A stretch of DNA of 56,107 nt, counting the filler, from Sphacelaria rigidula (Eukaryota), in assembly GCA_964200075.2 (NCBI GenBank). It is 7 parts of 7 records of this genome, joined end to end, with 100 filler letters (N's around TTAATTAATTAA, not from the genome) between each part and the next. Parts side by side here need not be neighbours in the genome. Positions count along the whole stretch, not along the records: positions 1 to 7,930 come from CAXNAA020012940.1; 6 more parts are not named here. One strand, written 5' to 3'. The translations under genes were made by a program, and so were the position numbers. The notes below the pieces were generated by a model. That model saw only the letters and a list, made by a program, of their open reading frames with translations. It had not been told where the DNA came from and made no database searches. Below are positions 1 through 56,107 of the stretch, piece after piece (position 1 is the first letter of the stretch; each line of letters opens with the position of its first letter).

Positions 1-1062
1 GCTCCGGTCAAGGACGCCCGATTGGAATACAACACCAACATGCGAATGGAATAAGACCTACTGCACTTGCCACGCGTACTGCAAAACGCCTACTACACAT
101 ACAGTCGATATCCGCCGTAACACATGTGCTGCATCACGTTCAAAACGCCCATCATGCAACTGGCAGCTGGCAATTGGGGTTTGGCGTTCGGCAGTCTCGC
201 ATCAAGCGTCCCACCTAGCCGTACTTAAGTCGGTCGCATTTCTGTTTTCTTCTCTCATTCTCTTCATTCGGCGGATCAGCCATCGGCCTACACGCTATAA
301 AACCCCCCCCAAAAATCTCCAGAACCACGAGGTACCAACGAAGCATGCGGAACGAAAACAAGTAGAAAACACGTGAGGTAGTCCAGGGGTACATCAGGGC
401 TGGAAATGACCAACCCCAACCCCCTACGAACCCCTTTTTTGGGCCCGAGTTTTTAAACAAAAACATGAAATAATTTTCTTTTCAACTCGTAAGTTGCCTT
501 TTTGTGCCGCGTTGGTTTCGAGGCGAGGTTTTGAGGTGCCAAATCATTCGTGGGCTGGAAGGCGACATGAATGGACAGGGTATGTGCGTAATGAAAAAAC
601 GTGTGGGGGGACGAGGGAGATGGGTGGGTGGGCGGAGAATATCCCGCCGACCTAGGTCACTTTCGACGGATGAATTCCATTTCTTTCTGCTGGGAATTTG
701 TGCCGCCTAGTCGCAACCCATCTTGCACTCTTATTCATATTATAAGGCGCAAGCAGCAAGCATGTTTCACGACATTTGCGTGTGACTCTTCTTACGCTGA
801 CCGCCGGGAAGGGTTGCGGTTTCTGCAACCAGGACGAAACTTGTCTGACCCGCGGTCACTTTCGAATATAGCAATCGCAGTCGACAATGGCATGGAGCTT
901 GTGAGCCCTGGTGTAGACTGCTGCATAATCGGAGACACTCATTCGCAGACAGAAAACTACTCCAAGCAGTATCCATCCGTAAACACGCTAAGCTGGAGGC
1001 CCTGCAGGTCCCTGTATGGAATACGCCATCCGTATCACTACCTACTTGGACCACAGCGGCCT

Positions 1063-4000
1063 TCAAGAATCACAAGGGAACCGCCTTTTCGCAAGCCTCA
1101 AACGTCCACGCTGGTTCCTAGGTTGCAGGACCGATTTATCCGCCTGCCCTGCTGTGCTTTCGACCGAACTGGACCTGACACGCTTTTTACGCCCCTCATG
1201 TACCCGTCTACTCCTTCCCGTGCTAATATTTTGCTGACTCTGCGCAAGATGATCGCCTTCTTCTTCTTCTTCTTCTTCTTCTTCTTCTTCTTCTTCTTCT
1301 TCTTCTTCTTCGTCTTCTCCTCCTTCTTCTTCTCCTTCTTCTTGTTCTTGCTCCTCTTGTTCTTGTTCGTCTTCGTCTTCTTCTCCTTCTTCGTCTTCCT
1401 CTTCCTCTTCGTCTTCGTCTTCTTTTTCTGCTTCTTCCTCCTCGTCCTCCTCGTCCTCCTCGTCCTCCTCCCCATCCTCGTCTTCATCCCTGCTGTCATT
1501 CACACTGGCATCTGTGGAACTCGCCTGAATTGCAGCTCCCGTCTCGGGTTGCCGTCACCCGTTCTGTTGTGTTCCAATCAACCTCCTCGCCGTCTTGTGT
1601 GCCGTTTTGCGCGGTCTACCCCTTCCCGCCCCAGACTTCGGCTTCGAAGATTCCTTGAACGCGGCTAGTACAAGCTGTTTTTCCTCTTCGGATACAGTGT
1701 ATTCCTGGATGAAAGCCTTGGCCTCGTCATCGTTCTGGAGCAGGGCGGACTTGTCAGCGTGTTCCGCAGCGACATGATCGCCCATCCCGTACTTCCAGAC
1801 GTATTGAGGTTGCTCGCAAAATTTGCACAACATGGGTAAGTTGGTACAGGGAGTCGACTTGGTCGACACTTTCGCTGAAGACAGACGCAGGTGTACTATC
1901 ACACCCCGCATGTCCGCCCTGGGAGCGTAGCGACAATGAGAGAAGACGGTGCCGACCCCGTTTTGCTTGGCGGGAGGCTTGATCGAGGACCGGCACTGCC
2001 CTGACCGGCCACAAAACCCGCAAAAACTCCTTTTCCGAACTCCTCGCGCTGAAGCATGTGGCCGCCGACATGGTGGCGCATCTTTGTTCTCTTCACCTCA
2101 ACGTTACAGGTAGAGCATGCAAGGTAATCGTTTGTGCTCCCCCCCCCTGCACATGATGCAGAGTCGTCCAACGGACGGGAGTGCGTGAATTCCTCGTGAA
2201 TAGGCAGTAGGTTCACGTCGCTGACCTGGTGCCGCCACTGCGTTGGAAGGAAGCCCCAACCCTCCAGCCCATCAACGGCGCAAACAAGAGCGTCCGTCAG
2301 TCCCCGGAGCTCATCGCGGGTGAACACGAACGTTTCGAAGTTGATGCTCATGCGGGGATCGAGGGGTATGGCAAGATTTGAGAATACCGTGTGACTCTCT
2401 CACAGTGCAGACCTTCGTGTTGGGTCCGATCCCACTCCCACGTTTTCTCTGCGTCCGCCGATGACCGTCCCCTTATCTCAGTAATCCGTAACAGGCTGCC
2501 ACGCACTTTCCCTCCGAAATTCACAACCCCTTGACTGGCCTTCTTCACAACAGCAGTTGTCTGAAAGAGAGCCAACGAATACGATCCTATGTTGTCGGGA
2601 GATACCAGAAATGTAGCAACTTGATCTGCAACTTGAAGAGGCACTTCTTCACGTGAGGAACCATCAGCGGACGGCGCCCGTGTAAAGGTCCCGACCCTAG
2701 AGAGACGATCCCGAGAAGCTGACTTGGCCTCAGCGCCGAGGTAGAGGGAAACGGCACTTTGCTTGTACACCTGCGGCGAATACATTTTCGGCACGTCCAG
2801 AAGTGATTATCTGCGAAATGTGCGAATTCAGCGTCCCAACCTTGTGTCAGCAGTGTTGTAAGCTCTGCTTGACGCTGCGGTAAAACGCGAAACGAAGTAG
2901 TGAACCCACCGCAACGTGTAGAGGCCAACACCAGAGACATGATTACAGACCCCAAATGTACACCGTGCTTACCCGGTAAAACGGTTCGAGAAATAGCCGG
3001 TGATCACGCGCAAACACGACCCGCTCCCCACCCATCCACGCGATCACCTGCTTACTGTTGACTTCAACAAACGGAGAAATCTCCGTGTCCCCAGCTTGCT
3101 GTGCAGCTAATATAGTGTCCAGATCGTGCGCCTCTTCCGGCTCGCCTGCCTCCTCCTCTTCCTCCTCCAATAATTCCTCAGTAATCTCGGCTGGTGTGAG
3201 TTTCAACCTAGGCACCGGTTTGTCAGGTCTATAACGTGTCACATCAGAAGTAATAGAGGAATGCAACGACGCGTGAACATGAGCATACAACGCTGATTCA
3301 GGTGTGCCTGCTTTTGAGCGGAAAATACAACTACACTTTTCAAGCACGCACATCGCTACCCGCTTATTTTCAAATACGGAGACGGTGACCACGCCAGCAA
3401 CCGCCTTGCCGAAGACTTCACCTAAGTTGACATGAAGATTGTACCGAGGGTGGTCACTTGTGAGATACAGGAGTAGAGTCGACGTGGGAAAGCTGATAGG
3501 TGGCCCCAAGTAACCGACCTACGCTCAGCTCCCGACGTGTCGGATCCAAACTACAGCTGTGATACCTCACCCAGTATCTTCGGTAGAAAACTCACAACTA
3601 TTTACGCGTTCCTGCCAACGCATACATGCCAACTCACCCGTACGGCCAAAGCATCATAACCCCCTCTCTCTCCAACTGCCGAAGTGATTCCCTGCTGATG
3701 TCGAAGCCGTCGGGGCCGTAGACAGGGTGGACCTGAAGAACAGACATAGCGTCCACACACCCGCTCTCCCAAACCGATGCGAGATCCACACCACGCACAT
3801 CGGTGTTGCCCGCCTCGCCCTTGTCCCACGTAGTCGTGTTCATGTGGTCAAGAGTGCCATTAAGGCGTCTAGACACTCGCTTCCAACTATCGTGGTCGCT
3901 GTACACCCTTCTCATCGCCACAGCCGCTCCAAGCCGCTCCCCCAACTCCTTCAGGTCGACATTGCGGGAGTGGGTTAGGGTCCTCACAACGGCAAACGGG

Positions 4001-4726
4001 TTTTCCAAACTATCCGAACCCACCTGCCAAAGGTACATCTTTTCGCCCGGCCATATTTGCTTCGCTTGCTGCACGACGAAGATCATTCCTTGCACGATGG
4101 CCTGGATGTCGTGGTATGACTGTGATGTCTTGAAAGCTGTCCCATTGACACGGAGCAAAATCAGCAACAAATGGGCAACGCACGACAGCCCCTGTAGAAG
4201 CTCGCCGTCTGAGGTCCGCTCGAGGCATCTGGGGACTTCGAAAAAACGTCCAACTTCGTTATTTTGGAGCTAGCCGATTTCTTCACCACCATTCGCTTCC
4301 TTGCCATGTGACACAGCAACAAAAAGCGGCCATCGATTCTTCAACGTTTGAACAACTTTTGTGAGCTTGATCAGGTGGTTAGCGAGATTCGCAAAAACGA
4401 TAGCATTCTCAGACTCTGTGATGACAAAAGGGACTATTTTTCTCGCGCGCGCATCCAAAATTTTAAGGTTTCGATAACACCGCCCGCACGCGCTGACGGG
4501 AACCTTACTTGTGGTTCTCCGAATTCTTATGTCGTCGGACCACGGCTTCGGTCAGCTTTTTCACGTCTTTGCCGAAGACGTGATCGCACGAGCAGATCCA
4601 CTCGCCGGCAGCGATTTTTGTTGCTATGGTAGCAATCGGAAGCTCGGCTTCCTCATCCTGCGACTTTGTTGCGTTCCTATCGCACAAGTTCGAAACAACA
4701 CGCAGGTCACACCGTCGAAGACACAA
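1063..4726 (-). pseudogene. Degenerate, intron-containing, internally deleted DNA-transposase gene (P/THAP9-like C-terminal half) with an N-terminal Zn finger, a C-terminal Cys/His cluster and an acidic tail
   Basis: GSDSLENPFAVVR at 3982-4020 resembles the P/THAP9 'QDxLENxFxxxR' catalytic-Glu helix. Three phase-compatible GT-AG introns (4229-4508, 3229-3637, 2771-3047) join the ORF-track pieces in frame. C-terminal motif CSTC..HHVGGH..CGFCG..PCTN..CKFC..HVAAEH. Frameshifts near 2370-2400 and ~2024. Family assignment is motif-based inference. Confidence 0.65.
1256..1490 (-). repeat. (TTC/GTC/CTC)n trinucleotide tract encoding poly-Glu/Asp on the minus strand
   Basis: Visible directly; ORF 1063..1503 reads EDEEEEE... 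Confidence 0.9.
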
Positions 4727-5110
4727 TGTTACAGGTTTAGGTAAAGGTGCATATGCATAGGTTGGGCACAGAGTTCATCAGCGTACTTTTCCTTGCGCGG
4801 CCTTAGCCGGACGATATGAACGGTTGGCTGTTTCGCGGAGAGAGTGGAGGAACGATATCGCGAGAAATTCAAACCCTGACAAACAGAACGCACGTTTGCC
4901 TCGCAGACGCCTCGTGCTATTTCAGCTGAGCCTCTCCCATTACTCTCCCCGTACTGTCGAAAGGCTGCTTACAAATCTTGCACTCCATCTCCCCTGGTCC
5001 AGTCTCCCGCAGAAGCCTCGACACGACAGCCGCAACCGTTTCCTTTGCAGCAGATCTCGATTGTCTGCTGGTGATAGCGCTGGTCGAGTTGGCAAATCCG
5101 AAGGATAATG

Positions 5111-5360
5111 ATTGATTGATTTGATTGATTGATTATCGCACTTTAACTGACCCCCCAGGGATGCAGCCGTGGTCACATGATAGACGTACCCAGTAAAAAC
5201 GAGACTGGGAAAAATACTCGCTGTGGAAAAAGAAAAAGAAAGAAAAGTTATACCAAAAAGCCGAGCAAAAAGACACAGTAGGCTACGACGTCAAAAACAA
5301 AAACAGAAGGAGAAGGAGAAGTAGAAATAAGATGAAAGACAAAATATAAAAAGGAGACGA
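5111..5360 (-). mobile_element. 3' end of non-LTR retroposon (family C) with (AATC)n tail
   Basis: Minus strand ends GGGGGGTCAGTTAAAGTGCGATA-(ATCA)n, preceded by a pyrimidine-rich UTR-like stretch; same end at 15421-15490 and 12352-12430. Confidence 0.6.
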
Positions 5361-7688
5361 AATGATGCGGGAGGCTAAAGGGTTTTCGTGTCAACATTTT
5401 CTGCGCCTCGACGGCACGTCAACTAAGCGACCCCGCTTCTCTCGTGTGGCGGGTGACAAAGCCGATCCATTACCCGATCCAAATGAATTGAGAAGTTGAA
5501 TTGCAATGAAGGTAGGTCGCAGTGAAGCGCGCGTATGACGTTGACTTGTTACGGTATGGTTCGAAAAATAAACCGGGTTCAAAGCCAACCGAACTTCTGC
5601 AAAGTTAGAAACTGCACTACAGTATACCTTGCCACAAACGGGTACTGGCAGTTTGTCGTGGACGAAAATGTCTCGGCCGCAGGGTGATGTGCAGACGCCA
5701 AAACCGCTGCGCTTCGCACACGTTGATGTCGCATTGCTATTGATGTCCCCGCATCGCCTGTAATCTCACCTTCACGGACATCCAAATAAGCTCACCTTGC
5801 TTCAGACGTGTTGATGTTCTCGGTTTTGCATTCCTCCACTTTCCATGAAGTGCCTGCATCAGCCGAAGTATCAGCCTCTGCTGCGGCGCTGGTGTCGGCC
5901 ATCCTTTCAGCTGATGCACGTTGATTGCGGTCCGCTGCACTACCAACTGTAACTCTGCAGACCTGGTGCTTGGCAGATCCAGAATGCCCCTCTTCTTTAC
6001 TTTTCCCCCTTCACACTTGATTGCAAAATCAGCTGAGCCCGTTGGTCAGGGAGAACATATACGACCGTACACTGTGCGGATCTATGTATGCTTCTGTCAC
6101 GATGAAAACACACTGCGTCTCACCACCCAAGCTCTACCCAGTATCTCAAGCAACAGTGAAGAGGACCACACTCGCTGAAATGAGTAAAATCTGTACAGGT
6201 CGACGTCCAGATTCGGCACGTGTTGATGTTTGACCTTGCTTAAATGTTTATACAGTCATCCAATGATGATCAAACCGTACACTTAACATCAAGTATTCTA
6301 CTTACACACTAAATTCAAGTAATTGTTGACTACACTAAGATCAAGTAGTTTACAACTACACTAAAGTAAAGTAATTAGCGCGGGCTTGCCGCCCGGCGCC
6401 CAACCCTCCCCGCCAAACCCCCTTGTTCCTTTTTTTTCTCAATTTTTGAAGATTTGGGGGGTTCTGTTCCATGAAAAATGATATTGACGTACCCTTGCCG
6501 CAGCCGCCGATTTCGACAAAAACACGTTCTGGACGAGCAACTAACCCTGACCCAAGCGTACTAGACGCTCAGACAAGAGGGGTACATGCGTTCTCCTATC
6601 GTAGGCATAGTGTGCGTTGGTAGACCTGAAATCGATGCCGCAGCCGCCGATTTCGACGAAACACGTTCTGACCAAATTGAAACGGTTCTGAAAACCTGAG
6701 GGAGGACGTCTTCCTTGTCCCCCAGACAGGCATCGATGAACGGGGGAAGACTTTTGCACCTCGGATACAACACACGGGGGCCCGGAGAAGTTTATTCTCA
6801 TCAAAATCTGTGCTTTCCAAGCTGCAAAGTGTTCCACGCGCATTGTTTTCTAGTACGAACGGTAACTTGTCGAATTCTGTTCCGTTGTTCGAGCACTGTC
6901 CGATGAGGATTCTGGAAAAGTTTCGTACTGCTGTTCCATGGTTGCTTCGGATGTTTATGTGGACCCGAAGCGGCCACCTTCCCTCAGGATTTCAGAACCG
7001 TTTCAATTTTATGGATGAAGAAAAAATAAATCAAACTCTGTCGCTTTCACAGATGTTGCGACTTCGGTGTTGTTATCGTGACAACCTCTGAGCAGCCGGG
7101 AGGACGCGCGGTAGAGGAAGGAAATGTAGCAATGATCCGGTTTGCCTGCCGTACTGTCGACCGCGTCGCGTGAAAGCCACAAGACCCTAGCTGTCGGCGG
7201 TTGATGGCATGGGTCTCGAACGCAACGACAAGCGGTTGATCGTAGAGCACTCTCGTCTATCCTCCCAACTTGCGATAGCCCATGACCTCCTGACATCGGA
7301 ATAATTATTAGTTATGGGAACCTACTCGTACTACTGTACCGAGATGTTCAGCGTGTGCTGCAGGTTGCGGCATAGGCTGACGCCTATGAGCCACGCTAGC
7401 AGCAGTCAGGTCACCGCCATAGGTATCGTTTTTCACTCCGCATGTCAAATAGGTTTCTACGAGTATTTGATGTCTCATACACCCCCCTCAAGTGGCGTGA
7501 CATGCCCTTCTGCTTGGGCACCCCGTTGGGGGAGGTAGGGGAAACTCGACGATGGATAATGCCCCCTGAGTTCAAATTGGGTCTATCTGTTATTGCCGCA
7601 GCACCGTCCTTGCTGGTATGTGTGTGACAGAGAGCAGTAGTAGCGGTGACAGGAAGATTGCCCTATTTTTTCAACATGTTTTTCAGCG

Positions 7689-7930
7689 CACAGAGGCACG
7701 TCCCGTCCAAAAGGAGAGGCAGAGAGAAAACGATATTCGCGTTGGCGACAGGCAAGAAGAGACGATGGAATCTCTCCGCACGTCGATGCTCTGGCACATG
7801 AAAAATTCGGCGCATGCTGGTAAGATAAATGATGCCAGTCTCTCGAGAGTTTGGGAATCGCCGAGCAGGGACACGCAAAGGGCATGGGCGAGGAGCTTCC
7901 TCTCTGTCGTTGCTTCTCTCTCTGGTGATA
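7689..7930 (+). CDS. Possible exon of unknown gene, truncated by contig end
   Basis: tttttcag acceptor followed by an open frame RTEARPVQ...VASLSGD running to the gap; no recognisable domain. Confidence 0.25.
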
Positions 7931-8030
7931 NNNNNNNNNNNNNNNNNNNNNNNNNNNNNNNNNNNNNNNNNNNNTTAATTAATTAANNNNNNNNNNNNNN
8001 NNNNNNNNNNNNNNNNNNNNNNNNNNNNNN
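7931..8030. other. Artificial contig spacer (N44-TTAATTAATTAA-N44)
   Basis: 100-nt N run with a six-frame stop linker. Confidence 0.98.
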
Positions 8031-8589
8031 CGGACTGTCAGCCTGTGAAAGTGTTGCGAGGCGACGCTCGATGTCTAAGGGTTGAATTCCGGGCGGGCTA
8101 CATTCTCGGGGGGGGCCAACCCCCACCATATATGACTCCCTTCGGGGCTCCGATTCAATTTTTTTAAATCACAAAATCAATGGCGTGCGCCAAAATATGT
8201 ACTCTACTGTACTGGGAAAAAATGTGACAAAATGTGACCTCTTTTCACCCCGTTGCGGACCGCTGCAACGCGCAACCCCAGATTTAGCGACATGGACGTG
8301 TTGACCGTGGTTCACATGACATGTGGCCGGGGTTTCAGCGCGTTGCAGCACCGACAACGCGTCTACGGCCGTGCCTCCTGAACTGAGCACCTCTTCCGGT
8401 GATATGTGAAAGAGTTTCGTGTAGATTTTCAACACCCAGAGGGTGTCCCAGTGCAGATCGATATTGCTTTTGCCAGCGCAGCAGCCGCCCAGCTGCTCAT
8501 GATGTGGAAGTTGGTGCGCCAGCGTGTCGAGACATGTATTACTGACGCTGCACGCAGTCTTGGCTGTGGGGAAGACGTTATGAGGGCGT

Positions 8590-8605
8590 TTATTATTATT
8601 ATTAC

Positions 8606-8649
<44 letters not shown>

Positions 8650-8658
8650 GTAGTAGTA

Positions 8659-8714
<56 letters not shown>

Positions 8715-8911
8715 TTATTTGTCGCACTTTGAACCCCGCCCCTTCCTCGAGATAAGTCCGTGACCTCAAGAGATCAACTCATCTCTTCCCCGGTATAAGC
8801 GTTGCATTTCGGTCTCGCGGATTGGGTCAGCACTCCCGCACCGCGTCAACTCACGTCAAACAAACTCACTCGACTACTTTGTTTACTCACGTCCTCACGC
8901 TTTCCACGGTG
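8590..8911 (-). mobile_element. tRNA-derived SINE family B, 5'-truncated, with long (AAT)n tail
   Basis: Body aligns with copies at 9642-9967, 24637-24922 and 41271-41561; (ATT)n at 8590-8716. Confidence 0.8.
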
Positions 8912-9641
8912 TGTACCGCTTATTTGGAGTGGTACAAGATACAGGTGGGGTGTATGGGATTCCACTGCGGGACAGGTGTACAGTATGCGGGCGTAGCGTT
9001 GTATGCATTGATGCACACGTGGGGGGTTCGATAAAGAGACGAACTCGAAAAACTCGAGAAACGATGCTGAAGTGATCTGTGTGTACTCGCTACCCCACCC
9101 GGCATATATGCAAAAGCGCGCAGTGACGAAGGGTACGAATTTCGAACCGACCCGCGAAAGTGTACTTATATGGGACTTCTGCAACATTTCCCTGTACGGT
9201 GCTGCATGAGTGTTTTGCATCGATTGCGTCTAGAATAGCCGCACACGCCAAGACACCGTCACTGGGAGCGGATGGGCCTTGCGGGACACCTTACATCCGG
9301 CACTTGACCATAGCTCGCCCATATAATCGGTGTATTTGTCACTCCGCACTCCGCCCACACAAAAGTGCGCGCCTTTTGTTAACATTTGATGAGGCCTGTT
9401 CTATGTTCGGGTCCGCTTCGTCCACCAGTAACACGTCCTCGGTGAGGTTCCCAATTAATCAATGTAGAGACATCGTCAGTTACAGTATCAAAGCCCCATG
9501 GTTCAAACAGCCAGTTCCAATGGCTTCGGGCCCTTCGTACTGTACGTCACGTTCGAGTTATGACCCTTGGCACGACCGCGTCATACACCGTGACATGCGA
9601 AATAAAAAATCCCCTTCGGTACTGTAACTTGCTGTGCTGCA

Positions 9642-9967
9642 TTGTTATTTTATTTTATTTATCATCGTTTATATTTGTCGCACTTTTAACCCCTCCCCTT
9701 CCTCGGGACGAGTCCATAGTCTCAAGGGATCAATACATCTCTCCTCGGTACACACCCTGCATTTTGGTCCCGCGGATTGGGTCAGCACTCCTGCACCGCG
9801 TCAACTTACGTCAAACAAACTCATTCAATTACTTCGTTTACTCACGTTCTCACGCTTTCCACGGTGGAAATCAGATACTACGAAGAAAAACCCCAATGCA
9901 TCGGGAATCGAACCCTCGTTCTCTCCACCCTAGTGGCGACAGTCGGACCATTACACCACCGGGGCGC
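9642..9967 (-). mobile_element. tRNA-derived SINE family B, full length
   Basis: Minus-strand head GCGCCCCGGTGGTGTAATGG (A box)...GGGTTCGATTCC (B box); ends AAAGTGCGACA followed by an A-rich tail. Confidence 0.85.
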
Positions 9968-11995
9968 GGCGGCCTGCGCACTATACAGAACGCATGACAG
10001 CAACGACCATGTACGCGTGGGCGCCACTCCCCAAACCCGCAACACATACTGTGGACGCTGCGGTAGCTTGACATATGTAACTGAGACCTGAAGAGCTCTG
10101 TACTGCTATCCACGCGCGCAGCATCGTAAGCTAGGCCCGCACACGGCCAATCTACGGATCAGAGCGGGCATGTGTTTTCTGTTCACCAAGTTAATGCTAC
10201 TCATGCTGCGAGTCATGTCGGCGTGTGCACACCAATCTCCGCTTTGTTTGACTGAGCAGGCTGTTCTCACTCACATCCACGGGTATTGACCGAATATGGA
10301 GAGCCATATGGTGGGTGATCGATTCCTGAGGAGCTCCCTTTCAGCGTACAGGTGTCGGTACGTGTTTACAGCTTGAAGGGTGATATCGTAGATTCTGTAG
10401 CCTAACATCATGCAGGTACGCACGCCCACGCGATCACTCTCGGTCGCCTCCTGATCGACCCTCCCTTTCGGCTACCCTGTATTTCCCATCTGGTGAGACG
10501 ACCTCCAAGCATTGTGGGTGCGTTCAATAATGTACGACGGAACACTCGGGTTATCTTGTATCAAGCCGTGCGACGACTCTGCAAAATATTCGCCGGGCGT
10601 GTACTAAGCTGTGGGATAGCCATACTTCACCGGCCGATTATAACACGCTCACCAAAAGCGATTTCGAATGTTGACGGCGAGTAAAGTACTGTTTCGAGGT
10701 CGCAGGCCACATATATCTCATAGTGCACGCACATGCTGTTGGTTGCCTGGCCTTTCGCATCATACGCGCCGAGATGGAGGAGCCGTCGGCTGCACACCCA
10801 GAACAAAAAAGACATCTGGAAAGTAGGATTTGTTTTTTTTGTCAAAGTGAAAGTTGATATGGCCTAGCTGTCGGCTGCGGCATATATAAGCGCAACACAA
10901 GGCACCGGAGTACTGTACCGCCACTGGAATTGTACGGGGTCACTTGCAAGTTGTGGCGTTGTACCGTGTGTGCAGCGCGCTTTGAAGGATGCTTATGATG
11001 GCTGCGTGCTTGAAGGAGACTCCTAAGCAAGGGTGTACGGTACTACTGTACTGGCTGTTTTGTGCTTGAGCTTGATTGTACTCACGTAGGTTGCACTGGT
11101 GAGCATGGCAAGGAAGCGATCAACCATGCATGACCTCCCCCAACCGTTGTCGCGTGCGACAAAAAATCGAAAAATATTACGCCTGCCTGCTGAAAAAAAG
11201 TCAGTTCAAATCCGTCAGACTAGGGATACTTGATATCAAAAGGGGTACCCGTGGGTTGAGGACGAGCAACATACAGTTGAATGATCTCGGTGGCACGCTT
11301 TCCCTCGCATATTTTCTTACCCACCGGCGATTTGTTTTGGTCGCTCCAGCTTGCTGTCGGCGTTCCATCCGTTCATATGATTGGCTTAGCCCCTGAAAAA
11401 TAGTAAACGAATGATCTACTGTACTATTCTCACAGTTGTTTGTGCATCAGTTGCTGCAGGATTGCCCCTTATGGGGCTCACATGTGACCGAAAGCTAGTT
11501 TTGCTACCTGGTTGTCAACGGGGGGAATGGCGCATACCACCAGAATCAACCACGCACCAAACCCATCCACTGACGCCGTATCGTATTCAATCGAAAATAT
11601 ATATATTCACATCACCCACCCTGGCGATCAAATGGTCAAAGAGTAGCGTGCAGTCAGTGCAGCTCACGTCCAATATCGGCCACGGTACAGCAGCACGAGA
11701 ACAGTACACAGCGCTATGACAATCCTAAGTTCACAACGGCAAGCAAACCATAACGTGTCCTACTATATGCGTAACGGGAAATTGGCGCAGTACTGAACGA
11801 TCGACCCGGCACGATACAGCAAACTCATGATACAGGTGATGAATAGCATACACCAGGTGAGCCCAAATCCTGTGTAAGGTCGATCACACGAGACTCACGC
11901 GTACCCTCGTAGTGCTGTCAAAAAAACTTTAAACCGAGATTCAGAATTAGACTTTTGAGAATCACAATGACCTGAGGTTCTATGAATAATCATTT

Positions 11996-12165
11996 TGAAT
12001 AGAATACTAGAAACTATGTAGGTGTACGTAAATACTATTAGACCGAGTCGAGAAATATTTGGGGACAAACAGTCATTGCCTTCACGCACCATTTCGAATA
12101 AAATACTAGAAACTATGTCGGTGTGAATACTAGACCAACTTCAAAATATCGTGGGGACGAAAATC
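11996..12165. repeat. ~100-bp period direct repeat (two copies)
   Basis: gaata(g/a)aatactagaaactatgt(a/c)ggtgt...tagacc...aaatat...ggggac at ~11996 and ~12096. Confidence 0.7.
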
Positions 12166-12351
12166 CATTGTCCCCACGAGTAACTCGCAAAAAAATTGGG
12201 CCGGCCAAGAGTCGGAGGATTCGCCAATGTTACCACGTGCCACTCAAGTTTTACGAGTTGAGACCCGAGTTTTTGACTCGTGATTGTCAAGGTGCTCAAC
12301 GACACACTCCAACCGACCCCCTAACACCTTTATTGGTGTTCATCGAATTAT

Positions 12352-12590
12352 TCGATTGATCGATTTAATCGTCGCACATTGACTGATCCCCGATGTATCG
12401 AGCCATGGCTATTAGGTAGGTGTACCCAAGGTGGACAAAACGGAATCATTCGCTGAGGAAACTCGAGAAGGTACAAGACGGAGAAAGAACAAAGAAGTAA
12501 GTCCAACAAAATAGAGAAATAATACACGATCAACCTGATTGGCTTGGCATCTCGGCCCGCTTGATTTGGTCGTACCTCAGCGATAATACA
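12352..12590 (-). mobile_element. 3' end of non-LTR retroposon (family C-related)
   Basis: GGGGATCAGTCAATGTGCGACG followed by a degenerate (AATC) tail; similar to the 5111 and 15421 copies. Confidence 0.45.
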
Positions 12591-13193
12591 ACCGCGGGTT
12601 GGTTGAAATGTGCCGACGAGTCTCTTTCAGGTCCCAACTAGAAGGAAAGAGCTGCGCGTGGCGATATATGCATATATTTCCACCAACATCGCTCCGCAAC
12701 TTACATACACCATGTGGTTCCGGCTATGACTATCCATCAACGATGGATCACGGAATAAGCGTCCAACGTTCTTCTTTGCACCTCGTGAGTAACGCGCTTG
12801 GAAGGATGGGGCCGAAGTCGGAATATTTGTCATTCTTCATCGGAATTTCTCAGAAAACAGCGGAATCAACTGATGGAAAAAAGTGCAAGCACGAAAACGC
12901 GAGTTTCACGACACCAACTTTGCGGATTCGTGAGCTGCATGGCCACCTTTACATGAAAAAGCTGACTGCAATACAATGCTCAGCTTGCCCTCACTTAATG
13001 CCGTTTGAGAGATATGGCAATCTGAAACAACGTGATTTTCTTGACCGGCCCAGGTTGCATGGTACTTGTGCTGGTTGAACGATATACGTTTTAAACCTCT
13101 CCATAGAACTGAAACCGTGCAGACAGTTTACAGCCTAATCCTCGGAAGATACTGAAGATTTCATGGCCAAGGTTGTCTCGACGCACACCAAAG

Positions 13194-13557
13194 CCGGTCG
13201 CCCCGGTGGCTCAGTGGGTAATCTCGAAACCCTTTGACAGTGGAGTCGTGGGTTCAAATCTCGGAGCGATCCGTGATTTTTTCTCACACCATGCCCAACA
13301 GGGGAGAGCGACTATGTCGTGGGTACACAACATTCGACTTAACGATCGACGAGGGAAAGGGACTGCTGAACCCCTCTCGCGATAAAAAATAAAAGGGAAG
13401 CACCACAGAAGGAAGGCGGGGTACTAAAAACAAACAAAAAAGAAAAAACTCCTGTGTGACCCCGGCTGGTGTGCCCGCATATGCCGCTAGGTGTAGACCG
13501 GCGTCCAGAATAGATGGGGCGACAACACACACACACACACACGCACACACACACACA
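13194..13557 (+). mobile_element. tRNA-derived SINE family A with (CA)n tail
   Basis: A box GGTGGCTCAGTGGG and B box GGGTTCAAATC; body shared with 19158-19597 and 35190-35671; ends GGCGACA-(AC)n. Confidence 0.88.
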
Positions 13558-15420
13558 TCAAGCCGATTAATACAAACAGAGTAATTGAATGCTCCTTGGT
13601 ATACACGGAGCAAAGTGACCTGCCCTCTCCATTAGTGCCGGAGCGTGATGGGGCGGCAGGTGCATGTGAAACAGGGGGTCTCAAAAGTGAGCATCATTTC
13701 ATGTGGTTAAGTCTCCGATAACAAATTACGCCGCTGTTCGCGTGGTGTGCCGTAGATATGCCGTATATTTTTTGGCCTGGTTCGCACCTCTTCCGGTCGT
13801 CAACATTAGGCACAAAGCCACGGTATGGGGGTAAGCGCGGTCCGTGGCCTACAAACAAATTTGGCAAGACGACCTGAAACGAGATAAGAGGGCCGAGGCC
13901 CGTATAAAGTATTGCATGTAGCCGGAGGTGTGAATTTTTCTCGCCGAAACCCCACGTTCCGTCCTACCTTTCGGAACAATTTCCCGTTCGCTCGACTTCC
14001 TTGGGTGTTAATAACCTTAACACAGCAGTGTTATCCCTTTTCAATAATATGGAGGGACTTGTGTGGGATAATATGTACCTTCTAGTAGTCACTGTCATAT
14101 TCCACAGTTTCAATTGTCTCAGACCAAGTGTGGAGATCATCACCGGAAGAGGAGTGGGCACTTCCACCATCAAGAGCTCGCTTCACGAGCGGTATGCGGA
14201 GGTGTAAAAAGCACCATCACGCACGAGACCCATCACAGCACACATTGCCAACGCTTGCTACTGAAAAGAGGGGGCGTCCTGGCAGTATACGGCAAAGTTG
14301 TGCAGGATTCTCTACATGCCAGCCCCACCCTGCGCGCGCGGATTTCAAATCACCCTTCTTTACAGTATATATGTATGATATTGCTCACTGTCTGTGCATA
14401 CGTGGTGTATCACCCCTCGCTCCGCCACATCTTATACTGCGGTCGGTGTTGCAGCTAAGCGTGCATTCTCCCTCCTAGGTGATGCACGCAGGACTAAAAG
14501 GCCGCCTCTGCCGCTACAATACCTGCCTGTATCTTGAGCGGAGCTGCATGGTAACACAGCCGCTATGGCGCGCAAGCCGGCTGAACCAATCCATACCGTG
14601 GAGATTTCTACACTTTGTCTTGAAGGGAAACTGCGCAAGTCGCAGTAGGCAATAGCTTCTATACTGTTGTGCACAATACATTATTTTGAGTTGTATAGCG
14701 AATGTAGAAAGCTCTTGTCCAGGATGTAATACATTTCCACATATATTAGGCGGTGAGATCGTTAAACAATCGACAGCACATGGCCAAAGTAGAAGTGAGG
14801 CAATCACCGAAATATTCACGTGCAAAGGCTATGCGGAGAAAATCTAACTTGATAAGGCTAGAAGGATACCAGTGCAACGCCCACTCTGGCTGCCAGCCTG
14901 TTTTCACGGCCGTCCCGGTAGTGGTGGGACTGTCTTTACCGGGATGTCGCCCCCAGTACCAGGTACGCCGGCATGGGCCCGTCGCGCGATCCACTGGTCG
15001 CGCGACAGGAGCTTAACCTTCGACTCTCGACCGTTTTGGAGCGGACACGTTCACCTCCCAACCCTCATATATATAGCGAACCATACACGATGCTTTTTTG
15101 TTGGGTTTCTTCGAGCGTTCATCCATAACTGGGCGAAGATTGATGATGAGACCGGCAGGAACCGTTGCAGCCAGCGTACTCATCTGTGACTGTACCCACT
15201 ACAGTCGTCATCAGACAGCAGGGTGTTGAAAAAACAAAATCCCACGCACAGTGATTCTCCACCGTATCAATGCAGACCGGGATATCAGCGACTTTCCCTG
15301 CCGCAGCTGTGACAGTGACACCTTCCTCTAATATTGATCTACACATTCTTCAAGTTTCGGCATCATCTGACCCGAGGCGCGAATTCTCTGCACACCGAAG
15401 CCGCTAAAAGACCGCCTTCA

Positions 15421-15490
15421 TATTATTTTTTATTTTATTTGATTGATTGTCGCACTTTAACTGACCCCCCAGGGATCCAGCCGTTATTGA
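15421..15490 (-). mobile_element. Short 3' end of retroposon family C
   Basis: GGGGGGTCAGTTAAAGTGCGACAATCAATCAAATAAAAT on the minus strand; near-identical to the 5111-5170 copy. Confidence 0.6.
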
Positions 15491-15960
15491 AAAGGAATAA
15501 CACTGACAGATGTTCTTCATTGAGGCGTGAGGTTGCCGGTGTCTCCGTGCTTCTCCGTTCGCCTCGTTTCGCCGATTTCTCGGGGGGCCTGCCCATTGTA
15601 TGCCCCACATTCATGCACCGATCTCACGTTTGGTTCATTTCTTCGGCCGTTTGACAGAAGTCAGAAGCCATTCTTCGCAGGCGTGTTCTTGAGCGACGCC
15701 CGAGGTCACCAGGGTATGAAGATATCTGCCCGTCACCATGTGCCCTGCATTCTCGAAACATTTTCACTTTCATTCTGCGTCCTCGGCCGTTTCCAGAATG
15801 AGTTCAAACCAATTTGCACACATGTCCCTCAATGAAGCCCAAGGCCACCAGTGTCTGAGTATTCCACGGTCAGGACAAATCATCTCGACTCAAAATCACC
15901 AAATCCACGATTTTTTCGGCCTGGTTGCCCAAAAGAGAGAAAAAAGTTGATCGCTGGTCC

Positions 15961-16060
15961 NNNNNNNNNNNNNNNNNNNNNNNNNNNNNNNNNNNNNNNN
16001 NNNNTTAATTAATTAANNNNNNNNNNNNNNNNNNNNNNNNNNNNNNNNNNNNNNNNNNNN
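15961..16060. other. Artificial contig spacer
   Basis: N run with TTAATTAATTAA. Confidence 0.98.
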
Positions 16061-16126
16061 ATCGAACCCCCCAACTCAACCATCAGAAGGTTACGTGGTT
16101 ACCAACTGAGCCACCGGGGCGACCGG
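16061..16126 (-). mobile_element. tRNA-like head of SINE family A, cut by contig edge
   Basis: Reverse complement CCGGTCGCCCCGGTGGCTCAGTTGGTAACC...GGGTTCGAT. Confidence 0.75.
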
Positions 16127-18841
16127 GGCCCACAGTAGTACTAGTATAGGAAAAACCGTACATGCACAGCAATATGTGTGTGTCCTATCCCATCGTAGCT
16201 CTTTCCCGTTGCACAGTACTCGTACAGCAGACTACAGTTTCAAAAACACGGCACCTGCCCCACAGAACAGTGCACGACAGACAGTACAGCGGCATACTAC
16301 CCTTCATGATGACGGCGAGTTGCTTCAAGGGTCAAGGCACCGGTGTTGCATCTGGACACAAACCTATCGACCGAATGGGTCACACCTTGGAGCTGCCAAA
16401 CTGGCTCCGTAACCAAGAAATCAAAGCCGATGACGAAAAACAGGGCAAGCACGCCGTCGGAACAAGTGCTCACTGGACTTTTCTGTGCCCTGCGGTGTGT
16501 TTCTCTATAAAACCCCAGACAACTCATCCCAAAAAAGCCGGGCATTTTTTCGAGAATGCGGCTAGTACCCCTTGGATGTTTGTTTTGAAAACATGTTCAT
16601 GTTTGAAATGAAACGGAATGTTCGCCTAAAGAACAACACCTGCGAGACACCAGACAGGGCCGCCACTACTGCGGTTGTCTGTACACAAAGTATCAGTTTC
16701 ACATACGGGGTATAACAGCCCCTTAGTCATGACTTTAAAAAGGTCGAGTTGCTCGATACGAGTACACAACGAGGCATGCACTGGAGGCATATTTGCACAA
16801 GACATGAGTAATCAAGCGACACGTGCTTTGAGCGATGTCATATGCTGCAGATCTCAGAGCATTCCTGAGCATGAATGGAAAGGCATACAACATGGAGGTG
16901 GAGATAGATCACAGCAAGAGCACTGCTTGTACAAATGTAAATGTACTGACCGATGGTACCGCACCTCTTTCTGAGCACAGTCTGAACAGCGGCCCACTTC
17001 CTCCACTGTCGTTGATGGTGGCAGCTGGTCGGCAGCATGAGTCTGCCCCCCCCCACCGGACTGTGCATCATAAGTCCAGAAATTCCCAAGGTAGCCGGAA
17101 GTCATGTGATTAAATCGTATGGAGGGGGTGTTTAGATTGCCCCCCCCCTCCGTAATGGAGTAATTTGGACACCAATCCCTGAGCGGCGGTACTTTCTCGT
17201 TGCAGGACTGTCTGTATACCTTCAATGAGTTGTGTGTAGCGATGCTATACCTCCTCGAGACACCAAAACTGTACCGTCTTTGTAACGTTTTTCGGGTAGG
17301 TATTTTTGTTACGGCTCGACCACGCCATTCCACCGCACTGACCACATCTCAAACCTTGTACTATCTGTACTATCTGTACTTACTGCTGTCCTGTCCAAAG
17401 GCGGGGAAGCATACTTACCCGACGTGGAGTGTCGGACATCGTGGGTCTCGCGGTCCAGAGAACCCCGGCCCGATCATGGCTCTTCGAACTTATGGCAGTG
17501 ATACTCTTACCGGTGTGTTTCCCTGTTTAGCGTCTGGGATGGTACTACAGTAGTACAGCACCGCCAAGATGTCGTGTGCGGCGCTCCTGGCTGCCGCACG
17601 TATACTCCCCTTACGCCCAGTCAGTCCAGTGTGGCGTAGATAACTACTTATACACTTGTAGTATAGTACCGCACAAGCTAGGCGTTGACTTTTCACGTTG
17701 TGATTTCGGATATTTTTAAATATGCAACACACAACCTCTCAACCACAAGCAGCTGGCAGAAGAGACCACGCAAAAATTCAAGACGCCAACGTTTGTATCA
17801 TTGAGTGTCACGGGCTAATCCAGGTGCAGTATACTCGCTTTCGTATATTCTCGCACGTTCTACAGTAGTACGAGTACGGTGGAGGTAAACTGACAACGAT
17901 CGATCCTGTCACTTGAGATAGAATGTATTTTCATCAACTGTATATTGTCAACTCGAGGGTCGAGACTGAGGACGTGAAGTTTTGACGAGAGGAGCGCATT
18001 GACCATTCGAAGGGCATGGATACACAGGGAGTATTATACTGGCAGTAAATATAATACTCGTGGTGGATATAGCTTTGTTTTTTTGTCTCTTGGAGTCGTG
18101 AGGCAGGTTGATCCAAGGAAATTCCTCGAGTAAAGATACGCTTTTCTACGGAGTACTCACACCCATCATGAGCAATGCTACGGTAGGGGTGCACTTTTTT
18201 CGCGAAACTTTGTCTGGTTCAGAGGCTCCTAACGATTCTAGACGCATACCAGGGCATCCCCGTTTGCAGATTTATTCGGGATATCCCCAGCACATTGACA
18301 TAGTAATCCTGGCGTACTCTCGCATATTTTCATAAGTCATGTTTTGGATTAGATAAGGGGCTCCTAACAATTCTAACCTCAGAAATTATTTCTGTACCCA
18401 TACCGTAGCATCACTCTAATAGTTGTGAATAAAATAGTATAAAACACCGTTATCAACAAAAAATACACTCTTCCAATCAAGTTGATGCGCTCCATTCCTC
18501 GACATTTTGGGTCCCGACTCTCGAACCTCGGGTGAGTAATCCAACATGTGTAGTTTCTCAAGGTCGTAAACCGTACATTTTTGTTGTAAATACATTCAAG
18601 TGGCGACGAGGCAGAAACCAAAGCAGGTATCGTCGTTCTCGCGTCGATGTCAGCTACGCGCTTAACGATTTCAGCACAATTGGGCTCGAAGAATGATGTA
18701 AGGACAGAGGTGACCGATTAGAGCGTGTGGTACACTCCGGACCCCCCCCTCCCTCCCCCAGCTAGTCGTCCTATTTGCGCCAGGGACACCTTTCCGAGTC
18801 CAATAACGGGACTCGCATCATGTAACTTTCCGCTGTATGTT

Positions 18842-19094
18842 TGAGTGATGCCGTGATAGCCCCCCCAAGAAAAGTGGCTGGTTTGAGGAGGCAAAAATTA
18901 CATGGAATCAGAAAAACAAAAGCCGAGCACATTGAGCAGCCGGGAATTCCCACGCTTGCGGTCATTCTCGCCAATGTCACCAAAAAGGGGCATTTCGTGC
19001 GATACGAAATCAGTCACCATGCGCTGTGTGGACATATTAGTCGTGACCGTGTTGCGGCTGTTTTTTCTTCGGGGGGATATCGCGGCATCACTCA
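18842..19094. mobile_element. MITE, 253 bp, 24-bp TIRs
   Basis: TGAGTGATGCCGTGATAGCCCCCC versus reverse complement of right end TGAGTGATGCCGCGATATCCCCCC (22/24); interior related to 49686-49934 and 39796-40030. Confidence 0.8.
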
Positions 19095-19157
19095 TTTGTG
19101 CATCGACATATGTCAACGATAGGGGTCGCATTCCCTAAAGTTGTGTACCACCACAAG

Positions 19158-19552
19158 CCTGTCGCCGCGGTGTCTCAGTTGGTAACCCCGGAACCTTTTG
19201 ACGGTTGGGTTATGGGTTCAATTCTCGGACCGATCTGGGATTTTTTCTCACACAGTGCTCAACAGTGGAGAGCGACCATGTCGTGGGTACACAAATTTCG
19301 ACCTAACGATCGACGAGAGCGACCATGTCGTGGGTACACAAAATTCGACTTAACGATCGACGAGAGAAAGTGGATACTGGACCCCACTCGAGATAAGAGA
19401 AAAAGGCAAGCACCGCAGAAAGAAGGTGGGGTACTAAAAACAAATTAAAAAATAAAAAGCTCGTGTGTTGACCTTCCTCCTGTGTGACCCCGGCTGGTGC
19501 GCCCACATATACCGAAAGGTGTAGACCGGCGTCGAGAATAGATGAGACGACA

Positions 19553-19583
<31 letters not shown>

Positions 19584-19597
19584 CACACACACACACC
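19158..19597 (+). mobile_element. SINE family A copy with an internal ~47-bp tandem duplication
   Basis: A and B boxes; duplicated gagagcgaccatgtcgtgggtacacaaa...gatcgac at ~19268 and ~19315; (CA)n tail. Confidence 0.88.
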
Positions 19598-19964
19598 ACA
19601 GGTCGCCAGCATACCAATCAAGGCTGGACTCCAAAGATGGACGACCGACCGAAGAAATCATCGTAGATTTAGATGTTTGTGCTGTTGCTGCGGCCGATGA
19701 TTTGCGTGATGGGGGCGTGTTGTCGATTCCTCTCCGTCGCGCGCTCGTACCTATTACTCTCTACAGGGAACGGGACGGAGGAGCGAGCACCGCCACTAAA
19801 TTGTGTGCTCTCTGACTTCGGATTTGTGAGTGGAGTGAGTCCATTGAGATGGTTCAACTTGCATCCGAATCTTTGCGGAGATCCGCGGTAGAGTTTTACA
19901 AGTGTCGACCTGGCCGGCCCTTACGCTGTGCAAGGTTCAGGATATCCATGGACCTCCTTATCAT

Positions 19965-20103
19965 GATAATCATTATTAATACTATTATTACTATTATTAT
20001 TACTACTACTATTACCATTATTATTATTACTATTACTATTACTATTATTATTACCATTATTATTATTATTAATACTATTATTATTATTATCAAATATATT
20101 ATT
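19965..20103. repeat. (ATT/ACT)n microsatellite, probably a retroposon 3' tail on the minus strand
   Basis: Visible directly. Confidence 0.85.
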
Positions 20104-20208
20104 AGGGAAAATGATCCCCCGCTCCAATACTGGGATCGAGTAACCGTGTGATCCTTTTCGGAACACTAATTTACATCGAAACCAACCTTCCATTACTACA
20201 ACAAAGTA

Positions 20209-20828
20209 AACGGCTGGGCAAGAGTCACAAAAAGGCGGAGGTAGTTCAACGGACTCGACAAAACAGAAGAGTAACCGGCTGGGCAAGAGCCACAAAAAAA
20301 GCCGAGCAGTTCAACAGTCTCGGCAAAACAGAAGAGACCACAAAAAGCAACAGTATTCTTTTCTGCGGACTTCGTGGTTTTATGGTGAATCTCAGATGGC
20401 TATGTTGAATCATCGCACGCTTCACTATAGGGGATGTTCGCTCTGTAAATGTACTGTCACCAACCCAGGTTTTCCTAGCAAGACCCATGTATCAGCGCAG
20501 CGCTTTGAGGGTGCCTCCAGTTCGAAACACATCGTACAGGTAGCAGAGAGGAGGACACGGCTCGGGAAGAGTCACAAAAAAAGGCAGAGCGGTTCATTGG
20601 TCTCGACAAACCAGAAGAGACCACAAACAGCAACAGTATTCTTTTCTGCGGACTTCGTGGTTTTATGGCGAATCTCCGATAGCTATGTTGAATCGTCGAA
20701 CGGTTTACTATGGGGGATGTTCGCTCTGTAAATGTACTGTCATCAACCCAGGTTTTCCTAGCAAGACCCATGTTACAGCGCAGCGCTTCGAGGGTGCCTC
20801 CAGTTCGGAACACACCGTACAGGCAGCA
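20209..20828. repeat. Tandem duplication of ~285-bp unit (two full copies plus a partial one)
   Basis: cggctgggcaagag...cagtattcttttctgcggacttcgtgg...gtgcctccagttcg...cgtacagg at ~20275-20545 and ~20557-20828; partial copy from 20209. Confidence 0.85.
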
Positions 20829-20913
20829 CAATGTTATAGCGTATATCATCGGTTGAGTAGTTATACAGTTTGCAGTTGGACCCCATTACAAGAGTGCAGA
20901 AATGCAAACTCTT

Positions 20914-21528
20914 TTATTTTTTTGCCATCAACAGATTCAAAGCTGTAGTTTCAACCACAGGTCCTATCTCCATTCTGTAAACGATCACTTCTGCGTGCAC
21001 GACGTGTTTCGAAGAATTGAAAAACACTAACATGCACTGTCGTACTACGGCGCATATCACTTTTCCGCCCGTGAATATCACAGCGTAGTCCACCTTCCTA
21101 CAACACAAACGGGTTGTTGCAAGCTCCCATTGCCAAGGTGGTGGCACACGGAATTGTATGGCGGAGGTTGTCAAGCTATGCCTAATTTCAAAGCTCCCGA
21201 CAGATTCAAATTTGTGAATGCCTGTCAAATCTCCTTTTTCATGACGCGCGAGTACCAACATTTCTTCCCAACCCTGAACGCTGACAAGAAAGACCGTCAA
21301 TCCAGTACAAAACAGCTCACCAATAGTTTGCACCGCACAGACTCCTCGCACCTTGCACTGCACCGTCCCAAGGTGAGCGATTTTCTTTGCCGTCAGGAAT
21401 AGCGTTGAGCAAACACCGGTTGTTTGTTTCCGTGTTTCATTACCTCGGGAACAAAAAAGCTCCCACGTAAATTCGTCAACAAATCCATTTTCAGCAAGTT
21501 TTGTTGCGCAAGCAGGGCTGTCCCCCAT
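20914..21528 (-). CDS. Intronless 204-aa ORF of unknown function
   Basis: ATG-to-stop ORF with non-repetitive globular-looking composition; weak similarity by eye to ORF 43739-44209. Confidence 0.35.
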   Translation of the reverse strand: MGDSPACATKLAENGFVDEFTWELFCSRGNETRKQTTGVCSTLFLTAKKIAHLGTVQCKVRGVCAVQTIGELFCTGLTVFLVSVQGWEEMLVLARHEKGDLTGIHKFESVGSFEIRHSLTTSAIQFRVPPPWQWELATTRLCCRKVDYAVIFTGGKVICAVVRQCMLVFFNSSKHVVHAEVIVYRMEIGPVVETTALNLLMAKK

Positions 21529-21755
21529 CTAACACCACACAGATTACCGTGACAGAAGCGTACTGTGTAGAGAAAAGCGATAGCTAGCGCCAGGTATGCT
21601 GCGCTTGTGCCCTGGAATTCTGTCATGTTTGATAGGGTTGGCTTTTGATGCTGAACGTGGTTTTGCCATGTGTTTGAGTCACGCCTGTTGAGATTTCCAG
21701 ACCAAACTCCGACTACCTTTCCTACACAGAGATACTTACCGCTGCTTCATGCAAG

Positions 21756-22090
21756 TCAATTTTGTGGCTCTTCGTTACAGTAAAGGTGACCACTTGGTGG
21801 AGTGAAGTTTTCCCGACTTGGTTTTAGTATAAACGCTCACATCTGGAAATTTATTTCCTTACACAGGGAGAGTCGACTCAGAACAGTTTCACAGGCTGAC
21901 AGTCCAGGAACATCCGAGGTGAACAGGGGGCGGAGTGGTCCTTTAGATAGGGGGTGTGCGCCCGTTTGCGGGACAGCCGGAAGGCTCATCATGTCAACCA
22001 CGTCTGTGTGGACATTTCTCACGAAAAATTGCCCGTCAAGAACGAAGTCCGCGAGAAGCGGAGCAGCCATTCTGATCGGCTTTCGATAGC
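21756..22090 (-). pseudogene. C-terminal coding segment of unknown protein, paralogue 1 (disrupted)
   Basis: TSDVPGLSACETVL...AFILKPSRENFTPPSGHLYCNEEPQN*; indel and in-frame TGA near 21837; interrupted upstream by a MITE at 22091. Confidence 0.6.
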
Positions 22091-22288
22091 GGTATCTCAA
22101 ACTCGGCTCCCGGTATCATGGTTTGTTTTGTTCAATTTTTTCAAGTGAAAGTGATGCCGGTTCATCACATGATGACACCGTTTGACTGCCAGGTCAGGTC
22201 CTCTCATGAATCGCGAGCACTTTCACATGAAAAAACACTACACAACTAAGAGCCAGCGAAAAAACCAGAAAGCCGAGTTTGAGATACC
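22091..22288. mobile_element. Fold-back MITE, 198 bp, perfect 18-bp TIR
   Basis: GGTATCTCAAACTCGGCT ... AGCCGAGTTTGAGATACC, plus inner inverted repeat ttttttcaagtgaaagtg / cactttcacatgaaaaaa. Confidence 0.8.
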
Positions 22289-22296
22289 TTTAATAT

Positions 22297-22396
22297 CCCT
22301 TCGACCGCGAGGTTAGTCTTCTGTTGAATCGGCATCGATTTCAAGTGAAAAAAAAGTATGCATAATCCAGAAAGACTAATCTCGCGCCCTGAAGGA
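22297..22396. mobile_element. ~100-bp MITE (piggyBac-like ends), copy 1
   Basis: CCCTT...cgcgaggttagtctt / aagactaatctcgcg...GAAGG; interior ctgttgaatcggc...tgaaaaaaaagtatgcat shared with 34596-34694. Confidence 0.55.
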
Positions 22397-22834
22397 TGTG
22401 ATCACTTTGTTCCTCCACAGGTGGGCTACAGATGGCCTACTTAGCTGCGTATTTCTCATTGCTGTCCTGACAATTCAACCATATGTGTTATCGAGCACAC
22501 ATACATGCAGACTCTGCACGCAATTGACTGCGGGTTCAAAACCGGTCGGGGGTTCTCCGTGACTATTTTTCGTGATAGATGCTAAGTAACATCCACATCT
22601 TCATGAAACGGAGGTTTTCTAGAGCGAAAAGAAAGCTTTGATAACCCAAATGTGGATTAGTTCATCTCAGTCCACGTGCGGGGGATCGATGCCGAAGGGT
22701 TATTGGGGGTTGCCGTTCTAGCTTGTGCAGAACGCGCTCTTTTCTGAATAAAGTCTTGCAAAGCACAATTTGCCCGGCGAACAATTTGCGTCGATGGGCA
22801 GAGAGCAATAATAATAGAACGTGAGGGCATAGAG

Positions 22835-23068
22835 TCAGTTTTGTGGCTCTTTCTTAGAGTAGAGATGACCGCTTGGTGGGGTGAAATTCTCCCGACTTGG
22901 TTTTAATATGAACGCTGTGACATGTGGAACTCTGTCCCTTACACTCCTCAGAACAGTTTCACAGGCTGACAGTCCAGGGACATCCGAGGTTTCCAGGGGG
23001 CGGCGGGGTGGTCGTTTTGACAGGGTGTGTGGGCCTGTTCGCGAGACAACCGAAAAGAAGAATGCCAC
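22835..23068 (-). CDS. C-terminal coding segment of unknown protein, paralogue 2
   Basis: Open frame TSDVPGLSACETVL...AFILKPSRENFTPPSGHLYSKKEPQN*; mostly synonymous differences from paralogue 1. Confidence 0.55.
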   Translation of the reverse strand: MAFFFSVVSRTGPHTLSKRPPRRPLETSDVPGLSACETVLRSVRDRVPHVTAFILKPSRENFTPPSGHLYSKKEPQN

Positions 23069-23518
23069 ACGCCCATGTGCCCTTTAATTTTTTTGGATCC
23101 CTCAGGGCACACGCGGCCATTTGGCTACTCCCCAAAATGCCTCCGAAGGGATGATCAACAATGTTTTCGTGAGATTGAGAGTAGAGGGTACAGTTCAGAG
23201 TGAAAAAGGTTAATGAGTAAATGAATCGTTTCAGTTTGGAAATGCCCCTCCACGAGGCCCAATATGCTTTCTGCAGTCGCTTGCCACTGAGACCCTTGAT
23301 ATCCTCAAGTGGGATATCGACGTGAAGCTGAAACCACACGCCAGTGATGAAGGCAAAGAAGAGCACACACGGAATGAAAAGTTGGCTACGTGAAAGCGAA
23401 TAATCAAAGCCACTCTCAATCAGGACGCCACTCTCAATCTCACGAAAACGGTGTTGATCATGATCGATGCAGGGGTGCACGACAAGAAACATGCCCGAAA
23501 AAACAAATGCCCTCAGGG

Positions 23519-23879
23519 CACACGAGGCCATTTGGCTATCCCCGAAAATGCCTCCGCAGGGATGCGTGGCCCTCCGTAGGCGGAAAAAGCTTCCGGAGGC
23601 CTTAAATCCCCCTGGAAAAAACCAAACACCACCGCCCTGTAGGGCCGCACACCCCTCCGGAGGAATTCGGGGGTAGCAAAATGCCTCCGGAGGGATGCGC
23701 GGCCCTCGAGAGGCAAAGACAAGCCTCCGGGGGCGTTCAATCCCTCTGGGGGACACCAAAATTTTCTCCTCCGAGCCTCCGGAGGGCCGCGCATCCGTCC
23801 GGAGGCATTTCATTCCTCCAGAGGGTCGAGAGTTGACCGCCCTGGAGTAATTTTGGGGATAGCCAACTGGCCGCGTGGG
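23519..23879. mobile_element. MITE with CACACG termini, candidate 2-bp TSD (GG), and internal CCTCCGGAGG palindromes
   Basis: cacacgaggccatttggctatcccc...ggggatagccaactggccgcgtgg; inverted copy at 38874-39230; partial left end at 23108-23153. Confidence 0.75.
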
Positions 23880-23880
23880 G

Positions 23881-23990
23881 GGAGAGGGGTGTACTCCCTC
23901 ATGATCATGCATGCCATAGTCATAAGACCATTGACCTCGCATCCCTACAAAGCCGGGACGGAGCACGCCGGGTTTTCGCCGGACCAGGCT
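23881..23990 (+). repeat. Interspersed repeat family D (contig-breaking)
   Basis: ggggtgtactc..gatcatgc..gccatagtca..gacctcgcatcc..ggagcacgccgggtttt..ggaccaggct; same at 47965-48078 and inverted at 40355-40475. Confidence 0.8.
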
Positions 23991-24090
23991 NNNNNNNNNN
24001 NNNNNNNNNNNNNNNNNNNNNNNNNNNNNNNNNNTTAATTAATTAANNNNNNNNNNNNNNNNNNNNNNNNNNNNNNNNNNNNNNNNNNNN
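23991..24090. other. Artificial contig spacer
   Basis: N run with TTAATTAATTAA. Confidence 0.98.
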
Positions 24091-24636
24091 CAGCTACTAT
24101 CGCAACCCTGCAGCTTAGGGGACGAATGAGCACAGGGATAGATACACTGCTGTAGTTGGTTGGGTAGGCTTTGTTTATTTTCTGTTGGCAAAAACTTGAT
24201 CATCTTCTTTCATGGTAAGGGTCAGCAACGGAACTGCGTGGCAGGGTGGGCAACCGAGTTGCGTGCACGCTCATGGACAGTGCAGGCAGTACAAAGCTGC
24301 ATGTTGTAGAAGTTATTTTCACGTCGCATTGTGAGCAGAGAGAACAGATAGTCCTGTGCTTCTATTTCACACCCTACTGTGCACAAGCGCCCAAGTACCG
24401 TTGCACGAATTTCACTGCCCTTTTTGGATCGAAGGCTTGAAAATTCGCTTGGATCCAACTCGACAAAAATGAGCGATTTTCGCTCGTATCAATTCCACCG
24501 CCCTGACGACCTGATTGTTTTCTCCTTACGCTGATGAGCAAAAATCAAGCTTCAAGTTGTATCAGCGCGAGGCAAAGGAGGGGTGATGTTTATTCGTCAG
24601 TTTAGGGCTTGCTTCAACGCGAGTAGCGGCGGGATA

Positions 24637-24922
24637 TTTCAACCCCACTCCTTCCTCGGGAAGAGTCCGTGGTCTCAAGGAATCAACCCATCTCCGCCCC
24701 CGGCACACGCCTTGCATTTTGGTCTTGCAGATTGGGTCAGCACTACTTCCGCAATGCGTCAACTCTCGTCAAACAAACTCAGCCAACTACTTTTTGTTTT
24801 CTCACGTTCTCACGCTCTCGAAGGTGGAAATCAGATACTTCGAAGAGAAGACCTCATACATGGGGATTCAAACCCATATTCTCTCCACCGTAATGGTGAC
24901 CATTCGGCAATTACCGGGGCGC
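24637..24922 (-). mobile_element. SINE family B, degenerate copy
   Basis: Aligns to 9680-9967 across head and body. Confidence 0.8.
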
Positions 24923-26776
24923 AGGAGGAAATTTTCGATGATTGTCTCTTCGTGCGCAGCCAGACCAGATGCCAGTATTTGTACATTCTGCCCTTCCGAG
25001 ACGCGATCGCAGTTAACTCACGCTGTACAAACCCCGGTGCAACATCATTGCCTATGCAAGCGACGCTTGTTAGTAGCCGTCGTATGGGACCAAAATGGTG
25101 CCCATAGCCTCATTGATTTGTGCGATATTCGCTGACTGTGCTTTCGACTTCATCTCTGATTTATGGATTCACAGTAAGGATATATCACGGTAGCACTGAA
25201 GGCATTGGTAGATATGCATGTTGAAGCTATACGGTGCAAGTTGAGTTGGCTTAGTTGGCTCCGTGTTTGTGGGTAGGGATATAACCAACTACGTGAACGC
25301 TGTTCGGGCACACAAGATGCGATCGAAATGATCGTTCAAAGCAACATGATGAGCGCAGTTACTTCTCCGCACATGCCGCTTGCTGGCGAATCCGAGCAAG
25401 CTCCTTTGACCTCGTACTACACTAATGACGTAGAGTTTTGCTGTTTATTGCACTCAACTCGTTCACGTATCACGCCGTTTGTTGTTCGTGTACAACACTT
25501 TTTTGCCTTTTGAATTATGTCAACGAGCTAGCACAATCTGCTATCGATAATCTACCATCGACTCCAGTACGCGTCGAAGCCCGGGTATTCGTGAGGTTAT
25601 CCACCTTCTGTCACGTTGTTTCATTTGTGACGTGGATGCTATTCAGTCCAACATTTTTTTGCACGGGCTTTATTGTGGTCTGTAGATCACGAGCAAAATC
25701 ATTTTTAATTGCCCCCGCCCGCCTTCACTGGGGCTTCCTGCCAGGAAGTCCCACGCGATTAGAAAAACAAAAGAAAAAAAAAGGACTTTTTTTTTCCCTC
25801 GGAAAGGGGAAAAAAAACGGCCATTTTTGGGCCGACTACTTTTTTTGCAACCGTTCGGCGGCATGGTTCAAGCACGAGCGGCAAATTTCAATCACATTTT
25901 CTTAGCCCCAAAAACACCGCAGAGTTCATTAAAAAAAAAAAACGGACACCGTTAAGGCCCCGTACAAATTTAGGTACCTTTACTTATGAGACAGAGGAAG
26001 TATATATATATCTACATATAGTGCAGATTGTCCTATTTTTGTTTCCCATGCCTATATCGAGTGAGCCACACAAGAGCGCAGCGAATTCGAGAGGATCTCA
26101 AAAAGTACTGGTCAGTACACGGCGAGTACCGGGCTCGTACGGCGCCATCAATATTATCTACTGCAAGCGCGGCAAGCGTAGATTAGTGCACTATCAAGGC
26201 GTCGCGCAGGGCGACGACTTTACGGGGACGTCGCCCTGGCTGCCTGCTATGTAGCGAACATTAGCTCTAGTGGTGACAATCCCACCGCAAACGTGTCGCT
26301 CTACTCGCCCTGCTAAGGCCCGATTCGACAGATTCAGACACTGTTTGACGCCGCCAGCGGAGTATCTGAATTATCCGAGCATTTCCTCTGAAGCCCGCCG
26401 CGATGTACCACCACGTGATGCAGCACAGCACCGTAGCACTACTATGCTAAAAAGACGATGCGATGCACACGAAATTGAAATGTGACGAACCAGCTGGGTC
26501 TGGGTCTGACTAGCCTTGTATCTATCGTGAGAATCGGGTCACATGTTGCCGGGTTTTGGCGAGTGGCGGCGAATGTTCTTCTTCGCCTGAAGCAAGCACA
26601 ACTGCCACAACAACTGAACCCACAAACGACAGTCCAAGCCCTGAATACTGCGCTGCACGTTTCATTTTATCGTCCGTTTGTGCAGCTCAGCACTCGACTG
26701 GCAGTGCGGTAACCACATTCTTGACTACATCTGACCGAAGTTTTGTTGTCCTCGCCCCCGCCGTCCTGTCCCGCAG

Positions 26777-27409
26777 TGCTTCATGACGATAGGTGAGCAG
26801 TACGAAGATGCGCTTGCGCGGGCAGAAGAGGAGGGGTGGGCGCTTCCTAATTCCGAAGACAGCCACCGCAGCGCCCTGACAGCTCTCTTGTCTGGGCAAG
26901 ACCCCGCGGACTCCACAACAGGGGTGCGAGAAGTGTCCCTCCCGTGGAAGTATCTGCCCGGGTTCTGGCCTGTCCTGTGGTTCGCTCTGGTAGCTTCTCT
27001 TCACATCCTCATGGTGCTGTCTCAGCACTGGTCTGTAGCGTTCAAGTGTCTCGTTCGTTTCCGCCGGGTGAAAGATCCTTCGAGGGCCACGCATGCCATG
27101 GTTACCCCCAGGCCTCACGCGGGGAACGGGAAGACGGTGCTGGTTCCCGTGGAACGATCGCCGCTGGGTCCGACGTTCGAGTTTCATCGGAGGAAGTACG
27201 TGTTCGACCAGCGGTCGGAATCTTTCGTGAAGATCCGCTGTCGGGTGGATCGGCCATTGAGCTTTTACAGGCGTTGGCGTGGCTTGACGACTGAGGATGC
27301 GGTGAGCAGCGCGAGGCTCATGTACGGCACTAACCGCTTCGAGATGGAAATGCCGGGATTCTTGGAGATGTACAAGAAGCAGCTGCTGTCGCCGTTCACG
27401 ATTTTCCAG
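26777..27409 (+). CDS. P5A-type cation-transporting ATPase (Spf1/ATP13A1-like), exon A
   Basis: ccgcag acceptor and CAG|gtgagt donor, 211 codons; LHILMVLSQHWSV, FEFHRRKY and YGTNRFEM..F..MYKKQLLSPFTIFQ are typical of the P5A N-terminus. An upstream exon probably exists but was not located. Confidence 0.9.
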
Positions 27410-27789
27410 GTGAGTGAGTATGTACGAGCACGGTAGGCGTTCGTCACTACTGTAGTCAGCGTCAGAAGTATGCAGAATTCGTAATTTCCTAATTCCTCAA
27501 AGATTTTCCAAATTCGTTTCGCTTGCCACCGCTCATCACAGTGACTGTTGGATGCCAAAAAAATGGGCATCGGGAGATATTTTTATCCTCTTGACAAACA
27601 TTGAAAGAAAAAAATATCGGCGATCAATATTGAGTGACTTACGGGTTCGACCGATCTTCGGGGGTCCGGCGAAAGTGCAACCCTAGGTTCTAGCTTTAGC
27701 TTTTTGGTATTTTCGGTGGACCGAATGGATCCCGATCATATAAGTGAAGACACAAGAAAAAAAAATCTAATTCTACCCTATTCACTGCG

Positions 27790-28226
27790 CTAAAGCCGGA
27801 AAAGTATGTTTCTTGGACCGTTCACGGTCAATAACACCCTCCTGATAAACGGGGTCTTTACTCCGTATCGCCCCCAAAACACCAACTTGGGCACTGTGAT
27901 TTGAGCACGGTCTGCTTATTTTGCCAAAACTATCGACTTTGAGTGTTCATGGAAAATGTTGCGCGAAAAAAAACGAGCAGAGGCCATCCACAAAACATGC
28001 TAGACTGAGGTCTGTGCAGTATAGGAGGGAAACACGATCTCGATCGTTATTGTGAAGAGTTGTATACGTATTTATTCATCTGAATGTTTACCGTTTCGTT
28101 GCGGAAGAGCCGGAAAACTGGTTTTATTGTACCATTGACGGTCAAAAACACCCTCCTAATAGACGGGGTATCTAGGCCGTATCGCCCCAAAAACACCAAC
28201 TTGGGCACTGCAGTTTTGCGCGGCCT
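27790..28226. repeat. ~115-bp direct repeat pair inside ATPase intron
   Basis: agccggaaaa...acggtcaa..acaccctcct..ccgtatcgcccc.aaaacaccaacttgggcactg at ~27793 and ~28108. Confidence 0.75.
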
Positions 28227-28602
28227 ACGCTTCCCCCTAAATCTACGGGCGATAGCACTCTCAAGTAGTAATGAAGAATAATACTTGAGAAAAACTCAAG
28301 AACTACACCAACTACGAATTCTGAAAACTTCTGATGCTGACTACTATACAGCTGTCCGTGTAACATGGATGAGTATGATTTGCACAGAAAAGCGTGTCGC
28401 TACCTCTACCATACGCCGAGGCTTATAGCTTCGAAACTTTATACATGATGCTCACATGCTTTATTCAGTAGGGTTGGCTAATGGGCCCAAGCACCTGCGA
28501 GCGCTATGTCGGCCCATTCGTCTGGGGCGGTCACCTCACCCACATCCGTCTCTTGTACTCAATGCCCGTTGTTGTCCGCCCCCCCTCCCCTACCCCCCGC
28601 AG

Positions 28603-28775
28603 CTTTTTTCCTCGGCTTTGTGGCTGCTGGACAGCTACTGGCAGTACTTCATGTTCACGCTGTTTATGATCGCGACCTTCGAGGCCACTGTGGTGATGCA
28701 GCGACTGAAGAACCTGACGACTTTGAAGGGGATGGGAAATGACGCTGTCAATGTGAAGGTCTTCCGAGCTGGCAG
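28603..28775 (+). CDS. P5A ATPase exon B (TM1-TM2)
   Basis: cgcag|LFSSALWLLDSYWQYFMFTLFMIATFEATVVMQRLKNL...VFRAG|gt; phase 0 in, phase 2 out. Confidence 0.92.
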
Positions 28776-29596
28776 GTGATGATGATACGTGCTCATTTTC
28801 CCCAAATCCTCCAGCAGGAGCAAGGCGCACAGTGCCGACTGCTCGTTTAATTGATCATTAATTGGCTGTCGCACACTACTTGAACTCATCCACCCCGAAG
28901 CCAGCCGCAGTCACAAATACCCATATCTAAGTTAAATATGTGCGGAAACACGCGCCGAAGGAACCTTAGAAAATGAAGAAAGACAAAATCAAGGCATAGG
29001 TTCAGTGTCGCAAGGCACTCAGTGCGCTGTGTGGGTTGAAACGGTGGTTATCAGCATAGCGCCCTTCTTTCTATTTAACTGCCATTGCCTGATAAGAATT
29101 ATAGAGGTACGATATCAAGCTCGGAAGATGGAAAAAGGCGAACACAAAAAAAGAAACCAAACAGAGCAGGTTGAAGAAAAAATAAAGGAAGCAGAAGAAA
29201 AAGGAGGAATAAGGGGAAAGCTAGGCTAACACGTGGTACTGATCCAGAGAAAATATTCCTGACGGACCCTCACCACATGGGTTCAGACGAGGAAACCGTA
29301 CGATGCAGCACGAAGAACAGAAGCAGCCTACTGTGGTCATGACCACAAATGGGTTGTAGCCGGAAACTTCCAAGAGACTTGAATTATCATCGCGACCAAC
29401 TCGCGTAAGGTACATACAATGTACTGCGTTTTATTTCGACGTTGGGAGTTGGGGCCATTTCATCAGCAGTGCGTTCGTTGTCCAGCGGATAACTTTTAGG
29501 TCGCCGTGTACGACCTCTTCTTCCATGTCCTTCTGACTTTGTGACGATTATGCTCGATTGTTTTCTCTGTTGCCCTATTGGTTTTTTTCCCCCTAG

Positions 29597-29792
29597 GTGG
29601 CAGAGTACAACGACGGAGGAGCTTCTTCCCGGAGACCTGTTCTCTCTCAGGCGTTCCAAAAGAAACGATACCGTGCCGTGTGATTGCTTGCTTGTACGGG
29701 GTAGCGCTGTGCTCAATGAGGCGACCCTCACCGGCGAGAGTGTTCCGCAGATGAAGGAGGGCCTTGCCTGCTCCAGAGACGGCGGAGACGAG
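29597..29792 (+). CDS. P5A ATPase exon C (actuator domain, TGES motif)
   Basis: cctag|(R)WQSTTTEELLPGD...VPCDCLLVRGSAVLNEATLTGESVPQMKE...|gtacac; phase matches exon B. Confidence 0.95.
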
Positions 29793-30377
29793 GTACACAG
29801 TGTATTTACTCGTAGTGAGTGCTTAGCTGATTGTCGCGACACGTGAACGTAGTGTCCTGTGTAACAGCAGGTTTGTTGTGTTGCTGTTGCTTGGCATCTA
29901 GTTTTGATGTTTTGACGGTTAGGACACATCATCACGGGTTCGAATCACCAAATCCACGATTTCTTCGGCCTGATTGCGCAAAAGGGAGGTCCAAGGGGTA
30001 TCCACGCAACGGTTGCGCCATTCCACGCGTCTGGGCTGCGTGTACCTGGGTAGCAACGCTGAAAACAAAGCCTAGGGATTGATTCGTACGATTTTAAGCA
30101 ATCACTCTAAAATCAAGTAATTTCCAGACAAATCATTGATTCGTCCGACCCTTGAATGTTTTGGTGGAGTTGCGATTCAGGGAAGGAGTCCGAGTGGAAT
30201 CAGGGCCCACTAGAAAATATCGTCGCTGCCGTGCTCTAGTATACTCTGCCAAAGACTGTTCGGCTATTCCTTGCCTCTCTTCGGGCTTGTTGTGGCATGA
30301 AGACGCTTTTCTTGGCACGCGCAGCACGTGACCAGCCCCGATTGATTGCTGCTTCATTCTCAACTTGTCGTGAGCAG

Positions 30378-30455
30378 GTGTACGTCATGAAGGAAGGCCA
30401 CCACAAGGTCTTCACTCTGTTCGGGGGCACCAAGCTTCTCATGTGCAGTAGCCAG
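30378..30455 (+). CDS. P5A ATPase exon D
   Basis: gcag|VYVMKEGHHKVFTLFGGTKLLMCSSQ|gtacgg; contains the LFGGTK motif. Confidence 0.92.
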
Positions 30456-31513
30456 GTACGGCTGTGTATTGTCTCTATCCCGCGGCGAAGAAGGGCAAAA
30501 GCTTACTGTTGCGTGTGCACGCGATGCAAGCCCGAAAACTCCCCACAGTAATCGCGCGGCTTTGTGGGTGTTGGTCAGGGTAGCGTTGCCTTGGTCTGTG
30601 TTGTATTGTAATCCCGGTGTGAGATGAACCCAGAATTTCCAGGGCTGGGTAATGGCGTAGCCGGCCATTTTGCTGGATCCTGCCAGTACCTTGGGTCCGC
30701 GGCGAAGCCCCGCCGGAGGCGCACTTTTACGCGAATCGGCTTCACTTGCGGTGCAATTCGATGAGTTTACGTTGGATAAAGAGGCGTTTTAGTGGGACGC
30801 ACGCGAATATGAATGCACTGGCAGTACGGGCTGCTCCTTTTCCGGTACCAGCGCTCAGTCCTGAGAATCATCCATGGTGTCTTTCTCTCGAGCTCAAAAT
30901 GTATTGTTCGATGGTGAGCGATGTTTCACATGTGTACACAAACAGTGTACCGCCATTTTGGGCCAGTTCAGGGGACAAACTATTAATAGTTTTGCTGAAT
31001 AGCCATGTTCCGCAGCTCTTCCCAGTATCATATCGCTTTCTCTGCCCTTTTTTTTTTCCAGGTCTTTGTGTACTAAGGAAATGGAGGAAACATCGGTCTT
31101 GTTCTTGCCAAAAAAGAGGAAAATGATATTGATAAAGATCTGCCTGTTGTTGGTTTTTCAGGGTCCCGGCTGGCTCTTGTGTACTGATTTGACGAATGGT
31201 CGTAGGTAATACTTTTTCCCAGCCAAGACCAAACGATACGCAAACACGCGTTAGCATCTTGACGTCGCCTCGACGGAAACACTCATGAGCCCTACGCGGC
31301 GAAGCAGGTTGTGTCCCAGGCACGTGCATAGGGTGTTTCTCGTCGAGAAACAGTCGAAGAAAAGCCCGCCCGCCTGCATATCAGGCCACAGACAAGCACG
31401 CCAATACACGCGTTACAGAAGCATTGTGTGATGAACGCAAGCACTGAGTCAGGAACACGAGCATTGTGTAGTAAACGTGAGCTTCATGTGGTGTGCACCC
31501 ATTGTGATAACAG

Positions 31514-31702
31514 GGCCAATCTGGTGTAAATGAAGAGTCCGAGGATGGACAGGAAGAGGAGAACGAAAGTGACAGTGAGGAGGGTGACGAGGCAAGCGGG
31601 GACGAGTCGGAGAATGATCTGACGGGGGAAAAGGCGTGGAACGAGACGCCGGATGGGGGTTGCCTTTGCTACGTGCTCAGGACAGGCTTCAGCTCATCTC
31701 AG
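31514..31702 (+). CDS. P5A ATPase exon E (absent from ORF track); gene continues beyond contig end
   Basis: aacag|GQSGVNEESEDGQEEE...WNETPDGGCLCYVLRTGFSSSQ|gtatgg; 63 codons, phase 0/0; P5A PDxGCxxYVLRTGF motif. Confidence 0.92.
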
Positions 31703-32020
31703 GTATGGTACATGAGTAGATTTCATTGCGCAAAGTGGTGTTTGTAGGACGGTACTTCTAGAGCCTTGAATTGGTATATGACTGTAGCACAGCAATGGTT
31801 CGAACGATTGTCGCTATTATAGTATTGATGTAACGCATGATGAACAAACACACAACACAACGAGATGATCATCTCGCATTACGTACCTGACTGCAACAAT
31901 CCAGCTCGTGATGAGAAACAGAACAAAATTGGAGAAATATATATATAGAGAGAGGGAAATGTACCAATTAAGATACGCCTAAGGCACCTGGCGGGAAAAA
32001 CTCTATATCTTGGGACCCAT

Positions 32021-32120
32021 NNNNNNNNNNNNNNNNNNNNNNNNNNNNNNNNNNNNNNNNNNNNTTAATTAATTAANNNNNNNNNNNNNNNNNNNNNNNN
32101 NNNNNNNNNNNNNNNNNNNN
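32021..32120. other. Artificial contig spacer
   Basis: N run with TTAATTAATTAA. Confidence 0.98.
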
Positions 32121-32479
32121 CAGCCGCTGAAAAACATCAACGAGTGCACTCGTCTCGACGAGTGATGGCTCGTCCGACATATGAATGATTCCCATCACTC
32201 CGGATTGAATTATAAACCATACAAGTATCCGGCGACGCACTCTTCGCTGTCGATAACATGCCCGCGCAGCAATCCTCGGCCGACCCCCGCCAGTTGGTGT
32301 TTTCCAGCGGCTGCATCATCCGCTGCACGACCAGCTCCTGGTACGTACAGTTTATATTTCAATTCGGGGGTAATGGAAATCCTTCAGGTAGTTTCCTGGC
32401 GCTCCACTACGTAACGTCGGACAGGGCCACCACGGCGGTGGGGGACACCAATCCTGACGATATCACCTCTCACTTCCAC

Positions 32480-33100
32480 TTCCTGTTCCTCTTGGTTCAG
32501 TTGAGCGGGGGATATGATTACGGGAAAACGATGACAATATTGAAGGAGTACCGTAGCAATTTCCGAGATTTGATGGCAGAGACAAAGCTAGCTTCTCGGA
32601 GCGTAAGGACAAACTTGGCGTCATACTGTCACTTCATCCGAATAGGCGATATCCTGCAGGGCCAGCCGATGCCGCATACCCCTGTAATTGGCGACGATAT
32701 GCCGCCTCGTGACGCGGTAGGTCTGACGAAATGGGACCGAGCGAGTCAATATTTGTTTATCGTTTTGTTCTTCAGCAGGGACCTCTTCGCGCACAACACC
32801 GTCAAGCGACACATGGAGAAGACGCACGAGGCTCATACCCTGTTGAGAAAGAGTCCTTGGACGCTTCTGAGTGTGGTCGCGAAGGCTGAAGCTAGTGGCA
32901 GTAAAGGCAAGCTAGCAGATACGCTGCGCTAGGAGTATAACCAGAATACAGCGCTGACCGTGCCGCTTGCGGGCGAAACGATCCAGAACAAACCATCGTG
33001 CAGGACGGTAAGCAGAGCAGAGTAAAGAGGTAGGCGACTCCCCCCTACGTTCCATATCAGATCGAATGTCGGAGGAAGTACCGGCGATCTACGATGTTTT
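32480..33100 (+). mobile_element. Ty1/copia gag relic
   Basis: DILQG..P...KWDRASQYLFIVLFF...HNTVKRHMEKT and downstream PEYSA resemble copia gag (UBN2-type) helices; degraded, no pol visible. Confidence 0.5.
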
Positions 33101-34595
33101 CACATAAAACACCACGTTACGAAGCGTTGGCGAAATGTGGAACTCCAAGCCTCATTTCCTAACACGAGTCACCTCGCACCATGAGAACGGCAGGCCTGGC
33201 AACTTGGGAAGTAGAATCAATCTCTTGTAGCTAAGCGGCTGTAATGATTAATGATTCACTATTAGACGAGAGAGTGACTACGTACTGTATTCGGATAACA
33301 ACTACGGGCATTTTATCCGAAACAACAATAAGTAATGCCTAATTTTTTCAAATAAGATTATCTCGTCATTTTGGAAGCGAGCTCGATCACTTCAATCTCT
33401 CGCACTCGACAAGTCACTGATGGTCCGTGATTTATGTTTATTTCTTCTGCAGATATGTAAATAAATCATGAGGTACAGTACTAGTTTTTGCTCTGGGTAT
33501 GAAATGAGACCCGATCAGAGAAAGACACGGGGAGACTCAAAGACGCGCACACAGAGAAAGACAGACAGACGAGATGGACAGGGACAAGAGATACAAAAAG
33601 AACTACTTCGAGGATGACCTTGGAACAGCTGACGTCGACCTCCCCGAAATTTTCCTCACACAAGTGAGGGATCGACTCTCAAAGCTTGAGCGAAAACTCC
33701 AAATTCGCACTCTGATATCTCAGGTATGGTAGTGAGACCAGCCGGTAGACCCGAACGATGTCATTTTGTCTCAACAGCACCTGAGAATGAACGGAGGCAA
33801 AGTATCGGCAAATAACCACGCAGCGTGCACACATGTTCACCCCATGCACCCATGAAGAAGGAAAACGACGCGTTTCGGTGTTCCCTCTGTCGTTTTTTTT
33901 GTTTTGCGTCAAACAAACTGAGCTTACATGTACCCGTGTCATGGGCGAAGTATGTCGCGTCGCTCCACCGTCTGATGAGTGTATTACGGCGCACTCTTAT
34001 CGATTTGTTGTATATCCACTGTTTTCTTTCAATACTTTCGGGTCGACATGGAGATTTTTCGAATACAAAAAGAAAAAAAAGCAGAGAACCTTTCGTGAAT
34101 ACGTGCAAAGAAACACACGAGGAAGTTAGGAAATTTCAGAGCACGATAAAGATCATCTACCCACCCACCCACCCACTCATACGCTCAAACGTGCTTCTTG
34201 AGGAGACCCCGGCGGCGTTCAAAATACTCCGGCCTCTTTTTGAAATATCTCTGTGATGCCTCCGGAGCATTTTCTACGCGCGGGGGGTACTTGTTATACA
34301 CAATATATTTCACGTTTTTCCTACCCGTTCGATACCGCAGGGGTACGCAGAACAGTACAGCACAACTGACGCTAGTACTGTTGGTCACTGCCGTCAATTC
34401 GTGCAACATGCACGCTTCGGCCGCATTCCGTCTCCATGCCGGTACCTAGAATGCATGCAGTGTTGCTGTCACTATCGGTGTACGTTATATACCACCCCTA
34501 AATTACACCGCCGGGCGATGTTTTCTTCTTTTTGTGGCACAAAATTATCTTCATACGTGTGCACCACAGACCAATGATTCTGCAGAAATATTTGA

Positions 34596-34694
34596 CCCTT
34601 GGACGGCGAGAGTAGGTCATCTGTTGAATCGGCGTCAGGTTCACTTGAAAAAAGTATGCATGATAGAGAAGAATTACCTTCCCGGTATTAAGGG
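34596..34694. mobile_element. ~100-bp piggyBac-like MITE, copy 2
   Basis: TTGA|CCCTT...AAGGG|TTAG (degenerate TTAA flanks); interior shared with 22297-22396. Confidence 0.55.
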
Positions 34695-35189
34695 TTAGTT
34701 AAACTCTTATTCATTTTTGCACACGTCACACGTCACGCGACACAAAATCAAACCAGAGGAGCCCGACCACTTGCTGGTGCCGACGACCGAAGGAAGACGA
34801 CACTACAACACCAATGTTTCAGATCGGTGCATGGGTTTTAGGGTAGAAGGTGCCAGTTCGTGGACACTCGACCACCAGCCGAAACACGGCATACTGTTCA
34901 TGCTACTCCAATCAGTTATAATTCTAAACGTACTTCACGACTATACTGTGGTATCGCCACCTGCACGCAAAACAAGCCTACTTTGACCGAAGACCAGTGT
35001 GACCGCTGAAGAGCAGTCCTCGAGTCCCAGTTGGCGGATGACGCTTTATATTATTCGCAAGCAGGCTGTTTACTATGCTAGATGTGTCAAGCGTTGTCCA
35101 AATCGTTCTGACTTGATGGGGCCGAAACCGAAACCGGGTCACAACTCAAGATAAGGAGTATGACCTTTCAAACACAAAGGCATGTCTAG

Positions 35190-35671
35190 AGTGTGCGTTC
35201 GTGTGTTGTGTGTATCTTCATCTCATCTATTCTCCGCGCCAGTCTAAGCCTTTCGGTATATGTGGGCGCATCAACCGGGGTCACACAGGAGGAAGGCCAA
35301 CACAGGAAGAAGGCCAACACAGGAGTTTTCTTTTCTTCTATTTGTTCTAGTACTCCTCCTTCCTTCTGCGATGTTTGTCTCACGTTTTATCGCGAGAGGG
35401 GTTCAGAGGTTTCTTCCCTTTCTTCTCTCCTATTTTGTTCTAGTACTCCTCCTTCCTTCTGCGATGTTGGCCTTCATGTTTTTTCGCGAGAGGAGTTCAG
35501 CTATTCCTTCACCTCATTGGCCGTGAAGTCGAATTTTGTGTGCTCACGACACGGTCGCTCTCCACTGTTGGGTATGGTGTGAAAAAACATCTCAGATCGC
35601 TCCGAGATTCGAATCCACAACCTGACCGTTAGAAGTTACGAGGTTACCAACTGAGCCACCGGGGCGACCGG
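35190..35671 (-). mobile_element. SINE family A copy with internal duplications
   Basis: Reverse-complement head CCGGTCGCCCCGGTGGCTCAGTTGG...CTTCTAA...GGATTCGAATC; duplicated tgttctagtactcctccttccttctgcgatgtt; CA-type tail. Confidence 0.85.
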
Positions 35672-38600
35672 AGAGAGAATGACGTATTGTGCCACCCGTC
35701 TAAAATACGACACATCATGTCTGTCAGTCTGTAACATAACGCGAGAGTTCATAGCAGAGACTGTTCCGGATCACCCTTGAGAACACATGTTCCACCATAT
35801 AGCCACACACTGTGCTACATACTTCGTTGTTCTTTCTGTCCGGGTTTTTCATGCTCTGACAGAGGCGTTTTGCGCTGTGTAAACATACGGTACCCCGCCA
35901 CCCCGGGACGTGGCCTGTTCTGGTGCCCAAACAGCCCCTTCCTCCCCCCTCCCCTCCACCCCGTGCTCCGTCTCGAAAGGGATGCGTGGTCAACGGTCGA
36001 ACGACTATCCAAGGCAAGCAACAAAATAGTACGCCTCCCTTTCCCCTCTCCACCAGGGCACACAGTTGTTTTTTCTGTCCTCAGGGAGCAAAAGCAGGAA
36101 CCAACCCATGCCGTACTTCGACATTTCTAGTTTCGTACAGCGCGTTTAACCGCCGGGGCGATTGCCCTCTACGCTCCCGCCTTCTCAGGGCCTGCCCTCA
36201 AGCAAACCCGCCGTAACCGCTGGCTCGGTCTACGGGTAGGCAGGCACCAAGGCGGGGTACACTCCTTCTCTACCTGGGTATTCTTCGGAGTCTCATCTCA
36301 CCGAACAAGCCGTCCTTGTAGGTGGGGATCGGCCAAGGATTGCTGCACGCGCTGCCCTACCTATCCGGGATCCGGTCTGTCTTCGAGGGTGCGATTAATC
36401 TCGGTCATTTACCACGGTATGGTAGATCATGATCGTATACCAGTTTTGCTATCCCCTCCCCTCCCCCCTCCCATCCCCCTCCCCCTCTGAATCTTGACCC
36501 GAGGTTCACGGAAATATGTGCTTTAGACAGATACACACACTCGTGGACTAGTGGCATACATTTTGTATCTACTGTTCAAGAGAACTCTATTGCCGTTTTG
36601 TTTCACGTTACAACATGTTTGCGACCGTCCTGTTTTTTGTTTTTGTTCTTTTACCTGCAGATGTCGATGTCGGACGTTCGCAAGAGCACATCGTCGGCAC
36701 GATACACCTGCGGCGGCGACCAAGAAGAATATGCACAAATACAATAATAAAAAAAAGAGGGAGAACGACTGGTGCAATTCACTCACTCAATCATTCATAT
36801 ATTACGGGGATGTCAAACAAAAGCAGGGAGGTGTAGCACTCGAAAGTTTCTTGTGACGATAACGACGATTCGATGACGACTTGGCTCTCTCGGGTTTTGG
36901 AGCAAATGATGCGACCAGACTGCACGTACGAAGCACAAACTCTTACACGTGGTACGCTGTATTCACCGAATACAACTAACAAAAATAACGCTATATGCAT
37001 GTGTACCCCTCCAATACCCAGTACTGTCTGTAGGGAGACGATGATGAGTGTGTCAGTTTGAATTGATCATCAGCATCTATCTACTATTTCGCTAATTTGT
37101 TATTACCGATCGCGAAGTATACATTTTGTATGCGGGGCATTATTATCCACGCCAGCTGTTTATTACCTAGCGCTCAAGGCCAAGCGCAACCATTGATACT
37201 TGTGACACACTAGCTTCGCCGATACATACACATGTAATGTCTGTATCACAACAACACCTGCCTGTTGACTATGCCTGTTTGCCGTATTCATGGACACAAT
37301 ACTCGTACATGTACATAATCGGCAAACTCTACCGATCTAGAGGCCCGAGAGAAGCCATATTGTGATAAAACGACACAAAAAAACAATATGTATCAAGTCA
37401 AGAAACGCAATGCTGCACGAACCACGAAGATGTGCGTACAGACTTCTATAAATCATCAACCACCAATCGGGCTAGCTCTAGCGGGCGGAAGCATCACAGG
37501 TGATACGGGGAACACCTCCCGCCCCTGCCCCCCCCCGTCCTGGGTCACGACACCTCCGTATGATATATTTTCGTCTATTTTGACACCAACATTGATATCT
37601 ACATTCATGTTCGGGGATGAACTGGTTTGATGTGCTGGTTTGGCGGAGTGATTGTCGCGCTTTAACATTAACTCATCCGCTACGAACGAAGCTGTGGTCA
37701 TTAGATTGACGTATCCCATACGATGAATGATCGGGAACACTCACCGGAGGAAAGTCCACCAAGGGGAAAGACGCAGAAAGAGAGACCAAAACAGAGCTAA
37801 ATACAAAAAAAGGGGGGTGTACCCAGTATAGCATCCCCCCCCCACTCCCCCGGATTATTTCTCTGGGGTCATGGGTTGTCGGATATACAAACACTTGTCA
37901 GCCTGTAGATATGTTTGGAAGCCGTGGTCCTTCTTTTTCTGTCACCGAAATAACTTTCGTGGGAGCAAGTAAACTCTAAGCTATGATAACTAGACCGCTT
38001 TGGGTACCATGTTTTTCTTTACACAACATCAGAGGAGCCCATCACGACGAGGGATTTAAAAAAAAAAACGGATTTCTGGAGTATAGTCTAGTATCTGGGG
38101 ATCGCATATACCGTCGTCTACAGTACTTTTTCGTGATAAAGTGAAAGGAAATGCACATCTTGAAGTTTCCTCGTTATCCCTTGCACGTCAGAACCAATTT
38201 CGGAACAATATCATCGATGAATCTACTGTGCTGGGAACACCTCAATGCTTCAGGTGCTGAGCAGCTCCTCACCGCTTCTGAGGCACCATACGTGCCGGCA
38301 ACCTGCTATGCACTCTCGTGATCCATGAGGCAACCTTTGATTCATGTACTTGGATCTACGAAAGTTAGCCTGGCATGAAAAATAAAGCATTCTCTTGCGA
38401 AACAAAATAAATACTTCACAACTCCAAAAGTGCTGGTGTCCCATCTATTATTGTGAGTTTCTGCAACGCGAATATAATAGTAGGTGTGTAGGGTATTAAC
38501 AACAGTGTGGTGTGAAATGCGAGATCCCCGACCAATTGGGCTCGTTTCCTGGTGTTGTCCTCAGGCAATCAATCCAACTCGCCCCTGAATAGTGTAGTAT

Positions 38601-38873
38601 GTGGACCTGTTTAGAATGTAGCCAGCCTAACTCAGCTCGTATCAATGTGGAGAGAAAATGCATTGCAATGTACACTCGTTAAACCGACCACATACCCACT
38701 CGCATGTCTGGTTTGGCGAGAACTGCAGCACCGACAGGCTACAACCAGAGTTGAACCCTGAACCCTGACGAAGTGACTTCATTAGCTTCTACTCCACGGT
38801 ACTGTTTGCCGTTCCGCGCGGTGAGGGGGCTTGTGTTCCGTACAACCCAAACCAAACCTTCCGCACATGATCA

Positions 38874-39230
38874 CACACGCGGCCATTTTTGGCTACCCCC
38901 AAAGTTCCTCCAGAGCGGTCAACTTTTCGAGCCTCCAGAGGAATTGAATGCCTCTGGAGGGGTGCGCGGCCCTCCACAGGAAAACTTTTTGGTTTCCGTC
39001 AGAGGGATTGCTTCTCTCCGGAAGCTCATTTTGCCTCTGGAGAGTCACGCAACTCTCCGTGGGCATTTCGCTACCCTAAAATTCCTTCGGAGGGGTGCGC
39101 GGCCCTCCAGAGGGGCAGTTTTTGGTTTCCTCTAGAGGGACTCAAGGCCTCCAGGGGCTTATTTTGCCTCTGGAGGCCTTGAGTCCCTCTGGAGGCATTT
39201 TAGGGGGGGGTACCCAAATGGCGGCGTGTG
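38874..39230. mobile_element. CACACG-terminus MITE, candidate 2-bp TSD (CA)
   Basis: ca|cacacgcggccatttttggctacccc...ggggtacccaaatggcggcgtgtg|ca; inverted relative to 23519-23879. Confidence 0.78.
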
Positions 39231-39795
39231 CATCTTCCAGTACCCGAACGACATCCGCTTCAAGATATCGCGGGAAACTGTCACTCATGCCAACTACCAT
39301 ACCAACTTCAATTGACGTTTGGGCTTTTCATCAAGAAGCAGCCTCTATTTTACGCCATCCAGCATATCGCAGCGTCGAGGAAGTATTACAGCGACCAGAA
39401 CCGTCCATCAAAGATGTATCCATATTTTACACCCACATATATATATATATATACATTCGCCTAGAAATCCTCTTCTTCTACTCGCCGGTAATATCTATCT
39501 TGATGCCGTGGAGTATGGCGAAAGGTCTATTTCATAATTCTGGCCCGACATCCCCATCAAAACAGAGGTGTGGAGTGATCACGATGACATTGCCCTTCGT
39601 TCACTAAATATTCGTCTGTGTACTCAAAGTTTATTGCCTGAGTGATCACGAAACCAGAGGCAAACATCAACAGCTTCGTGGAACCGTACAGACAGTACCT
39701 GCAGGTTGGCCTTTAACTTCCATCCTGTTTTCATTACTTCAGGCGGTAAATGCATTATTCTTGTTTTTCATACCTCATCAAAAGGGGTGTGCACT

Positions 39796-40030
39796 GGACA
39801 ATTTCTACGACAGCCCCCCCCCCAAAGTGCCCGGTTCGGGCAGGCAAAATCTCCACGTGAATCGAAATGGAAAACACCGAGCACAACGAGTAGCTGGGAA
39901 TTCCCACGATTGGGTTCGTTCTCGTCAATGTCGCCCACACGAGGCGCTTCATGCAGCCTGAACCCAAACATCAGGCGCTGTATGACCATTTTTTCTGTGA
40001 CATTTTGGGCTGGTTTGGGGGAGGGGGGGC
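39796..40030. mobile_element. MITE copy (GGACA...CCCC family), right end decayed
   Basis: Aligns over ~230 bp with 49686-49934. Confidence 0.75.
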
Positions 40031-40049
40031 GGTTGTTCTCATGATCATG

Positions 40050-40149
40050 NNNNNNNNNNNNNNNNNNNNNNNNNNNNNNNNNNNNNNNNNNNNTTAATTA
40101 ATTAANNNNNNNNNNNNNNNNNNNNNNNNNNNNNNNNNNNNNNNNNNNN
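40050..40149. other. Artificial contig spacer
   Basis: N run with TTAATTAATTAA. Confidence 0.98.
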
Positions 40150-40339
40150 ACAAGCGGGCCGCGGGTGTGTAAGAACGTCCCATACACCTCCGAGCATTTT
40201 TTTGGGGGGTCCCCCCCCCCCCCCCCCCTATCGTGGGATGACTCTCATTGTAGGCTGTCATCCAAATGCGAGATAATCAGTAGGCTTCGGGTCGATCAAT
40301 CTTGGCAGCTCACTCTTCATGCGACTCGCCGAACACACC

Positions 40340-40575
40340 ACGGCGCTTCGCGCTTGGTGATTGAGTGCGAGCCTGGTCGGGCGAAAACCCGGCGTGCTGC
40401 GCCCAAACTTTGTAGGAATGCGAGGTCAGTAGCCTGATGACTATGGCATGCATGATCATGAGTACACCCCTTCCCCCCATATCGTAGCGGTGCTTTGTCT
40501 CGGAAGGGATGCGTGGTCAATGATCAAACGGCTAAGGTAAGCAACAAATGATACCTCCCTCCCCCTATGGCAGCA
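40340..40575 (-). repeat. Interspersed repeat family D, longer inverted copy
   Basis: Reverse complement of 47965-48078; its right part (gggatgcgtggtcaa..aacg.cta.aggyaagcaacaaa) recurs at ~35975-36045 and ~52180-52240. Confidence 0.7.
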
Positions 40576-41270
40576 TGACTACCAAAAGTTCAAATTAAGC
40601 TTCTAACGCTTAAAAACGAGCCGTGCAAAGGTGGACAAGAGCAAAATATAACCAAAGCTGGCCCAAGTCGTAGGCTCCGAGGTTTCGATAACGGCTGTCT
40701 GATAACAACGATCCAGCTGGAAATGGAACAAATGAAGAATGTGGAAACGATATGGAAATTCGATATCTTGCAAGTTTCACTGTTAACAGGCAGCAGATGC
40801 TTTCATTTCTAGTTTTTTTGCTCAGAGGTAGTGCTCGAAGTCTCGGAGCCTAGCGAACCAGGAAAACGGGCTGGACTCTGTGAGGTAATGCATAGTGTCT
40901 CAGACCCGTTGTGACAATATTTAGCAGTTCGGGGCTCTCAAAAACTGTGTTAAAATCCCAAACAATGAAAACCCGACCCCCCAAAAAATCCAATCCCCAT
41001 GTAACATGGTCGAAAGAAGGCCCCGCCCGCACTGCCGAATAAAAGATCTCTTTCTTCCGAATGATCTTGACGATATATGTGTATATCCAACGACAGATCT
41101 TCCCGGGAGGGGGGGGGGGGTTAAAGCTTCTTGCCGCTCAAATCTGACGAAGGACCCGCAACAACAAAATCTTACGTGAGTTATGCGGGCCAGTACCACC
41201 TGCTTGTTCACTGTTCTGTACGTCAAGTCTATGAGTTTCGAGTGTGCTTGAAAATATATATTTACTACAT

Positions 41271-41561
41271 GTGTGCCCGGTGGTGTAATGGTCCAACTGT
41301 CGCCATTCGGGTGGAGAGAACGTAGGTTCGATTCCCGATGCGTCGGGTTTCAACTTCGTAGTATCTGATTTCCACCGTGGAAACCGTGAGAACGAGAGTA
41401 AACAAAGTAGATGACCGAGTTTGACGTGAGTTGACGCGGTGCGGGAATGCTGATCCAATCCGCGAGACCGAAATACCAAACGGGGGGAAAGATGACTTGA
41501 TCCCTTGAGACCACGGAATCGTCCCGAGGAAGGCGAGGGGTTGAAAGTGCGACAAAAAAAA
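41271..41561 (+). mobile_element. SINE family B, full length, poly(A) tail
   Basis: CCCGGTGGTGTAATGG (A box), GGTTCGATTCC (B box), ends GGGGTTGAAAGTGCGACAAAAAAAA. Confidence 0.88.
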
Positions 41562-42319
41562 TATATGGTTCTGCAAAAGGTTACCCTCTGACACGCACTA
41601 GCTGCTACTGAATATATCCTCTGCTGGGCCTGTGCTTTCAGGGGAGACGGACGCCGACGCTGTATCTACAGTAGTTTTTGTACATCACGACAGAGTAGTG
41701 TACAGGTATCTGTTGTTCAGTTTCTAGGTTGCTCAGTAGCTTTGTTTCCCTGTACAACTGCCAGCCAGGTGACAAATGGGAAAAAAAATCATTGCAGATG
41801 TCGAAATAGAAGGTGCCACCCCGTGTTGTACTCTGCGAGAAGAAAATGATACAGTTGATCTGCTCCCGAGGCAAAGGAAAGGGCCGAAGCTCGTAAGAGT
41901 AGGGCGGCGGGTGTACTGCGCCAAGTTGATGGGGGGATGTACAGGGTTCGACCCCCACACTTGCATTGAGCAAAGCTTACGAACGCTCCAGGCGCCTACC
42001 CCTCATGATTGCCGCGAGGCGGTCTACCCAAGCCTCTGGGTAAATCGGGACACGAACCCGTGGGTGAGGGTTGGGTGAGGTCTTCCCCTTGCAAAGGAAA
42101 GAAGGGAGTAAGTACACACCACCGTTGTAGGAGGACTGGCGGTGACGCTGGCGCTAGTGCATCCTCCGCCGACACCGTTAAAGGTCAAAACACGAAAAAC
42201 ACCGTAGAGTTGTGAAAAAAATACACAATGATTAATCAACATTTCATTCAGCTAGTACACCGACATACAAGAGCACTGCTGTACTGGCTTCCTTGTATTT
42301 TACTCAAAACAAAACGCAC

Positions 42320-42892
42320 CTTAAAATCCGAGACAAACCTCTCCACCGATTTCCGCCGCCGACCTCCACCCCTCAAACTCTCGGACTCCGCCGTTGCTTC
42401 TTCCGCCTTCGGTTCCTCTTCCTCCTCCTCTTCCTCTTCCTCCTCCTCTCCCTCCTCTTCCTCCTCCTGCCCCCCGCCCTTCGCTTCTACACCTGCACCC
42501 CCACCATTGCCCCCGCGCTCGGCACTTCCACTCCTCCGCTTCTTCACGGGCGCGTCTGCTTCTCCATCCTCATTCTCGTCTATTTCCATACCCACTGTCG
42601 CCGTACCAGAGGCGCCGCCAGCACCATCACCGCTAGAGCTGTTACCGGAGCTCTTCTCGTCACCGTTCTCCTTCGGCGTTTCCTCGTCTCCCTCCTTCCC
42701 ACCCTTACCGTTCTGCATGCCCTCTGTGGTATTTGCATTCGTATCTGGCGTAGATTCGGACATCTTCGCGGTACCTGATGATGAATATCCTGCGCTGCCT
42801 GGGACTGCCAGTCTTTCCCAATCTTTTGGATCACTACTTGCGGGTGCCATAGACTGTGGCTGCTGCTGCTGCTGCTGCTGCTCTTCCTCCAT
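42320..42892 (-). CDS. First coding exon of a probable DEK-like chromatin protein
   Basis: ATG at 42892, 191 codons, AAG|gtgcgt donor; polyQ, acidic tracts, KKRR NLS-like motif and RRRKSVERF, which resembles the N-terminal R.RKsVER motif of DEK proteins. Downstream exons not found. Confidence 0.55.
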
Positions 42893-43738
42893 TTGTCTTT
42901 TTTCGTTTCTTGAGGGGGAGTTCAACGTTTATTTGTGCTTTTTCTGTGCAGCAGTATGATGCGTTCTGATCTGCAATACAGTATTTGAGCCCAGCTACCC
43001 TCCTCTGCTATAAAGCGGAATGCACCGTGCAGTACAGTAGAGCGGAGTACAGTAGGGTGCAGTGCTGTTCGTGTGTTTTTTTCGTAGCGTTCGCTCCGCT
43101 TTTCCCCGAGGTTGTGGCTGTTCCTCCCTCCCCTCCTAGTCTTCTCTAGAAACCCTTCCCTGCGCCTGATTATTTTTGCTGTTATTTTCTTCTTGCCTCC
43201 TCAGATGTTTTCTTCACGCACTGCGAGCGGAACGAGAAGAAGACGCACGTGAAAAATAATAGCACAGAGGGAGGGCACCGTTAAATGACGGCAGTGCTTC
43301 ATCAGCGCCTACGAGCGATCTTGTGCAGTGTGTGGGCGGGGGATTCGGGGAGAGATGTTCTCTTGGCATTGTTAGCTGCAAAAAAAAAAAAAAAATAGAT
43401 TGATGGAATAGATGTTAGAGCGATGCCTGCAACTACAAGGCCAGTGAACGCCTCCTTTTGAGAATGAAAATCTGGATCAAACAAGCAGACAGGTGAGCTG
43501 GACTATGACCATAAGGTATCGTAAAAGACAATCCGACGCAAGCTCACGCACGTGAAATGATGTGTAGATCACCCGCTCATTTTACACGCACTTTTGAATT
43601 TTGAATTTTATACCGAACAATCTAAGACGCTAGCCTGCGCGCGTAGACGGCATACTTTCTCCCAACAGTCGACACGATGGATGTACCTTTTCGATCGAAC
43701 GTACAGCTTTTGCGGAGCAGGCAAGCAGGTGTCGGTCG

Positions 43739-44209
43739 TCACCCTTGTTTGAAAAAAACACATTTGAAAATGCCCCAACCAAATTCCTGTAGATCCCGAA
43801 CGTGGTACTTTAGTACAATGCATACGCCGACGGATCTGATTGTACGTGAGGCGGGATCAGATATTATACGCAGGTTGGAAGGCAATCTAATCTCAATGCC
43901 TTTCATGTTGTGATGCGGAGCGCAATATTTGCAGATTGGGAAATGTCGAGAGCATGAAGACATATCATGATTCATCAGCTGCGGTAGTGTCGGCAACCCT
44001 ACTGGCATGTATAACGGCCGCGATACCAACCAGCACACGCGTTCTGTAGAGCTTACAGGAAGTCCCACTTGCATGCACATACTGAAATCCGAAAACCTGC
44101 CCCGCCTGCGGATGCTCCTCTCAACTTTCAGCCCATCAAAACATGATCGTTTCAAACAACCATAGAAGGTATCCACAGCCCATCCGTCTCCGGCAATCGA
44201 AGTGGCCAT
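43739..44209 (-). CDS. Intronless ~156-aa ORF of unknown function
   Basis: MATSIAGDGWAVDTF...IEIRLP...RSVGVCIVL...VFF; weak resemblance to ORF 20914-21528. Confidence 0.3.
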   Translation of the reverse strand: MATSIAGDGWAVDTFYGCLKRSCFDGLKVERSIRRRGRFSDFSMCMQVGLPVSSTERVCWLVSRPLYMPVGLPTLPQLMNHDMSSCSRHFPICKYCAPHHNMKGIEIRLPSNLRIISDPASRTIRSVGVCIVLKYHVRDLQEFGWGIFKCVFFKQG

Positions 44210-45130
44210 TGTACACTGCTTTCCGCACGGAACCAATCGTCAACGCACACACCCACCACATCGAAACATCAACAACCCATAGGGTACAGTATTCAAAAAC
44301 CGCGGGCTGAACAAAAATGCGGTGAAGGGAGGGCTCGCGCTTTCCTCTCGGTAGTGTCACTCCTGATTTCGTATTCCAGAAATGAGTGAAGATAATGGCC
44401 ATCAGTGAATTCTCTCAGTATGATACTAACAGTTTTGCAGTACGAGTGCACGTACCTCCACTTGAGCATGTCGGTATCTCCGCGTGGGCCCGTTACTTCC
44501 TGTACGCTGAGTCTAGTCGCGATTCTACCGGATACGATGAATTAACTAATGCACTTTAAACAAAACATAATCCATGACTTGGTTCTATCCACGACGGTGA
44601 TGCAAGGACTCCGCTTTTCGACGATGAACACAAGGGTGTCCGAATATTCCCTGATTTTATGATTTCGCTATATTGATCTGCTTCATTACTGAGTTTATCT
44701 TGGACTCAGATTCTCTAGAGGGTTCACCTCCCCTCGAAAGTAAGACCGTGTAGATCACCAGCGGGTACAGAGGGGGTAGATCATGAATCATGACCATAGT
44801 TCCGTATACTTGCGGGACGGCAACTGGACTGTTGATATGAAATATCCGTCGTTCGGGCGGGCACAACAGGGGATGAGACGCAACACCTGGAGCCCTTGAC
44901 TCATCCCACCTTTTTATTACAGCATAAAAAGCAAACGGGTTCATTGGTTAACCAGACTGCTCCATCCCTGGGTTTACAACACACACAACACTGTCTGTTG
45001 TAGTACTCGTTGCTCATTGCAGACGAGAGAAGACGCACGCGCCTCCAGTACAGTCGCACATTTCACGGAACACAAACCAGCAAACTGCAAGAGCTTATAA
45101 CCACAGACCTGTCCCGTCTAACCCCTGAGA

Positions 45131-45335
45131 ATGCGGCGGTCATCTCAAGGGTATAATGGGGATGGCGGCGGCGGTGCAGGAGGTTCAGGAGGGGTTGGGG
45201 GTAGGGCAGGCGCTGCCGGAGTTGGCGTAAGCAGTGGTCGGACTGGAGGGAGCACTCTGGGGAAGATAAGGAGGTCGTTGGTCAAGCGAATGAGTGTGTC
45301 TTCCAAGCGCAGCAATTCAAGTCTTGACACTCCAA
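45131..45335 (+). CDS. First coding exon of unknown gene (Gly/Ser-rich N-terminus)
   Basis: In-frame TAA at 45119, ATG at 45131, CCAA|gtgagt donor; upstream cattgcag acceptor near 45022. Confidence 0.5.
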
Positions 45336-47964
45336 GTGAGTTCTGCCCTTGTGTGCAGTCATTTGTATATTATACCCTACAGGAACTTTGATGTGCTGAC
45401 TGCACTGGCAAAGGGAGGAAGCCGGAGATGTTATTTGGCGCGTTTCTGTTCGAACAGGCGCGGGTGTCGCTAGCGGGCAGAGACTGCTGGTGTTAGTACG
45501 ATATATAAGCTGGCCTTTTGTTGTGCACGCTCGAGCATAGATGATCATGTTTACCGTATCGTAGAGTGGTAAGCGATGGGAGGAGGAGCATAGATGGGGG
45601 GGGGGGGGAAGCTTTCAGGCATAGTACTGCCGGTCCATCATCTTTTGTACAACTGTACTACTGTAATATAGCGGAAATAGATGTCTGTGTTGTATTCGAG
45701 CCGTTTTGGAAGCGAAATTTAACGTCGACGTTCCGTGTCAACAAACATCAAACGTAATAATTTGTACAATCATCCAGGTATCACTGCAGTTATGGGCATG
45801 AGTCGTCTGCCGATATATATGTACATGGTCAATCAGTAGCTTGCCATACACGACTGCACGTCTATAGCTCCACGATGCCCGACGAACGCAGACAGTTACA
45901 GTGCTGTTCAGCCTGTGCAGCACCTCACTGTCCTCATGTACAAATGCTTCTTACGGATTATTCTTCGCTGCGGACAGTACAATGAACAGTCACTCTGTTC
46001 CATCGGGTACCCTTCCGTATGTTCACCCGCCCGGACATGATATTTTGGCGCGTGATTTTGGCGCGAAGAGGGCGGGGAAAGGGCGGGGGTTCGGGGAGGG
46101 TTACCGTTAGCATCAAGAGTCTATGCGAGACGGGAGGGTTTGCGCGTGGCGCTGTCTATTCAACGTACTTGAGCCACCCTTCCCACGAATCTAGAGTGGA
46201 AAAACGATCGTGTAATCTGCAGTGGGAATAGCATATGTGGTGTTCTGCTTTCCCCTCTTGTGGTCTGTGTCCCACTTTAGGCTTTGGCGGAAAAATGAGA
46301 ACCGAGGTCAAACCTCGTGCGGCATGGAACGAGCTTCTCTGCACGGTACAAGTGCACACGTACAATTGAACCTATGACCTTGGTGTGCACAACTATTGCA
46401 GTCCACCACTGTTATCTGTAGCCCATTCTTATTTGCACCAGACAGAACTATCGGTACTAATCATTTATTTTCCTAGGGTGATGAGGTTGACAGCACAGCG
46501 AAAGTGGGAAACAGTACAGCGCAGTGCACAGCTCGTGGTGCTGCTATATATAATGTAGGGGGTTTTCAAGACAGCGAACAACGCTGCTGCCGCACAACAT
46601 GATATCGGACGTGCGCTGTTCTCCAGACAGAGTGAACGTTCACTGTACCATCCGTTCGTACGGTCCTGTCATGATGTTCACGTACATGGCGGACTGCTTT
46701 TGCTTTTCGGTCTGTCTGCACGTGCTCCGTAAGTTGTCTGCAACTGGTACTCCTCTCGATGTCAGACGTCTTTTCGGAACAGTATTATCCAGCGGGCCCT
46801 GGACGCTGGGTTATTACGCTCAACGTTTGAGCTGGGCAGCTCATCTATGGTTACGACAAGCACTCCCCATGACCCTATGCCTTGTAATCTGTGGTCTCCG
46901 ATCCTTGGCCTGTGTATATCGTGGGCACGCAATGCCTCATGTCTCAGCCTGTGTAAGTGCCATTTCAGCACGCCGGACTGAACCGTTTGGCACCAGACCC
47001 CGTCAGATGGTCCTCGAGCTAACCCACTAGGAATATATTGAAAGCAACGAAATAGTATATTTATGTACACATAGTTAGTCAGGGTTGGGGATCACAGAGT
47101 ACAGAACATGCTGTCATGAAAAGTGCTGCTCACAAGAGAGAAATCTAGGGACTAGGAAAAAGGTTGCAGCGTAGGATTAGTCGGCGAATGCCTGGGGGTG
47201 CTTTTGTTCCGAAAGGAGATCTAGCGCCCACGGCGTGGATACCCGATCCACTCCCGTCGATGTGCAAGAGGAATCTGCAACTTTTCATTGTGGGCTCACT
47301 GCGCCGAAATTCATACGAAGAATATCCGCGTTTGTTGCCTGCTTAAGTGATTGTGGAGGGACCGCAGGGCGCCGAATATTTTTTGGGACTGCATGCAAGG
47401 CTCCAGTGAATTTGGCGCGAAGATGAGAGCGTCGGGGTGATTGGCGTCAAGGATCGTTTTCAAGTCGTCCGAGAGCCTTGAAGGCGATATGCAAATAGCG
47501 ATGCCCCAAAACACACCATCTGCGCGCAACCCTGATTTTTTATTGCGATACAAGTAATGCCGTCGCAGCCGCGGTAGTCCATTTTGTTTAATCACCGGCG
47601 GGTTTCGCCAGAGGAGAAATAGTGGGGGTTCAAATCCCGACAGCAATGGTTTTTCCTTGTTGAGGGCCGTAATTCTTCACGGGCGCTGTTATTCATATTT
47701 TGTCTTATATTTTTATGGATGAGAATGTATTAAAAGTAAAAAGAAATAAAACCCGTTAATAGTGGCCCCTGCCACTTTTTTCCATCGTGAAAACCGTGAG
47801 AACTTGAGTTTACTATAACATCCGATGGTAGTCGACGGGGTTTTTGGTAGTCATGATCTAATGTTTTGAGGATACATTGCACAACAGGTACGGGAGGAGA
47901 GATGGGTTGGTCCCTTGAGAACACAAGTACAGCCTCGCGTCGCGAGAAGAGGAGAGCGCGGGGA

Positions 47965-48078
47965 GGGGGGGTGTACTCACGATCATGCAAGCCATAGTCA
48001 CAAGATCAATGACCTCGCATCCCGACAAAGCTGGGACGGAGCACGCCGGGTTTTTGCCGGACCAGGCTCGCACTCAAT
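47965..48078 (+). repeat. Interspersed repeat family D at contig end
   Basis: Matches 23881-23990. Confidence 0.8.
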
Positions 48079-48178
48079 NNNNNNNNNNNNNNNNNNNNNN
48101 NNNNNNNNNNNNNNNNNNNNNNTTAATTAATTAANNNNNNNNNNNNNNNNNNNNNNNNNNNNNNNNNNNNNNNNNNNN
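48079..48178. other. Artificial contig spacer
   Basis: N run with TTAATTAATTAA. Confidence 0.98.
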
Positions 48179-48329
48179 GTTTGTAGAGCCTTATCATCCG
48201 ACGGAATGCACAAAACATCACTACTGCCAACACGCACGCGAAACATACCATGGTCAGCCAAAGTAGCTTGACCGAAAGTCGTAGGAAAAGAATGAACATC
48301 TCCGCCGAGTGTTTCGCGCTGCGCGGTAC

Positions 48330-51300
48330 GAATGACATCTCACGAGGGCAGCGAATCATCGGCATCACACGGGATGTACACGGCGACAGAACGAGAAGGC
48401 ACGGTAGGAACCTTGATCAAGCGAGACAACAAATCTCCCCAACAATTGTGCTCTCCAGGAATGTGTCCAATGACATACCGATATTGTTGGGCTCTCAGTA
48501 ACTCCCACATGTCTTCTTGGCTTGGCATCAACCTTGGAGACTGCTCTACTTGCGCGTTCATCGCCTGATAGTCGCTGTCCAAACGGAGTGTGTCCCTCTT
48601 CGGCACAGCCATCGCCGGACTCGCCCACACAGCCTAAATGTTCCCAACCAGCAAACCAAACGCCACCAAATCTGCGATGCATAAAGCTAGCCACACGGTC
48701 TTCACCGGATCGTACCGTCTGGGCTTGGCCTTCACCGCATTTGCCTGGGGCTTAAGCTGCATCCTCATGGGCTCTACGCGCGCTGGCAGATCACCACGCA
48801 GCGCACGGCGAAGTGTATCTACGCGACAAGCCAAGATATCGCGCAGACAATGTGCGCCATCGGCGCTCAGGCCCTTTTGCTCGGCCTGCTGCACGCTATC
48901 TTCAAGTGCACGTTCTCTGGCACCTCTTCCCTCCGCTGTATCCATGAACATGTCGGGCCCCCGATCGACCAAGCGCCCCACCGCTTCATCCGCAGGAGCC
49001 TCCTCCTCATTGGCGCTCTGAAATGATCATATGGATACGATCACACGCCTTGCAGCGAGGTAACTGGGGTTTTCCACCCCGGTTTGCACCAGCACAGCAC
49101 GCGGACGTAACTTATCCAACGCCAGCGGATACAAATCAATGCCGAGCTCCTTCATCGTCGCCATCCCTAATAGTACCACGTTGTCCCTACGGGACATGAC
49201 AGCAAAAGTAATGGGGTGAAACTCCACAGACCCCCACGGCGTACGCACGCTAACAGTAATTGGCACCGTTTTGTGTGTAACCGTCACGAGAGCACCCGTG
49301 GCGGTCTGTGCCCTTTGCGGTCCGTTTACGAACGGAATCTGAAGCTGAGCGCCGCCAAACTGCGAAAACGTTTGCTCCAGCAACCCCACACCGATCGACG
49401 TGAACGCGGATCCAGAATCCAGAATAACGCGGGCCATGAACGAACCTACAGAACCCGGCAAGGATACTTTTGCGCGTAAGCATTCAGCCTTGCGATCGAC
49501 AGGTACCCCGCCTGCCGAAGAACCCTATTCTGTACCAAGAGTCACCTGACGCCAAGGCTTCCCTCCAGCACTTGACATCGATAGCTGCGAATCGTCGGTC
49601 CAACCAGACCAAGTCGCCGAATATGCAGACGCCGCTGTACAGCCGTCGCAGCCGTAGGAAATGCACCAGTCACGGATCCTGCCTAGGACACTTTCGACGA
49701 TAGCCCCCCCCGAAAAAGTGCATGGATTTGGGAGGCAAAACCTTCACGTGAATCGAAATGGGAAAAGCCGAGCACAACAAGAAGCTGGATATTCCCACGC
49801 TTGGGTTCGTTCTAGCCAATGTCGCCAATATGAGGTGCTTTATGCAGCCTGAGACCGAACATCAGGCGCTGATTGGCCATTTTTTCGTCAGGCTTTTAGC
49901 TGGTTTTGGGGGGGGGCTATCGTAGAAAGTGTCCTAACCGAGGGGTTGCGAACTATTCGCTCCAGTACTCCTCACCGAAGTATTAGCATTTCCCACGTAC
50001 ACAGTCCGCCCCGCTACGGACGAACCATAAGATCAAGAGTCACCACCTGATGACGTAGCGGAAGAAACAGTAGCGGAGAAACCACAATCCGCCGCCAATT
50101 GCTTGCTACCGCGGCTGCCGGGCCCGCATCCCTCATTGGCACGGCCCCGTCCACCGTGACAACCGCCCCGAGATCCTGATGAACCTCGCGCATTGCCCTG
50201 TGCAGTGCCTTGAGCGCGAGGCTTTGGACGGTCCTTGATCATATGTCCGGTGTCGCTGCAGTTGTAACACGCGCGAGTGGACGACGCTCGCGAAGACGGC
50301 GGCTGTTTCTGTTGCTGTTGCTGTTTGCGGCGCATACCACCGGCACTTGTTGCAGAATCGCGCCGGCTATGTGCTTCAATGAACTTGAATGGTCGGCGGC
50401 CTCAAATATTGTTTTGAACACCACCGTCGGATTCTTGTTCCAGCTGTCAACGTATGTTAGTACACTTCTGATATACGCCTTGAATTCCGGAGGCGAAATC
50501 CCGTCCACCAAAGCTATGGAAACCGACTCGGCCGGGCCTGGCGACCAACTCCTGTCCTCCGCACGGTACATGGCTTGCACCGTAAGGTTCTCTGCAAAAC
50601 TTCTCCAACGATACACTGACCATCATCGCACGATCTTTGACAGATTTCTCACCGCTTTCTGGCAGAGTAAGAACTTTCGTAGATCTGCTGCAGCCCGCGT
50701 AGCGTTATGCTTGCCGCCGGTTGTAGTATACCCGGCATGCTGCTTCACAGCACCAAGCAACTCATCGGGGGTCATAGCCCGACGGCCCTTGTACATATCT
50801 TCGAAACCGGTGAATATAGGTAGGAATGAGCTGTCCTGTGCTCACCCTCTCATGCCGTATGACTCCTGTACTGTTGGCTAAAATCCGCCTCTCTAGATAG
50901 TCGATATATGCGGCATAAAAACTTCTCGGCGCCTCTTCGGTCCACACTTCGCCATACTTCGGCGGCTCTAGTGGCTCACCTAACACCAGCGGTGCTGCCG
51001 CCGCTTGAACCATGTCGACTAGACTTCAACACTTCACTGAGAGACTCTTGCCTGAATTGTGCGTCCTCCAGCTCACGGAGGGTCCCCTACTGCTGTGCGC
51101 TTCAAGCTGGTCTCCTCCTGTCTGCGGGATGAACTGGCTCCCAGCTGCAGTCCACTTTCTCCTTAGCCAAACTACTCTAACAGAGTGCCGGAAGGATATC
51201 TAAAGATTGTAGCCTCTACCAGATGCTGTGGACAAAAGGACTTTCAACGAAGGACTCCTCCAGTAGCACTGGCCTCGTGCTCGACAAGGCCTTTTTTCTA

Positions 51301-51356
51301 CCTTGTTATTATCACGGAGTGATCCTCAACAGACCACATCACCAGCGAGACAGCAA
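48330..51356 (-). mobile_element. Degenerate Ty3/gypsy LTR retrotransposon (gag, protease, truncated RT/RNase H)
   Basis: Zn knuckle CYNCSDTGHMIKDR (50228-50269); protease ILDSGS (~49411-49425); RT N-terminus WASPAMAVPK..LRL..DYQAMN; RNase H end HIPGEHNCWGDLLSR; PBS-like TGGTAGAGG at 51221, 2 nt from a candidate LTR CA end at 51224; stops and frameshifts. LTR far edge uncertain. Confidence 0.88.
49686..49934. mobile_element. MITE, 249 bp, 26-bp TIRs, TA-flanked, nested in the gypsy element
   Basis: TA|GGACACTTTCGACGATAGCCCCCCCC...GGGGGGGGCTATCGTAGAAAGTGTCC|TA (25/26). Confidence 0.88.
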
Positions 51357-52347
51357 GGGGACACACAGATGAGGGTCATCAATCCAGGATCTCCTGTCCC
51401 CTGCCACTGCTCCAATCATGCATACGATTATACTGTCCTAGTGGAGAAGGGAGGGCAAAAAAAACGAAAGAAGGGAGGAGACGTTGTGGCGAAGGAGCAT
51501 GGTTCAAAGCGGTGTGTGGACGTCGTGGGTATGATCGATGTTGCGCTGGAGACCGCGGCGACCTACCGTCGACGCCAAATATAGTGAGGTTACGGTGCTG
51601 TATATGGCAAGCACAGACTCACAAGGCAAGGCAAGGGGCCAGTCCGCAGACTGAACAGCCAGGCCAAACAACAGGCACCACCTCACACAGATGTGTCCGA
51701 AAGACACCAAAATATCACGCGCAGGTATGATGTTATCACTTCTTGCTTGGTCTCAACCTTCCAGTATCCAATCAATCCAGTCTCTCACGTTCTGTCAGTC
51801 TCACCTGTATTAGACTTCTTTTCTGAGAGAGTGGGGTAGATGGTAGTGCTTGCATGCGGTACGGTGCATCCAAGCGCCTTCTATTCTATCCTCGCTATAT
51901 ACAAGTTCACACTCGTATCTGACCAACTCGGAACAGACCTGCAGTCTTAGAAGTAGTCTGGGTGAAATATAAACGGACTTATTGACGGGTCTGAGGCGGC
52001 ATGACAACAGGCTGATATGCCTCTCATGACACTTCACACTAAGGCCCAGATGTTCGCCATGAGAGACCCCGAAACTGCAGAGCCTCAGAAAAAAAATTAC
52101 CCCTATCGCACAACCACTTGGGTCGGACCCCCACACTGCCTTGCGCATAGCTTGCAAACGCTCGAGGCGCCTACCCCACATGGTCAATGGTCAAACGACT
52201 AAGGCAAGCAACAAGTTAGTACGCCCCCCCCACACATGGCTGCCGCGAGGCTACCTAACCGAGCCTCCGGGTAATCGGCACTTGAACCCGCTTGCGAGGT
52301 AAGTGTTAGATCAGGTTTACTCCTTCCTTCAAGAAAAAAGTAGTAAC

Positions 52348-54190
52348 CTAGGGAGCTGGCTACGGTGCGAGTGGTGTCGCTAGAAAGATCTACTCGGCAT
52401 CTTCCCATGCCACTAGGGTTTTATGGCACGACAGGGTCTACCTTGGTGTAGAAAACAATATGAAAAAGGGGTCACCTGAGATGGCATCAGACTGCAAATT
52501 TCTGTCACGATGGTGTTACTGCCGCGCGACGAGGGTTCGTTGCTGAAGCGGCGGCATGTGCTCCTTACGCCGCTCAGTCAAAATCCAAGTATACCAACGA
52601 CTTGACTGCTAGGGAGCTGGCTACGGTGCGAGTGGTGTCGCTAGAAAGATCTACCCCTCGATATCTTTCCATGTCACTAGGGTTTTATGGCACGACAGGG
52701 TCTTACCTTGGTCTAGAAAACAATACAAAAAAGGTGAAAGAGCGGGTCGAGTAGAGAATGTACTTTTGAGTACTCGAGTATTTTACTCGAGTATTTACTC
52801 TACTCAGAATTTGAGTAGGTCGAGTACGGCCTCGAATACTCGACTCATACATAGAGTAAGCACTATCAAAAATACTTGAGTATAGATTATCACTTGGGTA
52901 TGAACTCAATACTCTACTTAAGTTTGAGTAGATCGAGTACGGCCTCATATACCCTACTCAAATCTTCGGTAGGGTGAGTATGGCCTCACATACTCCACTC
53001 AAATATTAAGTAAGCACTCTGAGTAATACTTCAGTGTAGAGTGTCACTTGGGTATGACCTCAATACTCTATTCAAAGTTTGAGTAGGCCGAAAACGGCCT
53101 AAAATACTCTACTCAAATTTTGAGTAGATCGAGAACGACCTCCAATACTCGACTCAAATATTGAGTAAGCACTCAGTAATACTTGAGTATAGAGTATCAC
53201 TCGAGTACAACCTCAATACTCTATTCAAACTTTTAGTAGGTCGAGTACAGCCCCACATACTCTACTCAAATTTTGAGTAGATTGAGTACGGCCTCACATA
53301 CTCTACTCAAAATTATAGATCAAGTACGACCTCCAATACTCTACTCAAATATTGAGTAAGCACTCTCAGTAGTACTTGAGTATAGAGAATCCCTTGGGTG
53401 GTGAGTATCCGTGACCGTCGGCGACTTCGTGGCGTCACTTCACAGACTACGTTGAATACATGGTCAAACGATGGCCATCAATTAGATGGGTGTCATTACA
53501 TTACTACAGGTTATGAGGAACATGAGCGAATGATGGCCATAAAAAGAATAGCGTGCAGGTGAATGAACAGTGAACCCACCTGCCCCAGCAGGGTCCGGCC
53601 TCAGATACTCTCCCCAACTTTCGGGTAGACTAGATATGAACGCAAATAGTCTACTCAAATTTCGAGTAGGTCGAGTACGGCCTTAAATACTCTACTCATA
53701 TTTCGAGTAGATCGAGTTCGGTCCCAAATACTCTACTCGAAATTTGAGTAAGCACCCTCAGTAATCCTTGAGTGTAGAGCATCACTTGGGTATGACCTCA
53801 ATACTCTACTCAAATTCTGAGTAGGTTGAGCATGGCCTCAAATACTCGACTCAAATTTCGATTAGATCGAGTACGACCTCAAATATTCTACCCAAATATT
53901 GAGTAAGCACCCTCAGTAATACTTGAATACAGAGTATCACTTGAGTATAACCTCAACACGACCTCAAACACTATACTCAATAGTTGAGTACTAAAAGTAT
54001 GACTCTTCGAAAATAATGAGTACTGAGTACACTCTACTCCACCTGCCCTTGAAAAGGTGTCACCGGAGATGGCATAAGACTGCGATTTTTTCGTGACGAT
54101 GGTGTTACTACCGCACGACGAGCGTTGCGGTAGCGGCGGTATGTGCTCTTTACGCCGCACAAAGTCAAAACCCAAGTATTCCAACAACTG
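52348..54190. repeat. Tandem duplication of a ~261-bp unit; second unit split by a TIR element
   Basis: ctagggagctggctacggtgcgagtggtgtcgctagaaagatct at 52348 and 52609; the second half of unit 2 resumes at 54052 (aaaaggtgtcaccggagatggcat...). Confidence 0.9.
52737..54051. mobile_element. Non-autonomous TIR DNA transposon (hAT- or P-like, 8-bp TSD) filled with a palindromic tandem array
   Basis: TSD AAAAGGTG at 52729-52736 and 54052-54059; TIRs AAAGAGCGGGTCGAGTAGAG versus reverse-complement CAAGGGCAGGTGGAGTAGAG (16/20), followed by TGTACT. Confidence 0.85.
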
Positions 54191-56107
54191 AACTGCGGGA
54201 TCCAAGGCGAAGATGAAAAATGCCGGTGAGCCGACCGGCACACGTGCGAATGTCCAACTTGCAAAAACATAACGGGTGGAAGTACAATAGAAAACATTCG
54301 CATATTATTCAGGAGATCAACAACGCAGAGAACAAACGGCGTCCGAACCGGACGCCAGGGAAAAATCGGACCAACAGCATAGTCCCCACACGACATGAAG
54401 TATCCACCAAATTTCCACCCGACCGTTCACTAAACAACAGAAGGAGCACCAACAAGGACAAAACAAGAAAAATCCACCTACCCGCCGGTGAAAGTATCTC
54501 AGAAAGGAAGCAGCGACAGCAACTACGATTGTCCGTTTATGAAACAGCGACGGCCACAATTCTTGCACGAAAAAGATGAACGAGAGACGGTATTCACCGT
54601 GAACAGAGAGCTTTAACCCTACCGACCACAATCGTACCTCGGGACATTTCACGGTAAGGGTATAGGGGTGTGTTTCGGTCAAATGAATGCCCAGCAACAG
54701 CCGTTTTGAGACCTTGCTTCAGGCGGTAAAGAGGACTTGCAGAGTGGTCCTTCATGTCGATGTCCACGACGCGTAGGTAACTCGGCGACGCCCAACCCTG
54801 TGAATCTGCACCCACGCGAAAGAACATAAGCTATACGTGAGTCACGTAGAACCCGTTTTGGGGGGTCAACATTTCCTCCACCCCCCCCCCAACCGTTTCT
54901 GCCGTCGCATGACTCACTCCCTTCGAGAAGATGGAGAATAAAAAATAAAAACGCGCAAACTGAGACGATGCACTTTTCGAAACATATCGACGATCTCCCT
55001 TCTGTTACCAACCTACCCGCGGTCCGGGCAACATGAAAAAAATAGAAGCTCGTGACGTACGATTAAAATACAAAACGAAATCACACCCAAGCCGAAAAAT
55101 GGGAGGGGGTGCACTCATTTCTTGCTTGCCTTACGTCAAAATGGGGAGGACAAGGACATTACTACTGCTACTTACTCTGGTTCCCACCTTCTCTACCCTC
55201 TTGTCCTCAACCATGCGCTCTCGAAACTTGATTACGTTCTGCGGACATGACCAGCGAGACATCAACTTATCAGAGCAAACGCCAACATCGACGTCGCGCT
55301 ACATCCTTCCGTTCACTGTTCCATGTGGAATATGACATACCACATGGCTTTTTCCCATGCATCCCCTTACATTCGCCACGTATCTAGACACCCCTCTTTC
55401 TTACGAAAAAGCTGCACACTTCGCTACCCTCTGCCCCCACCCCCAGGCCGAATTCCTTCAGTCTTCGCCCCGTTTCCCTCAAAACCGTAGAAGGCATTGA
55501 AACATGCACTGACTTGAGGCGCCACGAACCGCGGACCACTGCACAACACGAACTACACACCACTATAGGACGGAGCCGAACAGCTATAGGATCACCACTA
55601 CCATCACCACCACCCGAAAGTCTTATGCAACACAACCCAGACCAGTACGATACACTTCCACATACACTGAGAAGGACGAAAAAATGCATGCTGATACCCC
55701 CCTTCCACCCTCCCTCCCTGCCACCATGAAACATGTTTCCTTCTCTCCTACCACACCTATCCTGCAACTTCCTGGATCCCGTTCTTCTCTTTTCTATTCA
55801 TTTGCATGCCAAGCAGGTTCGTTCAAGCAGAAGTTGTACCTCCCTCCCTTCCTCACCTGCCTTACTCTGCCCCCTTCCCCTTGCTTTTCCTCAACTTAAT
55901 GTCTCATAGTCATGATCCAGCACGACCGCTTCTCCGGGGTACCTGCATACTTTTCTTAAACGTACTCTCACCCCTCGCACGGGGTCTCATACTTTCCCTG
56001 CTGCACACTATTTCCCCCCCCCCCCCCCCCCCCCCCCCCCAACCCCATCCCAACCCCCACCCCCGCCCACCCCCCCCCCCATCAAACCCTTTCAATTCTA
56101 TATAACA

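What the first reader, a model, noticed from the sequence alone, without database searches (positions are those of the whole stretch)
1555..4228. P/THAP9-like transposase with an unusual C-terminal multi-zinc domain
Seen: helical segment ELLQGLSCVAHLLL...YHDIQ, then GSDSLENPFAVVR, HDSW..VSRRL...DHMN..W, K.VYKQS...SRDRLSRV, and a terminal Cys/His cluster CSTC-HHVGGH-CGFCG-C-C-PCTN-CKFC-HVAAEH followed by a poly-acidic tail. Knowledge: DxLENxFxxxR is the catalytic-Glu signature of P-element/THAP9 transposases, which normally carry the Zn-binding (THAP) domain only at the N-terminus. Inference: from memory this architecture matches an uncharacterised multi-copy protein family in basidiomycete fungi (unverified). 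It may be a poorly described P-related DNA transposon group shared by fungi and stramenopiles.
Basis: partly seen in the sequence, partly recalled or inferred. Interest (0 to 1): 0.7.

Follow-up and report, generated by a model that had tools for sequence, protein, structure and literature searches.

The report
Decayed P-like transposon in brown alga
This is a broken, front-truncated copy of a jumping gene whose enzyme is a distant, so far unnamed cousin of the fruit-fly P-element transposase; the family is common in mushroom-forming fungi and also occurs in a brown alga.

Summary
They belong to a large protein family with no Pfam family (814 representatives at E<=1e-3). All 14 long members that carry a name are 'hypothetical proteins' of Agaricomycetes. 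A confident AlphaFold model of a full-length member (pLDDT 88) matches the Drosophila P element transposase far better than any other solved fold: Z 20.0 against 9.4 for Transib. Conserved D, D, DxxH and E sit on the expected strands and helix. The family has no detectable THAP domain. It adds about 450 C-terminal residues: a weakly Tudor/chromo-like barrel and three conserved zinc sites (C2H2, C4, C2H2). The window copy is a relic. It matches only positions 525-1188 of the 1197-position family profile, so both catalytic Asp are missing, and it carries frameshifts and an in-frame stop. The poly-acidic 'tail' lies behind a TGA stop. A neighbouring gene places the window in a brown alga. No terminal repeats or target duplications were found, so a Kolobok-like or sister superfamily is not excluded.

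The parts
4509..4676 (-). Upstream exon. It encodes ...GEWICSCDHVFGKDVKKLTEAVVRRHKNSENH, a CxC...H...H motif, possibly the remnant of the family's N-terminal zinc finger.
   Evidence: Frame. Its limits come from the two joints in one contig of run X6 (4298>4509 and 4676>4897). GT and AG lie within a few bases of those joints in the sequence. The zinc-finger reading is inference. Pfam finds nothing.
4300..4508 (-). Stretch skipped in a related copy's contig, with intron-like GT..AG ends. It covers most of the frame 4270-4551.
   Evidence: Joint 4298>4509, skipping 210 bases, in X6 only. Sequence. X6 is only guessed to be RNA.
4270..4272 (-). In-frame TAG between frames 4270-4551 and 3634-4269.
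3637..4269 (-). Main conserved piece. It holds the last helices of the insertion domain, the catalytic alpha-4 helix and the following helical region (HDSWKRVSRRL...DHMN).
   Evidence: Profile positions 525-705, E 1.6e-56. 150 relatives align here. Mapped to helices 337-441 of the P0079 model.
3982..4020 (-). GSDSLENPFAVVR. The Glu codon is at 4003-4005 and corresponds to the family's third catalytic residue.
   Evidence: Sequence. The family column is E in 85 of 86 rows. It lies in helix 402-415 of the model.
3632..3637 (-). GTGAGT directly after ...WPYG, a likely splice donor. The downstream acceptor and frame could not be resolved.
   Evidence: The ORFs of the closest relatives stop at the same ...PFG/PYG point.
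2351..2806 (-). HK.S...S.DRL.RV motif and the first part of the beta-barrel domain.
   Evidence: Profile positions 783-904, E 1e-9. tblastn hits at 2770-2525.
1902..2399 (-). End of the barrel and linker, and the first zinc site (CSTC...HHVGGH, C2H2-like).
   Evidence: Profile positions 930-1046, E 3e-7. BLASTP to P0079 866-894. A frame change near 2395 coincides with a 2-base difference in related contigs of X4.
1558..2097 (-). Second zinc site (CGFCG..C...C, C4), third zinc site (CKFC...HVAAEH, C2H2-like) and a basic tail. The stop TGA is at 1555-1557.
   Evidence: Profile positions 1058-1188, E 8e-25. BLASTP to P0079 914-995, E 1e-12. The frame change at the T/A run near 2037 coincides with an extra A in the contigs of all four runs.
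1218..1511 (.). GAA/GAG-rich tandem repeat, the 'poly-acidic tail'. It lies behind the stop codon.
   Evidence: It is not part of the family profile.

Best explanation
The locus is a decayed copy of a DNA transposon that has lost its front part or an internal part. The transposase of this transposon belongs to a divergent branch of the P-element/THAP9-like DDE transposases that has no THAP domain. In intact family members of about 1200-1400 aa, several steps are inferred rather than shown. An N-terminal zinc finger and a coiled coil are thought to recognise and pair the transposon ends. An RNase H-like core, interrupted by an all-helical insertion domain, is thought to cut and rejoin DNA with the triad D (strand 1), D (after strand 4) and E (helix 4), helped by a DxxH motif after strand 5. 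A family-specific C-terminal extension (an SH3-like barrel plus three zinc sites) is thought to add DNA or chromatin binding. The window copy keeps only the part from the end of the insertion domain to the C-terminus, with the Glu but neither Asp. It has at least three frame changes and one in-frame stop, so it cannot transpose itself. It is one of several related copies in this brown alga, some of which carry larger internal deletions.
For: Family: 814 representatives at E<=1e-3 and 268 at E<=1e-10. Fold: the AF2 model of P0079 has pLDDT 88.0 and pTM 0.85. Foldseek gives 6p5a_A E 7.4e-6 and 6pe2_A 9.2e-6, with the next hit, HzTransib, at 1.4e-2. VIA-align gives 6p5a_A Z 20.0, rmsd 3.6 A, 341 residues aligned, model 13-439 on chain 192-566. 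The next folds are Transib 9.4, ISCth4 8.8, RAG1 8.7 and Hermes 6.3. Catalytic layout: D61 lies in strand 56-65. D179 follows strand 173-178. D227-x-x-H230 follows strand 223-226. Helices fill 228-389. E405 lies in helix 402-415. This is the layout reported for the P transposase: D230 on beta-1, D303 on beta-4, D339(2)H after beta-5, insertion domain 339-528, and E531 (PMC8230255, passages read). Conservation in A2: D61 in 38 of 38 rows, D179 in 47 of 48, D227 in 54 of 55, H230 in 52 of 54, E405 in 85 of 86. Independent lead: the ESM Atlas places P0009 next to clusters carrying PF21787/PF21788/PF21789 and named 'P transposase'. These include a Basidiomycota cluster and a Bacillariophyta cluster. 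PF21787 is the only Pfam family hit by more than one of 31 members at E<=10 (2 of 31, best E 0.01). Mobility: three paralogues within one 90% cluster lie on two contigs of Mycena rebaudengoi. In the alga's read sets, several distinct contigs with 3-18 differences cover the same stretches. Joined forms skip 1.9-2.1 kb (2367>4244 in X1 and X3; 2175>4205 and 2330>4460 in X6), across runs from three studies. Relic status: the profile matches only positions 525-1188 of 1197. All 194 tblastn HSPs lie within 1564-4464. Two frame changes coincide with indels that restore the frame in related contigs: an extra A at 2037 in all four runs, and 2 bases fewer at 2395 in X4.
Against: No terminal inverted repeats or target-site duplication were found, and no full-length genomic copy could be fetched. 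Pfam's P/THAP9 models reach their cut-off on none of 51 members scanned or 10 window pieces. A profile search of PDB sequences does not find the P transposase. No THAP domain was detected. The D1-D2 spacing is 118 residues, against 73 in the Drosophila enzyme (PMC8230255). [quoted passage not shown] The fold evidence rests on a predicted model of a fungal relative, not on the window's own protein. At 2037 no laid contig shows the window's version, so that frameshift could be an assembly error. Summed contig depths are not copy numbers.
Confidence: 0.75

Rival explanations
1. The family belongs not to P proper but to Kolobok or to an unnamed sister superfamily of the C/DxxH group. P is merely the nearest fold with a solved structure.
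For: [quoted passage not shown] Pfam P models fail at their thresholds. THAP was not detected. D1-D2 spacing is 118 against 73. There is an extra C-terminal module of about 450 aa.
Against: Z 20 over 341 residues, including the whole insertion domain, is twice the score of any other transposase fold. All ten best Atlas hits that carry a family carry P-type families. The only recurrent weak Pfam hit is the P-type RNase H N-terminal domain.
Confidence: 0.15
2. The window locus is a live gene. It would be spliced and would encode a protein that lacks the catalytic Asp residues but keeps the zinc-binding parts. This would resemble the truncated repressors made by internally deleted P elements, or a domesticated gene. 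The apparent frameshifts would be assembly errors or unrecognised introns.
For: One X6 contig joins 4676/4509 and 4298/4205 and runs on through 2175-1489. Two of its joints have intron-like GT..AG ends. At 2037 every laid contig has the extra A that restores the frame. 11 of 12 zinc ligands align directly to those of P0079. The comparison with P-element repressors is recalled knowledge.
Against: That contig differs from the window by 46 letters and 5 gaps in 1489-2175 and lacks 2176-4204, so it comes from another copy. X6 is only guessed to be RNA. The window has an in-frame TAG at 4270 and further frame changes near 2810 and 2395. No consistent splice joins 3637 to 3422.
Confidence: 0.1
3. 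The family is a host gene family of fungi and algae (a domesticated transposase), not a mobile element.
For: No ends were found. All named members are annotated simply as hypothetical proteins.
Against: The catalytic residues are nearly invariant. There are many fragments and near-identical paralogues, and deletion derivatives in the alga. Agaricomycete sequences of different orders are intermixed in one clade.
Confidence: 0.04

Closest known systems
Drosophila P element transposase (PDB 6P5A/6PE2) and the P/THAP9 superfamily (Pfam PF21787, PF21788, PF21789)
   Same: Both have an RNase H-like core split by an all-helical insertion domain. The D, D, DxxH and E residues sit on the same secondary-structure elements. 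The structural match is Z 20.0 over 341 residues. The Glu lies in a D.LE..F...R helix. Internally deleted derivatives exist.
   Different: No THAP domain was detected. Instead there is a short CxxC...H...C/H finger near the N-terminus (by eye). The D1-D2 spacing is 118, not 73. About 450 extra C-terminal residues carry a barrel and three zinc sites. Pfam P models stay below threshold. GTP dependence, TIRs and the 8-bp duplication are unknown.
Kolobok superfamily
   Same: [quoted passage not shown]
   Different: No Kolobok profile or structure was available here. Kolobok makes TTAA duplications, which could not be checked.
Transib/RAG1 and hAT (Hermes) transposases
   Same: They have the same general plan, a DDE core with a helical insertion domain. 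They are next in the structural lists.
   Different: The scores are much weaker (Z 9.4, 8.7 and 6.3, against 20.0).
KDZ (Kyakuja-Dileera-Zisupton) and Plavaka transposons of Agaricomycetes
   Same: They are also large, multi-copy, cysteine-rich transposase families expanded in mushroom-forming fungi (recalled knowledge; KDZ abundance from PMC5751038 passages).
   Different: No Pfam match to their models appeared in any of 51 members. The fold match is to P.

Membership tests
P element / THAP9-like transposases (P superfamily) | RNase H-like core with D on beta-1, D at beta-4 and E on alpha-4 | tested here: met
   Met for the family. D61, D179 and E405 of P0079 sit on those elements of the model and are conserved in 38 of 38, 47 of 48 and 85 of 86 rows. 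The window copy keeps only the Glu (codon 4003-4005). Both Asp regions are absent.
P element / THAP9-like transposases (P superfamily) | [C/D]xxH motif directly after beta-5 | tested here: met
   D227-P-K-H230 follows strand 223-226. D is present in 54 of 55 rows and H in 52 of 54. The motif is not specific to P.
P element / THAP9-like transposases (P superfamily) | [quoted passage not shown] | tested here: met
   Model residues 13-439 align to 6p5a_A 192-566 with Z 20.0, rmsd 3.6 A and 341 residues, and Foldseek E 7.4e-6. GTP binding itself is not testable here.
P element / THAP9-like transposases (P superfamily) | Match to Pfam PF21787/PF21788/PF21789/PF12017/PF12596 above the curated cut-off | tested here: not met
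   None of the 10 window pieces matches. None of 51 members reaches the cut-off. PF21787 appears only weakly, in 2 of 31 members, best E 0.01.
P element / THAP9-like transposases (P superfamily) | N-terminal THAP zinc domain | tested here: not met
   THAP is not among the 25 of 28 families listed at E<=10 for 31 long members, and it does not appear. The N-terminal CxxC...H...C/H finger was seen by eye only.
P element / THAP9-like transposases (P superfamily) | Terminal inverted repeats and 8-bp target-site duplication | not testable with these tools
   No flanking inverted repeat is in the window. The genome is not held. No related loci could be fetched.
Kolobok | TTAA 4-bp duplication, RR..YY ends, Kolobok-type core | not tested
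   No Kolobok profile, structure or full-length genomic copy was available. Only the shared C/DxxH motif is known.
KDZ / Plavaka transposases | Match to their Pfam models | tested here: not met
   No such family was reported for any of 51 members or 10 window pieces.
Tudor / chromo-barrel ('Royal') domains, for the C-terminal barrel | SH3-like five-stranded barrel superposable on solved readers | tested here: inconclusive
   The best match is Z 5.3 (MRG15 chromo barrel). Tudor, PWWP, BAH and SAWADEE domains score Z 4-5 on model residues 331 to about 470 of P0097. This is below the level at which such matches are reliable. Foldseek finds nothing at E<=1e-3.
C2H2-type zinc fingers, for the C-terminal zinc sites | CxxC...H...H on a beta-beta-alpha unit | tested here: inconclusive
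   The model shows beta-beta-alpha units at 869-896 and 963-994. Ligands are conserved: C872 in 37 of 38 rows, C875 in 46 of 46, H887 in 48 of 48, H891 in 37 of 40, C966 in 25 of 30, C969 in 26 of 26, H990 in 26 of 26, H995 in 26 of 26. Sequence matches are only weak: ZNF64 at E 0.17 and zf_C2HC_14 at E 0.06-0.13.

The most novel reading that the evidence does not exclude
This would be an unnamed major clade of P-like transposons, spread from mushroom-forming fungi to brown algae, that replaced THAP by other zinc fingers. It would have acquired a C-terminal chromatin-reader-like barrel plus a three-zinc module that steers integration. In the alga, its internally deleted copies would be transcribed and spliced into catalytically dead zinc-finger proteins that act like P-element repressors.
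Probability: 0.15. Interest if true: 0.7.

Novelty: new variant of a known kind. Interest (0 to 1): 0.5.

Why it matters
A survey that relied on Pfam models reported P-type transposons as nearly absent from fungi: 11 copies, and RepBase references only from Pucciniales and Allomyces (PMC5751038, passages). If this family is P-type, one of the larger unannotated protein families of Agaricomycetes is a P relative that those models miss. In that case the superfamily's host range, domain repertoire and age have been underestimated. The family also offers a natural P-like enzyme with a different DNA-binding arrangement and an added C-terminal module. The window copy itself is an ordinary dead fragment.

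Tried and rejected
The own genome is not held. Word-index protein searches were nearly blind to the family: no hits and 2 hits.

A profile of the family against PDB sequences gave nothing below E 0.17.

Searches for related loci in metagenome contigs failed. Alignments A4 and A5 were not conserved enough. The window piece and P0015 gave no confirmed locus. So no full-length genomic copy, TIR or TSD was obtained.

Inverted-repeat and self-BLAST searches of 1-9000 found no flanking TIR.

No RNA holder is listed for the stretch. X6 is only guessed to be RNA.

Names for the non-fungal side of the tree could not be obtained. None of P0002, P0003, P0005, P0016 and P0023 or P0004, P0006, P0007, P0036, P0051, P0069, P0080, P0084 and P0093 carries a name. 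P0009, P0015 and P0044 are called only 'hypothetical protein', with no organism.

The C-terminal half remains unexplained. Foldseek found nothing at E<=1e-3. The Atlas found only unannotated Basidiomycota clusters. The zinc module was not searched on its own.

I could not find a GT-AG intron that joins 3637 to 3422 in frame.

KDZ, Plavaka, hAT and Transib were considered and set aside (see the membership table).

Literature searches and passages of the four papers opened gave no description of this family. RepBase, and Yuan and Wessler 2011 with its supplements, were not seen.

Rfam finds nothing in 4800-5600. Earlier-findings look-ups gave nothing on this genome or sequence. Two notes on P-type fragments in other genomes were not used.
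Full report
WHAT IS IN THE SEQUENCE. They lie in separate stop-to-stop frames: 3634-4269, 2348-2806, 1899-2399 and 1555-2097. Frames 4270-4551 and 3634-4269 are one frame interrupted by a TAG at 4270-4272. The acidic stretch 1063-1554 is in frame with 1555-2097 but lies behind the TGA at 1555-1557. It coincides with a GAA-rich tandem repeat at 1218-1511. Pfam finds nothing credible on any of ten pieces. The window has only ten frames of 200 aa or more in 56 kb. An exon of a P5-type ATPase at 26735-27436 is 80% identical to an Ectocarpus protein, 70% to Choristocarpus and 57% to Phaeothamnion. The window therefore comes from a brown alga.

THE FAMILY. A full HMMER search was run with 3634-4551, reading the stop as X. 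It found 814 representatives at E<=1e-3, 268 at E<=1e-10 and 8 at E<=1e-30. The best hit has 49% identity. Many hits are fragments, but 47 of the 150 listed have 700 aa or more. Of those 47, 41 carry D.LE..F...R and 24 carry CG[FY]CG about 500 residues further on. None of 51 members scanned reaches the cut-off of any transposase family in Pfam. The only family hit by more than one of 31 members at E<=10 is PF21787, the P-type RNase H N-terminal domain (2 of 31, best E 0.01).

All 14 long members that carry an organism name are Agaricomycete 'hypothetical proteins'. The genera are Pleurotus, Dentipellis, Sphaerobolus, Hohenbuehelia, Mycena (two species), Rhodofomes, Rickenella, Marasmius, Ceratobasidium, Paramarasmius, Agaricus, Plicaturopsis and Exidia. 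One 90% cluster holds three Mycena rebaudengoi proteins from two contigs.

WHAT THE FAMILY IS. An AlphaFold2 model of P0079 (Rickenella, 1016 aa, 86-row alignment) is confident, with mean pLDDT 88.0 and pTM 0.85. Foldseek against the PDB gives the Drosophila P element transposase first: 6p5a_A at E 7.4e-6 and 6pe2_A at 9.2e-6. These are three orders of magnitude ahead of HzTransib (1.4e-2), RAG1 and Hermes. VIA-align gives 6p5a_A Z 20.0, rmsd 3.6 A and 341 aligned residues, with model 13-439 on chain 192-566. Transib scores 9.4, ISCth4 8.8, RAG1 8.7 and Hermes 6.3.

The conserved residues lie where the P 'signature' puts them.
- D61 is in strand 56-65.
- D179 lies just after strand 173-178.
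- D227-P-K-H230 lies just after strand 223-226.
- An all-helical block fills 228-389.
- E405 is in helix 402-415.

The passages I read of PMC8230255 give D230 on beta-1, D303 on beta-4, a D(2)H motif at D339 right after beta-5, an insertion domain at 339-528, and E531 on alpha-4. Conservation in the 86-row alignment is D61 in 38 of 38 rows, D179 in 47 of 48, D227 in 54 of 55, H230 in 52 of 54 and E405 in 85 of 86. A further invariant motif, DPxDxQNVP, lies in the insertion domain (D280 in 75 of 75 rows). Its role is unknown.

A language-model search with P0009 gives an independent kind of lead. It lists Basidiomycota clusters at 0.97, one of them with PF21787 in 45% of members, PF21788 in 29% and PF21789 in 12%. 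It then lists THAP9-like and 'P transposase' clusters of animals, and a cluster whose commonest phylum is Bacillariophyta.

DIFFERENCES FROM CANONICAL P. THAP was not detected in any scan. By eye, the N-termini carry a short CxxC...H...C/H finger followed by a coiled-coil-like stretch. D1-D2 spacing is 118 residues against 73. The proteins continue for about 450 residues beyond the part that aligns with the P transposase.

In the models this extension has three parts. First comes a disordered acidic linker. Then comes a beta-rich domain (P0079 646-772, P0097 331 to about 470). Last comes a cysteine/histidine module. The barrel gives only weak matches: Z 5.3 to the MRG15 chromo barrel, and Z 4-5 to Tudor, PWWP, BAH and SAWADEE domains. 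Foldseek finds nothing at E<=1e-3. This is a lead, not an assignment.

The zinc module has twelve conserved ligands in three groups.
- C872, C875, H887 and H891, on a beta-beta-alpha unit.
- C914, C917, C922 and C939.
- C966, C969, H990 and H995, on a second beta-beta-alpha unit.

The Atlas knows this half only from unannotated Basidiomycota clusters.

THE WINDOW COPY. A profile of 31 long members (1197 positions) matches the window at four places:
- 3637-4269: positions 525-705, E 1.6e-56.
- 2351-2806: positions 783-904, E 1e-9.
- 1902-2399: positions 930-1046, E 3e-7.
- 1558-2097: positions 1058-1188, E 8e-25.

Nothing in the window matches positions 1-524; the best is E 0.13, on the other strand at 41592. 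All 194 tblastn HSPs from 150 relatives fall within 1564-4464. The copy therefore lacks both catalytic Asp residues and the DxxH motif, and keeps the Glu (codon 4003-4005). Eleven of the twelve zinc ligands align directly to P0079. The twelfth has a Cys two residues away.

READ EVIDENCE. Contigs of four runs from three studies were laid on 1000-5600. One 920-base contig (3072-3991) is identical to the window, or differs by one letter, in X1, X3 and X4. Elsewhere, distinct contigs with 3-18 differences cover the same stretches, so related copies exist. The summed depths are higher there, but they are not copy numbers.

Two of the frame changes I had placed by eye coincide with indels in those related contigs. 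An extra A lies behind 2037 in all four runs, where no contig shows the window's version. Two bases fewer occur at 2395 in X4. By my arithmetic, each indel restores one continuous frame.

Joined forms skip 2368-4243 (X1, X3), 2176-4204 with 108 other letters in between (X6), and 2331-4459 (X6). This is the pattern expected of internally deleted derivatives. One X6 contig also skips 4299-4508 and 4677-4896. In the window sequence these stretches have GT and AG within a few bases of their ends, which is consistent with splicing. However, X6 is only guessed to be RNA.

The exon end at ...WPYG, followed by GTGAGT, is shared with the ORF ends of the closest relatives. I could not join it in frame to the next piece.

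PLACE IN THE FAMILY. A tree was built from 122 rows and 184 columns (quick search, SH-aLRT only). Rows covering fewer than 135 query residues were dropped. All 15 named Agaricomycete rows fall in one clade of 71 rows (support 99). The window falls in a separate clade of 14 unnamed rows (support 98) on the other side. The algal copy is thus not nested among the sampled fungal sequences. None of the relatives looked up on its side of the tree carries an organism name.

WHAT STAYS OPEN. No ends or target duplications were found. The C/DxxH motif is shared with hAT, MuDR, Kolobok and Dada (PMC9587614, passages), and Kolobok has no solved structure. So I rate 'P-type in the broad sense' at about 0.75, and a Kolobok-like or sister superfamily at about 0.15.

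A Pfam-based survey reported only 11 P copies in fungi (PMC5751038, passages). My six literature searches found no description of this family. RepBase and the supplements of Yuan and Wessler 2011 were not available, and they may already hold such elements.

VERDICT. The locus itself is a dead fragment. The family it reveals is a divergent, unannotated variant of a known kind of transposase.

Noticed in passing
window 5121-5192 (second copy 15429-15484): This is a segment of about 72 bases of extreme abundance in all four read sets. Summed contig depth for 5004-5157 is 464,525 in X1, against about 72 for the unique stretch 3156-3617. Hundreds of different flanks begin at 5120/5121 and 5189-5192. 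A 91%-identical copy lies at 15429-15484. Rfam has no match. It may be a very high-copy short repeat or a MITE end.
   Followed up: partly
window 26735-27436 (+): This is an exon of a P5-type cation ATPase. It is 80% identical to an Ectocarpus sp. protein, 70% to Choristocarpus and 57% to Phaeothamnion. It places the window in a brown alga other than that Ectocarpus strain.
   Followed up: partly
window 6674-6703 / 6980-7009 and 6496-6531 / 6636-6670: A 30-nt inverted repeat (97%) has 276 nt between its arms. Beside it lies a 36-nt direct repeat (94%). Together they look like a small MITE-like element.
   Followed up: no
window 8561-8739 and 7931-8030: There is a long (TTA)n microsatellite, and an assembly gap of N flanked by TTAATTAATT. 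The window holds 528 N in all.
   Followed up: no
P0132 residues 12-111: One family member starts with a prolyl-oligopeptidase beta-propeller segment (PF02897, E 4.5e-12). This is probably a gene model that fused a neighbouring gene to the transposase.
   Followed up: no
family insertion domain (P0079 277-285): The motif DPxDxQNVP is almost invariant: D280 in 75 of 75 rows and Q282 in 72 of 75. It lies in the domain that superposes on the GTP-binding domain of the P transposase. Whether it binds a nucleotide is unknown.
   Followed up: no
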